NCBI GenBank assembly: GCA_016839815.1
Contig: JAEOTM010000066.1
Location: forward strand, 20,116-84,115
Length of the DNA stretch: 64,000 bases
Direction: 5' to 3'
Source of the DNA: Candidatus Hodarchaeota archaeon
Lineage (GTDB): Archaea; Asgardarchaeota; Heimdallarchaeia; Hodarchaeales; Hodarchaeaceae
A program made the position numbers and the translations under genes. Below, piece by piece: positions 1 through 64,000 of the stretch (within the stretch, counting starts at the first letter, position 1; each line of letters starts with the position of its first letter). The notes beneath the pieces were generated by a model that was not told the DNA's origin, searched no databases, and saw nothing but the letters and a program-made list of their open reading frames with translations.

Positions 1-548
1 TTTGCCATAACTTCATCCATTGTGACGCCACTACCTTTATCTAATTGCTTAACTAATTTCTTAAGTTTGATCTTTAAATCTTCTAAAGACGCTACTCCAA
101 GATCAATTCCTTCAACGACTGCAGATTTTACAGTGATTTCTGAATCAGTATGACGACCCTGTTGAACTATCTTCAATCGATGATAAATAAACCAATTATC
201 ATCCATAATATCTTCTATTATATCAGGGGTAATAAAAACATCAATTTTCTCATCTTGCTCAGATATTTGCACCTGTCCAAGGATCTCGACCTTATCCCAT
301 TGAGAAAACGACTCTAATTGTCCATCCCAAGACTTTACCAATATTCCTCCACTTCCATCTTCGACTTTTAATCCAAGATAGTTGTTTTGCCCCTCATATT
401 TCTCTGTTATTACTCCTACCATCCATATTCGAAATAAACTTGATCCATCTGAAGTTCTTAATCGCCAACGTTCTTCATTGTCTTTAATAACCTCTGAACT
501 AGTGATGGTTTGAATTTTTATCCGTTTATAGGGTGCACGTCTTTTCAT
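1..548 (-). CDS. RPA32/RPA2-like OB-fold single-stranded DNA-binding subunit (runs off the window edge)
   Basis: Not in ORF track. Manual translation from ATG at 548: MKRRAPYKRIKIQTI...RIWMVGVITEKY...LKVEDGSGGILVKSWD...KVEILGQVQ...DNWFIYHRLKIV. This is an RPA2-type OB fold followed by the start of a winged helix (KQLDKGSGVTMDEV). Confidence 0.75.
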   Translation of the reverse strand, partial: MKRRAPYKRIKIQTITSSEVIKDNEERWRLRTSDGSSLFRIWMVGVITEKYEGQNNYLGLKVEDGSGGILVKSWDGQLESFSQWDKVEILGQVQISEQDEKIDVFITPDIIEDIMDDNWFIYHRLKIVQQGRHTDSEITVKSAVVEGIDLGVASLEDLKIKLKKLVKQLDKGSGVTMDEVMA

Positions 549-571
549 CTAAACCCTCTCATATTATAAGG

Positions 572-1021
572 TTACTCAATCCATGGTTCGTTAATAAGAT
601 CATAGGATACATAGTCTTCTTCTTGAAATAATACACCTAACTCATACAAGGCTCTTTCTGGTTTATCCGATGAATGGAGAATATTTTTTGTTAAATCATT
701 TCCATAATCACCGCGGATGGTTCCAGGTTCAGCTTCTGGTGAATTAGTGACACCAGCTAATTTTCTCACTACTTTGACACTGTTTTTCCCTTGAATTGCA
801 ATGGCAACTAATGGTCCGGAAGTAATAAAAGAATTTAAAAGCGGATAGAATACTTTATCAACATGAATGTCATAGAGTTTGTCTACATAATCATCTGTTA
901 ACATCATCATTTTAAGAGCAATTATCTTTAGGCCCTTTCTCTCTATACGGGAAATAATTTTGCCTATGAGCCCTCTTTGTACCGCATCTGGTTTAATAAC
1001 CAATAAAGTTTTTTCAGTCAT
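572..1021 (-). CDS. ndk: Nucleoside diphosphate kinase
   Basis: IKPDAVQRGLIGKII, PGTIRGDYG and catalytic-His NILHSSD motifs. Confidence 0.97.
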   Translation of the reverse strand: MTEKTLLVIKPDAVQRGLIGKIISRIERKGLKIIALKMMMLTDDYVDKLYDIHVDKVFYPLLNSFITSGPLVAIAIQGKNSVKVVRKLAGVTNSPEAEPGTIRGDYGNDLTKNILHSSDKPERALYELGVLFQEEDYVSYDLINEPWIE

Positions 1022-1430
1022 TTTATTGCACGAATCCTAAACCAATTTTCAAATCTAATGATTTCTTATTATTTGGGAGGAATTATATTGGGGCTTAAGA
1101 AACTACTGTAAGGAAGAAGATGTAATATCTCGATATCTTATGATCTTAAATCTCTGTAGAGATTGAACTACTTAGTAATTTTTACCTTTTTCATATATAA
1201 ACAACTTTTCTGATCCCTCAACGAAATTTGCATTGAGAATATCTACCGAATAAATATCTACATCTCGTAATAACCTCACTGAATTTATGATTCTCTTTTT
1301 AGTAGTGTAATAACATTGACATTTTTTATTAACCTAAGCTAAAAATTGCTTCATACTAAGAAAAGACCTGATTCTTAACACAGGTCGAATGAATTCGTAG
1401 TAAATGAACTCTTTTTAATCAAAATATAAG

Positions 1431-3881
1431 GTGAAAACAGTGTTTACAACTTTTTTAGATTTAGAATTCATTGAACAAGCAACCCTTGGTGTTGTAATCA
1501 TTGTTGCTATTATTTCCTTTATCTATTCATGGTGGCTTCGTAAAGATGTTTTAAGCCATGATAAAGGATCAGAGGAAATGCAACAAGTATGGGAAGCTAT
1601 CAATGAAGGAGCAAATGCTTATTTGATGCGCCAACTAAAAACCATTCTTCCTATCGTACTTATTCTAACCGTTGCACTATTTTTCAGTGTATACTTGGTA
1701 CATCCAACCAAAGCAGCTAAAGATGAGTTTTATTATTTAGCCGATCCAACCTTAATCATTGCTATAGGTCGTACTATCGCTTTCATTATGGGAGCATCAT
1801 TTTCAATGATGGTTGGCCAATTTGGAATGCGTATCGCAGTTCAAGGAAATCTGCGGGTCGCAGCAGTTGCTGCTAAAGCGACAGATGAAGATGGAAATCA
1901 GCTAGATGTTGATCAAAGATACAGCAAAGCTCTTTCTGTTGCATATCATGCTGGTACAGTAACAGGTATGCTTACTGACGGGTTTGGACTACTTGGTGGA
2001 ACAATGATTTTCATAATTTTCGGAACAGCCGCTCCAGATGCATTGTTAGGGTTTGGTTTCGGAGGAACTATATTAGCTCTATTCATGCGAGTTGGAGGAG
2101 GAATTTATACGAAAGCAGCTGATGTTGGGGCAGATCTTGTTGGTAAAGTCGAAAAAGATGTTCCAGAAGATGACCCAAGGAATGCTGGTGTCATTGCAGA
2201 TTTGGTTGGGGACAATGTTGGTGATTGTGCAGGTATGGCTGCAGATATTTTCGAATCATACGAAGTTACTATTGTCTCATCCTTAATACTAGGACTGGTT
2301 CTATTTGAACTCGATGGACGAATTGTGTGGATCATGTTTCCTCTAATTGTTAGAGCTGTGGGTGTTATCAGTTCAATTGTAGGTACTTATGCTGTCGCGT
2401 TATGGAAGACTCCAGATGCAGAGAAAGCTATGTTTCAATCTTATGAGATTTCTAGTGCTATCACTATAATAACATCATTATTCCTTGCAACATTTTATGC
2501 AGGTGATTGGAGACTCGGTTTCCTTATCGCTGTTGGAGTTTTGCTAGCAGTCTCTTTCAACCCTATCACTGCTCGATTCACAGCAAAAGCTGGTGGACCA
2601 GTCGTTGAGGTATTTGAATCTACAGACGGAGGCCCAGCTACTACCATTCTTAGTGGTATAGCATTAGGATATGAAAGTAGTGTTTGGGCTGTTGTTGCTA
2701 TCTGTGTTTCCTTCGTTTTTGCAATTATAACCTATGCGATTCTCCCCGGCAATACTGGATTACCTCTTATTGATGGATTAGCTAATAACATTACTGTTGC
2801 CCCAAAAGAGATTGGAACAGCTATTCTTTATGGAATTGCGCTGATCGGTATAGGCATGCTTTCCCATACAGGAAATAATGTCGCAATGGACTCTTTTGGA
2901 CCAATAAGTGATAATGCTCAAGGTATCGCTGAAATGACAGGTATGGACAAAGAGTCGCGACATGTCTTAGAGGAATTGGATGCTGTTGGTAACACTACAA
3001 AGGCAATTACTAAAGGAATCGCTATTGCTTCCGCTGTTATTGCGTCAGTAAGTCTATTTGCATCTTTTGTTATAGATGTCGGACTTGTTGCTGATAACCT
3101 AGGCATTGACAGTCCTCTTCGGTTTGGATTACGTATTAACGTTCCCGCTGTTTTTGTTGGACTTCTTCTTGGTGCAGCTCTTCCTTGGATCTTCTCAGCT
3201 TTTAATATTAGGGCTGTAAATCGAGCTGCTGGTCAAACAATTGCAGAAGTTCGTCGGCAATTTAAAGTTCCAGGAATTATGGAAGGAACCAAGAAACCAG
3301 ATTATGGGAATGTTGTGAAGATTGTAACAGCTGCTGCACAAAGGGAGCTAATCAGTCTGACTATCATCGCCGTCAGCGTACCCATATTCATGGCAATATT
3401 CTTCTCAATTGCCCTTGGAGCTGTTGAAATTCCTGGTGTTAATACAGCAGAATTGATCGGGTCTGGAGTCGAAGTTCTTGGTGGTTTCCAGGCGGGTATT
3501 ATTGTCAGTGGACAATTACTTGCAGTTTACATGTCTAATGCTGGTGGAGCATGGGATAATGCCAAGAAAACGATTGAAGATGAAGTTAGAGATATAGAGA
3601 AAAATACAGGAAAAGGATCAGAACGTCACAAAGCTGCTGTTGTTGGAGATACTGTTGGTGACCCCTTAAAGGATACTGCGGGGCCAGCATTGAATCCTAT
3701 GATAAAAGTAATCAATTTGATTAGTCTTATCCTAGCTCCGCTATTAGTCCAATCTACTGGCGATGGAAATCTTCAGATTACTTTAGCAGCTGTCGGTGCG
3801 TTACTTTTCGTCGCTTTTGTTTGGGCTTATAGGAAAAGTTCACGAAAATCAGCGATAACTTTCGACATTGACGATGAATAA
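1431..3881 (+). CDS. hppA: Membrane-integral pyrophosphatase, K+-independent type
   Basis: [34 protein letters not shown] and [14 protein letters not shown] motifs; many TM helices. Confidence 0.96.
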
Positions 3882-3914
3882 AATTCAAACTCCCCTGAAA
3901 TATTCATCCTCCCC

Positions 3915-3930
3915 TTTTTTTCTTTTTTTT
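3915..3930 (+). terminator. Oligo-T terminator after hppA
   Basis: T7-C-T8 run about 35 nt after the stop codon. Confidence 0.5.
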
Positions 3931-4057
3931 ATTACTTTATTCAATTCTCGAAACTAACAGGTAATTGGAAAGACTCAATAATCCAATGAATAAAACCTTT
4001 AATGATTCTATTTTCGGTATAGCTGGACTAAGGTCAGTGGAAAGAGGTACTGGATAC

Positions 4058-4603
4058 ATGTATTATATGACTCAGATCCGTGAAACAATACGAATTCCCC
4101 CCAACAGATTTGGCCAACCACTAGAAGAGGTTATTCTTGATATCTCAAGAACGAAGAATGAAACGACAATTGGAGGAGATGTAGGAATGATCGTCGCAAT
4201 ATTGGCAGTGAGTGAAATTTCTCCTGGTCGCATTGTACCTGGAGATGGAGCAACCTTTCACGATGTAGAATATGAAGCGATCACCTTTCGTCCTCTTGAC
4301 GACGAAGTAGCGGAAGGTGAAGTTGTTGAAACCACCAAATTTGGATTTTTCATGCGAATAGGGTGTACTGACGCTTTAGCACATATCAGTCAAATTGCCG
4401 ACGAGTATTTTCAAATGTCTTCTCGTTCTTCAGGAGTACTTGTAGGAAGAGAATCAGGTAGGACGATTAGACCTGGTGATCTGGTTCGTGGAAAAATAAT
4501 TACTGCTACTGTCGATCATGTGAGTATGAAAATTGCAGTAACGATGAAAGGTGAGGGATTGGGTCTTAAAAGCTGGATTGAAGAAAAAAAGGAGGCAGCA
4601 TAA
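4058..4603 (+). CDS. rpoE1: RNA polymerase subunit E' (Rpo7)
   Basis: IRIPPNRFG, GRIVPGDGATFH and S1 domain; ATG 4058 with upstream GAGGT preferred over TTG 3965. Confidence 0.93.
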   Translation: MYYMTQIRETIRIPPNRFGQPLEEVILDISRTKNETTIGGDVGMIVAILAVSEISPGRIVPGDGATFHDVEYEAITFRPLDDEVAEGEVVETTKFGFFMRIGCTDALAHISQIADEYFQMSSRSSGVLVGRESGRTIRPGDLVRGKIITATVDHVSMKIAVTMKGEGLGLKSWIEEKKEAA

Positions 4604-4798
4604 ATGGTTAAGATCAAGGCCTGCAAAAAGTGTAATAGTATTGTTCATGGAGAGGAAGTTTGCCCAATCTGTAAGACGCACAACCATTTATCAAAAAGTT
4701 TCGTAGGAATGGTTATCATCCGAGACCCAAAAGATAGTAAGATTGCACGAAGATTAAACATTAGTCGTCCAGGCAAATATGCAATCAAAGTCCGTTGA
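4604..4798 (+). CDS. spt4: Transcription elongation factor Spt4 (RpoE'')
   Basis: CxxC...CPIC Zn ribbon, SKIARRLNISRPGKYAIKVR; conserved position after rpoE1. Confidence 0.95.
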   Translation: MVKIKACKKCNSIVHGEEVCPICKTHNHLSKSFVGMVIIRDPKDSKIARRLNISRPGKYAIKVR

Positions 4799-5378
4799 GG
4801 AATCAATTTTGGGATATAAACTCCCAGTTACCCTACGAGAGTCGCTTAGAGCCCCGATAGGCCAATTGTTTACTGGAGAGCATTCAGTTTCAGCCAAGAA
4901 GGCAATCGAATATATTCATAGTATAAATACAGGATTAACTGTTGCTATTGGTGATGTGTGTGCAAAATCTCTTCTTATCCAAGGATTTTATCCCAATATC
5001 ATAATTTATGATGAAAAAACTCAACGAACAGAGAACATCGTTTTAGATCTCGAATCCTATTCCATGTATAATGCATTTAATCCAAAAGAATGGATCTTAG
5101 AGAGTGCGAAATCTGAAATCAAAAATGCAATAGCTTTTTGTACTTCCAACAATTGCCGCATAGCAGTAAGGATTGACGGTGAAGAGGATCTATTAATTAT
5201 CCCAGCGATAATTTTCCTACCTCTTGGAAGTGTTGTTATTTATGGACAACCTCCTATAACCACTGAAGAAGGCCTTGTGGTAGCATTGATAACTTCCGCC
5301 CTGAAGGATGAAGTGCAAGATATACTAAATAAATTCGAATTTCATGAGGAATACATAAATGGAAATCACGATTACTGA
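4779..5378 (+). CDS. GTP-dependent dephospho-CoA kinase (DUF359)
   Basis: VAIGDV, IDGEEDL and YGQP motifs; conserved synteny. Confidence 0.9.
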   Translation: MQSKSVEESILGYKLPVTLRESLRAPIGQLFTGEHSVSAKKAIEYIHSINTGLTVAIGDVCAKSLLIQGFYPNIIIYDEKTQRTENIVLDLESYSMYNAFNPKEWILESAKSEIKNAIAFCTSNNCRIAVRIDGEEDLLIIPAIIFLPLGSVVIYGQPPITTEEGLVVALITSALKDEVQDILNKFEFHEEYINGNHDY

Positions 5379-5661
5379 AGAAAAACATAATCCCTTAATT
5401 GGCCGAAACGAGGTCAAGGCCCTTATTACTCATCTTGGGGAGATCACACCCACCAGAGAAGCTGTCCGATCAAAGATAGCGGCACAGATGAACTTTGATC
5501 TCGAACGTGTTGTAATCCAGGAAATCGTCGGACATTTTGGAGAACCAAAATCACAATTAATTGTACATTGTTATGATAAGGCCGAGGATGTGTCTGTTTT
5601 CGAGCCCAAGTTCCGTCTCAAAAGAAATAAAATCATTGCCGATGATCAAAAAGAGGATTAA
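5359..5661 (+). CDS. rps24e: 30S ribosomal protein S24e
   Basis: NPLIGRNEV, TPTREAVR; synteny. Confidence 0.93.
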   Translation: MEITITEEKHNPLIGRNEVKALITHLGEITPTREAVRSKIAAQMNFDLERVVIQEIVGHFGEPKSQLIVHCYDKAEDVSVFEPKFRLKRNKIIADDQKED

Positions 5662-5664
5662 ACA

Positions 5665-5826
5665 ATGCCGATTCGTAGAAAAGCAGTTCAATCATATTAC
5701 AAAGTCGATTATAAGAAAGGTACAATTAGCAGAACCAATAAATTTTGTCCAAGATGCAAAGGATCTTTTTTAGCTAAACACAAAGATAGAAAGTCTTGTG
5801 GGTTGTGTGGATACACAGAGTTCTAA
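5665..5826 (+). CDS. rps27ae: 30S ribosomal protein S27ae (eS31)
   Basis: Not in ORF track (53 aa): [53 protein letters not shown]; follows S24e. Confidence 0.95.
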
Positions 5827-5846
5827 TTTTAAACTTTGACCTTAGT

Positions 5847-6839
5847 ATGACACCTTCCGAACCAATCATTTTGGGATTAGAAGGAACAGCTCATACAGCT
5901 GGGGTAGCGGTAATCAAAGGCAAAGAAATTATTGCTAATACGTCTTCAACTTACTTTCCACCCCAGGGAGGAATTCACCCTCGGGAAGCCGCAATTTATC
6001 TAGCAAAAGAATTTCCTCAACTTATCGGTGATACATTCAAGGGATTACCTTTTGGAATTGATAAAATAGATGGAATAGCATTTTCTCAAGGACCTGGCCT
6101 AGGTCCATGTCTAAGAACAACCGCTACTGTTGCTAGAGCTATTTCTTTAAGACTCGGAATCCCTCTTCTTGGAGTTAATCATTGTATTGCCCATGTTGAA
6201 CTAGGAAGAACTATAACTCCAGCAGATGATCCTTTGGTTCTTTATGTAAGTGGAGGAAACACACAATTAATTACGTTCTTAAACGGACGGTATCGTGTGT
6301 TAGGAGAAACTCTGGATATTGCGATTGGAAACGCATTAGATACTTTAGGGAGAGAAATGAATTTACCACATCCTGGGGGGCCTCATATAGAAAAGCAAGC
6401 ACAAACAGGGCAGGAGCTTTTACCTCTCCCTTATACGATAAAAGGTATGTCTTTTTCATTCTCTGGTATGGTAACTGCTGCTAAGAAACTAATACCAAAG
6501 CATTCAACTGCTGATATTTGTTATTCTTTTCAAGAATACACATTTGCAATACTTGCTGAAGCTACTGAACGAGCTCTTTCTTGTACTAAGAAAAAATCAG
6601 TTCTATTAACAGGGGGGGTAGCAGCTAATGCACATTTGCAGGAAGTAATTCAAAAAGTTGCTGATGAACAAGATTCATCATTTTATGTCGTTCCGCGCAA
6701 TTTAGCAGGTGATAATGGAGTGATGATCGCATTCGCAGGAACTCATCTTTTAAACACAGGAGAAATCCTTCCTATTCAAGAAAGTCAAGTTAAACCGAGA
6801 TGGAGAACAGACCAAGTTCAAGTAGGGTGGATTTCATGA
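5847..6839 (+). CDS. kae1: KEOPS tRNA t6A threonylcarbamoyltransferase Kae1
   Basis: LGLEGTAHT, GGIHPREAA, VNHCIAHVE and DNGVMIA motifs; ATG 5847 avoids overlap with S27ae. Confidence 0.95.
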   Translation: MTPSEPIILGLEGTAHTAGVAVIKGKEIIANTSSTYFPPQGGIHPREAAIYLAKEFPQLIGDTFKGLPFGIDKIDGIAFSQGPGLGPCLRTTATVARAISLRLGIPLLGVNHCIAHVELGRTITPADDPLVLYVSGGNTQLITFLNGRYRVLGETLDIAIGNALDTLGREMNLPHPGGPHIEKQAQTGQELLPLPYTIKGMSFSFSGMVTAAKKLIPKHSTADICYSFQEYTFAILAEATERALSCTKKKSVLLTGGVAANAHLQEVIQKVADEQDSSFYVVPRNLAGDNGVMIAFAGTHLLNTGEILPIQESQVKPRWRTDQVQVGWIS

Positions 6840-7489
6840 AACTAGTTCAGGCAGAAAGAATTGCTAAGGGGGCAGAGGCCGTAATATTCAAGGGGACATT
6901 TCTCAAAGAAGTAATTACAATTAAACAGCGAATTCCAAAGTCTTATCGACACCCAGAGATTGATCAACGGATAAGACTTCAAAGGTTAAGATCAGAAGCT
7001 AAAGTTATGACAAGCGCAAGAAAATTAGGCGTATCAGTACCGAGTTTGATGGGGATTGACCTTCGAAATTTTACACTCATTCTAGAATCTTTAGATGGAA
7101 TATTATTGTACGAGAAAATGGATACACTCCCAGTTGATGAATTACATCCGATATTTTCGAATTTAGGAACTCAGATTGGCCTTTTACATAAAAATGACAT
7201 AATTCATGGTGATTTAACTGTATTCAATGTTCTTGTTCAACCAGAAGATGAACCTTCAATAATTGACTTCGGACTCGGTAGAATTTCAAATGAATTAGAA
7301 GCAAAAGCGGATGATATACTTACTTTTTATTCAACATTAAAAGCAATCCAACCAGCTTCAAAAATTCTCTTTAATACATTTTTAGAAGGTTATCTAAGTG
7401 AATATCAAGAGGGGAAGAAAACTTATGAACAAATGAAAAAAATTCAAAGTCGAGCACGATATGTCGCACGGGAAGACCGACTTGAATAA
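6836..7489 (+). CDS. bud32: KEOPS kinase Bud32
   Basis: GAEA, KSYRHPEID, HGDLT and IDFGL motifs; ATGA overlap with kae1 stop. Confidence 0.94.
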   Translation: MKLVQAERIAKGAEAVIFKGTFLKEVITIKQRIPKSYRHPEIDQRIRLQRLRSEAKVMTSARKLGVSVPSLMGIDLRNFTLILESLDGILLYEKMDTLPVDELHPIFSNLGTQIGLLHKNDIIHGDLTVFNVLVQPEDEPSIIDFGLGRISNELEAKADDILTFYSTLKAIQPASKILFNTFLEGYLSEYQEGKKTYEQMKKIQSRARYVAREDRLE

Positions 7490-7512
7490 TACGATTATTT
7501 GGTGGAAAATAG

Positions 7513-8268
7513 ATGAAGTTCAAAATTTTTCATGAAGATCAAGAAGTACTTAATCAATGCAAGAGATTTATTGCTGGATGGCATGGTTTAGGAGAAATTG
7601 GTTATATCACCGTTTCTCACATGATTGAAGATCTCAAATTAAAACGAATCGCAACTATCATGTCAAGTGGAGCTCCCCCATTTATATCAGTTCAAAATAG
7701 TCAATTGCGATTACCTTTCGAAATATATGGAAAGGAAGACTATGATTTCGCGATTTTTATTCCTCACCTCCAGCCCTATCGACATGTACAAATCGAGTTT
7801 TCCGAAAGGATGTCTGAATGGATACTAAAACAGAAATCTCTATCTGAAGCATATTTTATCGGAGGGGTTGATGCTCGATTAAAGACTTCAGAAAATGATA
7901 TTCAATACATTCCAACAAGAGCATTTTTACAATTAGTTAACCTGAATTCTGAATTCCACGAAGAGGTTAAAACAAACTTGCTTGATCCAGGTTTATTCGT
8001 AGCAGGTCCTTTAGCCATTATGCTTGGGTATCTTGATATGAGTATGTTTCCTGCAGTAGGGCTTTTAGCATATGCCCAGAGGGAGCGTCCTGATCCATTA
8101 GGTGCTGTAGCTACTATTAAAAAACTGAACGAAATTTTAGATATCAATATTGATACAAATGAACTAGTACAGAATGCTCAAACAATTGAAGAAGAGATTA
8201 AGCGTCAATTAGCTCCTATTGAGGAAAACCAAGCAGATAATCTCTCTACTAAGCGGATGTATACTTGA
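7513..8268 (+). CDS. PAC2-family proteasome assembly chaperone
   Basis: GWHGLGEIGYI, GGVD and PDPLGA motifs; C-terminal MYT (HbYX). Confidence 0.85.
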   Translation: MKFKIFHEDQEVLNQCKRFIAGWHGLGEIGYITVSHMIEDLKLKRIATIMSSGAPPFISVQNSQLRLPFEIYGKEDYDFAIFIPHLQPYRHVQIEFSERMSEWILKQKSLSEAYFIGGVDARLKTSENDIQYIPTRAFLQLVNLNSEFHEEVKTNLLDPGLFVAGPLAIMLGYLDMSMFPAVGLLAYAQRERPDPLGAVATIKKLNEILDINIDTNELVQNAQTIEEEIKRQLAPIEENQADNLSTKRMYT

Positions 8269-8287
8269 ATAAATTTAAGTAGAATAG

Positions 8288-9079
8288 CTACTTTCCATGA
8301 CGTCGTTTTCGAGATTGATAAGTACGGATAGCTCTCCACAAGTCGATCTTTCGGAATCCAGGGAAAAATACATCTGCAAAATAAAGTTCACTGTATACAG
8401 ATTGCCAAGTAAGGAAACCTGATAGGCGTTCTTCACCTGATGTGCGAATAATGAGATCAGGATCGGGTATTCCATTGGTATAAAGATGTCTCTCAACCAC
8501 CAACTCATTAATCTCTTCTACATCCATTTCTTTATTGACAACTTTCTTTGCAATTGATTTCATGGCATCAATCATTTCTGCACGTCCCCCATAGCCTATT
8601 GCGATAATTAGTGTCGGTCCAGACTTCTCTGTATCAGAACTGGTTTCTGCTCTTCTTATTGCCTGTTGAACTTTCATCGGGAGCAAATGGGTTCGTCCAA
8701 TAACTTTAATCTTCACATTCCTTTTCTTTAACTCGGGATGGTCGATAAGTTCCTCAAAGGTTGATTCAAATAAATTCATTAATTCTGTGACTTCTTCATC
8801 TGTTCTCTCAAAGTTTTCAGTCGAAAAAGCGTATAGAGTCACATATTCAATCTCAAGATCCCAGAACCACTCAAGAATATCCTTCAACTTATCACGGCCA
8901 AGACGATGACCAAAAGTACTTGGAAGACGCTTTGCACGTGCATAACGCCGATTCCCATCCATAATTAGGGCAACATGGGTGGGGTGAATTCCTTCCTCAA
9001 TACCACCCTTAATTTGATTCCATAACCTACGTTCATACAGCTTATAGATCAGTGAATCAAACCTTAAATTTATTTTCAA
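8288..9079 (-). CDS. uppS: cis-prenyltransferase (polyprenyl diphosphate synthase)
   Basis: HVALIMDGNRRYA, YAFSTENF, IRTSGEERLSGFL and terminal RRHG motifs. Confidence 0.95.
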   Translation of the reverse strand: MKINLRFDSLIYKLYERRLWNQIKGGIEEGIHPTHVALIMDGNRRYARAKRLPSTFGHRLGRDKLKDILEWFWDLEIEYVTLYAFSTENFERTDEEVTELMNLFESTFEELIDHPELKKRNVKIKVIGRTHLLPMKVQQAIRRAETSSDTEKSGPTLIIAIGYGGRAEMIDAMKSIAKKVVNKEMDVEEINELVVERHLYTNGIPDPDLIIRTSGEERLSGFLTWQSVYSELYFADVFFPGFRKIDLWRAIRTYQSRKRRHGK

Positions 9080-9247
9080 AACTAAAATCCAGCCTTTTCA
9101 ATTGAGAGGATTTCGATTCAATATAAATTTATTAAGTAATAAAAATTTCTTGGAATCAATGTTCCGCAAGAAATTATGTGAACGAATTAATATAAATCAA
9201 GAGTCCTAGGAGAGGGATTCTAATTCACGAATAAGGATTTTAGAAAA

Positions 9248-9332
9248 TGCGGGGGGTGAGATTTGAACTCACGAACGCCTACACGACTAGGACCTCAACC
9301 TAGCTCCTTTGACCTGGCTGGGAAACCCCCGC
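9248..9332 (-). tRNA. tRNA-Leu(GAG)
   Basis: Reverse complement GCGGGGGTTTCCCAGCCAGGTCAAAGG..., anticodon arm CTAGG-TTGAGGT-CCTAG, long variable arm, GTTCAAATC T loop. Confidence 0.95.
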
Positions 9333-9344
9333 GCAGCAATATTT

Positions 9345-9707
9345 TTATCGTACAATAATCAAATATTCTTTAAATGGTAATTTGAATTCTGATAAGACTT
9401 TTCCAGAGAACAAGCGGAATGTTAACCCACCAGAAGAAAATGAGTATATCTTTTCTTTTCCTACGGGCTTCGTTCTGTAGTTAATTGCATTTAATGCTAC
9501 TTTGGCATCTTTTAAGGAAGGAGTCTTTTTTTTAACTGCAACAACTTCAATCTGAAGATTCTTAGCATCGTGTAAATCAACAATCTTAGAGGGTATTTCC
9601 ATTCTTCCTCTTAGTCCCAATTTTTCATCCCTGAAATCAATTAGCCAGAGATTATTATCAAAATCTTCCTCTAGTTGAAACACTTCTGCATTTATTAGCA
9701 TGTTCAT
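9345..9707 (-). CDS. rpoG: RNA polymerase subunit G / Rpo8 (RPB8 homologue)
   Basis: OB-fold size, SFSSGGLTFRL matches the RPB8 SxGGL motif; directly downstream of a SmAP3-type gene. Confidence 0.7.
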   Translation of the reverse strand: MNMLINAEVFQLEEDFDNNLWLIDFRDEKLGLRGRMEIPSKIVDLHDAKNLQIEVVAVKKKTPSLKDAKVALNAINYRTKPVGKEKIYSFSSGGLTFRLFSGKVLSEFKLPFKEYLIIVR

Positions 9708-9709
9708 TC

Positions 9710-10153
9710 CTACTCTTCTGAAGCTTGATCACTTGCATATCGGTTAAATATTGCACGGACACGATCTGCAACTGGTCCTGTTCCTTCAACACCCGTTTCA
9801 GATACTTTAACTCTTTCAAGAACGACAATTAAACCTGCTTCATCATAGACTTTAACGTCTCCAGGACGACGAAAGATTTGTTCCAGTTCTTCTTTTAAGC
9901 CCAAAAGATCGAATGGAGCTTCTTCTAAGTAAATCTCTGCGATTTGGTCACCATTTAAACAAATACGATGAATTTCATTAGTTTCATCGTCACGTTTTGC
10001 TTTTATTAAGACACAAGTAAGAGTCTCAGGTGATAATCCTTTGAGTTCTCCTACAAATTTTTTTCCATTCTTAAGAATTACAGCGACTCTTTTATTGTTA
10101 AATGCAGTGATTTCTTTTTGAAAAGTTCTTTTGGCTTGACCGACCATGGACAT
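9710..10153 (-). CDS. Sm-like protein with C-terminal domain (SmAP3 type)
   Basis: Sm fold (VAVILKNGKKFVGEL...LNGDQIAEI) plus Lsm_C-like domain (VKVSETGVEGTGPVADRV). Confidence 0.88.
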   Translation of the reverse strand: MSMVGQAKRTFQKEITAFNNKRVAVILKNGKKFVGELKGLSPETLTCVLIKAKRDDETNEIHRICLNGDQIAEIYLEEAPFDLLGLKEELEQIFRRPGDVKVYDEAGLIVVLERVKVSETGVEGTGPVADRVRAIFNRYASDQASEE

Positions 10154-10407
10154 GCTTAAGCCTCCTTACAAAACAAGCAGATATCGTTATTAGTAAATCC
10201 TTCAGATAATTAACCAAAATTTGCTTCGTAACGGTAATCTGGCTCGTTAAATGTGCAATTATCTTGTATATATATTTTTTCTGAAGTCCTGTACCACTTA
10301 TTTGGAGTAAAGGATATTATTCAAAGAAAAATGAATATTATTAATTGATAATCGTCTTTCAGCATCCAAAAACTTTGTACCATAATTTCTAGCCTTGGAA
10401 TAAAATT

Positions 10408-10776
10408 TTACAACGACTCAACGGCTCTAGCCTTAACCAAGAGGGACCAGTCTAAGTTTAACTTAATGATGTGTTCCAAATGGTACTCAGATTCTTCTTT
10501 ATGACCATAAGCTAGTACTATATCTCCCAAACCTATATGGGTCGTATCTATATCCTGTAAAATAAACTTAAATTCAGAAATCTCGTCCGATAATACTATT
10601 TCTGCATCATCTTTCTCTTTTACTTTACAATATATCTGAAATTTTGTTTCAGATGCAATATTAGCGAGAGATAACATAGTAATCTCTTCATAAGGTCTAA
10701 TTGAAGTTCTGATCAACATAATCCTCTCTTGTGTACTCTTTCCTTCATAATGATTTGTATAATTAATCTTTCTCAT
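10408..10776 (-). CDS. Small OB-fold protein, RPA14/RPA3-like
   Basis: Single OB-fold pattern (FQIYCKV...LSDE...GDIVLAYG) plus terminal helix LDWSLLVKARAVE; true start may be further inside. Confidence 0.55.
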   Translation of the reverse strand: MRKINYTNHYEGKSTQERIMLIRTSIRPYEEITMLSLANIASETKFQIYCKVKEKDDAEIVLSDEISEFKFILQDIDTTHIGLGDIVLAYGHKEESEYHLEHIIKLNLDWSLLVKARAVESL

Positions 10777-10893
10777 TTCTCTGATAATCTAGACTGAGGA
10801 GGATTTCGTTGATTGCCAAAAGAAACGCAGCTTCTTTAAAACTTTAGAGGATTTCAGCCAGTACTGAGCACAAATTGGTTGGAGATAATTTTA

Positions 10894-11238
10894 ATGGATT
10901 TTTGTGAATGTGGAGCTCTTCTTGTCCCTGATAAACAGGCAGATGGAAGCATCGTGATGAAATGTAATTCTTGTGGGAAAACAATCGGCGCTGATTCACA
11001 TTCGAATTCAAAAGCATTTGAGATCAAACAGACCATAAGACACTCTGATCTGGAAAAAACAGTCATTATTGATGATGAAAATGAGGTTGAAACTATGCCC
11101 ACCGTCACCGCAAGTTGTGAAAAATGTGGTCATCATGAAGCAGTTTACTGGCAACTCCAAACGAGGAGTGCAGATGAGGCCTCAACTACATTTTATCGAT
11201 GTAAGAAATGCAAATTTACATGGCGTGATTATGGTTAA
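10894..11238 (+). CDS. tfs: Transcription cleavage factor TFS
   Basis: Two Zn ribbons; QTRSADE catalytic hairpin intact. Confidence 0.93.
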   Translation: MDFCECGALLVPDKQADGSIVMKCNSCGKTIGADSHSNSKAFEIKQTIRHSDLEKTVIIDDENEVETMPTVTASCEKCGHHEAVYWQLQTRSADEASTTFYRCKKCKFTWRDYG

Positions 11239-11251
11239 AAAACAAGGATAT

Positions 11252-11932
11252 CTATTCTTTTTTTATTATCATGACTGCATGCTTCTTTTCATAGGCATCA
11301 ATCTTAGAATGTTCTATTACCTTTAGTCCGAAGTTATTTTCTAAGATACTCATTTGTTTGGAAAATACTTCTTCTGGTTCAAGTGATACATCTATGCTTT
11401 GGGATTTGATGGCGATTATACCTTCCCCGCCTGGTTTAAGGTACTCTTGGGCATTTCTACCAAAAATTTTTGCCTGTTCCGGTTGAGAAACATCTTGATA
11501 CAGTAGATCCACATCAAAAACATACGAAGAATATTCTTCTGGCCTTCTAGCATCCGCAAGAATTGGTATCAAGTTTGGTCGCTGTTCCGCAAGTCGATAA
11601 AATTTCCTCATGACTTTTGGAGAAAACTCAACCCCATAAATAAAACCATCTTCTAAGATATCTGAGAAATGAGAGGGTGTTGTACCTGTGGAAACTCCCA
11701 AATATAGGATATTTTTAGCTTTTAATTGAGGTAGAAGCTTCATTCCTGATAAATAAGCCGCAGCAAATTTAGATCGAAAGGGATCCCATAATCTATATTC
11801 TTCGTTTTCAACTTTGATTAATCTTTCACCGTAAACATTCGTACCAGGAACTTTGTTTTTGGTAGCAAGTCGATTCTTTTGATCTATTTTTAATTGGTAC
11901 ATCCCCTCGATCATAGTTTCTTTTACCTTCAT
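11252..11932 (-). CDS. flpA: Fibrillarin rRNA 2'-O-methyltransferase
   Basis: VYGE, WDPFRSK, LYLG, ILADARRP and YQDVSQPEQ motifs. Confidence 0.96.
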   Translation of the reverse strand: MKVKETMIEGMYQLKIDQKNRLATKNKVPGTNVYGERLIKVENEEYRLWDPFRSKFAAAYLSGMKLLPQLKAKNILYLGVSTGTTPSHFSDILEDGFIYGVEFSPKVMRKFYRLAEQRPNLIPILADARRPEEYSSYVFDVDLLYQDVSQPEQAKIFGRNAQEYLKPGGEGIIAIKSQSIDVSLEPEEVFSKQMSILENNFGLKVIEHSKIDAYEKKHAVMIIKKE

Positions 11933-11959
11933 CTTGTCACCCTAAGATATTTAGATTAT

Positions 11960-13246
11960 TTAATCCTTCTTTTTATTCCTACGCTTCTTATATTTAGAAT
12001 CAGATCTTGTTCCAGATTTCTTTGGTCCTTTTTTAAAGTGTTTACCACGCTTCCCTCTAGATTTAGAATCCTTCTTTTTTTGTTTTCTTGCTTTTTGTTT
12101 ATCTGAAGGTTCGGGAAACGATTCTTTAATCTCATTTATTCTTTTCTCAAGATCTTCTAGTAGGGTTGGAGCTATGAATTCACCACTAAAGAAATCAACT
12201 CGTGAAGCAATACTGAGCTTCCCCGCTAGTGCTCGTGCAATTTTCCCCCTCTGGTGTTTCTTTGCTGAATGGATGAACTGAGATTGGAAAATAACCCCAT
12301 GTTTTGGAGGATCCTCACCTGACCTTAAATGTCTAAATAATGCCTTTTCAGCCCCTAAAACTTGAATTGTACCTGAAGATCGTTTCGCTAAATTTTCTAA
12401 ACTTCCCACGAGGGAAATAAGGCGTGCACCAAGCAGACTACCAACTAGGAATTGTAAATTTGGAGCTACTTCCTTCATGCTTTCTTCAATATAGTTTTCG
12501 AGATTTTCTTTTATGTTTAAGATCTCTACACCGAAAGATGCCAAATTGGATATTGGATTCATATCGTAGTTAGAGATATCAGCACCTAGTGAGTTTTCTG
12601 CAGCTTGTTGTATAAGTTCCTGTCTTCTCTCAGATAATGAAGAAATTTCCTCTGTTACGATTTCTGATCGAACTTTTCCCCTCATCTTCGATACAAGACG
12701 AATGTATTGATTATTATCTCTTACCAGGTCAACTAATTCTGGAAAATGGATTCCGTACCATTCTGATAAACGAGCATATATTAAATTCAATATTGAATTA
12801 ATATCATCAATACTATTAATTGCCTGAGCAAGATATTTATCCCTTGCCTCAACATTCTCCCGTAAAAGGGTTTGTGTCTGAACCAATGATTTATTTCGTA
12901 ATAGAGAAATAAGTTCTCCTGGGCTGGTTAAATCGAGTTTTTTAACAAGAAAGTCGTTTATATTCGACCTAAATGTGGAAAATTCTCCTGCACTCGCAAA
13001 CCGAACTTCTTCGTACCCTATCTGTCTTAGATGGTCAATAACCACTACATTATCTGAAACAATTTCTTCTGTTTTGTCTGGTAATACCTTTCGCAGTTCT
13101 TCTTCATGTTCGGTTAGAAAAACTTTGAATTGGCCTGTTAAAATGGTTTCGTTATCTTTAAACATAAGGGAATCATAAATTTCAGTCGATTCGGAAGAAA
13201 TTTCTCCAAAGATGACTCCTGCTGCTGAGACTAGTACGCCTTTCAA
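11960..13246 (-). CDS. nop5: C/D box RNP subunit Nop5 (Nop56/58)
   Basis: EWYGIHFPEL, IQVLGAEKALF and PPKHGVIFQ motifs; basic tail; adjacent to fibrillarin. Confidence 0.95.
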   Translation of the reverse strand: MKGVLVSAAGVIFGEISSESTEIYDSLMFKDNETILTGQFKVFLTEHEEELRKVLPDKTEEIVSDNVVVIDHLRQIGYEEVRFASAGEFSTFRSNINDFLVKKLDLTSPGELISLLRNKSLVQTQTLLRENVEARDKYLAQAINSIDDINSILNLIYARLSEWYGIHFPELVDLVRDNNQYIRLVSKMRGKVRSEIVTEEISSLSERRQELIQQAAENSLGADISNYDMNPISNLASFGVEILNIKENLENYIEESMKEVAPNLQFLVGSLLGARLISLVGSLENLAKRSSGTIQVLGAEKALFRHLRSGEDPPKHGVIFQSQFIHSAKKHQRGKIARALAGKLSIASRVDFFSGEFIAPTLLEDLEKRINEIKESFPEPSDKQKARKQKKKDSKSRGKRGKHFKKGPKKSGTRSDSKYKKRRNKKKD

Positions 13247-13454
13247 TTTTACTCACCCGATTATATATTCCAAGCAGAGATACTCTCAGATAAAATTCTT
13301 TCTTTAAAAATCATTGGAAACTTCTCCTTTCTCAACAGAAATCTAACAGTTTCCTCTCTGTTAAATCTGATATTTTGAATATACAAAATTTCTGAAATCA
13401 TTTCCAAGAGTAAAACCTATATTGAAACACTTAAAATTAGGAATGGAATAAAAA

Positions 13455-13640
13455 ATGATGCGACAAAAGCCAATAAGTATCAAAATTCCCGATCAAATCC
13501 TCATCCTTATTGATAACTTCGTTCGTCTTGGTCAATACGAATCAAGATCACATTTCTTACGTATAGCAATTGAAGAATTGCTTAAACAGGAAAGGGAGAC
13601 GTGGGATAAACTAGTTGATCAGATTTCTCAAAAAGAATAA
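13455..13640 (+). CDS. Ribbon-helix-helix protein
   Basis: ISIKIP...IDNFV..GQYESRSHFLRIAIEELL, CopG/ParD-like pattern. Confidence 0.85.
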   Translation: MMRQKPISIKIPDQILILIDNFVRLGQYESRSHFLRIAIEELLKQERETWDKLVDQISQKE

Positions 13641-13652
13641 TCCTGATGATTT

Positions 13653-14234
13653 ATGAACTCTTTTTCTCAAGAAGAACAGCAACACCTACTTATTGCATCA
13701 GTTATTTTTGTGATTGTTGAACTATCTTTTCTACTCTCGTTTCTAGATTTCTTTGAATTACTACTAGCTGGAATTCTGATTCTTCCACTATATACATTAC
13801 ACGAACTAGCCCATAAATACACTGCAATTAGATATGGATTTCCTTCAAAATTCTATTTAGATCAAAACATGGCCCTTATTTCGCTTTTTTCTGCATTCTT
13901 ACCTTTTAAGATCATCGCTCCTGGTGTAGTAATTTGGTATGGGAACCCTTCTTCTAGGATTCGAGCTTACGTCTCAATGATGGGGCCTTTAGTGAATATC
14001 TTTATAGGGGGATTTTTATTACTGATTTCACCTTTTCTTCCTCCTTTATGGTCACTTTTAACAATTTATATAAGCAAAGCATCGATTAACCTTGCAATAT
14101 TCAATCTTCTCCCTTTTTCAGTCCTTGATGGATCAAAGATCTACAGATGGAATCAGGAAGTTTTTTTTGTTATATTTGGTTTTACGGTAGTTTTTTGGCT
14201 TTTTCATCCTTTAGGTTACTTTGGTTGGATTTAG
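13653..14234 (+). CDS. Site-2 protease family (M50) membrane metalloprotease
   Basis: HELAH, GPLVN and NLLPFSVLDG motifs. Confidence 0.9.
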   Translation: MNSFSQEEQQHLLIASVIFVIVELSFLLSFLDFFELLLAGILILPLYTLHELAHKYTAIRYGFPSKFYLDQNMALISLFSAFLPFKIIAPGVVIWYGNPSSRIRAYVSMMGPLVNIFIGGFLLLISPFLPPLWSLLTIYISKASINLAIFNLLPFSVLDGSKIYRWNQEVFFVIFGFTVVFWLFHPLGYFGWI

Positions 14235-14236
14235 AT

Positions 14237-14650
14237 ATGAGTTCGTTAACATCTAGAGAAAGAGGATCCTTGGTGATGGCAATTGGACTCATTGCATGCT
14301 TACTTCTCACTTATTTCACATTTTTCGAACATGATGAGGAGATCTTACTAATAATCTGGGGTGTAATTACTATGGTATTCTCTATTTTAATTGCGTATGT
14401 GTTTGCTTCTCAAACAACAGATCTCCGTCCTTTGAGGAATGAACCAAATCGTTACTCGGCAGGTTATGATTCATTCAAGCCGAGAGTCATCCCCCCTTCA
14501 GGAATGAAAAAAAGAACACAGTTTGAAGGACGATGCAACCAATGTGGAATGTCAGCCTTATTAGGGTTTACTTGTTCATATTGCGGAGGCTATTTTTGTA
14601 CCGATCATCGTCTTCCTGAGAAACATAATTGTGAAGGCCTTTACAAATAA
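14237..14650 (+). CDS. Two-TM protein with C-terminal AN1-type zinc finger
   Basis: CNQC...FTCSYCGGYFCTDHRLPEKHNC; ATG 14237 lies just after the M50 stop. Confidence 0.85.
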   Translation: MSSLTSRERGSLVMAIGLIACLLLTYFTFFEHDEEILLIIWGVITMVFSILIAYVFASQTTDLRPLRNEPNRYSAGYDSFKPRVIPPSGMKKRTQFEGRCNQCGMSALLGFTCSYCGGYFCTDHRLPEKHNCEGLYK

Positions 14651-14660
14651 TCACGTGGAA

Positions 14661-16121
14661 TTAAAGTGATACAACATGACTAAATTCTGATAAAACAAGA
14701 TTTACCAATCCCAGACCAAGAAATAAGAGATAAAAGATGTTGAATATGTAGAAGGTACCATATTCTAAATATTTTACACAACTTACAATTAGAAACAGGA
14801 GATATATCAATTCTAGGATTGTGATTTTGTCCAGTGGAATATAATCATGGATTTTATGCTGAGAAAAAGGATTTATGTCTGATAAATTATATTTGGGGGT
14901 TCTCTCAAATTCTCCTCCTTTTTTAACAAGACCTGTGAGCGTACCTACAGCCATACGTACGATTAATCCACCTCCCCAGAATAGAAATAGGGGAATAAGG
15001 AACAAATCATGCATTGACCTTCCAGCACGAATAACTGCAGCTGAATATGCTAGAATTCCGCATAGTGCCGAAACTGTGAATAAAAAACCAAGTACGGGGA
15101 GAAAATCAGTGTTGAATGACGAGTTGAATATTAAAAATGAACTAGTCAAGGTATTAATCAAAATCATTAGAGGTATAAAATATTGAGTTAAGTGGATTGT
15201 ACCTTGAATTTTACACATTCTTGAGTTATCTGAAGATAGAAAATTCTTTAGATTCTTTTTAATATTCTGTGAAAACCCTTTCGACCATCTACTCTGCTGT
15301 ATAATCCATGAACGAAGAGTAGGAGGTATTTCTTGTAAATTAACTACATTGGTCAAATAAATGATTTCATAACCTTTCATTTGGGCTCTATAAGCAAGAT
15401 CTAAATCTTCTGCTAACGTATCTGAAGACCACCCCCCACTCGTTTCGAGTGCAGCTCGCCTCCATATTCCGCCAGTTCCATTAAAAGTAATATTTGTTTT
15501 CAGATTCTTACGTCCAATTTTCTCAACCCAGAAATGACCATCAAGCCCAATGGACATAGATCGAGTAAATAATGAATAATTAAGATTGGTGTATCCCCAC
15601 CTAGCCTGAATTGCTCCAATATCGCTTCTTTCCTTGAAAAAATGAATACACCTCATCAGAAATTCAGGATTAATTTCAAAATCAGAATCAAATAATGCAA
15701 CAAATTCAGAATTATCTTTATCTAACCCGTTACTTAAAGCCCCTGCTTTAAATCCAGTTCGTGTTTGCCTTCGAATAGTATTAACCACTATTCCTTTATT
15801 TTCTAATTTTACAATATTTTTATCGATTAATCGAGATGTTTCATCAGAAGAATCATCTAGAATTTGGATTCTCAACCGATCTCTGGGATAGATTATATTT
15901 TCTAAATGAGTAAGTGTTTTTTCTATTATCCTTGATTCATTATAAACGGGTATTTGAATGGTAACTGAGGGAAGATCTAATTCAGTATATTCTCCTCGAG
16001 GTACAGGATCTCTATAATTTAAAGAGGATAACGTTAAATAAAGTAGGTTTATTGGATATGGAATTATAATGAGCGCTGATATCAAATTTAGAGTTAAAAA
16101 TGCTATAAATAGTGGATCCAT
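14661..16121 (-). CDS. Processive GT2 glycosyltransferase (cellulose-synthase-like)
   Basis: QILDDSSD, KAGAL, FDSDF, AEDLDL and QQSRW motifs; N- and C-terminal TM helices. Confidence 0.9.
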   Translation of the reverse strand: MDPLFIAFLTLNLISALIIIPYPINLLYLTLSSLNYRDPVPRGEYTELDLPSVTIQIPVYNESRIIEKTLTHLENIIYPRDRLRIQILDDSSDETSRLIDKNIVKLENKGIVVNTIRRQTRTGFKAGALSNGLDKDNSEFVALFDSDFEINPEFLMRCIHFFKERSDIGAIQARWGYTNLNYSLFTRSMSIGLDGHFWVEKIGRKNLKTNITFNGTGGIWRRAALETSGGWSSDTLAEDLDLAYRAQMKGYEIIYLTNVVNLQEIPPTLRSWIIQQSRWSKGFSQNIKKNLKNFLSSDNSRMCKIQGTIHLTQYFIPLMILINTLTSSFLIFNSSFNTDFLPVLGFLFTVSALCGILAYSAAVIRAGRSMHDLFLIPLFLFWGGGLIVRMAVGTLTGLVKKGGEFERTPKYNLSDINPFSQHKIHDYIPLDKITILELIYLLFLIVSCVKYLEYGTFYIFNIFYLLFLGLGLVNLVLSEFSHVVSL

Positions 16122-16271
16122 CTACAAATCCTCCAATCCATTAGAATGTAGAAAAAAGAAATATTTAATTTATGGTGAATTTTGATATATTACAAACATT
16201 CACTTCACTATATTAGAATGGATGTTTACCTTTCTACTAATAAATCTTAATTATTCTCCAGATGTGATGAT

Positions 16272-17783
16272 TTGGAAAATGACTTGATATCTACCCTTGA
16301 AATGTCCATCATCGATGTAAATGCAGATTATCTTGGAGTAAAAAGATTACTTTTGATGGAAAACGCAGGTAAAGGACTAGCGGACTTTGTATGGGAAATA
16401 TGTAAGAAAAAAGCTCTTTCTAATATCATAATTCTTGCAGGAAAAGGTGGGAATGGGGGCGATGGTATGGTTGCTGCACGTCATCTTGCTAATAAAGCAG
16501 ATGTATCTCTATATCTACTAGGGGAGAAAGAAGATATCAGAAAAGGTTCAACCCAAAAAAATTGGCAAATTTTGGAAAATATGTTACATTCTTTAAACTT
16601 ACATGAAGTGAAGGATTCAACTGAACTAAGTAAAATACAAATTATGCAGAACTCTATCATTATTGATGCGATTTTTGGTACGGGAGTACGTGGAGAAGTT
16701 ACAGGTCTTTATTCCCAAGTAATTTCTATGATCAACGACCATGGGAAGAAAGGAACAGATATAATTTGTGTAGATACACCCTCAGGTATAAATCCAAACA
16801 CAGGTCAAAAAGCTAATACTTTTGTTAAAGGGAATTACACAGTTGTGTTCCATAAGACAAAAAAAGGATTAACTGAAGGAAACTCAGGAAAGATCAGAGT
16901 CGTTCCTATTGGTATTCCACCAGAAGCAGAATTTATTGTTGGCCCCGGTGATCTCTTAGCCATTTCTAATATCAATAAATGGCAAAGAAAGGGTGATCAA
17001 GGAAAAGTTCTTGTTATAGGGGGGAATGAAAAATACTCTGGAGCTCCAGCTTTGGCAGCTATGGGTGCTTTACAAGCTGGATCGGATTTAGTCACTATAG
17101 TATCACCAGAACAAGTTGCACAGGCCATTCGATCCTATACACCAGAATTTATTGTAGAAAGTTATTCTTCTTCACATTTAACACTTGATTCAATACCTTA
17201 TCATTTATTAGAAGAGTATAATTCCATTGTATTAGGCCCAGGATTAGGACGCCATCCTGATACACAAAAAGCAGTTGAAGAAATTCTTAAGATTACGAAA
17301 ACGAAGAACTTACCATTGATAATTGATGCAGATGGATTACACCTGATTAACCAAGGCCAGCTATACTCAAAAGTCATTCTTACACCTCATGCTGGAGAAT
17401 TTGCCGTTCTCTCGGGGAATTCACTCCCCTCTGATTCAGAATCCTTTCCAGAAAGACTTAATAAAGTATTAGAAACAGTTAAAGATTCACCAGCTGTGTG
17501 GTTAGTTAAGGGGCCATGGGATATTATAGCTCACTCTGATAATTATAAAATTAACAAGTCTGGTATCCCTGAAATGTCACGTGGAGGTACTGGGGACATT
17601 TTGGCAGGATTAACTGCAAGTATGGTTAACAAAACCGGAGATCATTTTTATGCGGCATCAATTGCCGCATTTATTAACGGAAAAGCTGGTGAACTAGCTC
17701 ATCGGAACTTTTCTACGATGAGACTTCTAGCAAAAATTCCAGAGGCTATTCAAATGAGCTGGGACTTTATACTTGAAGATTGA
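16272..17783 (+). CDS. nnr: Bifunctional NAD(P)HX epimerase/dehydratase
   Basis: LMENAG, GxGGNGGDG, GPGLG, LTPHAGEF and GGTGDILAG motifs. Confidence 0.95.
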   Translation: MENDLISTLEMSIIDVNADYLGVKRLLLMENAGKGLADFVWEICKKKALSNIIILAGKGGNGGDGMVAARHLANKADVSLYLLGEKEDIRKGSTQKNWQILENMLHSLNLHEVKDSTELSKIQIMQNSIIIDAIFGTGVRGEVTGLYSQVISMINDHGKKGTDIICVDTPSGINPNTGQKANTFVKGNYTVVFHKTKKGLTEGNSGKIRVVPIGIPPEAEFIVGPGDLLAISNINKWQRKGDQGKVLVIGGNEKYSGAPALAAMGALQAGSDLVTIVSPEQVAQAIRSYTPEFIVESYSSSHLTLDSIPYHLLEEYNSIVLGPGLGRHPDTQKAVEEILKITKTKNLPLIIDADGLHLINQGQLYSKVILTPHAGEFAVLSGNSLPSDSESFPERLNKVLETVKDSPAVWLVKGPWDIIAHSDNYKINKSGIPEMSRGGTGDILAGLTASMVNKTGDHFYAASIAAFINGKAGELAHRNFSTMRLLAKIPEAIQMSWDFILED

Positions 17784-17784
17784 C

Positions 17785-18390
17785 CTAAAACTGTAAACTA
17801 TCCGCCTCAAAAGCGTCAATTTCTTCAAGAATGGAATAGATCTTATGAATGGATTGATAAACATATTCTTCTTTTTTTGCACCAGTGCAAACTAGTTTTC
17901 CTGATTGGAAAAGAAGAAGTACAACTTTAGGTTCTTGCATTCGATAAATCAAACCAGGAAACTGTTCTGGTTCGTACATAGAATGTTCCAACAGCAGTGC
18001 AGCAAGCTCAAGATTAATTCTCTTCCCGAGTGTTCCAGAAGCAACAATATTTTGGACAGTAATTGTAGCCTCATGCTTTACATTGTGTCCGGCTTGCCGT
18101 AATAATTCCGAAATGACTTCAACAGCTTCTTCAATCATTTCTACCGATTTCGCTCCAGTTACGACGAGTTTTCCTGAAGAAAAAACGAGAATTGAGACTT
18201 TAGGTTTTTTTATCTTGACAACGACACCGGGAAATTGCTCTGGAATGTAAGATACTTGAACATCTCCTGGAAGACGGCTCGCAGCCCTTTCTAGTTTTAT
18301 TTTACAGCGTAAATCTACTGAAGCGACAACATTTTGAACTTCAGCAAATAAATCATCTTTATTTGACTCATTTGACATGATTACCACCAT
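17785..18390 (-). CDS. tbp: TATA-binding protein
   Basis: Two repeats of QNxVAS / YxPEQFPG / FxSGKLVxTG. Confidence 0.97.
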   Translation of the reverse strand: MVVIMSNESNKDDLFAEVQNVVASVDLRCKIKLERAASRLPGDVQVSYIPEQFPGVVVKIKKPKVSILVFSSGKLVVTGAKSVEMIEEAVEVISELLRQAGHNVKHEATITVQNIVASGTLGKRINLELAALLLEHSMYEPEQFPGLIYRMQEPKVVLLLFQSGKLVCTGAKKEEYVYQSIHKIYSILEEIDAFEADSLQF

Positions 18391-18476
18391 TGTAACGCGA
18401 TTAAGAGCCAGAATACAATGTGAAGAAAAATTAAGGGAAACTCTATTCTTCTAAGAATATATACAGACCCTTCTAC

Positions 18477-18519
18477 TTATATAAAAACCAAACTTATAAG
18501 CATTTATAAGGTTTATAAG
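18477..18519. promoter_or_regulatory. TATA box plus three tandem TTATAAG elements in the tbp/tfb divergent region
   Basis: TTATATAA at 18477-18484; TTATAAG at 18494, 18504 and 18513. Confidence 0.5.
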
Positions 18520-18852
18520 CATAGTTTGTCTCCATTCAAAAATAATTTTAAGTTAATTTGAGAGTAGCTCTCTCTTATAAACCAAATATGGTTTTTTTAA
18601 TAACTTATGAAGTAACTCTTATTTTTACTAATAGTAAGAACATTGAAATACTAATGGAATAAAATTTCCTTTTGAAACGACAGGTAGAAGTTGGAAAACC
18701 AAGATGATTCGAAGATCAAAGTTCTAAACAAGTTTTATTGACAATATTCCTGAGACTCTTTATTGAAAAATCAGGGCTCTTTTCCAATACTTATTTAAAA
18801 GCCTATCTATTATATAAATCCCGTTAGAGGTTTCATCTGGAGGGCAAGTAAA

Positions 18853-19791
18853 CTGGCACCACCTGAACAAAAATGTCCCGAATGCGGTAGTAACGATATT
18901 GTCATGGATATGACAAAAGGTACTTCAATTTGCGCATCTTGTGGACTTGTAATTGATTTACAAATCGATATGGGACCAGAGTGGCGTGCATATAATTCAA
19001 CTGAACTCCAAGAACGTGCGCGAGCTGGTGGACCGATCACCCCACTTAAAGCGGAAATGGGTTTGAGAACACAAATCGGTAATATAAGGAAAGATATTTC
19101 AGGAAGAACTCTTCCGTTTTCTTCACAAACCAAATATAGAAGACTTTCTCGAATCGATAATAGAACTAGGAAGTCAGAAATTAGGAATTTACGTTTTGCT
19201 TTAAAAGAATTAAAACGAATCAAAAGTCAGCTTGAGCTCCCTGAAGACGTAGCAGAAATGGGTGCCATGATTTATCGAAAAGCATTGAAAAAGAACCTGA
19301 TTCGAGGTCGTTCTATAGATGGAATGATCGCAGCTAGTTTATATCTCGCCTGTCGCAAAAAGAAACTACCTCAGACATTGAAGGATATTGCTTCTGTATC
19401 AAATATCTCATCTAAAGAATTAGGTCGATGTATTAGGATAATCCTCCAAAAATTAGATTTGAAAGTAAGTCCTAGTGACTATTCCGCCCTAGTTCATCGT
19501 CTTGGAATAAATCTTCGCGTTACGATGAGAGCACGGCGTCAGGCGGTAAAGATTTTGAATATTGCCCGTCTTCGTGGTGCAACAGTGGGTAAGAATCCAA
19601 TGAGTCTTGCAGCAGCTTCACTCTATATCGCCACTATTCAGACTGGTGAACGTCGTACGCAACAAGAAATAGCAACGGCTGCTAAAATTACTCCCGTGAC
19701 CATAAGAAACCGTTTCAAAGAATTAGTAAGGATCATTGATGCAGAATCTTCAAAAGATGGCCAAGATCCGCTACAATCATTACTTGTCTAG
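18853..19791 (+). CDS. tfb: Transcription initiation factor IIB (probable CTG start)
   Basis: Cyclin repeats and GPEWRAY. The first Zn-ribbon pair CPEC lies upstream of ATG 18904; in-frame CTG 18853 sits 9 nt after GGAGG. Confidence 0.92.
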   Translation: MAPPEQKCPECGSNDIVMDMTKGTSICASCGLVIDLQIDMGPEWRAYNSTELQERARAGGPITPLKAEMGLRTQIGNIRKDISGRTLPFSSQTKYRRLSRIDNRTRKSEIRNLRFALKELKRIKSQLELPEDVAEMGAMIYRKALKKNLIRGRSIDGMIAASLYLACRKKKLPQTLKDIASVSNISSKELGRCIRIILQKLDLKVSPSDYSALVHRLGINLRVTMRARRQAVKILNIARLRGATVGKNPMSLAAASLYIATIQTGERRTQQEIATAAKITPVTIRNRFKELVRIIDAESSKDGQDPLQSLLV

Positions 19792-19804
19792 ACTATTATT
19801 TTGA

Positions 19805-20506
19805 TTAAGAGACATCTTCAACAGAGGCGACAATTCCATCCTTAATATGGAAAATCCTATTAGCCTCTTTGGCAATATTTGAATCATGAGTTACTAGGAT
19901 TAATGTTTGATTTTCCGTTTCATTAACTTCTTTAAGTAAACTCAATACTGCCTGGCCTGACTCTGTATCTAAATCTCCTGTAGGTTCATCAGCTAATAAT
20001 ATTGTAGGTTTGTTGGCTAGAGATCGTGCTATGGCAACTCTTTGACGTTCTCCTCCACTTAACTCATCAGGTTTATGATCTTGACGTCTGAGAAGATCTA
20101 CTTTCTCCAGTAGATCTGTTGCTCTCTTCACACGTTTATCTTTGGATATTCCGGCAATTAACATTGGCAATTCGACGTTTTCTAGTGCAGTTAAAACGGG
20201 GAGTAAATTATAAAATTGAAAAATAAACCCTACACTCTTTCGACGAATTTCTGTAAGTTGTTGTTCACTTGCTCGAGATATATCGCTTCCTTCAAGTAAA
20301 ACTTGTCCAGAGGAGGGATTATCTAACGAACCAATAATATTTAGTAGAGTTGTTTTCCCACAACCACTGGGCCCCATAATAGAAACCATCTCTCCCCTGT
20401 TAATTTTCATATTAATCCCTCTCAAAGCGTCGACCCTCACTTCACCTAAGATGTAAGATTTTCTTAGATTTTTACACTCAACTACTAGATCTTGAACTGA
20501 TGCCAT
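19805..20506 (-). CDS. ABC transporter ATP-binding protein (LolD/MacB-like)
   Basis: GPSGCGKT, LSGGERQRVAIAR and ADEPTG motifs. Confidence 0.93.
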   Translation of the reverse strand: MASVQDLVVECKNLRKSYILGEVRVDALRGINMKINRGEMVSIMGPSGCGKTTLLNIIGSLDNPSSGQVLLEGSDISRASEQQLTEIRRKSVGFIFQFYNLLPVLTALENVELPMLIAGISKDKRVKRATDLLEKVDLLRRQDHKPDELSGGERQRVAIARSLANKPTILLADEPTGDLDTESGQAVLSLLKEVNETENQTLILVTHDSNIAKEANRIFHIKDGIVASVEDVS

Positions 20507-20836
20507 TTAAACCGCCTTTACCAACTCATTTTATTCAAATATGATTATTCTGATGATTAAATAGTCAAAGGAGCGATTCAATTACGAGTTATTAACATTT
20601 TTATGAGTGAAATAAAACAGGTAAACTAGAACCATCAGAACCCAGAGATTTAGCTCCTTTTCTCGGTCGAATGAAAAGTCAAAGATGACGGAGTTAGTCA
20701 TTTTCGGCATTTTTACTGGCAAATACAGTCAGGAAAAAATAGTATATGTAGGAATAGATGTCAAGAACCTAACTTCAGAATTATCAACAAATTTATGCAA
20801 ACTATTTTAAAAATTGAATAAAAAAACACCTTTACA

Positions 20837-21277
20837 ATGGAAAATGTCGATAACCAAACTAAAAAACTGTTGGAAAGACCATTAGCAAAAGAAATAATGA
20901 AACTCCTCACTAAAAATGATCTTTCCATATCTCAGATAATCAATAAAATGAAAAACTTTGACACTCAAACAATTATTGCATTCTTAACTGAATTACAGCG
21001 CTTTGGTTTAATCGAACAAACTAGTAGCTCTATGGAAAGTTATGACGAATTAGAAAAGAAAAGATCTCCTATTAAGGAAAGCAATGAAAATTTTACTGAT
21101 AAAACTACTCAGTTTCCTCCATTAAAAATCTCTGTAATGGCATATAATAAGCTTTGGGAGGACGCTTCAAGAGAGAACGGTCAAATTAATCTTCATGATC
21201 TAGAAAAATACACTTTTACTGTTCCTAGCACGTTGAAACAACTTTTTAAACCAGATAAATCCAACAATGAGGAGTAA
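20837..21277 (+). CDS. Hypothetical protein with N-terminal winged-helix-like region
   Basis: IMKLLTKNDLSISQI...LTELQRFGLIE pattern. Confidence 0.55.
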   Translation: MENVDNQTKKLLERPLAKEIMKLLTKNDLSISQIINKMKNFDTQTIIAFLTELQRFGLIEQTSSSMESYDELEKKRSPIKESNENFTDKTTQFPPLKISVMAYNKLWEDASRENGQINLHDLEKYTFTVPSTLKQLFKPDKSNNEE

Positions 21278-21446
21278 TTCTGTGAATTTATCTTCTATCA
21301 CAATTATAAAAGACTGAAAACCATCTCTTGATGGTGGATTTTAAGAAAAGTTTTTCATTATGAGTTAATTTAGCTCCTAACGGCATTTAATATTTACTCT
21401 ATCTATCTTGGGGTTAATTTTGATATATAAAAGGAAATAAAAGAAA

Positions 21447-23087
21447 ATGTTCAGACAAAACGCTGTTTTAAATGATTTTGTAAACTTTCTAAAAGCTCGC
21501 GGTAGATTTCGTGAAATTGAATTTATTGATAATAGCGTTCATGCCACTCCACGAATTCCAGATTTTCCGTCACTAATATTCTACATCGAAGAAACACTTA
21601 CTGAACCGAAACAACAACAATACGTTCTTGAGATCCATGGTAGTGAATCAAGTGTCATGAACAGAGAAATTAAGGAGTTCTTCAGTCTAAATAAGTTAAA
21701 TGTACAAAAAATTCGCTCTAAATTTCATTTGAAAACAGAAATCGAAGAAGAAATAACTTGTGAAGTAACTGGAATAGGTTCCTCATTCGATTCATTTTCA
21801 GAACAAATTCAAGCCTTATTTAATGTTGCACAAGTTACAATCGAGACAACTCAGAAAACTTTGATTTTTGGCTCGGAATCTACGACAAAGATTGCACCTA
21901 GGACAAAAAGACCTTCACAGGTTTCAAGTACTTCGAAAATTTCTACTAAGCAACAAAAACCCACAATATCTCCCGTTATATCCTCAGTCAAATCTAGACC
22001 ATCTTCCGAAAAAATAGGTAAATCAAAATTTGAAAATTCGGCACCTGCAATGAAAACTGGAATAACAAAGCCATCTGAAATTCCGAAAAATACACCCTTA
22101 TACGAGGATCATTCAGATTATCAAGATAATGAAGTGACTGATAAAATAACAGAGAATTTTAATGAACAGGAACTTTTCAAAACACCGCCATCAAATTTGG
22201 TGAAACATCCAAAAGAGGAACAAGATCCGGAAGCAGATTTATTCCGAATGCAACCCCCAGATAAATCATACTCAACTGATGTGGCCCCATATTTAAAGCA
22301 AACTACAGGTTTATTCAGAAAAGATAATTGGGAGGAAGATCTTCCTACAGAAACAGAAATGGAAATATTAGACCGCACTTTTGCGCGAATCAAACATCGT
22401 ACAAAACCTGAAATTCTCGCTAAAGATTTAGATATCCAGATCGAGGAAGCAGAAAAACATCTTCGAAATCTAATCTCAAAAGGACTCCTTAGGACACAAG
22501 TAGGATGGTTTATCATCAAAAAAAGCCACTTACCTTTCTTTAAGAAGACATTTTCTGATTCAAATCGTAAAAAGAAGAAGAAAAAATCACCACGGATATC
22601 TCGGACTGGGGAAGGTCTCACATCAGAAGAAATAGCCACAATCAATGCAATTAAATCTAGACCTAATCTCAAAGCTCAATCAAACTTACTTACACGTCCT
22701 ACAGGGCTAAAACAGAGCATTCTGAAAGAGGTACTAAGAAATTTAGTAGATAAAGGAATACTTAGGGTGTCATATGGGTGGTACATCCTCAAAGATAAGC
22801 ATATTTTGGAGCAAAAAAGAGGAAGTCTAGATCCAGACACAATAATCCCGTCAAAACCTGATTTGAAACTTCCCAAAGGGGTAAAGCTTTCAGATTCTGA
22901 AATTCAAGTCATCCAAGCTCTATTACAGCGTCCACAATATAAAGCTCAATCTAATCTCTTAACCTCAGAGGTTAAATTGTCAAAGGACCAAATTAAACAA
23001 GTCCTAAGGGAATTAGTGGAAAAAGATATTTGTAAAGTCACCTATGGATGGTACACTTTAAAAAATCCAGATGATTTCTTATCATAA
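21447..23087 (+). CDS. Hypothetical protein: N-terminal domain, disordered linker, three tandem winged-helix repeats
   Basis: Three ~60-aa repeats ending LRxLxxK(G/D)xxxxxxGW(Y/F)xxK. Confidence 0.75.
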   Translation: MFRQNAVLNDFVNFLKARGRFREIEFIDNSVHATPRIPDFPSLIFYIEETLTEPKQQQYVLEIHGSESSVMNREIKEFFSLNKLNVQKIRSKFHLKTEIEEEITCEVTGIGSSFDSFSEQIQALFNVAQVTIETTQKTLIFGSESTTKIAPRTKRPSQVSSTSKISTKQQKPTISPVISSVKSRPSSEKIGKSKFENSAPAMKTGITKPSEIPKNTPLYEDHSDYQDNEVTDKITENFNEQELFKTPPSNLVKHPKEEQDPEADLFRMQPPDKSYSTDVAPYLKQTTGLFRKDNWEEDLPTETEMEILDRTFARIKHRTKPEILAKDLDIQIEEAEKHLRNLISKGLLRTQVGWFIIKKSHLPFFKKTFSDSNRKKKKKKSPRISRTGEGLTSEEIATINAIKSRPNLKAQSNLLTRPTGLKQSILKEVLRNLVDKGILRVSYGWYILKDKHILEQKRGSLDPDTIIPSKPDLKLPKGVKLSDSEIQVIQALLQRPQYKAQSNLLTSEVKLSKDQIKQVLRELVEKDICKVTYGWYTLKNPDDFLS

Positions 23088-23317
23088 CCAAGATGAATTC
23101 TTCTGTCAGCAATTAATAATGCTAAAGAAAATAATCATTATTCCTATTGAATGTTGAACGAATTTAGCCTTTTTAGATAAATATCTATTAACTAATTATC
23201 AAAACATCCTCAAAGAACAAATTTTTAAATCATCGAGTTCTATATACATAGGAAACAAAATTTAAAATCATGAATTAATATTGATAAATCGAGACAGAAA
23301 AATCAACGTGGCTAATT

Positions 23318-24061
23318 ATGACTAACAACGATACTACAAAAGAAATAACTCACGAAATTCCATCATCAGAAGAGAAGGATTCAACTACCCCTACAAAACG
23401 GTATCACAATGATAAGTTGATGATTTCTACTCTACTGATTGCTACGGTTATCACATTCCTCATTTACACTGTTCCTGATTGGGTTTTCTTGGAAATTCCA
23501 ACACGTAACATAATTCATGAGCTACTTACGTTTATGGGCATAGAAAATTTACCTATTCCAATGATAGATCCAACATTGCCCCATCTGGCCTCACCTATCC
23601 CTGATTTTTTAAGGGGAGGTGATTTTCCTTTTCTTGAGGCTACCTCACAAACACCAGGAATTCATATTCCATCCACAAATGGAGATTATTGGATAGTGAA
23701 AGCCTGTACAGGTATGCAAGCGGGAGGATTATTGCTAGCTATCATCATGATTACTGAAGCTACTTGGAAGGCAAAGCTTCAAGCAGGTTTTGTATTTTTT
23801 ATTGCACTATTTATTGGAAATACATTACGCATTACCTTTCATCTATGGTGTGTATCGTTTTTGGTCTCACAATTCAATATGAATTCTGAAGACGCCTTTT
23901 ACTGGGCACATGATGTATCTTCAAAGGTGATCGGATTTTTTGGCACGATTCTCTTTGCATTAATTATTGAACGAATGGGAGTTCCAATAATCGATCAATT
24001 TGCAGATTGGTTGGACTGGATATGGTGGAGATTAGAAAAGGGATTCTCGATATTCACTTGA
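23318..24061 (+). CDS. Exosortase/archaeosortase family membrane protein
   Basis: ACTGMQ (Cys), NTLRI (Arg) and WAHD (His) in a multi-TM protein. Confidence 0.8.
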   Translation: MTNNDTTKEITHEIPSSEEKDSTTPTKRYHNDKLMISTLLIATVITFLIYTVPDWVFLEIPTRNIIHELLTFMGIENLPIPMIDPTLPHLASPIPDFLRGGDFPFLEATSQTPGIHIPSTNGDYWIVKACTGMQAGGLLLAIIMITEATWKAKLQAGFVFFIALFIGNTLRITFHLWCVSFLVSQFNMNSEDAFYWAHDVSSKVIGFFGTILFALIIERMGVPIIDQFADWLDWIWWRLEKGFSIFT

Positions 24062-24320
24062 TTATGCCATTAGAGTATATACATCAGATAAATTCGAATG
24101 CTTCCCCTCCTCTCAAGGTGAACTAGGTGTCACTTTCTCGTTTACTTCAGGGAAATATGAGGTGAATTTGAGCATTTTTTTCTTCTAGTCTAGGATTGGA
24201 AATTTTAAACAACTGCTTTAGCCCTTTATCGCGATGTAAAACTTCTTAAGTAAATCCGGATTTAGACTACTTGAAACGATGATCACATCGATCTAGGCAT
24301 TTACGACAGGAGTGTAGAGT

Positions 24321-24497
24321 ATGAGTGTCAGAAAAACAAAAAAACGTGATGATTCTCCGATGCCAGCCACTGGTGCAGGATTGATTAGGTTTTATTCCGA
24401 ATCGGATTCACCAGGGTTAAAAATTGGCCCTTATTGGACAGTTGGACTAGCGATCGTATTTGTAGGACTAATTCTTATATTAAATCTGTTTCAATGA
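24321..24497 (+). CDS. secG: Preprotein translocase subunit Sec61beta/SecG
   Basis: Not in ORF track (58 aa): MSVRKTKKRDDSPMPATGAGLIRFYSESDSPGLKIGPYWTVGLAIVFVGLILILNLFQ; GAGLIRFY...KIxP plus one TM helix. Confidence 0.92.
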   Translation: MSVRKTKKRDDSPMPATGAGLIRFYSESDSPGLKIGPYWTVGLAIVFVGLILILNLFQ

Positions 24498-24562
24498 AGA
24501 CAGGTTGAACAATTTTAGTGTGATTTTTTTCTACATCTTTCTTTAAATTAGGTAAATGAAAT

Positions 24563-25462
24563 TTGAGTAGGTTGGATGTAATAATGGAAGATATTCCCCT
24601 TTCTGAAATAATGACCCAAAAAGAAGATTTAGTTATTATGAGAATACCTGGTAATCGAGATTTGTTGATTGAAGCTATTCGGAAAACAGGGTTAAGCGTT
24701 TATCCTGTGTTAAGAAAGGATTCAGATGAACTAGTTGGAATTCTATCTAGATCAGACTTATTCAGAAATCCAGATGAAACACAACTTTCCCTTCTAATGA
24801 AGCGAAATGTTATCACACTAAACCCCAATGATAATGTCATTGATGCTGCTAGGATATACAAGGAAAATGTTTTCCAAAGAATTCCTATTGTTGAAGATGA
24901 TGAGAAAACCCTTACTGGTTTGGTTGCTCGTAATGATCTCATCAAGAAAGTAATACTAAAAGCTAAAATTCAAACAGATGTTAAAAATTACTTTAATCCC
25001 AATGTGACAACAATTTGGGAAGAAACACCAGTAAATATTGCTGCAAAGATACTTCGTGTTAGTCATCAAAAAGGACTTCCAGTCCTCAATGAATCAGGCA
25101 TGATTGGGATCATCACCCAGAATGATTTTCTAAAGGTTGCAGAAATCTTAGATTCTCAAAGTACAAGTCGAACTGGTCATGGTGCAGAAAATGATAGTTC
25201 CTCCTGGGATAGTGAATCAGTCTTGATTATTGGTTCAAAAACACTCACTCTCCCTAGCAACATGAAAGTAAACGATATTATGGAACGAAATGTGGAATTA
25301 TGTTACACTGGAACCACCATTCACGAAGTTACTAAGAAAATGGTTCAGAAAAACCTCGATCAAATGCCTGTAGTAAGCGTAAGTGGTGATATCTTAGGGA
25401 TAATTAATACACGAGATATAATAAGAGCGTATATTCACGAATATGAGAAGGAGAAGAAATAG
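24563..25462 (+). CDS. CBS domain protein (two CBS pairs)
   Basis: Four CBS repeats (YPVL...VGILSRSDL, IPIV...GLVARNDL, LPVL...GIITQNDF, MPVV...GIINTRDI). Confidence 0.9.
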   Translation: MSRLDVIMEDIPLSEIMTQKEDLVIMRIPGNRDLLIEAIRKTGLSVYPVLRKDSDELVGILSRSDLFRNPDETQLSLLMKRNVITLNPNDNVIDAARIYKENVFQRIPIVEDDEKTLTGLVARNDLIKKVILKAKIQTDVKNYFNPNVTTIWEETPVNIAAKILRVSHQKGLPVLNESGMIGIITQNDFLKVAEILDSQSTSRTGHGAENDSSSWDSESVLIIGSKTLTLPSNMKVNDIMERNVELCYTGTTIHEVTKKMVQKNLDQMPVVSVSGDILGIINTRDIIRAYIHEYEKEKK

Positions 25463-25536
25463 TTCTTCTCAAAAAATAGAATTTTCCAGCGAATAGATGA
25501 AATTCTAGGATTCATTGAGACTATATTTGGAGACGG

Positions 25537-26379
25537 TTGAGGATTATTTTGTCTGTTCATCGATCAATTGCAATTCCTGATTCCGCAGTAAGTGATAACA
25601 GTGATATACGTTCAAAAACTGAAAAACTCTTTCAAATTAGTCGAATTGTAGCAATCTTTCAAGTCCAAAACATCATCATTTACCACGATCCATTCTTGAA
25701 ACCAGCTCGTGCAAACCGTGAAAGAAGAATTATTACTAGAATCTTAAAATATGTTGAATGTCCTCAATACCTACGTAAACGACTGTTTCCCCTCTCACGA
25801 GATACTGCAGCTGTTGGAATCTTGTCTCCTTTAGCAATTCCTCATCATGCAAAAACACGTGATCTGAAACTGAATGAAATTCGAGAAGCTGCGATTTTTC
25901 TGAACCAAAATCGTGTAGTGGCTGATGTCGGAGGTATAGAACTCCTAGAAGTAGAAGGATGGAAAAAATCACTGAAGGAGAAAACTATCCGTGTCACTAC
26001 AAAAATCATCAAGGAAAACGGGAAGTTTAAGGCGAAAATTCTTAAAAATCCTCCCAAAACAGAATATTGGGGATATTCTGTTAATGCATATCAACAAACT
26101 ATGAGTAAAGTATTAGCCAATAGATCTGAATATAAAATCGCTACTTCAAGAACATGTGAACCTTTTTCTAGGCTAAAACAAAAATTAACTTTAAAAAAAG
26201 ACTTAATAATCGCCTTCGGAGGACCATATAGTGGTATTCCCCAATTGTTAAAGGCAGAAGGGAAAAAAATTAGTGATATATTTGATACTTGCGCTAATAC
26301 ACTCAACAAATATGGTACACGATCATTGAGACTTGAGGAAGCAATGATGATAATGTTCAGTCGTCTAGAGGACGGTTAG
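25537..26379 (+). CDS. SPOUT-class RNA methyltransferase (DUF171/SPOUT1 type)
   Basis: IAIPDS, YVECPQYLRK, YWGY and TRSLRLEEA motifs. Confidence 0.88.
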   Translation: MRIILSVHRSIAIPDSAVSDNSDIRSKTEKLFQISRIVAIFQVQNIIIYHDPFLKPARANRERRIITRILKYVECPQYLRKRLFPLSRDTAAVGILSPLAIPHHAKTRDLKLNEIREAAIFLNQNRVVADVGGIELLEVEGWKKSLKEKTIRVTTKIIKENGKFKAKILKNPPKTEYWGYSVNAYQQTMSKVLANRSEYKIATSRTCEPFSRLKQKLTLKKDLIIAFGGPYSGIPQLLKAEGKKISDIFDTCANTLNKYGTRSLRLEEAMMIMFSRLEDG

Positions 26380-26480
26380 TCTCATTCGTCTTTACTGATT
26401 TTCTATCCCGAAATCTTTAAATTTCCTCCTCATTGGAATCAAACTCGTATATAATTAAGTTAAAAGGCTTGAGATAACCT

Positions 26481-26595
26481 GCGGGGGTTCCCTAGCCAGG
26501 TCAACGGGGACAGACTCAAGATTTACCCTCAATTTGAGGTGAATGAAGAGATCTGTTAGTGTAGACTTTCGTGAGTTCAAATCTCACCCCCCGCA
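26481..26595 (+). tRNA. tRNA-Leu(CAA) with 30-nt intron at 37/38 (26521-26550)
   Basis: GCGGGGG acceptor stem, ACAGA-CTCAAG[intron]A-TCTGT, long variable arm, GTTCAAATC. Confidence 0.93.
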
Positions 26596-26698
26596 CTATA
26601 CAAACGAGAAGAAATAACTCATTGGCAATAGGTTCTAAGTGTTCAATGAATTAAAATAGTATCATTTCCCCCCATTAGATGAAGTTTGAGGTTTCAAG

Positions 26699-27343
26699 AT
26701 GAGTACAGAAGAAATTATTCCAGGAATTACTCCAACACGAATGCAATTACTCGAACTTAATCAAAGACTAGAATTAGCTACAAAAGGATATGAACTGCTT
26801 AGTGAAAAACTGGAGGCTCTTACTGGAGAACTACTCACCTCAGTAAATACCTACAAGGATAGAAGGGAAAAAGCTCTTGAAAAAACAAACCAAGCTCAGG
26901 ATGAGTACAGAAAACTAGAGCTACAACTAGGGATTACTGAACTACGGGGAGTAGTATCTAGCTTTAAACAAGCATATAAACTAGAAAGCAAAAGACGAAG
27001 TTTAATGGGAATTTCTGTTCCTATGTTTAATCTAATTGATACTGAAGACGAAAATGAAAAGAGCCTCTCATACTCGTTGAAAAGAACATCTGCAAAATTC
27101 GATAAGAACCTATTTTTGTTTAAAGAATGTCTTCAAGCCATTATACAGTTAGCAGAAGTTCAATCAACTATATCCCGTCTATCAAAGGAAATTATTGAAA
27201 CCAAACGACGGGTTAATGCCTTAAATTATATTATAATTCCAAGGATTGAAGCAACAGTCAAATGGATTCGATTAACTCTTGCTGAACGTGAAAGAGAGTC
27301 GTTTGTTAGATTGAAAAAAGTAAAGAAGAAAATTTCAGGATGA
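26699..27343 (+). CDS. atpD: A/V-type ATP synthase subunit D
   Basis: PTRMQL...GYELL and TKRRVNALNYIIIP...ERERESFVRLK motifs. Confidence 0.95.
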   Translation: MSTEEIIPGITPTRMQLLELNQRLELATKGYELLSEKLEALTGELLTSVNTYKDRREKALEKTNQAQDEYRKLELQLGITELRGVVSSFKQAYKLESKRRSLMGISVPMFNLIDTEDENEKSLSYSLKRTSAKFDKNLFLFKECLQAIIQLAEVQSTISRLSKEIIETKRRVNALNYIIIPRIEATVKWIRLTLAERERESFVRLKKVKKKISG

Positions 27344-27358
27344 GATTATTAATATCCA

Positions 27359-28105
27359 TTATTCTCTTCTAATTCTTCCTCTTCTTGGTCCAGTTCTACG
27401 AGCGGCAATTAAACCGACTTTACGGCCTGGTGGAGCGTTACGGGATACTGTAGTTGGCTGTCCTGGTCCCTGATGAGCACCCCCACCAAAAGGGTGCGAG
27501 ACTATGTTCATTGCTACACCACGGACTACAGGGAACGCTTTATGACCTTTTGCTCTCATGAATGCTCTTTTTAATCCTGCTTTCAAGAATGGACGATCAG
27601 GTCTTCCACCAGCTGAAATAACCCCAACCATTGCTCTTGCATTTTTGTGAACTTGACGAGTATACTTGGAAGGTAATTGGATTGATGGTCCAGATTTTGA
27701 TTGACCACGGACTTGTCCATGGGTTCCTGATGCACGACAAAGTGCACCACCATCGCCTGGTCGCATTTCGATATTGCAGATCCATACTCCCTCAGGGATT
27801 TTGTGAACTGGAACAATATTTCCCACCTCTAATTCAGCTTCTTCTCCTTGTTCACATTTTTGGCCGACATGCACTCCTTCTGGTGCTGGTAATAGGCATT
27901 CATCACCATCATCATAACGGATAAGCATTAGGGGGAGTCCACGACCCATTTCATGGATAAAATCAATGATAGTGAACCCAATTTTTCCAGTTAATTCTTG
28001 TTCTTTAATTGGTAAATAACGTGCTTTTCCCCTTCTTCTATGCGATAACGCACGGAATACTGGAGAACCACGTCCACGTCTTTGTACAAGTATTTTTTTT
28101 CCCAA
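27359..28105 (-). CDS. rpl2: 50S ribosomal protein L2
   Basis: QRRGRGSPVF, VRGVAMN, HPFGGG and PGRKVGLIAARRTG motifs. Confidence 0.97.
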   Translation of the reverse strand: MGKKILVQRRGRGSPVFRALSHRRRGKARYLPIKEQELTGKIGFTIIDFIHEMGRGLPLMLIRYDDGDECLLPAPEGVHVGQKCEQGEEAELEVGNIVPVHKIPEGVWICNIEMRPGDGGALCRASGTHGQVRGQSKSGPSIQLPSKYTRQVHKNARAMVGVISAGGRPDRPFLKAGLKRAFMRAKGHKAFPVVRGVAMNIVSHPFGGGAHQGPGQPTTVSRNAPPGRKVGLIAARRTGPRRGRIRRE

Positions 28106-28118
28106 TCATGTCACCTTC

Positions 28119-28394
28119 TTAAATTATCCCTACTTCTGTCGCGAGATCTAAAGCACTATTTTCAGGGTCAAGTTTAATGAATGCTTTCTTTTTTCCTTGG
28201 GGTGTGATTAGAGTATTTACTTTAACTACAGAAACATTATAGAGTGATTCGAAAGCATATTTTATCTGGTGTTTTGTTGCATTACGATCCACAATGAAAA
28301 CCAATGCGTTTTCAGTAATGCTATCCATTTTATTAAATGCAGACTCTGTGATTAGAGGATATTTGATAATATCTTGGGGATGATCGAATTTCAT
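28119..28394 (-). CDS. rpl23: 50S ribosomal protein L23
   Basis: PLITESA, KVNTLITPQGKKKAFIKL. Confidence 0.96.
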   Translation of the reverse strand: MKFDHPQDIIKYPLITESAFNKMDSITENALVFIVDRNATKHQIKYAFESLYNVSVVKVNTLITPQGKKKAFIKLDPENSALDLATEVGII

Positions 28395-28428
28395 TTAACT
28401 CCAACCTTCGCTTATATAATTCTTATAA

Positions 28429-29223
28429 TTAATTTTTTTCCCATTCTTTAAGATAATCAACAGCTGATTTAGTCCATATCGTTAGTCGTCCAGCATGGGT
28501 TCCTGGAGCTAAGTGTTCAGTATTTAATTGATCGATAATCACAGCATCAACACCAGAAATGTTTCTAGCTGCTCTAAGTATTCCCATATCATTAGCTACT
28601 ACTAACAGTACGGATTTACCATTTTTATATTTCCTTCCACGTCGTTTCCCCTTCCCTGCACGCACATGGGAATTTCTACGTTTTGCTTTTGCTAAATCAA
28701 AGGATAATCCTAAACTCTTAAATGTTTCATAAACATCTTTCGTCTTCTTTAGTGATTCAAGTTCATCTGTCACCACTAAAGGTAAATAATTTACTTCCTC
28801 AATTATATGACCTCGTGATTCCACGAGAATTGGATCGGAAGTTGCGGCAATTGCTGAATTTCTAGCAATTATTCTCTCTTTCTTATTAACTTTTTCAGAA
28901 AAATTCTGATCGGCTTCTGGTGGGTGTGTACGCCTTCCTCCAACAGCAAATGGAATAAGTGCGGCCCGACTGGCAGAATGAGTTCGAGATCCCTTTACCC
29001 GTGGAACTCTAGCAGCCCCACGACCCGTTCCCCAGCTTTCAGCAGAGGTTCGTTTACCTGCTCTAGGATCAACTCCATAAGGAACCTGTCTATTTCGACG
29101 GCTAGATAATACTGCGCGTTTTATTAAATCGGGACGAAAAGGGGCTTGAAATACTTCCGCAAGCTCGATCTTCTCAACTTCTTTTCCTTTAATATTAAAC
29201 ACTGGCACCTTTGTTGATTTCAT
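28429..29223 (-). CDS. rpl4: 50S ribosomal protein L4
   Basis: SAESWGTGRG, RAGKGKRRGR and LAPGTHAGRLTIW motifs. Confidence 0.97.
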   Translation of the reverse strand: MKSTKVPVFNIKGKEVEKIELAEVFQAPFRPDLIKRAVLSSRRNRQVPYGVDPRAGKRTSAESWGTGRGAARVPRVKGSRTHSASRAALIPFAVGGRRTHPPEADQNFSEKVNKKERIIARNSAIAATSDPILVESRGHIIEEVNYLPLVVTDELESLKKTKDVYETFKSLGLSFDLAKAKRRNSHVRAGKGKRRGRKYKNGKSVLLVVANDMGILRAARNISGVDAVIIDQLNTEHLAPGTHAGRLTIWTKSAVDYLKEWEKN

Positions 29224-29247
29224 GTTTCACACAACTCTTCTCTTTCA

Positions 29248-30246
29248 CTAATTTTTTGCAGCAGTGCTGATATAAGTAATTTGTAAGTCCTCTATATCAA
29301 CAGGTTTTGGTCTTATTGGATCTCTAATGCGAATTAGTCTTTTTGCAGGACCAGGAACACTTCCACGGACTAAACAATGACGGCTTACTCTCCCATACCG
29401 TTTGAATCCATTTGAAGGCGTAACTTCTTCACCATCTTCTCCAATTTTTAATATCTGTTTATTAAATTCAGTTCTGGTAAAATTACCTAATTGCCCAGCT
29501 CTAGGCACAGTCCACATAACTCTAGCAGGGTGCCATGGGCCTATACATCCAACAACACGTCTTCCTTTTCGAGTTTTTCTTGGTAAGATTTTTATCCCAT
29601 GTCTCTTAACAGGTCCAGCAAATCCCTTCCCTTTTGTAGTTGCATTCACATCTACAAAATCACTTGCCTTGTACACATCATCTAATGAAATTTTCTTATC
29701 TAAAATTTCCGTTGCATAGTTGAACGCCTCAGAGATGGTGCCTCCAACCTTAATTTCTAGTATATCAGGTTTTTTCTGGGATAAACCAGCCTGTCTTGGT
29801 AGAGTGTGTGCGATAACTCTCACAGCTGTGACTTCATTTAGAGAATCCTTTTCCAGTTTTATTGCCTGTTTTAAGTTTAATTTCCCTTTAGGTACTTGTA
29901 ATCGTAATCCAAGATCCTTTTCAAGTTTTTCACCCCAAATTTGGGTTTTTACTTGTTCTTGGTTTGTTACGGGATCTCTTCTATATGTTCTAACGCCAAA
30001 TATCACAATAGGAGGTGTTTCAATCACAGTTACTGGTACAAATTGCTCCTGTTTATAGTATGGGGATCGTCGATCAGTATTAATCAAAGCAATATGTGTC
30101 ATTCCGGCCTTGTAACCGGCAAAACCTAATAATCTTGACTCAGCCGACGATGTCCAAGTCCTTATCCGAGATGTATGACGAGATGCTTTCTTTCGTCGGT
30201 ATCCTAGAGATCCTCTATGTGGTGCATGTTTTTTTCTGTGACCCAA
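29248..30246 (-). CDS. rpl3: 50S ribosomal protein L3
   Basis: GYKAGMTH, TKGKGFAGPVKR and GPWHPARV motifs. Confidence 0.97.
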   Translation of the reverse strand: MGHRKKHAPHRGSLGYRRKKASRHTSRIRTWTSSAESRLLGFAGYKAGMTHIALINTDRRSPYYKQEQFVPVTVIETPPIVIFGVRTYRRDPVTNQEQVKTQIWGEKLEKDLGLRLQVPKGKLNLKQAIKLEKDSLNEVTAVRVIAHTLPRQAGLSQKKPDILEIKVGGTISEAFNYATEILDKKISLDDVYKASDFVDVNATTKGKGFAGPVKRHGIKILPRKTRKGRRVVGCIGPWHPARVMWTVPRAGQLGNFTRTEFNKQILKIGEDGEEVTPSNGFKRYGRVSRHCLVRGSVPGPAKRLIRIRDPIRPKPVDIEDLQITYISTAAKN

Positions 30247-30686
30247 TGTTTACGCTCTCCTATCTCTAAACTTATTTGAATTTTCTTCTATTGAGAACCG
30301 TATATCTTTGTAGAATCTTATACACGTCTACCTCTTGCTTTTTCGTCAGGGTTTTTTTGTTTTTGTTTTTATCTAGAGTGGTTTACTGCATTTCTCGTAA
30401 GGATTTAGCAGGAAAAAATCAATAAGAAGTTGAATCATCAGTAAAAAGACAAAACACTACTAAAAAACGCATTTTTGATTTTGGGATCCCGATATTCAAT
30501 TGGAATCACCTTTTTTTTCTAACAAAAAATTAAGATCCTTAGATCTTTAATCCTCTGGTTGTATTTATTTTAAAAAATAATTCCCATACTGTATCAAATG
30601 AGCAGAAATTATGATTAGATAATAAAATATGCTTGAATTTTACGTTCTAAATCAATAACTCAAAAAAAAAATCGGAATTAACAAAA

Positions 30687-31322
30687 TTGAATACCGAATC
30701 ATCATCCAAAGACGAAACACCTCCCTCCTTATCTTTTGATATGAAAAAACCTCATTTATCTATTGAAAAACCATTTGCTTCTGATATCTTTGAAAATGGG
30801 TATTTTGGTAGATGGATATCGGAGAATACTCTTAGTTTAGAGCCTGAAGAAATTCTACTTCTCCTTGATAGAGGCAGGATTATTTTAGAATTGACAAATA
30901 CTGGTAAAAGAATTGAGTCAGAAGAATTGGTCGTTCATTTTACATCGCTTAATCCAAATTTCTGGAGTCGATATTTAGTGTATAAAGATTTACGCAATCG
31001 AGGATATGTAGTTAGCATTGGAACACGAATAACAGCTCCATTTAGAATATACTCAAGAGGAGGAAAACCTGGAGAATCTGTTAGTAAGACGGTTATTTAT
31101 CCGATCCCTGAAGGTGAAGATATTGATCTGAATCTTCTTGATCAGATTGTAAAACAATCAAAAATTGATAGAAAAACCTTATTATTATCAGTTATTGATA
31201 GATTAGGAGATGTGACATACTACCAAGCTTCACAGTTGGAACTTGAATTCAACAATCTAGATTATGAGTTTAGAGACGAAATTTCTCCCTCTAATCTTAT
31301 CGAGGAAGAGGAGGAAACATAA
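30687..31322 (+). CDS. endA: tRNA splicing endonuclease family subunit (probably structural/non-catalytic)
   Basis: YLVYKDLRNRGYVV, FRIYSRG and RKTLLLSVIDRLGDVTYY; the catalytic His position reads ESVS. Confidence 0.85.
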   Translation: MNTESSSKDETPPSLSFDMKKPHLSIEKPFASDIFENGYFGRWISENTLSLEPEEILLLLDRGRIILELTNTGKRIESEELVVHFTSLNPNFWSRYLVYKDLRNRGYVVSIGTRITAPFRIYSRGGKPGESVSKTVIYPIPEGEDIDLNLLDQIVKQSKIDRKTLLLSVIDRLGDVTYYQASQLELEFNNLDYEFRDEISPSNLIEEEEET

Positions 31323-33193
31323 TGGAGAAAAGATTCAGTTTTGATACGGAGGATAATCAATTTATCCCAGATACTTCTGTGGTAATTAATGGAGGATTAA
31401 CTATTCTAATTCAAAATGATGAGGTGCAACCTGGTTCTACTCTAACCATTCCTATCGCACTTCTCGCTGAACTAGAAAATCAAGCTAATTCAGGCAGAAA
31501 AACTGGTACAATCGGTTTACAACAATTAAAATTCATTAAATCTATTTGTGAAGAAAAAGAAATTATTTTTTCTATAGGGGGAAGAAAACCCCGGCAATTT
31601 GAACTGGGGGAAATAGATACATTAATACGTGAACTAGCATGGAAGGAAGGAGGGATTCTCATCACATCTGACAAGATTCAAAATATGAGTGCTCAATCTA
31701 TGGGTGTTCAAACTATATACATTGAACCAAAGCAATTAAAGCAATATGACAAGCAATTGAAGATTGATAAATATTTTGATAGCGAAACCATGAGTATTCA
31801 TATTAAACAAGGAACAAACGTGTTTGTAAAAAAAGGGAAACCAGGTGATGTTAGATTCACTCAATTCTCTTCGGAAATTATTACGAAGGAAATAATTACA
31901 GACTATGCGGATGACATTTTAGAGAAGGCGGATTTCTTTCCTGATGCATTTATTGAAATCGAAAGAAAAACTTCTACAATTGTACAATACGAGGATAGAC
32001 GGATCGTTATTACTCGCCCTCCATTCTCAGATGGGTGGGAAATTACTGCTGTTCGTCCTTTAAAAAGAATGGCATTAGAAGAATATAGTTTGGAATCCCG
32101 ACTGATTCAACGTCTTAATGATAAGGCTGAAGGGATTTTAGTGGCTGGAAGTCCAGGTGCGGGAAAAACTACTTTTACACGAGCTTTAGCGTTATATTAT
32201 TATGAAATGGGAAAGATCATCAAGACCATTGAATCACCAAGAGATCTCGATTTAAAGGCAGAAATTACCCAATATTCAAAGAATTTTGGAACACACTCTG
32301 AAATTCATGATATTCTTCTATTATCAAGACCAGATTATACTATTTTTGATGAAATCCGAGATCAAGATGATTTTCGCTTGTATACCGATTTACGTTTAGC
32401 AGGAATCGGATTAATCGGGGTTATTCATTCTAGTACTGCGATAGACGCTATACAAAGGTTTATTGGAAAATTAGATCTGGGATTAATTCCAAGTGTCCTT
32501 GATACAATATTATATATTGATTCTGGTCAGATACAGACAATTTTAGAAGTAAAAATGACTGTAAAAGTTCCTTCAGGGTTAGTTGAGAGTGATCTCGCCC
32601 GACCAGTTGTTGAAGTGCGAGATTTCTTATCTGGCAATGTTGTATATGAAATGTACACTTTTGGAGAGCAAACTGTTGTGATACCCTTAGAGGATCCCAA
32701 TTACAGTGGGAAGGAAATTAATTCCGAGCGAATAGCAGAGATAAAAGGTGTAGTAGAACAATACACAAATCAATCGGTTGAAATCGTCCCTAAAGATAGA
32801 TATGGCCACCGTTATGTAATACATGCCCATGAAGAAGACATCCCCGTCGTGATTGGACAGAAAGGAATCACGATTAAAATGCTAGAACGGGTATTAAATG
32901 TAAAGCTTGATGTAAATAAATCACCTACAGCATTGAATGACTCGGGAATAGGTTACCTCAAACGTAAAAATGTATTATTTCATAAACGAACAATTACGAT
33001 TGGATTCCCTAAACGTTTCAAAAATAGAGAGATTAGTTTTTTTATCCGAGAATCAGATGGATCCCCTCCTGTTGAGTTTTTTAATGCCACAACATCTAAA
33101 TCAGGAAAAATTAAAATTGCTACCAACAGTGAAATTGGAAATATCTTTCAAAGGGTATATAGAGATGAGGAGGGGGCAATCTTCTGGAAATAG
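31322..33193 (+). CDS. PIN-domain/VirB11-like ATPase with KH domain (PINA)
   Basis: PDTSVVI PIN domain, Walker A GSPGAGKT, LLLSRPDYTIFDEIR and KH motif VIGQKG. Confidence 0.92.
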   Translation: MEKRFSFDTEDNQFIPDTSVVINGGLTILIQNDEVQPGSTLTIPIALLAELENQANSGRKTGTIGLQQLKFIKSICEEKEIIFSIGGRKPRQFELGEIDTLIRELAWKEGGILITSDKIQNMSAQSMGVQTIYIEPKQLKQYDKQLKIDKYFDSETMSIHIKQGTNVFVKKGKPGDVRFTQFSSEIITKEIITDYADDILEKADFFPDAFIEIERKTSTIVQYEDRRIVITRPPFSDGWEITAVRPLKRMALEEYSLESRLIQRLNDKAEGILVAGSPGAGKTTFTRALALYYYEMGKIIKTIESPRDLDLKAEITQYSKNFGTHSEIHDILLLSRPDYTIFDEIRDQDDFRLYTDLRLAGIGLIGVIHSSTAIDAIQRFIGKLDLGLIPSVLDTILYIDSGQIQTILEVKMTVKVPSGLVESDLARPVVEVRDFLSGNVVYEMYTFGEQTVVIPLEDPNYSGKEINSERIAEIKGVVEQYTNQSVEIVPKDRYGHRYVIHAHEEDIPVVIGQKGITIKMLERVLNVKLDVNKSPTALNDSGIGYLKRKNVLFHKRTITIGFPKRFKNREISFFIRESDGSPPVEFFNATTSKSGKIKIATNSEIGNIFQRVYRDEEGAIFWK

Positions 33194-33260
33194 TGGTTAA
33201 ATAATTCTCGTTAACTCTACATAAAAAAGTGAGGTTACTCTCTCTCCCTTGATTCAGCTC

Positions 33261-34946
33261 TTATTCTTCTTTGAAGATTTCTCTTAGACGACGTAACTCT
33301 TTGAGCATTTCCCCTCGTAACTCTGCGATGCTTGTTGATCGTGCATCGGCAATTAAGTCTAGTGGGGAATCACCTGATTGACCTGAAGGTATCACAGGTT
33401 CAGGTACAGCTACTGGAGAAGGAGTGGGAGGAACAGGACTTGCAGTCGGCATCGGAGGCGCTACAGGAGGGCTAGATGGTGGTGGAGGAGGTGATGATGG
33501 CAAACCGACTGGTTTTGACTCAATGGGTGAAGCTTTCGGAGTTGGTTTCACGGTGGGAGTTTCACCCAAAACAGAATCAAAAAGTGCCCCCACTTTATCC
33601 GCACCTGGAGAACTTGGTTTAGCTTTTCTAAGACTACCAATTTTTGTCTTATACGATTTAATTCGGCCTTCATAATGTTTTACTAGAGATTCATAAACAC
33701 GAGGTCGAAATTTGTCATCTCTTACAGCCTCTTTAAACTGGTTTATCAGACTAGATTCATTTTGGCTTAAAATCTCCAAATAAGTGACCATTTCCGTGGG
33801 AGTAGTTTTAAGATCAAGAAAAGAATCGGTGGAAACATCTGCTGTCTGGAAATCCCCACTAACATCTTCCGTTTCGAAATACAACACCGAGGTTATGAAA
33901 ATCACTGCTAGAAACGAGAAAACTGCTCCAAACATGTACATTATATCCCAAGAATAGCCCATGAATGTGTAATTCAAATTTTCTAGATTCAATAAGTCTT
34001 GTACTTCAGTAGAAGAGGCAAAAACTAGTATAAATGAAGTTAAAACCATTAGAAATCCTATCAGCAATATAAAGATCCAGATTACTTTTAGTTTGTCTAA
34101 AACACCACTAAATTTTCTCGAACTTGAGAGAAAGGCTGCAGCTGAAAATATCAGTAAACTTCCAAAAGAATAAATTACCTGCCATTCTGTATCTAGGAGG
34201 AAATTAGCTTCAAGAACCTCAATACTTATTAAAAGTGATATCAGCGCAAATACGATTCCGATAATAACTGCAATTAGCCATAGGATTCTGGTACTATCAA
34301 GAAAACCGCGGAAACCGTGACTCGCTGACATTAGAAGGGGGAAAATTCCTAAAATGAGAAATATCCCTCCACCAAAGAACAGCACATCCCAAGCAGTACC
34401 CCCGACTAGAGGAATTGTTTCGATTAGATCATCGATATAATGTCCATAAACTAGCATAGAAAGGATTTCTAACACAATCCCCACTAATATAAGGATAAAA
34501 TACACAAATTTGAGATTCCACAATCGTTCACGATCTCTAACCCCAAATAATATTGGTAAAAAGCTTACACAGAATACAATAGCAGAAAGTGTGAAGAAAT
34601 CAAACCATGATGAAGCTTCTGTGTCAATCGAAGTGATAAAACCACCATAAACTAATAATGAATATGTTATACCTAAAAGACTGATACTGAATAAGAGTAC
34701 TAAATGAGGATAAATTTTCTTAACACTTGATTTTCCTCTGGCATCCATTACTGACAAAGAAGGTAGGGCTGTTATGATTGTCAAGTAAAAGCCGAAAACA
34801 AATAAGATTTTGTAATCTAATCCCAAGAACAACCTATCTGCTGAAGCTACGCCAGAATAGTAGAGAAAACCTAGTACAATGCTAAAAATGCCAATTGCTG
34901 TTAAAGTAAGAAGTCCTCTTGAAGTTTTTACGAATGTTTCTCTCAA
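33261..34946 (-). CDS. Repeat-built multi-TM protein with cytoplasmic coiled coil, proline-rich region and C-terminal amphipathic helix
   Basis: Five two-TM repeats; PPPPPSSPPVAPP tract; terminal IAELRGEMLKELRRLREIF. Confidence 0.8.
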   Translation of the reverse strand: MRETFVKTSRGLLTLTAIGIFSIVLGFLYYSGVASADRLFLGLDYKILFVFGFYLTIITALPSLSVMDARGKSSVKKIYPHLVLLFSISLLGITYSLLVYGGFITSIDTEASSWFDFFTLSAIVFCVSFLPILFGVRDRERLWNLKFVYFILILVGIVLEILSMLVYGHYIDDLIETIPLVGGTAWDVLFFGGGIFLILGIFPLLMSASHGFRGFLDSTRILWLIAVIIGIVFALISLLISIEVLEANFLLDTEWQVIYSFGSLLIFSAAAFLSSSRKFSGVLDKLKVIWIFILLIGFLMVLTSFILVFASSTEVQDLLNLENLNYTFMGYSWDIMYMFGAVFSFLAVIFITSVLYFETEDVSGDFQTADVSTDSFLDLKTTPTEMVTYLEILSQNESSLINQFKEAVRDDKFRPRVYESLVKHYEGRIKSYKTKIGSLRKAKPSSPGADKVGALFDSVLGETPTVKPTPKASPIESKPVGLPSSPPPPPSSPPVAPPMPTASPVPPTPSPVAVPEPVIPSGQSGDSPLDLIADARSTSIAELRGEMLKELRRLREIFKEE

Positions 34947-35461
34947 AAAATAAATCTCCTTTTCACATGTCCAGATAAATCTGTTTAGGAATAGGTCTAA
35001 TACCTACTAATATAAGTCTAGTCTTATTTCAAATAATTATGCAATGCCGACAAAAATTGAGTATTCCGAATATGCTCAAATATTATTTTTCCTTCGTGAA
35101 CAAATAAGGTGTTTTTATTCTTTTCTACCCTTGAGTCTAAATTGTCTTTCTGCTCCACCAGAATCTCTGACTTAATTAGTTAAAAAAAATCTACGATTCA
35201 GTAAATTGATTGAACAACGAATTAAACCCAATTAAAAGGTTTTAATCCTAAATACTATCTATCTACTAGATTTTAAAATTTCAGACTTTTATTGTACCAA
35301 GAAAAGATCAAAAAATAACTGATAAACCCAAGAAAACTGGAGGAGAACGGTATGAGAATGCTGAACAACTCCAAAAAGACTCAATAAGAGTCAAAAAAAA
35401 GTAATATTATCAATAAAGATATGGAATACTTAGATGGAAAAAATAAAAATCCCTTTACATA

Positions 35462-35578
35462 GCCGGGGTATTCTAGTCCGGCAGGAAGCATGCCTGGAAA
35501 TAACGTGTCTAGGATTCATCCTTCAGACCATAAAGCATGTGCTCTCTGAGCTCGAGAGTTCAAATCTCTCCCCCGGCG
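35462..35578 (+). tRNA. tRNA-Ser(GGA) with 34-nt intron (35500-35533)
   Basis: GCCGGGG/CCCCGGC acceptor stem, G discriminator, CATGC-CTGGAA[intron]A-GCATG, long variable arm. Confidence 0.92.
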
Positions 35579-35881
35579 TTTTATTCTAATAATTTTATTG
35601 GTAATGAATCCATAACATTACAGAAAAGGCGATTAACATCTTTTTTCAGCAAAACTTTCCAAATAAATACACCCTCTAAGAAGATAAGTCACTCTTTGTA
35701 GTTTTTAATAATTTAATATTAGTGAAAAATTGAATTGTGTCACCGTCCAGCGGGTTCGTAACCATAATATAGGGTAGTCAAACTCCTTATCAAGCAGAGG
35801 AGAATAGCAAAACAGACAACCACGTAAAGTGTTTGATGTTCAAACTATTCATTATTCAATAAGTAGTAGTAGGAATGAACT

Positions 35882-36331
35882 TTGGAATATAATCACCAAT
35901 TAAGAATCGCAGGAGCTGATTGTCCAGGAAATTGGCTTGTAGCTCATGCTATAACTAAAATACGAGGAGTAGGTTATCGGCTTGCTACTCAGATTTGCCA
36001 AAAAGCTGAAATTGACCCTGAAATGCGATGTGGATTCTTAACTGAAGATGAAGTTCAACTCATCGAAGACATTATTACAAATTGCTCTGCATTCGACATC
36101 CCCACCTGGATGTTAAACCGTCAGAAAGATATTGTTTCAGGTGAAAACTTTCATATCATAAGCAATGATCTAATTGATACTATTCGTCTTGATATTGAAA
36201 GAGAAAAGAAAACACGATCTTACAGAGGAATTCGGCATTACCTAGGACTCCCTGTTCGGGGACAGAGAACAAAAACCTCTGGCCGTGGTGGAACTACTAT
36301 CGGAGTATCGAAGAAAAAAGTAAAGCAATAA
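35882..36331 (+). CDS. rps13: 30S ribosomal protein S13
   Basis: IRGVG, PTWMLNRQKD and YRGIRHYLGLPVRGQRTK motifs. Confidence 0.97.
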   Translation: MEYNHQLRIAGADCPGNWLVAHAITKIRGVGYRLATQICQKAEIDPEMRCGFLTEDEVQLIEDIITNCSAFDIPTWMLNRQKDIVSGENFHIISNDLIDTIRLDIEREKKTRSYRGIRHYLGLPVRGQRTKTSGRGGTTIGVSKKKVKQ

Positions 36332-36341
36332 GGTGATAAGC

Positions 36342-36899
36342 ATGGGAGATCCAAGAAAATTAAGGAAAAAACTTGAAGGCCCCCGCCACCCATTTAATAA
36401 AACTCGCATTGAAGAAGAAATGCAATATATGGGACGGTTCGGGCTCAGAAACAAGAAAGAGATCTGGAAAGCACAAACTGTCCTCAGAAAATATCGATCA
36501 CGAGCTCGTGCCTCACTTGCTTCATCAGAGGCTCAGAGAGAGATTGAAAGGAATATCTTAGTTAAGAAGCTTTACCGGATGGGTATTATGGCAAATGAGG
36601 CGGGATTAACTGATGATGTTTTATCTCTAAATGTTGAACAATTCTTAAAACGAAGATTACAGTCTATTGTTCATGAACTTGGTCTAGCAAATACTCCTTG
36701 GCAAGCCCGACAAATGATTTGTCATGGACATATCTCGCTAGAAGGCCGAAAAGTGACTGCACCAAGTTATCATGTGAAACGCGGTGAAGAAGAACTAATA
36801 ACATATTCTCCAAGCTCTCCCTACAATGATTCTGCACATCCAGCCTTGAGTGTCCCTACTTCAAGGACTCCTAGTCCTCCCCCATCTGAGGAACATTAA
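36342..36899 (+). CDS. rps4: 30S ribosomal protein S4
   Basis: MGDPRK, FGLRNKKEIW, RRLQS and ARQMICHGHI motifs. Confidence 0.97.
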   Translation: MGDPRKLRKKLEGPRHPFNKTRIEEEMQYMGRFGLRNKKEIWKAQTVLRKYRSRARASLASSEAQREIERNILVKKLYRMGIMANEAGLTDDVLSLNVEQFLKRRLQSIVHELGLANTPWQARQMICHGHISLEGRKVTAPSYHVKRGEEELITYSPSSPYNDSAHPALSVPTSRTPSPPPSEEH

Positions 36900-36926
36900 T
36901 CTATTCAATTTAAGTTGGTTATAATA

Positions 36927-37328
36927 ATGTCAAAAGCAAGTAAAAATCCTTCTACTGGAATTGCACATATTTTAAGTTCATATAATAACACAATAATTAC
37001 CTTAACTGATATGACTGGCGCTGAAACCATTGCCAAATCTTCTGGTGGACAAGTAGTTCGTGCAGATCGTAATCAATCATCTCCTTACGCTGCAATGAAA
37101 GTTGGTCACGAAATAGCTAGAGCTGCCAAAGAAAAAGGTATAAGAAAAATAGTTGTGAAGGTTAGAGCCCCTGGCGGTTCTGGAGCACGAAATCCTGGTC
37201 CAGGAGCTCAAGCAGCTATCCGTGCAATTGCACGTTCAGGTTTGCAAATAACTACCATTGAAGAAGTAACTCCCATTCCTCACGATAGTACACGACAACG
37301 TGGTGGAAGAAGAGGCCGTCGTGTATAG
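36927..37328 (+). CDS. rps11: 30S ribosomal protein S11
   Basis: [26 protein letters not shown] and TPIPHD motifs. Confidence 0.97.
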
Positions 37329-37426
37329 ATCCAAATAAGGCCACGAAGAAAAATTTTGGCTTTAAGTCTCCTAATAAAGTATTAGGGTTTTCTGTATTGA
37401 CTTTTGCTATCAAAGTAATTTAGAAG

Positions 37427-38401
37427 TCAGATTTCTTTCCATGAAGAGGGGTATGTTCCTTTTTCCATAAAAACTGCAATAGGTTTTGCACAAATTCCAT
37501 TTTTCAACTCTGAGATCTTTTTACTTGTTAAAACACTTCTCCCAAAAGCTACTAATTCTCCTTTCATTGAAAGAATGGCGAGTAAAGAATTTTTATCAAC
37601 ATTTTTAGTAAATTGAACTACTCCTGGAAGCGTAAGCTGGGCACCATGACATATAGCATCAACTGCTGAATCACGAATGTAAATCTTAGGTAGATGTACG
37701 CAAATAGCTTCAATTGGTTGAATTATCTCCCTTATTTGTGACTCATCTCCCCCTTCATTATAGTAATACCATGCATCAGCTAAATCATGTAAAGTCTTAC
37801 ACTTCTTCACATCGAATGGTCCAGTTTGTGTACGTCTTAATTCATGCATATGCGCCCCAGTTCCCAAAATCAATCCAATATCATGACAAAGCTTTCGAAT
37901 GTAAGTTCCTGCTTCGCACTTTATTCTTAATAATGAAAACTGTGAATCTAAATGTTCAATTAATTCAAGTGCATATATTTTTCTAACCCGTAATTGTCTT
38001 TTAACATTACTTCTTACAGGAGGTGTTTGATAGATTTTCCCACGGAAGATCTGAAGGATGTCTTCTACCTCATTCTGTGATTTAGCTTCATGAAGTTTCA
38101 TAATACAGATATATTCTTTTCCTGCAGGCAATAAAACTTGAAGCGATCTAGTAGCGCGACCCAGAGCTATAGGTAAACATCCTGTGACAGCAGGATCAAG
38201 TGTACCCCCATGTCCAGCTCTTTTGATTCCTAAAATTTGTTTAACCCATGCTGTGACTTCATGAGAAGTAGGATTTGCTGGTTTGTCAAGATTTATAATC
38301 CCTAGATTTAAAAGCTCTGAAATACTACGTTTTTCTGGAGATAAACCATAATCAGGATTGGTGTGATAATTTTGTACCTTTACAAAAAAAGGGGAAGTCA
38401 T
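37427..38401 (-). CDS. cbf5: H/ACA pseudouridine synthase Cbf5
   Basis: LDKPANPTSHEV, GHGGTLDP and GTYIRKLC motifs; PUA domain. Confidence 0.96.
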   Translation of the reverse strand: MTSPFFVKVQNYHTNPDYGLSPEKRSISELLNLGIINLDKPANPTSHEVTAWVKQILGIKRAGHGGTLDPAVTGCLPIALGRATRSLQVLLPAGKEYICIMKLHEAKSQNEVEDILQIFRGKIYQTPPVRSNVKRQLRVRKIYALELIEHLDSQFSLLRIKCEAGTYIRKLCHDIGLILGTGAHMHELRRTQTGPFDVKKCKTLHDLADAWYYYNEGGDESQIREIIQPIEAICVHLPKIYIRDSAVDAICHGAQLTLPGVVQFTKNVDKNSLLAILSMKGELVAFGRSVLTSKKISELKNGICAKPIAVFMEKGTYPSSWKEI

Positions 38402-38431
38402 AAAAAGACCCCATATTTAGAAAAAGAGGAT

Positions 38432-38710
38432 TTATACGGTAATTTGTAAAGGTTCTTTAATTTCGTCAAGGAGACCCGCCTTATCAATCGCCTTTTGTAT
38501 TGCATCATCATTTGCTCCTCTCTTAATACTTATAACATTATCTAAGGGGCGAATATGCTTTATATTACAGCGACGTCGTTTAACAGCGGATACACCACCG
38601 CCGGAAATCAAAACAAAGTTTGGATCAACTAAATCAACGATCACTGCTTTCATTAACGCCTCGCGTCCGGCGGTCTTTACAATAACTCTACCAACTTCAA
38701 TCGCAGCCAT
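38432..38710 (-). CDS. rpl14e: 50S ribosomal protein L14e
   Basis: IEVGRVIVKTAGREA...VKRRRCNIKHI; upstream of cbf5. Confidence 0.94.
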   Translation of the reverse strand: MAAIEVGRVIVKTAGREALMKAVIVDLVDPNFVLISGGGVSAVKRRRCNIKHIRPLDNVISIKRGANDDAIQKAIDKAGLLDEIKEPLQITV

Positions 38711-39250
38711 CTATGTTCATTCCTTTCGTTAGAATATGCATCTTTTGAGATCAAAGCAGAAAATGTACACAAATCTTTGCATGAACGGAATAGTGCCTTA
38801 ATTTCTGCCTAAATTCAAGTATGGCCTTTTTTAAGTATAATTCATATAACTTTCTAACTGACAAAATTGCTAAATACCTCACGTAGGGTTGAGTCGCATC
38901 CCAGAGGATCAAATTCCAATCATAACTGGAAAGAAAGTGATTAGAAATCTTAATATACAAATCACGCGTAATTTTAACTAAAGAGTTCCTACCATGAAAA
39001 TTACGATCTCCTATAAACTCAAGAATTAAAAAATGGCGAATTTTTGATGAACAGAGTGAATAGATTCAAGTTTTCTTTTGCATCAGTAGATAATGTTTAG
39101 ATCTGTATTCTATTTGATATTTAAGATCCTCTTCAAAGAATTCTTTCCATCTCTATTTCTCATAATCCTAAATGATTATTTATTAAGAAGGAATGATCTT
39201 GTCAGTATTGAGATTCATTTTCATTCCTGAGATGGAAACCAAATTAAAGA

Positions 39251-39358
39251 GCTGCTGTGGCTTAGTTGGTAGAGCGACAGACTCGTAAGGATTCTCGTAT
39301 TCCATGATATCTCCGAGTTATCTGTTGGCCGTGGGTTCAAGTCCCACCAGCAGCTCCA
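39251..39358 (+). tRNA. tRNA-Thr(CGT) with 32-nt intron (39288-39319), CCA encoded
   Basis: GCTGCTG/CAGCAGC acceptor stem, ACAGA-CTCGTA[intron]A-TCTGT, central BHB helix CTCG/CGAG. Confidence 0.94.
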
Positions 39359-39379
39359 GTTTCTTATTGTCTATTCAGC

Positions 39380-40231
39380 TTAATGGTCTAACCATTTTAT
39401 CTTAAAGAAGTCGGAATAAGTGTAGATAGGGAAATCTGTGTAATGATCGATAATCTCAGTTATTTGAATGACTGTACGCTTCTGATATAAATCAATCTTT
39501 TCTTTCTGTGTATCTTTTTCAACCAATGATTTCAGCTTCTGGAAATAATCGACTATTCGGGTCTTCCATTCACCCCGGGATCGTCTATCAATTCGATAGA
39601 TTATCGGTGTTTCAACCTCCTTCAATCTAAACTCATTTTGATATATATAATGCCAAAACACTAGCGGAAATGAATAACCAGCATGATCCATTTCCAAGGG
39701 AAGAATTCGTACTCTATATCCTTTCAACCCACAAAAAGCATCAGTTATCTGAGTGTCAAACACTTCATTTATCGTTCTAGTAAGAAACATGTTCGTGACA
39801 TATCTATCAACAGGAACCTTAGTATTATCCTTCCAGAATTTGTATGTTAAATATCTACTAGTAGAAATTAAATCTATCTCAGGGTTCTCTGAGAGTTCAC
39901 TTATTATCTCCTTAATAGTAAATGGTGAATGCTGTAAATCAGCGTCAAAAGTAATTAAAATATCATAACCTTTCTGAGCTTCCCTAAATAAGGTAAGGAT
40001 TGTATTTCCATAACCTAATGGACCTGATTTATGTCTAACAATTTTTAATCTATAAGTCAATGAAAGCTCTTCATATATTTCACGGGACTGATCCGTACTT
40101 CCATCATCAGCAATAAGAACATCTATGTCGTAATGTTGACATTCTGAGTATAAATACTCATATAGAGAGACAAGACACTCTTGAAGATATGCTTGTTCAT
40201 TATGCAATGGAATGCCTATTAGAATTTTTAT
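39380..40231 (-). CDS. GT2 glycosyltransferase, DPM1-like (probable ATA start)
   Basis: DDGSTD, DADLQH and DAFCGLKGY motifs. The first strand KILIGIPLHNE lies upstream of TTG 40207; ATA 40231 is 7 nt after GGAGG. Confidence 0.85.
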   Translation of the reverse strand: MKILIGIPLHNEQAYLQECLVSLYEYLYSECQHYDIDVLIADDGSTDQSREIYEELSLTYRLKIVRHKSGPLGYGNTILTLFREAQKGYDILITFDADLQHSPFTIKEIISELSENPEIDLISTSRYLTYKFWKDNTKVPVDRYVTNMFLTRTINEVFDTQITDAFCGLKGYRVRILPLEMDHAGYSFPLVFWHYIYQNEFRLKEVETPIIYRIDRRSRGEWKTRIVDYFQKLKSLVEKDTQKEKIDLYQKRTVIQITEIIDHYTDFPIYTYSDFFKIKWLDH

Positions 40232-40531
40232 AAGGACTCCTCCAGCGAGGATAAAGTAATTAATGAGCGAAAATATATTTGTTTACTGCGATTTGGAGTT
40301 TGTTTATCAATCATTTTGAGATGGTAAAATCTGAATATCTTCAGAATTCATTCAAAAAAATTATGAGATGGATGTCAATAATCTTCGAGATATACAATAT
40401 TTGAAATAACGCTTTTAGATATAGGTTAATTTCAATCCAATGTTCTCTGAAATCCTTTTAAAACCTCTTTTTCTCGGGTAGATTAGAGTGTTCTAAGAAC
40501 ATGGTGACAAATACGTCAATCAGATAGGAGA

Positions 40532-40972
40532 ATGACTGATAAATTGACCGAAATTGATCCTGAACTTCAAGAGATATTGAAAAAGAAGGCTTCATCGCTA
40601 AAAAAGGACGTATCTTTCTTTAATGAAGTAAATCAGAATGGTGTCACCCACGTTGACGATTCTAATATCGATAGGATAATTCAATCCTCTCCACTACCAG
40701 TCTTAGTAGACTTCTCCGCTGATGCTTGGTGTAGACCCTGTCAGGTAATGGCACCAGTATATGAAGAATTAAGTCAAGAGTATGCAAAAAAAGTTGTCTT
40801 TCTTAAAATCAATACTGACCAGAACCATCAGGCCTCAGGTAGATATAGAATATTCTCGGTACCAACTTTTATCATATTTAAAGCAGGTAATCGGATAGCA
40901 CAAAGAGCAGGTGCGGCTCCAAAAGCAAAATTTAAAGCATGGATTGAAGAAACTTTATCAAACAGTGCTTAA
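40532..40972 (+). CDS. trxA: Thioredoxin
   Basis: WCRPC active site and SVPTF cis-Pro loop. Confidence 0.92.
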   Translation: MTDKLTEIDPELQEILKKKASSLKKDVSFFNEVNQNGVTHVDDSNIDRIIQSSPLPVLVDFSADAWCRPCQVMAPVYEELSQEYAKKVVFLKINTDQNHQASGRYRIFSVPTFIIFKAGNRIAQRAGAAPKAKFKAWIEETLSNSA

Positions 40973-41018
40973 AATTTTGGAATCAGGTGTAATGACTTAG
41001 TAAGTAGTGTGAAGTACT

Positions 41019-41087
41019 TTGAGAGAAAAATGGAAGAAAAAACGACTAAGAAGAAGGAAGAGAAAAGAAAGAAGAAGAAAAGGATAG
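41019..41087 (+). CDS. rpl41e: Ribosomal protein eL41 (eS32)
   Basis: Not in ORF track: TTG-started 22-aa MREKWKKKRLRRRKRKERRRKG, matching the MRxKW(R/K)KKRxRRxKRKxR pattern. Confidence 0.85.
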   Translation: MREKWKKKRLRRRKRKERRRKG

Positions 41088-41187
41088 TCTAAATCTATTT
41101 TTCTGCAAGAAATATGTCCCTTACTACGACAATACCTAAATCTTGCCACGATTACTTCTTTTGAACCATTAGGTGTGTTCTTAAATA

Positions 41188-42267
41188 ATGATCATTGGTG
41201 TGATAGGATCAAGGGGAACAGTTCCTACTGCGAATAATGGTACAACATCATTCCTAGTAGATAATAAATTTCTGTTTGAATGTCCATCAGAAATTGTACA
41301 GGCCTTCCATCGATTTCAAAATAATTGGACAGAGGTTGTGGGGAGTGTGAAGAACACTGAACTTGAAGCATTAGGTCGGCCAACTTTTGGAAAAATATCC
41401 CATATCATTCTTTCCCACCTTCATTTTGATCATTGGGGAGGAATACCTCATATTTTACATCGAATTCTGCTTTTAGAACGAGAAAAACGCGAACGCGAAC
41501 CGATCCACCTGGTGATACCTAAAGGATCAACACTCCCTCTTCAAATGCGAATGAAACACACTTTCTCACTTGAAAATTCAGACTTTCCTCTGAATGATGA
41601 TGAGTTCCTCTATAGATTTTTAGCAATTGAAATTGGTTTGATAATTCAAAAAATCGTGAAGATTATCGTGATAGTCCCAGGAGAAACAATTATCCCAGAA
41701 TCAGGATATGAATTAAGCTGTGAACACAATTCTCATCTACCACAAGGGTCTGTTGCCTTTAAATTTTCTTCTAATAAGGTTAAACTGAATGTGAAGAAAG
41801 CAAGAAAGTTGGAAGTTCCTTTTAACTCGACTCTCAAACAAATTGAGACTAGTAAAGAACCTGTTATGGTTAAAGGAAACCTTATCAAACGGTCAGATAT
41901 TTTTCACGATATAAAGGTGAATCTAGGATATTCTGGAGACACCACCCTTAATTCTAAAGTTTTAGATTTTTTCTCAGATTGTCAAGTAATTATTCATGAA
42001 ACAACCTACCTGACTGTAGATGAAAGTTATCACTTAGACATTCATACAGATTTAGAATCATTAGTTGAGGCCTTAAAAGCCTTCAAAGAATTGTTTCTTT
42101 TATTACCCATCCATTTTTCTATCAGGCATAACTCTAACGAGATTAGACAAGCAATAGAAAAAGTTAAAACAAATCAATTTCAGATTTGTGATACTACAGC
42201 CACTTTCATTGTACATATGGATTATGAATCAATTATTGCTTTATATGAAAAGCCGAAGGATACTTGA
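41188..42267 (+). CDS. rnz: RNase Z-like metallo-beta-lactamase
   Basis: SHLHFDH, flexible-arm insert, YSGDT, HETTY and IHFSIRH motifs. Confidence 0.8.
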   Translation: MIIGVIGSRGTVPTANNGTTSFLVDNKFLFECPSEIVQAFHRFQNNWTEVVGSVKNTELEALGRPTFGKISHIILSHLHFDHWGGIPHILHRILLLEREKREREPIHLVIPKGSTLPLQMRMKHTFSLENSDFPLNDDEFLYRFLAIEIGLIIQKIVKIIVIVPGETIIPESGYELSCEHNSHLPQGSVAFKFSSNKVKLNVKKARKLEVPFNSTLKQIETSKEPVMVKGNLIKRSDIFHDIKVNLGYSGDTTLNSKVLDFFSDCQVIIHETTYLTVDESYHLDIHTDLESLVEALKAFKELFLLLPIHFSIRHNSNEIRQAIEKVKTNQFQICDTTATFIVHMDYESIIALYEKPKDT

Positions 42268-43098
42268 TTAATCAACTATGATAGTTTTATCAAACCAAGA
42301 GGGTAAATTTGGATAACCTGCATCTTTAGCAATCTTCCTTAGGAGTTTCAACGTTCCTGACCCATACTGAAGTGCTTTCTTGGGTTGACTAGCCATTATG
42401 GGTGATAGGTCGAGATTCGAAGCCAATGCTCGAAGAATTGCTTTTCGTATCGGATGATCTCTCCTACCAATAATATGTTCCTTTATTGGTATAGATTTCG
42501 CATATTTAATCACATCTGGGGACAGAAAAGGATAAACCAATGATATACCGAAATAGTCACCAATCCGTTTTTCCATAACCATTTGGTCTGTAGTTAAAGA
42601 TAATAGATCTGAGTCCATCATTTTCCTTATTTTGATCTCACTGGAGTTCCTGTACAGCTCTACATACTTCTTATACCCTCCAAAAAGCTCATCTGCTCCT
42701 TGTCCTAGGAAAACATGTTTTATCCCGTTCAAACTCAGATAACGCATACCTACGAATAATGGTATAGCAATAAGTAACTTACTTATCTCAGAAACCACAT
42801 TCAGTTTTGATAAACTTTCGATTGTATTACTGATTACTGAATTATTGAGTGAACATAGATTTAGATCAATATTCAATTCTCGAGCTCCCTTCAAGGCATT
42901 CTCAATATCATAACTCCCTTTTACTCCAACCGTAACTGGGTGTATTCTGTTTACTCCGATCTCTTTTATCAAAATTCTTAATATAATCGAAGAATCAAGT
43001 CCTCCACTGTACAGAATTCCAATATTCTCATAACACAGATTTTGTCGGATAATGGATGTTAAGTGGTCTAATAATAAATTCAAACTAGTTCTCCTCAA
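42268..43098 (-). CDS. Asparagine synthase-like ATP pyrophosphatase domain (no glutaminase domain)
   Basis: LYSGGLDSS, GQGADELFGGY and KKALQYGSG motifs. Confidence 0.88.
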   Translation of the reverse strand: MRRTSLNLLLDHLTSIIRQNLCYENIGILYSGGLDSSIILRILIKEIGVNRIHPVTVGVKGSYDIENALKGARELNIDLNLCSLNNSVISNTIESLSKLNVVSEISKLLIAIPLFVGMRYLSLNGIKHVFLGQGADELFGGYKKYVELYRNSSEIKIRKMMDSDLLSLTTDQMVMEKRIGDYFGISLVYPFLSPDVIKYAKSIPIKEHIIGRRDHPIRKAILRALASNLDLSPIMASQPKKALQYGSGTLKLLRKIAKDAGYPNLPSWFDKTIIVD

Positions 43099-43168
43099 GA
43101 ATCACACGGAGGAAGATTTCTTTTGATTATTCTTCATGAGATATAGCCATATTGTTTGATTTAAATTT

Positions 43169-43927
43169 ATGACGCAAAAAATTTATGATTTACCAAAATC
43201 CAGAGATATTCGATCAGTAGATACCTTGAATAAATGTGAATTCAAAGTGAGAACTACCAATCCCAAAAAAGGCCTTAGAAAAAAATATGAAGCTATTTTT
43301 GCTCCTTTGGGCAAGTTTCTAGCAAATACATGGATTACTCCTAATATGATTTCTATGTTAAGTGTGGGAGCTAGTATCTGCAGTTGTATAGCGTATGCTA
43401 GTGTATCATCAGTAGGAGCTAGCTTAAGTTTGTTAGTGGGTACATTTTTACTAGGAGTATCTTCTTTATTAGATATGATGGACGGAAGTCTTGCAAGAGC
43501 AAGAGGAATTGCTGGTCATTTCGGAGCTTTATTAGATCGTACATTGGATAGAGTCTCGGAATTCTTTTTTCTATTAGGCATTATGATGGGGGGATATGTT
43601 CTCCCAGAATTAGTCTTCTTCTGCTTTGAGGGGATGATCCTAGCTAGTTACGTTCGGTCAACTGCAGAATTACGTGGAGGCTTGAACATGGAATCAACTC
43701 AAGGTATTTTTGAAAGAAAAGAAAAATTAACACTTTTAGCAATAGGTTGCCTACTCGAAATCCTCCTTCTCGAGGATATATTTACAGAATTTTGGCCGTT
43801 TACAGATTTTGGAATCTTAGCGATCATCATTTTGATAATTGGTATTGCATCAAATATCTCCGCTTTTCAACGGATTTTATTTGCCCAAAAATTCCATAAA
43901 CGGTCAGAATCGATGGATAAGAAATAG
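43169..43927 (+). CDS. CDP-alcohol phosphatidyltransferase
   Basis: TPNMIS and DMMDGSLARARG...GALLDRTLDRVSE motifs. Confidence 0.93.
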   Translation: MTQKIYDLPKSRDIRSVDTLNKCEFKVRTTNPKKGLRKKYEAIFAPLGKFLANTWITPNMISMLSVGASICSCIAYASVSSVGASLSLLVGTFLLGVSSLLDMMDGSLARARGIAGHFGALLDRTLDRVSEFFFLLGIMMGGYVLPELVFFCFEGMILASYVRSTAELRGGLNMESTQGIFERKEKLTLLAIGCLLEILLLEDIFTEFWPFTDFGILAIIILIIGIASNISAFQRILFAQKFHKRSESMDKK

Positions 43928-43934
43928 GTTATAA

Positions 43935-45230
43935 TCAGAATTTCCGTTTTGGATTCTTTACTTTTATTTTCTTCTTACAGATTGGACAGAATCCACGAAT
44001 TTTTAACCATTCTGCTAAATGTGCATAGTGGGCAGGAGAGCCACATTCAGGGCACCGTACTAGTGTTTCGATATCAGAAACTTTAGTTCGACAAACAGAA
44101 CAGTTCTCTTCAACTCCCTCCTCTGAGGGAAAAACCATTGATAGAGAAGATGTCCCACCTACTGCAGCTATTTCCATCCTTTTTGCGCGTGTTCTAAATG
44201 TCTTAGCTGCTTCTTTTGAGCTCACAAGTTCTGAAGCTTGTTGATAAAGAGACGCAGAGTAGCTTGGGTTGTGTTCTTCATTAGCTAAAGCTGCTTCTGC
44301 GTATATAAATCCAGGAACTTCTTCGCCGAAGCTTTCAACCAGCTCTTCATATAGAGCTACAGACTGATTAAGATTTTTCTTTCTTAATAAATCTCTAGCT
44401 GAATCTAACACCTTTAATCTTCTATCAAATTCATTAATTTTTTCTCTTAACTGATTATTTTCGACTTTACTCTCTTCCTCATTTTCTGTATTCAATTTTC
44501 CAACTAATTCATTGGTAATACTTAGTGATCGTCTTACTTGTTCAATATCTCCTTTAATGAAACTCTTCTCTACATCATGGATATATCGCTCTATTGCCTT
44601 TTTTGGATGACTAGTTGTCGATAAATACTGCTTAGCAAGAGAATCAAAACCCTGTTTTTTTAATTCGGATGCTGCAGCAATTAATACCGTATTTGCTTCT
44701 TCCTCTGCTCCGATGGCCCTAAGAAGTTCAGATGCCTCTAGAAACTTTTGATTTGCATATGCATGTCGGGCTAAGTTCCTTATTGCTTGATCACGGTCAT
44801 GAATGTACTGTGAATTTTGATCAAGTACTTGGATTGCAGCTGGAATGAAATCGATTCCCCCTACGTCAATATAGGCTTTTGCAGCAGCAAAAGGCTTCCT
44901 AGCGAATACATAGGCTTTAGAAGATTTGTGTGGATCGTTTTTTGAGCTGTAAATTCTCGCCAGGTTAAGAAATGTTCTTTCTACATTGCGGGGAGAAAAT
45001 TTCCTCTCCAAACTCCTAAGGGCGAGAATTTGTGATGCTTCTGGCGTTCGCATCACCATATCTGCAGCTTGGCTGATTGAAATTCGAGAATAAATATCTA
45101 AAGCATCAAGATATCTCCCTTGTTGTTCTAGATTAATTGCATTTTGTGTTCTTTGATTTTTGGAACTCCAAAGCTTGCGTATGACTACTAGTATAATACC
45201 AATAACTACTAGACCTGTTATTATATCCAT
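43935..45230 (-). CDS. Membrane-anchored alpha-solenoid protein with C-terminal RING-like finger (putative E3 ligase)
   Basis: N-terminal TM helix; Ala-rich helical repeats; CSVC-x12-CPEC-x4-HxxH-x3-W-x6-CPIC. Confidence 0.8.
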   Translation of the reverse strand: MDIITGLVVIGIILVVIRKLWSSKNQRTQNAINLEQQGRYLDALDIYSRISISQAADMVMRTPEASQILALRSLERKFSPRNVERTFLNLARIYSSKNDPHKSSKAYVFARKPFAAAKAYIDVGGIDFIPAAIQVLDQNSQYIHDRDQAIRNLARHAYANQKFLEASELLRAIGAEEEANTVLIAAASELKKQGFDSLAKQYLSTTSHPKKAIERYIHDVEKSFIKGDIEQVRRSLSITNELVGKLNTENEEESKVENNQLREKINEFDRRLKVLDSARDLLRKKNLNQSVALYEELVESFGEEVPGFIYAEAALANEEHNPSYSASLYQQASELVSSKEAAKTFRTRAKRMEIAAVGGTSSLSMVFPSEEGVEENCSVCRTKVSDIETLVRCPECGSPAHYAHLAEWLKIRGFCPICKKKIKVKNPKRKF

Positions 45231-45589
45231 TTACGTAGATTACCACCTAGAAATTTTACCGATTTTGCCAGATACCGACATTGAATATTCTGGGCAATTT
45301 ATTACAGATTAAGGTTTATAGAGAATCCTGATATGCCAGATTATTGACTTTGATAAACTAATTGTTCTCAATTTTTTAAGATTTTTCTGTTTCGGAATAT
45401 ATACTTCCAGTTCCTCATCTGATGGATAAATCGATTCCAATTCTCACCTCCTGAAGAAGGAAAAATCGATTACTTGTGGTTTTTCTTTGAGATCAAATGT
45501 CTGTATTCAGTAATTTGAATTCTACTCTAAATCTGAGTTTTAGGACTTTCCGTCATAACATCTAGAAGACATGTGTCTATTAATTCTAA

Positions 45590-45934
45590 ATGCAGTCATT
45601 TCAGCTTATCAGAGAACAGAAGGAAAAAAAAATGTCTTCTTGGCAATCATTCTTTAACCAGTTAACAAAAACTTCGAAGCAGGGCAATCAAAGATCTATC
45701 AATATTATATGCCATTGTGTGAAAGGGAAATTGGAAGTTACTAAGGATTTTGAACTTAAAACATATAATAATTGTTCTATGAACTCATTTTGTGCCATAA
45801 TCCAAGTAGATAAATACAGAGCTAAAACCTTCAGTAATAAGATTTCTTTTGTCCCACATACACCAATAGTCGAAGAGGAAAACCCTCAGAAAACGATCAT
45901 TGACCTTGATCATTTATTTGAAGAGAAATTATAA
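45590..45934 (+). CDS. Hypothetical protein
   Basis: ORF fills an intergenic gap; no recognised motif; start may be ATG 45632. Confidence 0.45.
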   Translation: MQSFQLIREQKEKKMSSWQSFFNQLTKTSKQGNQRSINIICHCVKGKLEVTKDFELKTYNNCSMNSFCAIIQVDKYRAKTFSNKISFVPHTPIVEEENPQKTIIDLDHLFEEKL

Positions 45935-45948
45935 GATTAAAAAACTTT

Positions 45949-48219
45949 TTATTGTGTTTCTATTGTTCCTGCTATCTTCCTTATAGCTTTTACCAGAAGC
46001 CCATTAGCTTCTTTCCAATGTAAACCTGTTTTTCCTAAAGTTTGTCCCCAAGTTCTTCCTTGAAGAATTCGAGATATTAAGAGTAATTTTTGAGATGTGC
46101 TCAATTTAATATCTAAGGGTTTAGCAAAATATGTTATCGTTAGTTCATATAGGACATCTACAACTAGTAAAAAGTTGATATTTCCTTCAATGTATTTTCT
46201 TAATCTGTAATATCCACTCTTAGAAATCCTAGTAGTATAATCAGATGTTGAGATACACGACTGTATGATTAGAAGGGCCAATTCTGGTTTAAGATCAAAT
46301 AATGATTGTTTTAGTAGGTGTACGAACTGGAAAAAGAAATCACTTGAAGCTTGCTCAACTACAACCTTGGCTTGATCTGAGAGTGGCTTAATAAGTACGA
46401 CATTCCATTCTGAAGTTTCGGGGGTTTTTATTGGTCTTATTTGGACAACTTTGAACCCAAATTTCTTCCAGAATTTAACTAATTTTTCTGTTGCCCCGAA
46501 ACTCACGCCGATCCAATCTAATGAGTGATAATTCTTAATTATTCGTTCAACAGCCATTCTTCCTAAACCTTTATTCCTAAAATCAGGATGAGAAGCAATT
46601 CTAACAATTCTCATTCCCTTTAATTTCGCAAATTTGCGGGAGAATTGCCTTATAGCAATACCTGGAATTAAGTTCCCCTCGATAAATTCACCTTGACTCC
46701 CTTTCTCAATTAAGTTATCGGTTAATCCCCCCTCTTCCGCTAATTGGCAGGCCAAGAGAATCCCACTTTTATTATTTTGGTTTGAATAATTAAGATATGC
46801 AAGAAAATGGCGATTAGAATCAGCGATTAATAAAAGATCATTAGGTTGGTTCCTATAATGCGAAAAAATCAGTAAGCCCATTATATTTTTTAATAATTCA
46901 AAATTTCTTCCTCGAAATAATTCAGGTGGCGATTTGAGTTGTACAAATTCAATGTCTTTCTCTGAAGCCTTAAAAGTATTCGATTCGATTAGTGGTGGTT
47001 CTACTTGTAGTAAGAATGTATCATTCAGGAGCTGTTCTATAAGATCATTCTTAGCATACCGAATCGGCTCTTCTAAGTCATATTGATGATAAGAGAAATT
47101 AGGTCGACGTTTGAGACTGTCCACAATCTTGTGTTGGAAGCTTCTCCCCGTCCCCTCATAACCATGAATGGTTGAAATCAGGACCTTTCTAGATTTGCTG
47201 TAAAGAACTTCAGTCATTTTTTCAGGTGGAAACGCAGCTGCTTCATCTACGACTATTATATCTGCATGAATATCTTTTGATACCTGTTCTGGCTTACAGT
47301 ATTCGATCTTTTTCCTCCTTGTAATACTTATTCCAACCACTTGCTCATTCTTTCTTTGATAATGGTAAATTACCCCAGATTTTTCTAATCCTAAAGCAAT
47401 GAATCCGAAGATGGTCTGTGTTTGGGTAACTGTCAGAGCCGTAATGACAATTCTTGTTTTGTCACTACCGCTTTTGATTATTGCATCAGCAATTATTAAG
47501 CCGACAGCGGCAGATTTTCCTCTTCCCCGATCTGCAATTATGATACTTACCTTATTTTTCTTAGTATCTCCTCCTAGGTCTTTAGATAAGGTTTTAATCA
47601 ATTTTTTCTGATCAGTGGAGACAGGAATTTTTAAAAATTCTTCGGAGAGAATTTCCCTCATTGAGATAGGGTTATAGTAAGGAATAAGATCGAGCTCCTC
47701 ATTACTCAAGCTGATACAGTTTGGATTATCTTTGAAGTTTTCTAGAAAGAATTTTAACAAACTGGATTCCTCAGAATATTCAAAACGATCTTTATTTACA
47801 TTTTGAATCCATAATTCGTGCTTTTCTCCAAGAAGGATAATCAATCCTCCCCCAACAACGGTTTCAGTTGCTAAAATCAATTTATTTGGATCAAATCGTC
47901 GTTTCTGGTCAATTAAAATGAAATCGTTTGTGGCTCCTAAGAGATTCTGGAGTTTATTATTTGAGTATTTCTTCACATTCGGAAATAATTTCACTTGATC
48001 TGAGATTCTATCAAACGAAGAGTCTTGAAATAATGAAGCATTGTCAATTATCGCACCTCGGGTGGAAAACTGTTCAGATTCAATGAGAAAATTGAAGAAA
48101 TTTTCTAAAGACTTGATAGCTTGCCTAAAATCAGAAAATAGGATAAAATTTCTCGAATCAATTTCTTTATGGTCACAATTATTAGAGAAAATCGACATAT
48201 TGATTCTTCTCTTATTCAA
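45949..48219 (-). CDS. tmcA: RNA cytidine acetyltransferase TmcA/Nat10
   Basis: ADRGRGKSA, VDEAAA, STIHGYEGTGR, HYRNQPNDL and GNAT motif RIVRIASHP. Confidence 0.94.
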   Translation of the reverse strand: MNKRRINMSIFSNNCDHKEIDSRNFILFSDFRQAIKSLENFFNFLIESEQFSTRGAIIDNASLFQDSSFDRISDQVKLFPNVKKYSNNKLQNLLGATNDFILIDQKRRFDPNKLILATETVVGGGLIILLGEKHELWIQNVNKDRFEYSEESSLLKFFLENFKDNPNCISLSNEELDLIPYYNPISMREILSEEFLKIPVSTDQKKLIKTLSKDLGGDTKKNKVSIIIADRGRGKSAAVGLIIADAIIKSGSDKTRIVITALTVTQTQTIFGFIALGLEKSGVIYHYQRKNEQVVGISITRRKKIEYCKPEQVSKDIHADIIVVDEAAAFPPEKMTEVLYSKSRKVLISTIHGYEGTGRSFQHKIVDSLKRRPNFSYHQYDLEEPIRYAKNDLIEQLLNDTFLLQVEPPLIESNTFKASEKDIEFVQLKSPPELFRGRNFELLKNIMGLLIFSHYRNQPNDLLLIADSNRHFLAYLNYSNQNNKSGILLACQLAEEGGLTDNLIEKGSQGEFIEGNLIPGIAIRQFSRKFAKLKGMRIVRIASHPDFRNKGLGRMAVERIIKNYHSLDWIGVSFGATEKLVKFWKKFGFKVVQIRPIKTPETSEWNVVLIKPLSDQAKVVVEQASSDFFFQFVHLLKQSLFDLKPELALLIIQSCISTSDYTTRISKSGYYRLRKYIEGNINFLLVVDVLYELTITYFAKPLDIKLSTSQKLLLISRILQGRTWGQTLGKTGLHWKEANGLLVKAIRKIAGTIETQ

Positions 48220-48775
48220 CTTTGATTTTCGTTACCCGTTTCTTCATTGTAGCTAGAATATCATTACAGACTTTAAGTGCCATCTCGTGTTCTTTTTTTA
48301 TTGCTTCAACTTCGGAAACAATTTGTTTCTGGTCAGAATGAGATATCCGCTTATTGAGTAGCTGTTTAATTGTATTTAAACGTGGAAAGCTACTACAAAT
48401 TTGAGATTGCCTATCTCTTATTAATTTAGTTTCTGGCTTTTGAATAAACTTTGCTACGCCTGGAAATAGTGTATAATAAAGACGAGGTCTACCAGGACCT
48501 TCTCCAGGTCTTTCTTTTCCAATGACAAGGTTTTGTTTCTTCAAAACATCTAGATGTCGAATGACGGACTGAGGATGATCATTTAATCGCTTTACAAGAT
48601 CATTAACGAATCCCTCCTCTTGCGCTAACTCAACCAGCATCCTTCTTCTTGTTCGATTGGAGAGTAAGTGTAAAATTTTGTCGATTTCTTGATAATTCAG
48701 AGACTTATTACTCTCAATCTGGTATGAAAGGATTTTAAGTATCAATTCTATCTCATCATTTGGATTATTACTCAT
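48212..48775 (-). CDS. ArsR-type wHTH regulator (Phr/HSR1-like heat-shock repressor candidate)
   Basis: LSNRTRRRML...VIRHLDVL...GPGRPRLYY; lies in an hsp20-cdc48 operon. Confidence 0.8.
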   Translation of the reverse strand: MSNNPNDEIELILKILSYQIESNKSLNYQEIDKILHLLSNRTRRRMLVELAQEEGFVNDLVKRLNDHPQSVIRHLDVLKKQNLVIGKERPGEGPGRPRLYYTLFPGVAKFIQKPETKLIRDRQSQICSSFPRLNTIKQLLNKRISHSDQKQIVSEVEAIKKEHEMALKVCNDILATMKKRVTKIKVE

Positions 48776-48788
48776 TCATTTCACCCTA

Positions 48789-49592
48789 TTACGTAAAGAA
48801 TTGAGAATCAGATGAGGAAAATTTGTTATTTTTAATTTTATTACTATTTGATGTTAGGAATGTACTTTTAAAGATGTCTACTTCCTTTAAGAGATTCGAA
48901 AAATCAGGTTCAATTTCAAATTCATGTGCAAGAATTTTTAATAGCTCTAATGCAGATTCAGGATCATACTCTGCAAATGAATCCACAGTAAGCAATTCAA
49001 TTGGGATATTTTCATTATTGAAATAGTAAGTTAGGAAAGAGCTCGCAGCTTGCCCCATCATTGTAAAATCAGAGGTTGATTGCTTTGGAAATTCCACACG
49101 AGATCCAGATGAATTCAATCGATGTACCTGTGGAGGTGCTGATATTTCTCTTCGAAAATTATGCACTCCATCGATAATAATAATCTTAGAAGGTTTAAGA
49201 TTCAAGTAAAACGACCACAATTCCTCTGAAAGTTGGTAACTTATCACATCGGGAATTGCGAAGCTGCTTGTTGTAAGAATAAAACGGTGTGAGCCAATTT
49301 GGACTTGAACTAGGGAGATAGGTAGTAAGATGTCTTCAGAAATAAGTTGAACCATCTCATTGAAATAACTAGAAAAGACACCTGCAAGCTTTAAATTTTT
49401 TTGACTGAGAGCCTGGAGTTCTTTTGTAATGGTCTGTGCAACTGCTCCGTAATAACCTAACAGTTCAATTATGATAATGCCTTCAACATTTTCAGGAACG
49501 TGTCTCCCAAGAAATCTTAGTGTTTCCTCTTCATCAGCTTTTTCTAACCAGTCCTCAATTTCTTCAGTAAATTTTTCAAGATACATTATCAT
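48789..49592 (-). CDS. Divergent PAC2-family protein
   Basis: LLGYYGAVAQT, IIIIDGV, MMGQAAS and YDPESALELL patterns; C-terminal FFT. Confidence 0.65.
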   Translation of the reverse strand: MIMYLEKFTEEIEDWLEKADEEETLRFLGRHVPENVEGIIIIELLGYYGAVAQTITKELQALSQKNLKLAGVFSSYFNEMVQLISEDILLPISLVQVQIGSHRFILTTSSFAIPDVISYQLSEELWSFYLNLKPSKIIIIDGVHNFRREISAPPQVHRLNSSGSRVEFPKQSTSDFTMMGQAASSFLTYYFNNENIPIELLTVDSFAEYDPESALELLKILAHEFEIEPDFSNLLKEVDIFKSTFLTSNSNKIKNNKFSSSDSQFFT

Positions 49593-49608
49593 TCATCTCT
49601 ATGAATTT

Positions 49609-51807
49609 TCATATATTTGTATTTTGCCCATGTATCGAAGATTTACGAATAACCTCTATTGCTTTCTCAAAATCACTCTTTCTTATCAGTGGTTTTTTTG
49701 ATTCAGTTATTTTTTGAACTTCTTGATTTGTAGGTTGAGGATTACTCTCCATTACTTGGGATAAAACTCTTGATGTTGCGTAAGAAGATGCGAGATTTAC
49801 AACACCCTGTAAATCTGCTCCACTAAAACCCTCAGTAAGTTCTGTTAACGAACTTATGGAAATTTTTGGATCCAAAGGTCTATTTTTACAATGAATCGCA
49901 AAAATTTTCTCTCTTGCAGATGAGTTGGGTAGAGGTAGATCAATAATATTATCGAATCTACCTGGACGTAGAACTGCTGGATCTAACATATCGGGACGAT
50001 TAGTAGCACCAATAACAATTATATCGTCAATCTCCTCTAGACCATCCATCTCTGTGAGTAATGTAGTAACTAATCTTTCAGAACTAGCATTAGACTCCTT
50101 ACGTATAGGAAAAATTGTTTCTATTTCATCAAAGAATATTATACATGGAGAAGTTAATCTTGCTTTTCTGAAAATTTCTTGAACTGTTCGTTCGCTTTCC
50201 CCAATCCATTTAGAATAAATTTCAGCCCCCTTTATAGAAATAAAATTTCTGGAGGATTGGTTTGCTACTGCTTTCACTAATAGCGTCTTTCCTGTACCTG
50301 GTAAACCTGTTAATAATATCCCTCGGGGTGATTCACTCCCCATATACTTGTATAAGGAAGGAAAGATAGTTGGCCATTCAATTGATTCACGTAAACGCTG
50401 TTTTACATCATCCAACCCACCTATATCATCCCAAGTTACGTTGGGAATATCTATCAAAACTTCTCTCAAAGCACTTGGTTTTATCCCTCTTAAAGCGTTT
50501 TCAAAATCATCTGAGGTAACCGAAATCTGATTTAATAATTCTAAAGGAATTGATTCTCCCCAGACTATCTTCGGAAAAAGTCGTCGAATTGCTTTCATTC
50601 CTGCTTCCTTGGTTAAGGATGAAAGGTCAGCTCCCACAAATCCCAGAGTACGTTCTACAATCTTATTTAAATCAACATCTTCGCTTAATGGCATATATCG
50701 CGTTTGAATCTCGAGAATGACTTTTCTAGCATCAGAAGTCGGCACTGGAATTTCAATTTCTCTATCAAATCTTCCAGGTCTTCTTAATGCTGGATCAATT
50801 GAATTTGGACGGTTGGTTGCGCCTATAACAATGATTTCTCCTCTTCCGCTTAAGCCATCCATTAAAGATAACATTTGTGAAACAATACGCCTTTCTACTT
50901 CCCCAGATCCTTGATCGTCCCTCTTTGGTGCTATACTATCAATTTCGTCAATGAAGATAATACTCGGTTCATTCTCCCCTGCTTCATCGAATATTTCCCT
51001 AATTTTCTGTTCGCTTTCTCCGTAAAACTTGGACATGATTTCTGGTCCAGAAACATGTATAAAATGCGAAGCTGATTCACTAGCAACTGCTTTTGCAAGT
51101 AAAGTTTTCCCAGTTCCAGGTGGTCCATGAAGTAATACACCTTTTGGCGGATTCACCCCCAAGCGTTGAAAGAGCTCTGGATAACGCATGGGAAGTTCAA
51201 CCATTTCTCTTAAATTTTTAATTGTGTCATCCAATCCGCCAATATCTTCATATGAAACCTTTGGAATTGCTTTGCTATCCATCTGTTCCTTTTGGGATAG
51301 AAAATCTTCTGATTCAATCAGAATTTTGGTTTCCTTGTTCACTATAACTGATTCGTTGTCTGGTTGGACTCCTACTACTTTATACTCAAAGATATTATCC
51401 ATCGAGCCAAATCGCATTCTGTCTCCGACTGAAAGCGCTCTTCCCTGTAGTTTCTGATGGAAAAACGCTTTTGCATTACCAAGGGTATTTGGTGAGAGAG
51501 ACTGAAGAGTGATTGACACTGCATTGAGAGTTACCGCTCTCCGGACTAAAATATAATCATCCAGATGAACACCAGCATTTTGTCTGGTAATTCTATCAAT
51601 AAGTATTTTATCGGCCGCTTCATCTTCTGAATAAGCGGGCCAAACAATTACAGAAGTTTTTAATGAATTCTTACCTTCTACTTCAATTACATCACCAGAG
51701 TGTAATTTAAGATTCTGCATGATTCTCTTGGGTATCCGTGCAATCCCTTTCCCAACATCACGGTACTTCGCTTCAGAAACTTTTAGCTGGTGTTCATTGG
51801 ATTTCAT
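49609..51807 (-). CDS. cdc48: CDC48/VCP family AAA+ ATPase
   Basis: N domain DVGKGIARI, two AAA modules (GPPGTGKT and GLPGTGKT), RPGRFD SRH motifs. Confidence 0.96.
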
Positions 51808-51842
51808 CTTGCGTAACTCCAGAAGATATTACTCTGATAGAC

Positions 51843-52469
51843 CTAGGAAACGTTGATTCTAGTACCTGATTGTTCCAAACATTTTTCTTTTGTCAGTTCA
51901 ACCTCAAGAACGCCATTCTTGAATTTGGCGGATGCAGATTCAGGAATAATTTCACAGGGAAGGTCAACTTCTTTGTAGTACTTTCGTCGGTGATCCTCTG
52001 ATTCGGCCTGAATTAAAAGACTTTTATCAGTAGCTGATAGATCAACATTTTCTTTTTTTACGCCAGGGATTTCGGCAATAACTCGTAAGACTTCTGTATC
52101 CTCAATAACATCCACAAGAGGTTCACGTTCAGGAGAAGGTCTATATTGACTTTTTCCAGATTCTACTTTCTGTGGAGTATTGCCAAATCTTTCAATACGG
52201 GGACGGCCATCTGGGCCATTCGTCATTCGAAACCCCCATACAAATCCTGGAGTGTTGCCAAGATCACCCTTAGAGGATATGAAATTAAATCTTCGCAACA
52301 AATCTTCAATGAATACGTCCATGGTATCAAAAACATTTTCGAAATCAAAACCAGCTCCGAATTGATTCATGAAATGGTTAATGAAGTCGTCGAATGGGTT
52401 TTCATTTCGTCGTCTCCGCCTTGGAAAGCGGTCATCATCATCATAATTATCTCCTGTTGAATTAGGCAT
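51843..52469 (-). CDS. hsp20: Small heat-shock protein Hsp20
   Basis: GPDGRP, EREPLVDV, AEIPGV and AKFKNGVLEV motifs; terminal IxV. Confidence 0.95.
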   Translation of the reverse strand: MPNSTGDNYDDDDRFPRRRRRNENPFDDFINHFMNQFGAGFDFENVFDTMDVFIEDLLRRFNFISSKGDLGNTPGFVWGFRMTNGPDGRPRIERFGNTPQKVESGKSQYRPSPEREPLVDVIEDTEVLRVIAEIPGVKKENVDLSATDKSLLIQAESEDHRRKYYKEVDLPCEIIPESASAKFKNGVLEVELTKEKCLEQSGTRINVS

Positions 52470-52530
52470 TATGCTTATCTTCCGTATTAATAATATGTAT
52501 TCAAATAGCTCAAATAAAACATGGTTTTTA

Positions 52531-52562
52531 AATTTTATTCACATGGGATAATTTTATTCACA
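52531..52562. repeat. 13-bp direct repeat AATTTTATTCACA x2 upstream of hsp20
   Basis: Exact copies at 52531-52543 and 52550-52562, next to a TTTAAA element. Confidence 0.55.
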
Positions 52563-52767
52563 ACTCGTGATGAAATTAAATCTGTCTTTAGAAGGTCAAT
52601 AACGGAAAAATTTTCCTAATCGGCCTTATCGGGAGAATTAGGAGTAGTATAATCTCTATTTACAGAAATTCTTGTTCCTTATTTTCGAATATTTTTTATA
52701 GCTTCCATCTGTTTGTGATCCTATACAAATGCCCTTTACTCTTATCTAGATTCATGAGGTACATCCA

Positions 52768-53529
52768 ATGGAAAGTCCAAAATCTGCAGAAGAAATACGA
52801 AAAATTGAACTTACTTTAGAGGAATTAGTCAAAAAATTCCAAAGCAGGGTTCAATTAATACGAGATGACTTAAAATCTCTAATAAATGAACTTGAATCAT
52901 TAAGAACTCATATTGGAGATATCAGAAGGACATCAAATGAACACACCAGAGAAATCTCCGATTTAACAAATGATAATCAAGCCCTATTAAATGAAATAAC
53001 GGAAATTGAAAAAGAAATCATGTCACATGAATCGAACCTAAATTTACATAATGAAAAACTCTCTGAATTCCAATCCCGATTAACAACTGATCATAATCAC
53101 TTAACAGGACTAGAATCCGAAAAAACATCTTTGTCCACCATATTAAAGACTGATAAGGATGAGCTTCTCACTCTAAGAAAAAAGTATGACGAATTACAGC
53201 CTGTTTATGATTCAAAAATTCAAAAAATCCAAGAGCGATGTGACCGTCTAAGGAATGACAAAGATATGCTCACATTCAAGTTTAAGGCCATCAGAATATT
53301 GAGCCAGTCTTATTTACAAACTCCAGAGGTGAACTTGGTAAGATTTTTAGCTAACAAACCAAGTCCCACTTCTACGATTGTAGAGGTCAGATCAGCATTA
53401 GGGATCGATCCAGATTCTCTAAAAACTATTTTATCAAAACTAGCCAAAAGAAACGTTCTTAAATTTGACTCAGTGGTTGAAACTATAGAACTAAGTGAGA
53501 AGATAGACTTATTTGAGAAGGAGGTATGA
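52768..53529 (+). CDS. Long coiled-coil protein with C-terminal winged helix (paralog A)
   Basis: About 175 aa of heptads, then PEVNLVRFL...LSKLAKRNVLKFD. Confidence 0.8.
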   Translation: MESPKSAEEIRKIELTLEELVKKFQSRVQLIRDDLKSLINELESLRTHIGDIRRTSNEHTREISDLTNDNQALLNEITEIEKEIMSHESNLNLHNEKLSEFQSRLTTDHNHLTGLESEKTSLSTILKTDKDELLTLRKKYDELQPVYDSKIQKIQERCDRLRNDKDMLTFKFKAIRILSQSYLQTPEVNLVRFLANKPSPTSTIVEVRSALGIDPDSLKTILSKLAKRNVLKFDSVVETIELSEKIDLFEKEV

Positions 53530-54267
53530 ATGATGGATACAGATACAATTCGAGAAAAATATATTCGTAGTGACGAAGCTTTAACCCGACTTAAAGACGA
53601 TATTTCCCAGTTAATCTTCGCTCGTTCCCAAGACTTGAAAAGTACACAGGAATACCTTGAAACTCTGATAAAAGAAAAAGAAGCTGTTGATGCTGACATA
53701 AAACAACAAGAAGTAAAGATAGCCTCACTCAAAGATGAGATTACTAGTAATAAAAATTTGATTCAAAATTTAAAACAAAAACAGGCAAAGGTCATTGATG
53801 AAGAACAAAACAAAGAGATGCGAATACGGGATCTAGATAGGGAACTGAAAACTGTAGAAACGAATTCAGGAACCATCAAAAAAGAAATTGAGAAGATTAA
53901 ATTGGACGTAGATAACACAAAAATCGCTATTTCGGATTATGGGATGAAGATTCAGAATATTGAATCAAGATTATCAGAAGAAGTTCAAGAGAAGGAGGAA
54001 GAATGGACGAATTTATCTCAAGAGATCAAGGAAATTCAGGAAGAAAATGGAATCCTCTCATTTCTACTGGAAGAATCAGCTGAAGATATTCCAGAGGTTG
54101 ATATACTAGCTGAATTAATGAGAAAAGGAAGAATTACCATGGATGAATTAAAAAAATCCCTAGAGGGACGCACTTCACCTGTAATCATAACTAGGACCAT
54201 CGGGCGTATGATGGAAAAAGGTCTAATTTCATTCCATCAAACAAATGAAACTTATAGTGCAAATTAA
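53530..54267 (+). CDS. Long coiled-coil protein with C-terminal winged helix (paralog B)
   Basis: About 180 aa of heptads, then PEVDILAEL...IGRMMEKGLISF; abuts paralog A. Confidence 0.8.
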   Translation: MMDTDTIREKYIRSDEALTRLKDDISQLIFARSQDLKSTQEYLETLIKEKEAVDADIKQQEVKIASLKDEITSNKNLIQNLKQKQAKVIDEEQNKEMRIRDLDRELKTVETNSGTIKKEIEKIKLDVDNTKIAISDYGMKIQNIESRLSEEVQEKEEEWTNLSQEIKEIQEENGILSFLLEESAEDIPEVDILAELMRKGRITMDELKKSLEGRTSPVIITRTIGRMMEKGLISFHQTNETYSAN

Positions 54268-54366
54268 TAAGAACCGGGATCTCGAAGTCAGTTACTGGAG
54301 TTTCCCCAAAAGAGTCCAGAACTCAGTATTAAACTTAAAAATGGAAAATGGAGTTTTGAAACGAAA

Positions 54367-55377
54367 TTGTGGGACTTTTATAGGGAATTAAAATCTGGGA
54401 AACTTCAATGCACCGCCTGTCCGCGCTTATGTCAACTTGTGGACAATGAAGTAGGATGGTGTGGAGCTCGTGTCCGTCAAGGGGAAAAAATTAATCCTAG
54501 AACCTATGGTTTAATACATGGAAGATTAGCGGAGGATCCAATAGAAAAAAAGCCACTTTATCATTTCTTTCCAGGGGAAAAGATTCTTTCTTTTGGATCT
54601 TATGGATGTAATCTAGGATGTTTACATTGTCAAAATTACCATATTTCAATGCAGAAAGAAAAGAGCGATATATCAAAGCTAATTAAAATGTCTCCAAATG
54701 AAATAGTTAAGGAATCTTTGACTAGAAATATGAAATTAATTGCCTCCACATATAATGAGCCAATGATAGCATTTGAATATGTCCGAGATATTGCCAACCT
54801 AGCACATGATCATAATATAAAAATGGTAGTTGTAGATAACGGATACATTACTAGAAAATTAGCTGAAGCTTTTTCTTCTCTAATTGATGCAGCAAATATT
54901 GATATTAAAGGATTTTCTTCTGATTTTTACAAGGAAATTTGCGATGCTCCCTCTTGGAAACCTATATTGCGTACATGTGAAATTTTCCACAAACAAGGAG
55001 TACATTTAGAGCTCACAAATCTTGTAATTCCTACAAAAAATGATTCTGATGACATGATTCGGGAGATGTGTGAATGGATTTGTGAAAAACTTAGTCCTTT
55101 GGTTCCACTTCACTTCTCTGCTTTTCGACCTGATTATAAATTAAATCATTTACCATATACTCCAATACAAACACTTGAAAAAGCGATGAAGATTGCTTTT
55201 AATGTGGGTTTAAAATACGTTTACATTGGAAATGTTCCAGGACACAAAGGTAATCATACATATTGCCATAATTGTGATAAGCTTGTAATCAAAAGAGAAA
55301 GATATTACACTAATATCATTGGACTCCAACAAGATTTTTGTTCATCATGTGGAACACAGTTACCTGTTAGAGTCTAA
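54367..55377 (+). CDS. AmmeMemoRadiSam-type radical SAM enzyme
   Basis: CTACPRLC, DPIEKKPLYHFFPG, CNLGCLHCQN and YVYIGNVPG motifs. Confidence 0.92.
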   Translation: MWDFYRELKSGKLQCTACPRLCQLVDNEVGWCGARVRQGEKINPRTYGLIHGRLAEDPIEKKPLYHFFPGEKILSFGSYGCNLGCLHCQNYHISMQKEKSDISKLIKMSPNEIVKESLTRNMKLIASTYNEPMIAFEYVRDIANLAHDHNIKMVVVDNGYITRKLAEAFSSLIDAANIDIKGFSSDFYKEICDAPSWKPILRTCEIFHKQGVHLELTNLVIPTKNDSDDMIREMCEWICEKLSPLVPLHFSAFRPDYKLNHLPYTPIQTLEKAMKIAFNVGLKYVYIGNVPGHKGNHTYCHNCDKLVIKRERYYTNIIGLQQDFCSSCGTQLPVRV

Positions 55378-55389
55378 ATTTTTAATAAT

Positions 55390-55836
55390 TCATTCGTCTG
55401 GTTTAATTGTGAAAAATAAATGCTCAATTCTGCCTTTTAAAAATGTAAAAGATTCAATCTTATCTGGATGGACTCCAATGAGCCAGATATAGGGATATGG
55501 CCACAACTTCATGAATTTTTTATCTTTTCTTGAGGGTAAAGTAGAGTTTCCTTGTGGATGAGAATGGAAGAATCCAATTAAATTTTTAGATCTCCTGAGA
55601 TATCTAGTGATGTAATTTACTAGACTTCCATAATCAATAGAAAAACTTGATGGTGAAGCATCTAGGTTTCTCATTTCCTCAAAGTTATCAATTCTTATCT
55701 TAAAATCAGTTAATTCCCCAAAAAGAATTCCTACCTGCTCAATTTGGTTATCTACTTTTAACAATTCTCTGATTGAAAAATAGATTGATTCTGTGAGCTC
55801 CAATTCAGCAATAGGCATTTTATTTTCGCATTTCAA
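55390..55836 (-). CDS. JAMM/MPN+ metalloprotease
   Basis: EQVGILFG...HSHP-x6-PSRKD. Confidence 0.88.
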   Translation of the reverse strand: MKCENKMPIAELELTESIYFSIRELLKVDNQIEQVGILFGELTDFKIRIDNFEEMRNLDASPSSFSIDYGSLVNYITRYLRRSKNLIGFFHSHPQGNSTLPSRKDKKFMKLWPYPYIWLIGVHPDKIESFTFLKGRIEHLFFTIKPDE

Positions 55837-55855
55837 TAACTAAAACTGTGTTGAA

Positions 55856-57229
55856 TTACATTTGAACAGTATCATGAGAGGTTAATGTCTTAACCTCGAA
55901 TCCAAGATTTCTTACTGCTGCAGCATAATACTCTTGTGCACTGGGTTCACCGTGGACAGCATATATTTTTTGTGGGGAAGAATACTGGACCATCTGAACC
56001 AACCCCTCTAAGGAGGAATGCCCTGAAAACTGGAATTTTTGAACCTCAAGATCAAGAGAAACATCAAAAATTTGTCCAAAACCGTTATCCAATTCAAGGT
56101 TCTTCTCACCTCTCGCGATATCAGACCCTAATGTCCCATCAACTTGATAACCGACAATATACAGACCATTTTTTTTATCATTTCCACCCATTCGAAGGTA
56201 GTCATAAACAGGCCCTCCTTCCATCATTCCAGATGTAGTCAATATTATACTTTGCTGTTCACGGTCAATCAATAACTCACGCTTCTTGAATCGCTTCATT
56301 CTCATTGCCACATCATCAATAGTGTGAATTCCTTCGTGATCGAAAGGAGTTCTGTATCCTTTATCCTTAAGCTCTATTAAAATACGTGGAGAAACCCATT
56401 TTTCGTTCATATATCGCTCATAGACAGCATTCATGTCAAGAATCATACCATCTACATAAAGGGGGAATTTATGAAGAAATGAATCGAAATCACTTGCTAG
56501 ATAAGCCTGAATTTCCTGTGAACGACCAAGAGCAAAAGAGGGGATAATCGCTTTACCACCCCGAGAGTAACAACCTAGTAATGATTTTGTAAGATTAGCA
56601 GTAACTGTCTTTCGTCCCTCAATCCTTCTATTAGCGTTGGTTGTTTCAGTTATCAGAATATCAATCGGATCATCTGGGTCTGGAAATTGAATGGGATCAT
56701 GATATGGTGTTTTTGCATCATTGTAATCCCCAGTGTACAAAATACGCGTCCCCTCCCAATCAAGGAGAATGATCGCACTCCCCAATATGTGACTTGCATC
56801 AAGAAATTCAGCAGTAATCCCGTTCGTGATTTTAAATTTCCTACGATAATTGTGAGTTTCAACTTTCATCAAAGCTGTCTGTAAGTGTGAAATACCATAA
56901 TGATGAGGACCTTCTATCTTTAAATGATCTTTCCAAAGAATATGTACAATATCCTTGGTTGGAGTGGTCATATGGATAGGCCCATGGTATCCAGCGCGGT
57001 ATAGAGCTGGAGTATATCCGGAATGATCAATATGAGCATGAGAAATAAGCACCGCATCGGTATCCTCAGCATATTTATCGACCTCAGGGGGGGTAGAGAC
57101 ACGGCCAGTTCTTCGGGGATGTAATTGAATTCCAGCGTCAAGAACCACTCTTCGATGGTCATTATCAGAAATCATGACACAGGATTTTCCTACAGAGTCA
57201 GATGCGCCGAGTATACTAATTTCTAACAT
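55856..57229 (-). CDS. Beta-CASP metallo-beta-lactamase ribonuclease (aCPSF-like, no KH domain)
   Basis: SHAHIDH, HILGS, YTGD, PSFALGRSQE, SGMMEGG and FSGH motifs. Confidence 0.92.
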   Translation of the reverse strand: MLEISILGASDSVGKSCVMISDNDHRRVVLDAGIQLHPRRTGRVSTPPEVDKYAEDTDAVLISHAHIDHSGYTPALYRAGYHGPIHMTTPTKDIVHILWKDHLKIEGPHHYGISHLQTALMKVETHNYRRKFKITNGITAEFLDASHILGSAIILLDWEGTRILYTGDYNDAKTPYHDPIQFPDPDDPIDILITETTNANRRIEGRKTVTANLTKSLLGCYSRGGKAIIPSFALGRSQEIQAYLASDFDSFLHKFPLYVDGMILDMNAVYERYMNEKWVSPRILIELKDKGYRTPFDHEGIHTIDDVAMRMKRFKKRELLIDREQQSIILTTSGMMEGGPVYDYLRMGGNDKKNGLYIVGYQVDGTLGSDIARGEKNLELDNGFGQIFDVSLDLEVQKFQFSGHSSLEGLVQMVQYSSPQKIYAVHGEPSAQEYYAAAVRNLGFEVKTLTSHDTVQM

Positions 57230-57410
57230 ATTTCATCATTTATTTCAATTCATGATATGTATTTGTTATTCATTTACTGATTTCCAATAAGGAAAATTCA
57301 TTATAAACGCAGAACTAATTATTACTGCAGTGATTGTCTGATCCTAAAAGAACTCTTCCGAGAGGTAAAACACTTTAAGATAGAATTTTTCATTCATTCA
57401 TAGAGTAATC

Positions 57411-58124
57411 ATGATTTCAGACTTACAAGAAATTTCGATTTCTGCAATAGTACTTGGTGTGGTTATCCTTTTTCTAGGCTCTCTTCTAGATATTCCAGAC
57501 CTTTATAGCATAGGATTTTTAATCTTCGCATTAGGCTTAATTGGAATTATCATTCAGTGGATTGCAAGCGGAGGTGTTATTGAAATTTTAAATTGGCTTC
57601 CAGTAATCCTTATCTTCACCATCATAACCTCATTAGGAAGTGATTTTGTGTCTCAATCAAGTACAACACAAGCTCTAACGTGGCCGTCAGTTGGGATTGT
57701 TTTAATAGTAATAGTCTTCTTTATCGTGATTCAAGGTGGGGATTTTACATTTTTGATGCAATTTTTACCTGTAATTATCGGTATAAGCCTTCTTGGTTTA
57801 GTATTCGGTCAAGTGGTCTGGGAAGACGCATTTAGAGGATTAGCTTATAGTATTGGGATGCTTGGAATTATTACTTTACTTCTATGGTTGAATATTCGAA
57901 AATCTCAACAACAGCCCCCAGTAACAGGAGAATTATCAACAATTATAGACGAAAATGGTATAGCGATAACTGATATTTCTCATACACATGAGGGAAAAGT
58001 GAAAATTGGAACAACCATTTGGAGAGCAACAAGTGATACAATTATTCGTGAAGGAGAACGTGTACGGGTTATAGGGACTGGAGAAAGAAATCTTGTATTA
58101 AAGGTGCGTAATGAGAAATCATAA
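57411..58124 (+). CDS. NfeD-family membrane protein
   Basis: About 6 TM helices plus C-terminal OB domain GKVKIGTTIWRATS...VRVIG. Confidence 0.85.
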   Translation: MISDLQEISISAIVLGVVILFLGSLLDIPDLYSIGFLIFALGLIGIIIQWIASGGVIEILNWLPVILIFTIITSLGSDFVSQSSTTQALTWPSVGIVLIVIVFFIVIQGGDFTFLMQFLPVIIGISLLGLVFGQVVWEDAFRGLAYSIGMLGIITLLLWLNIRKSQQQPPVTGELSTIIDENGIAITDISHTHEGKVKIGTTIWRATSDTIIREGERVRVIGTGERNLVLKVRNEKS

Positions 58125-58264
58125 AGAGGTCATTTTTTAATTTTCTTTGTGGATAATTTATTTGAAATACGGATATTGAACAATCCTCGCTAAGTGAGCT
58201 ACAATCAAGTATTAAAAATTGCATCATACTAATTCTAAAAGTATTCAGAATTAAAGAAAAAAAT

Positions 58265-58341
58265 GGGCCGGTGGTCTAGCCCGGTATGACGCTAGTCTCA
58301 CACACTAGAAGTCGGTAGTTCAAATCTGCCTCGGCCCACCA
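58265..58341 (+). tRNA. tRNA-Val(CAC), CCA encoded
   Basis: GGGCCGG/TCGGCCC acceptor stem, CTAGT-CTCACAC-ACTAG, GTTCAAATC. Confidence 0.95.
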
Positions 58342-58480
58342 TTCTTACTACTTTCATACTCTTCGGACAGATCAGTATATTCACTGATTAAGATTTAAGG
58401 GGGTTATTTACTTGGATTAATCATTTTTTCCTTAGAAAGGATCCAAATTTATTTTACCTTCGTTCACGAATTATGGGTCG

Positions 58481-59563
58481 ATGGATATATCTGATAAACC
58501 AAAGTTCTTCAATTCAGATTGGATTCTAATAATATTTTTTCTCATTATTTATCCTTTAGTAATTGGAGCGACCTTAGTTCACCTTTTGAATTTATCTAAT
58601 GAGAAAATATCTCAATTACTTGTAGTCAATATAATTGTGCTTGTGTTCTTATGTGTTTCCCTCTATCTCTATCAATCTATGTTTCGCAAACTCACTTTTT
58701 ATGCTAATTTAGTTGATTTCTATCATTTTACTCCCTCCTTGACTGATCTTTTCATTCACTTGATAAAACAGGTTTATTACGTAATATTTCTTGGATTAAT
58801 CCTTTCATTTTTCTTAGGATTCTTGATTTCAAATTCAGACCTAGGATTAACAACTATAGTAATATATTCTATTGGAATATCTCTGTTCCTAGAGAGTTTT
58901 TTAGTTGTTATTCGGATGAGAGATAAAATAGCCCTGATTAATACCGCCCAAGAACCTGTAAAATCGGATATCATCCAAGAAATTAACCAAGGGTTTCCTG
59001 AAAGTTTGAAAATAAGTGAATACCGTTTTGCAGATATTCAAATACCATCATTATTTCTTTCAGCTGGAGTAATGACTAATGGTATTAATAGTTATATTTG
59101 TTTGGTTTCTAGATATTTCAATTGGAAATTAACTGGTGAAGAGTTGATTGCTGTTCTACTTCACGAAGTAGGTCATGTCACAAACAACCACATACACAAA
59201 ACATATCTAATCATTGGAACAGAAGTATTTTTGAGATCAATCAGAATTTTTATTGTAACTTACTTGCTATTGATCTTTTTTGGTCCGCTAGAGGCTTTCA
59301 AAATTGATCTTTTTTCAATTCTGTTTCTCATTCTTACGATAAGTGTATTTCTTACATCAGCGTTTTTGACTTTTACACTAAAATTTCGATCTTATCTGGC
59401 AGAGATCTGGGCTGATGAATTCTCTGCAAAAAGGGTGGGTAGTCAAGAATTGGCAGATATTTTGCGTAAATTGCCCCAATTAATACCATCCCCACTAGTA
59501 TATGACCAATCTTCCTTTTTGGGATTCAGAGTTAATTTACTAAGACATTCAGTAGAGAAATGA
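58481..59563 (+). CDS. M48-family (HtpX/Ste24-like) membrane metalloprotease
   Basis: EELIAVLLHEVGH and AEIWADEF motifs; multiple TM helices. Confidence 0.8.
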   Translation: MDISDKPKFFNSDWILIIFFLIIYPLVIGATLVHLLNLSNEKISQLLVVNIIVLVFLCVSLYLYQSMFRKLTFYANLVDFYHFTPSLTDLFIHLIKQVYYVIFLGLILSFFLGFLISNSDLGLTTIVIYSIGISLFLESFLVVIRMRDKIALINTAQEPVKSDIIQEINQGFPESLKISEYRFADIQIPSLFLSAGVMTNGINSYICLVSRYFNWKLTGEELIAVLLHEVGHVTNNHIHKTYLIIGTEVFLRSIRIFIVTYLLLIFFGPLEAFKIDLFSILFLILTISVFLTSAFLTFTLKFRSYLAEIWADEFSAKRVGSQELADILRKLPQLIPSPLVYDQSSFLGFRVNLLRHSVEK

Positions 59564-59567
59564 TAAA

Positions 59568-60317
59568 TTAATCAATTATGGTAATTTGTGTCTCGTCTAT
59601 TCCTAATGATGTGAGAAGAGATGAAAGGAACTCTTCAAAGAAACATCCGTTCTTCTCAATTTTACAAAAGTAGCAGCTCTTACAGTGGAGAAAATACTGG
59701 AGATCTTCTCTCTTCACATGTTCTCCATCTAATTGCATGATTAATTGATCAATTCTTGCTAAGACGAAATTTTGGCCGTTAGATAATGCTTGCTTAAAGG
59801 AATCATGGTTTTTTTCTAGGAGTCGATTCCCGATTTTTCGTCCCAGAGTATCTAGGCTTTCCTGAAAATACTCTTCCTCTGTGAGTAATCCATCTTCGAT
59901 TAGGAATTGAAGAAGAGTTATTTTCTTCCCTAACGGAAGAAGGATCTCATCTGCATCCTTAGTAAATGATTCAAAGATTGATATATCGACGACTTCACGT
60001 TGCCACATCACTTCTGGAAATCTTATAAAAAATCGTTCTAATAGAGAGTCAATTTCCTTTTCACACCATTGGGGATTTATTGTGGATTCTATGAATATCA
60101 CAAAAAGAAGGGGGTGTTCTCGCTTTTTAAAGAAGAGTGAAACCTTGGACATCTGCAAGATGTCTATTGCATCGTTTTCGACCGCAGTAGCATAATTGTA
60201 TAATGCACTTATTAGACCTGATCTAAGAATGATATCAGTTGAATTTCCTGTCTGATACTTTCTATGGAATAAGACCGTACCTGATTCATGAATACAGAGA
60301 AATTCTCTAATTATCAT
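59568..60317 (-). CDS. Longin-domain protein fused to a Bet3/V4R-like domain
   Basis: Longin pattern IHESGTVLF...SGLISAL...FESF; C-terminal LDTLGRKIGNRLLEK and CxxCxxC-x6-CFFEEFL. Confidence 0.7.
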   Translation of the reverse strand: MIIREFLCIHESGTVLFHRKYQTGNSTDIILRSGLISALYNYATAVENDAIDILQMSKVSLFFKKREHPLLFVIFIESTINPQWCEKEIDSLLERFFIRFPEVMWQREVVDISIFESFTKDADEILLPLGKKITLLQFLIEDGLLTEEEYFQESLDTLGRKIGNRLLEKNHDSFKQALSNGQNFVLARIDQLIMQLDGEHVKREDLQYFLHCKSCYFCKIEKNGCFFEEFLSSLLTSLGIDETQITIID

Positions 60318-60365
60318 AGGTTATACCTCATTTCTTGGAGAATTACCCAAGAAATTATACGTAAG

Positions 60366-62567
60366 CTAAGAGTCAAAAGCTTCTAAGATATATGAATATA
60401 TGTCCTTTTCAGAACCCTTCGAGATTTTTTGTAACCGTTGCACAATTAATTCAGGAGTCGATTTTGCATATGTGTAATACTTTGGTGTTCTATCGACAAT
60501 GAGCTCTAAATTTTCTGATAAACCTTTTGCTTCAATTCCATCAATTCGTAACTCTTCTTTTGTATATTTACTAATTGCCTGTGCTAAATGAGTAACAAAT
60601 ATTCCAACCGAGTCTGATGATCGGCCTAACAAATCTAAAAATGCTGCGATTACTCGTGCAGATGCCCCAGGTTCAGACATACTTTCCATCTCATCAGCTA
60701 GCACTAATCTTGAATTTGGACTCATGATCATTTTTGAGAGCGTTTTGAGTGTTGATTCGAACGCACCTGCATTCATGTGTCCAGTAGCTTTTCGATAGTA
60801 ATGTAGTTCTTTAAATCCACCAATTTTAGTGTTATGACATGGTACTGGCAATCCCATCTGACTAAGTATAGTAATAACGGCAATGGCTACCAATAGTGTT
60901 GTTTTACCACCACTATTGGCTCCTGATAGCAGTACTATCCGTTCTCCGTCTACTTTTTCTTCAATTCTACTCAGCTCACCTAAAGCATAAGAAACTGGTT
61001 CCACCTGTAACTGCCCTTTCATTTCTTGATGTGCTAAAAACAAGTTTCTTCCTTCTTTAAAGCATAATCCAGTGCCCTTTCCTTCAATGAAAATTGGTAA
61101 AGATAGTTTATATGCTCCTGCAAACTTTCCAATCATTAGAAGGTAGTCTAATTCCAACATGGTCTGGAGTCCTTGGACTGCGATTCGTTCATATTCCTGT
61201 AGCTTTTGGGCGAGGTCAACTTTAAGTTCAAAAGCTTTACTTGAACGTTTCTTTCTTATAAACTTAGTGAAACTAGTTTTAATCTCTTCTTGTGGGTCAA
61301 CCGGAAACTTTAGTTCACGAGGGAAAATACCATTTAAATAATCAGTTTCTTCATCCGATAAATTCAATTTTGATCCTAAATTAATCTCTGCTTTGTTAAC
61401 AATCTCTTCTACAGCCAAAAATAACTCATCATCCAGATATTCACGAATATCTTCTTGACTGGAATTTACTGCATATCCCTGTCTCTCAGCAGAAAATCCC
61501 TTGAGTAACGCCAGGATCTTTTCACCACCCAAATGGATAGTTGTGTCCTGCAATTTCTTTTCTAATTCTTCATTTAATCGCATTAATTCTTCTTCTAAAA
61601 CCATCTCAAATGTGGTTTCAATGTTTAAAAGCCGTGAAAATTCAAAATTTATATCTGAACTGGGTTCTCCAGTCTCTTCCAGTTTTTCAAGCTCCTTTCC
61701 CATATCTATCAATGAGTTTAAGTCTAAATCCCCAATATACCTACTTAATTGTTCAGAAGGCAGCTTCTGAATAAAAGTTGCGAGTTTCGCTATTGTTACT
61801 AAGGAAGATTTGTTTTGTGCAAAAAAAACCAACGTTTTCTCGGGAAGTAGGCGATTAAGATCATGTCGCTGTGATTCAGATACTGAAATAATATTGGGGA
61901 GCTCATCACTAAGAATATAGTCACTACCAATCCAGATTACCTCATCTGATCCAGTTAATGTGTCATTGATAGTTTCATAATCCTCTATATGGAGAATTTC
62001 ACAATACTTACCGATTATGCTTGAAAGGAGGTCATTGTAGATGCTCTTATCTGTTGTAGCAATAGATCGCGAAGCACTATCAATAGCATCTGAATGGTCC
62101 TTTAATGGAAGTAACCGTCGTAACAGCAAATCAAATTCAGAAACTGGAGTACTGGAATTTTTGATTGTTGTGAATAATTCTTGTCCTAGTAGAGTTACTT
62201 TCTGGCGTTCTTTAATTTTATTCAATGCAGTAATAGGCAATGGAAAGTATAAGAATAATTTAGATCGAGCATAGAATGTATTACCAAACTTAGACACTAA
62301 ATCAATTATACGGTTGTAAAGCAAAATTGTGTCTTCAGTTTTTAAAAAATCTTGGATCTGCTCACCAGTTTCCTGGAAATGTAGATTTCTACACAAACTA
62401 AGGGCAAATCGCTCACCAATTCCCTCAATAGAGGAAATTTCAGCAATTCGTGATCCTCTCAAGGCGTCAAGAACACGATTTTCGCTTCCAAAATAGGAAA
62501 CGAGCTTCTTCTCAATGGAAGGACCAACTCCTCGAATCTCACGAAGTTTTGTCTCGTTCAAATCCAT
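60366..62567 (-). CDS. Archaeal MutS-related ATPase with N-terminal HhH motifs
   Basis: IRGVGP and IEGIGE HhH motifs; SGANSGGKT, AGAFES, LADEME and VTHL (MutS domain V). Confidence 0.9.
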   Translation of the reverse strand: MDLNETKLREIRGVGPSIEKKLVSYFGSENRVLDALRGSRIAEISSIEGIGERFALSLCRNLHFQETGEQIQDFLKTEDTILLYNRIIDLVSKFGNTFYARSKLFLYFPLPITALNKIKERQKVTLLGQELFTTIKNSSTPVSEFDLLLRRLLPLKDHSDAIDSASRSIATTDKSIYNDLLSSIIGKYCEILHIEDYETINDTLTGSDEVIWIGSDYILSDELPNIISVSESQRHDLNRLLPEKTLVFFAQNKSSLVTIAKLATFIQKLPSEQLSRYIGDLDLNSLIDMGKELEKLEETGEPSSDINFEFSRLLNIETTFEMVLEEELMRLNEELEKKLQDTTIHLGGEKILALLKGFSAERQGYAVNSSQEDIREYLDDELFLAVEEIVNKAEINLGSKLNLSDEETDYLNGIFPRELKFPVDPQEEIKTSFTKFIRKKRSSKAFELKVDLAQKLQEYERIAVQGLQTMLELDYLLMIGKFAGAYKLSLPIFIEGKGTGLCFKEGRNLFLAHQEMKGQLQVEPVSYALGELSRIEEKVDGERIVLLSGANSGGKTTLLVAIAVITILSQMGLPVPCHNTKIGGFKELHYYRKATGHMNAGAFESTLKTLSKMIMSPNSRLVLADEMESMSEPGASARVIAAFLDLLGRSSDSVGIFVTHLAQAISKYTKEELRIDGIEAKGLSENLELIVDRTPKYYTYAKSTPELIVQRLQKISKGSEKDIYSYILEAFDS

Positions 62568-62633
62568 CACCGCACTTTTTACACTATAAAGGGCAGAATA
62601 ATACAAGATCTCAATTATTAGTACTGTTTTTTC

Positions 62634-63545
62634 TTAAATTTTTGTGATTTCCTTCGCATTTATGAGGTCAATAAACTTATGAACCTCATTATAGGAACAA
62701 TGATCTGAATAGGGGAAGTAATGGACATCTAATCGTTTAGAGAGTAATTCGATTGCCCAACCTGTAGGTGAGATTCGCAAGGAGTTCATCAAGCGTGCTT
62801 CTGTCTGTTGATCTAATCCCGAAAGGTTTTCTACTCGTCTTCTACTCTCAACGCATATCCCAGACTCTGGATCATCAGTAAAAATGTTCCAATCTCCTCC
62901 AATTTCCTTATAAATTTCTACTTTTTTATCAGGAGCGAATATCTTAACCTTTAATGCATCACTTATCGTTTTTAACAATTTTTCCTTTCCTATCTGATAT
63001 GCAGCAATCCAAATTTATTTTTGAGGATAGTTACCTTCCGTTAGCATCAGCGCTAAGATTTCTGAGATTAAATCCTTTCGTGATGGAAATTTGTACTTGG
63101 GATTCTTACCATATGTGTAATCCACCCATAGATGATCTGCATTACTCAGAAGATCTAATTCATCTAGAATGGGAGTTCCCAAGCGAAAATCTCCTGTATA
63201 AACTTCTTTTATATGCTCTGTTGAATCAATTACAAACATTAGACTGCCTAAACAATGATTTGCGTCTATTGCGTGTACCACAAAATCATCGAAATCTAAA
63301 GATTGGTTTGTGTCCATAATCAGACATTTTTCTTTAGGAATCCTATGTAGAACTTTGAGAGCAGCAGCTGTTTCTCTAGAACAAACTATAGTTGCATCAG
63401 AGGAGGAAAGAACTGATTGTATTCCACTAGTGTGATCACTATGAGCATGAGAAAGAAAAAAGTAATCGGACGAGATAGCTAGCTTTTTTCTCTGACGAAA
63501 CGGAAATTCATCGAAATAACTATTTGCTACCTTTGAAAAAACCAT
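62634..63545 (-). pseudogene. SNM1/Apollo/Artemis-like beta-CASP nuclease interrupted by one in-frame TAA (63017-63015)
   Basis: SHAHSDH, DANHCLG, YTGDFR, DYTY...YKFP | * | IWIAAYQIGKE, PTGW, PYSDHCS; both track ORFs share one frame. Confidence 0.8.
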
Positions 63546-63740
63546 TAATCTTCCCCGAGAGTTCCGTAATTCTAGAACCTTGTTTTCTTAATTAACACAT
63601 TACATTTTATGGAGGAATTAATTAATTTTAGGTTTCAAAAATTGGATCAACTATAGGATATGGATGAGTTTATTTCTGCTTCTATTCTGAAAAAACTACA
63701 GAAAACATACCCATCCCTACCAACATAACAGGTCAATGTT

Positions 63741-63767
63741 AGAAAGAAAGAAAAAAATAATAAAAAG
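63741..63767 (-). terminator. T-rich terminator after the 5S locus
   Basis: Minus strand CTTTTTATTATTTTTTTCTTTCTTTCT immediately after the outer stem. Confidence 0.55.
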
Positions 63768-63807
63768 TGTTTGAATCTCAAAGCGCTTTTTCTCTAGGGG
63801 ACATTGT

Positions 63808-63927
63808 TTCCGGGTTCGGAATGAGACCGGGTGTGACTCAGGCCCTTTGGCCGAAGAACCTTCAGCTTTCCGATGTTCCCGTAGGCGCGAGCACAACAGT
63901 ACAGATCAGAACGGAGCCTGACTTAAC
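63808..63927 (-). rRNA. rrf: 5S rRNA gene, circularly permuted (3' half 63927-63861, linker GGTTC, 5' half 63855-63808)
   Basis: Conserved 5S segments CACACCCGGTCTCATTCCGAACCCGGAA and GTTAAG...GTACTG...GGGAAC occur in swapped order; helices I (TTCGGC/GCTGAA), II (GCCTGA/TCAGGC), III (CCGG/CCGG) and V (TTCTGAT/ATCGGAA) all form. Confidence 0.92.
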
Positions 63928-64000
63928 TTTCGGCAATATCTCACAGGATATTTTAGCGCGTGTTTCAGCACAAGACGTCTGTTTGCGAGATTACAAACCA

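Follow-up and report, generated by a model that had tools for sequence, protein, structure and literature searches.

How does a Hodarchaeales (Asgard) archaeon obtain a normal 5S rRNA when its only 5S gene is written back half first? This question is raised by the minus strand near the end of a 64,000-nt stretch of DNA (hereafter the window; GenBank assembly GCA_016839815.1, contig JAEOTM010000066.1, positions 20,116 to 84,115), where an initial annotation made from the sequence alone had described a circularly permuted 5S rRNA gene bounded by bulge-helix-bulge (BHB)-like signals of the tRNA-splicing type. That observation holds to the base. With this gene order, a normal 5S can form only if the transcript is cut and its ends are re-joined, probably into a 120-nt ring.

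Gene Order and Identity of the Locus

Read on the minus strand, the locus begins with GATATTG (63940-63934), CCGA (63933-63930) and AAG (63929-63927), continues with GTTAAGTCAGG...AAGCTGAAG (in longer form, GTTAAGTCAGGCTCC...GGGAACATCGGAAAGCTGAAG), GTT (63859-63857) and CTTCGGCCAAAGGG...CCGAAC (in full, CTTCGGCCAAAGGGCCTGAGTCACACCCGGTCTCATTCCGAAC), and ends with CCGG (63813-63810), AAA (63809-63807) and CAATGTC (63806-63800). The stretch between the two predicted cuts, from G63927 to A63808, is 120 nt long and encodes a complete 5S rRNA in permuted order. The 3' part is encoded first (63860-63927, minus strand) and comprises GUUAAG, the 3' strand of helix II, helices V and IV, loop E and the 3' strand of helix I, GCUGAAG. 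The GUU loop (63857-63859, minus strand) follows at the point where a normal 5S has its two ends, closing the 7-bp helix I (GCUGAAG/CUUCGGC). The 5' part is encoded second (63808-63856, minus strand) and contains the 5' strand of helix I, loop A, the 5' strand of helix II, helix III and loop C.

The Rfam 5S covariance model (RF00001) does not reach its gathering score of 38 bits anywhere in the window. With relaxed settings it aligns only loop C and helix III (model positions 27-51, posterior probability 1.0, 20.8 bits) and gives a poor global match of 16.6 bits, since the model cannot see a permuted gene. The initial annotation had proposed running RF00001 on the re-ordered sequence; instead of Infernal, an nhmmer profile was used here, built from 12 canonical-order 5S genes of other families of the same phylum. 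The re-ordered 120 nt match this profile end to end (positions 5-115, 57.8 bits, E 2e-19), whereas in genomic order the match breaks into two hits in swapped order, with profile positions 45-115 (at 63860-63927) lying upstream of positions 4-50 (at 63808-63856). Folded as a circle, the 120 nt adopt the 5S three-way junction with helices I, II, III and IV/V.

Uniqueness and Distribution

The gene lies 60 nt from a contig end, as window base 64000 is the last base of the contig (C6 in this assembly). A second contig of the same genome (C149) ends inside the same gene and shows the same order, with one difference within 180 nt (C at window position 63875, A at about position 1601 of C149); it also supplies the upstream sequence, including a TATA-like AAATATATAAAG about 25 nt before the first base of C6. 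Either two strains are present in the bin, which is 89.5% complete with 7.8% contamination, or there are two gene copies; both variants occur in congeners. A misassembly, such as collapsed tandem 5S copies, had been named in advance as an outcome that would overturn the reading, and it is contradicted by the comparative data: both flanks are unique, non-5S sequence, and the same order is found in congeners and in closed chromosomes.

A search for a normal 5S copy, likewise suggested beforehand, returned no other 5S candidate in this genome. The joined sequence CCGAACCCRGAAGTTAAG is absent from the DNA of all 22 genomes of the genus. In five single-contig genomes, three from this genus and two being the closed Heimdallarchaeum chromosomes, no RF00001 match exceeds the threshold, and the only weak matches are at the permuted loci. 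Two exact-pattern scans of the JGI metagenome contigs (241 million records) also found no joined form, which indicates that no canonical-order gene of this clade exists there, although it says little about RNA because these records are mostly DNA.

The order proved to be shared by relatives, another check that the annotation had proposed. A BLAST search recovers it in 19 of 21 congeners, and a covariance model built from the permuted alignment matches 20 of 21, including three single-contig genomes. Over the whole class (Hodarchaeota, that is, this genus, Heimdallarchaeota and Kariarchaeota, of the phylum Asgard), this model matches full length in 75 of 83 genomes, including 14 of 14 high-quality ones; for the numbered families of the set, the counts are f1 20/21, f2 2/2, f3 28/31, f4 12/12, f5 9/12 and f7 3/3. 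Copy number varies: two adjacent permuted copies occur in genome G023 (locus L025, family f2), and among G048 and G084 of family f7 there are up to four copies at contig ends in G048, where the run of copies lets RF00001 just reach its threshold (38.4 bits) across a copy boundary. Furthermore, in genome G001 of this genus (L022:1494-1684), and probably also in G016 (L023), the permuted 5S carries an extra 30 nt inside loop C. A 4-bp helix UCCG/CGGG with bulges AAA and AAC, next to an 8-bp hairpin, fits a BHB there, and cutting by the rule restores CAUUCCGAA|CCCGG exactly; this would be a 5S gene that is both permuted and intron-bearing, although eleven other 4-bp combinations occur by chance in the same stretch.

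Other Asgard classes also have the permuted gene, with shifted or different break points. In one Loki-type genus (g53; loci L077 and L079) the gene is broken inside loop C, again within a BHB-like motif (GCG-CUGG-AA|C ... CCGG-UC|A-CGC), while other genera of the same family break it before GUUAAA, which points to more than one permutation event or to a moving break point. In contrast, the Asgard families f31, f12, f28, f19 and f30 have normal 5S genes. Some of those in f31 (L087-L089; genomes G317, G370 and G316) deviate from the model just after GUUAAA and score below the Rfam threshold (32-37 bits); in G317 and G370 the match is about 30 nt longer than a normal 5S, which looks like an insertion. 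Outside Asgard, a scan of the genome collection also hit Woese-, Pace-, Micr- and Bathyarchaeia, a Desulfurococcales bin and several bacteria, but on inspection all of these are normal-order 5S genes with a chance AAGTYAAR upstream and none has a BHB. A permuted 5S in these groups was consequently rejected.

The Flanking Motif

The leader strand GAUAUUG (63934-63940, minus strand) pairs with the trailer strand CAAUGUC (63800-63806, minus strand) in a 7-bp outer helix. Next to it, the leader tetramer CCGA (63930-63933, minus strand) faces CCGG (63810-63813, minus strand) in a central helix which in this species consists of three pairs plus an A.C mismatch, as the initial annotation stated; four pairs are present in 9 of 16 relatives. 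A 3-nt bulge follows on each strand, AAG (63927-63929, minus strand) and AAA (63807-63809, minus strand). This layout is identical to that of a tRNA gene in the same window (39251-39355, plus strand; RF00005, 61.7 bits; anticodon read as CGU), which carries a 34-nt intron in a canonical BHB (ACAGA-CUCG-UA|A ... CGAG-UU|A-UCUGU) and is missed by ARAGORN but found by Rfam. The archaeal splicing endonuclease cuts after the second nucleotide of each bulge, a rule that is also read from this tRNA intron. Applied to the 5S locus, it places the cuts between 63928 and 63927 (AA|G) and between 63808 and 63807 (AA|A), and joining the ends of the middle piece writes ...CCGAACCCGGAA-GUUAAGUC..., with the junction CCCGGAA|GUUAAG of the conserved 5S sequence.

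The conservation of the flank pairing, whose absence in relatives would have counted against the motif, was examined across 16 species. In the outer helix, 5 of 7 pairs change on both sides and 95.5% of cells are paired. The central helix is 89% paired, with one compensatory C-G to U-A change, and helices I, II, IV and V of the 5S are 91-100% paired, with 12 pairs changed on both sides. For the whole structure, flanks and 5S helices together, 96.2% of cells are paired and 18 pairs are doubly changed; none of 500 shuffles reaches this, and sliding the partners by 1-3 columns gives 26-49% paired.

The same rule was then applied blindly to 88 distinct loci matching a permuted-order pattern. In this genus, in Loki-type, Jord-, Odin- and Freya-type genomes and in Asgardarchaeum, the best-scoring motif has a 4-bp central helix and a 7/7 outer helix. 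In these lineages, and in most of family f3, the cuts give the canonical 6-nt spacing between CGAHC (CGAAC in the present gene) and GUYAAR, with two break registers (0/6 and -1/5), the cut being at GGAA|GU in some lineages and at GGA|AGU in others. The Kari-type loci also score 4/4 and 7/7 but give a 7-nt spacing, and family f3 keeps the 4-bp central helix while its outer helix next to the motif is short (0-5 of 7 pairs). The leader tetramer always complements the four nucleotides that end 2 nt before the 3' cut, in at least six sequence versions (CCGG/CCGG, CUGG/CCAG, CAGG/CCUG, CGUG/CACG, CUGG/UCAG, CGGG/CCCG), and in most lineages it cannot pair with the other strand of helix III. The roughly 30 non-Asgard hits, which are ordinary 5S genes, show no such motif and serve as negative controls.

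In this genus, however, the motif is relaxed rather than strict. The inner helix is at best GUU/AAC (3 bp) and invariant, and if it forms, the 5' bulge shrinks to 2 nt; whether the motif has flanking helices on both sides is left undecided, while the Odin, Jord and Freya lineages have full 3-nt bulges plus GUU/RAY. Because CCGG is its own complement, ViennaRNA and RNAalifold prefer to pair the leader CCG with the 5' strand of helix III, and the BHB conformer lies 2.3 kcal/mol above the minimum free energy fold. The overall fold energy of the precursor is no better than that of shuffles (z -0.7), so that folding energy neither supports nor refutes the BHB in this genus, and the comparative data decide. 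As the annotation had pointed out, the central helix uses the 3' strand of mature helix III, and the RNA must refold after processing.

A second tier of the processing stem is tentative. GCGCU (63955-63959, minus strand), identified by eye, pairs with AGCGC (63783-63787, minus strand). Single-sequence shuffle tests are not significant (p 0.1-0.9), and the element is kept only because helices of different sequence occur at the same position in congeners (GCGCC/GGCGC, ACGCC/GGCGU, UUGCG/CGCAA, GUUACGC/GCGUAAC). Downstream, the T-rich stretch TTTTTATTATTTTTTT (63751-63766, minus strand) is the likely transcription stop, as archaeal terminators are oligo-T runs.

Probable Processing Enzymes

Two tRNA-intron-endonuclease (EndA) genes lie on this contig. 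The first, just upstream of the window (C6:19449-19997), encodes 182 aa with both Pfam domains (PF01974 and PF02778) and Tyr/His/Lys, and its best solved relatives are the catalytic subunits of the two-subunit crenarchaeal enzymes (3p1z_B, E 2e-43). The second (window 30687-31322, plus strand) encodes 211 aa (PF01974 63 bits, PF02778 28 bits; a faint Sen15-like match, E 0.005); the catalytic His of its 182-aa paralogue aligns with Val, and it is probably a structural subunit. This suggests a heteromeric enzyme, a type that accepts relaxed motifs, although the assembly of the two proteins was not examined and the gene data alone do not settle the point. An Asgard EndA built from two different subunits would be of interest for the origin of the eukaryotic Sen complex. 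A full-length RtcB is also present (490 aa, 554 bits).

Proposed Maturation and Alternative Readings

Taking these features together, the following pathway is proposed. A transcript of about 240 nt would start near window base 64000, downstream of the TATA box on the overlapping contig, and end in the T-runs at 63766-63751. Leader and trailer would pair into a processing stem whose inner part is the BHB motif, EndA, here probably heteromeric, would cut after the second nucleotide of each bulge, and RtcB would join the 2',3'-cyclic phosphate and 5'-OH ends of the 120-nt middle piece. Helix III could then form in place of the leader pairing, and the product would be a covalently closed 120-nt ring that folds as a normal 5S with helix I capped by a 3-nt loop; this ring is proposed as the form built into the ribosome. 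The interpretation given in the initial annotation is supported: the permuted order, the capped helix I, the BHB layout, the restored junction, the 120-nt product at 63808-63927, the clash with helix III, the Asgard origin and the failure of standard callers were all reproduced. Gene order, uniqueness, conservation, covariation of the motif and presence of the enzymes rest on the sequences themselves, whereas cleavage, ligation and persistence of the ring are inferred, as no transcript data for this genus were obtained and EndA cleavage was not assayed. That the transcript is cut and joined at all is considered likely; that the ring is the mature form is only slightly more probable than not. 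The indirect argument for the ring is the helix I cap, which in 58 distinct permuted Asgard 5S genes is 3-6 nt, never longer, and in 37 of them is a YNCG tetraloop (UUCG 17, UGCG 11, UACG 6, CUCG 3), as expected of a retained structural cap rather than of a spacer that is removed.

The annotation left the choice between a ring and a re-opened molecule undecided, and the present data do not separate the two. It is possible, though rather unlikely, that the ring is only an intermediate and that the cap is opened to give a linear 5S with normal ends. Permuted tRNAs are matured in this way, through a circular intermediate opened at the acceptor stem (PMC3978253, PMC3218864), and circular pre-16S and pre-23S are re-linearised in several archaea (PMC12918454). 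However, the cap is short and mostly a stable tetraloop, no second BHB or other conserved signal lies there, and the linkers of permuted tRNAs are longer and are cut by RNase P and tRNase Z, which have no known 5S counterpart. Less likely still, the transcript may be cut at both bulges but not ligated, so that the ribosome carries a linear, permuted 5S with its ends between helix III and GUUAAG, as in organellar permuted 5S rRNAs (PMC4267664); base pairing in helices II and III could hold such a nicked molecule together. On the other hand, EndA products carry the ends that RtcB joins, the known excised BHB products of archaea (tRNA introns, pre-rRNAs, SRP RNA) are found as rings (PMC4731332, PMC12918454), and the cuts leave no extra or missing base in either break register, a precision that a nicked molecule would not need.

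It is improbable that the leader-trailer stem serves another nuclease and resembles a BHB partly by accident. The A.C mismatch, the lack of a clear inner helix and the alternative pairing preferred by folding programs would allow it, and other RNases act on archaeal pre-5S (FAU-1/RNase W, PMC11602121). Nevertheless, the 4-bp helix and the 2-nt offset of both cuts are kept across Asgard classes with different sequences and break points, another nuclease would not explain the exact restoration of the junction, and without ligation the conserved GAAGUUAAG stretch would be split. An assembly artefact or a dead gene, for which only the position at a contig end, the single-base difference between the contigs and the quality of the bin could speak, is very unlikely, since the order recurs in congeners and closed chromosomes, all helices covary and no other 5S gene exists in this genome or genus.

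A wider reading is about as likely as not: in Hodarchaeales, and in most Asgard archaea, the 5S rRNA of the working ribosome would be a covalently closed ring, 5S production and hence ribosome assembly would depend on the tRNA-splicing endonuclease and RtcB ligase, and the permutation would have arisen more than once in the phylum, given that different break points exist and some families keep the normal order. 5S rRNA is universal and its gene is taken to be trivially findable, yet here a whole class of the archaea closest to eukaryotes encodes it in an order from which no functional 5S can be made without RNA cutting and joining. This ties ribosome biogenesis to the tRNA-splicing machinery. 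It also explains the published failure to find 5S genes in closed Heimdallarchaeum genomes (PMC8813620) and the "missing 5S" in completeness checks, for which the permuted covariance model offers annotators a concrete remedy, and it may add the first circular 5S to the recent finding of circular 23S rRNA in archaeal ribosomes.

Comparison with Known Systems

Permuted RNA genes restored by the splicing machinery are already known for tRNA and SRP RNA; what is new is the extension of this arrangement to a universal ribosomal RNA across a major archaeal lineage. In agreement with the statement in the initial annotation that no such gene had been described, full-text searches found no paper on a permuted or circular 5S rRNA in archaea. 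The permuted mitochondrial 5S rRNAs (Valach et al. 2014, PMC4267664) likewise have helix I closed and new ends elsewhere, and are missed by standard models. They are, however, organellar, and the permuted form itself is reported to be the product, with no splicing-type restoration described.

In archaea, 16S and 23S pre-rRNAs are excised at a BHB in a leader-trailer processing stem and circularised, and in some lineages the ring or a permuted form is what sits in the ribosome, as for circular 23S and the permuted 23S of Pyrococcus (PMC12918454, PMC7758197). Those genes are collinear and circularisation joins the natural ends, whereas here the gene itself is permuted and ligation would create an internal, conserved part of the molecule. 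A 2026 paper states that archaeal rRNA circularisation involves 16S and 23S "but not 5S" (PMC12918454), a statement drawn from other lineages which speaks against the present reading.

In the circularly permuted tRNA genes of Cyanidioschyzon merolae and Thermofilum pendens (PMC3978253, PMC3218864), as at this locus, the 3' half lies upstream of the 5' half, the native ends are linked by a short intervening sequence and a BHB forms from leader and trailer; a circular intermediate is made by the splicing machinery. The tRNA ring is then re-opened at the acceptor stem by end-processing enzymes, while the 5S cap is a stable loop of 3-6 nt with no known opening activity.

The closest precedent is the permuted SRP RNA gene of Thermoproteus tenax (Plagens et al. 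2015, eLife, PMC4731332), in which a universal, essential structured RNA is encoded in permuted order, the canonical gene appears to be missing, and the RNA is cut by EndA and functions as a ring. In that case the ring was shown by RNA-seq and cleavage assays, which have no counterpart here, and the arrangement was reported for some Thermoproteus species. In contrast, the RNA considered here is a ribosomal RNA, and the layout spans a whole class and several further classes of a phylum, with more than one break point.
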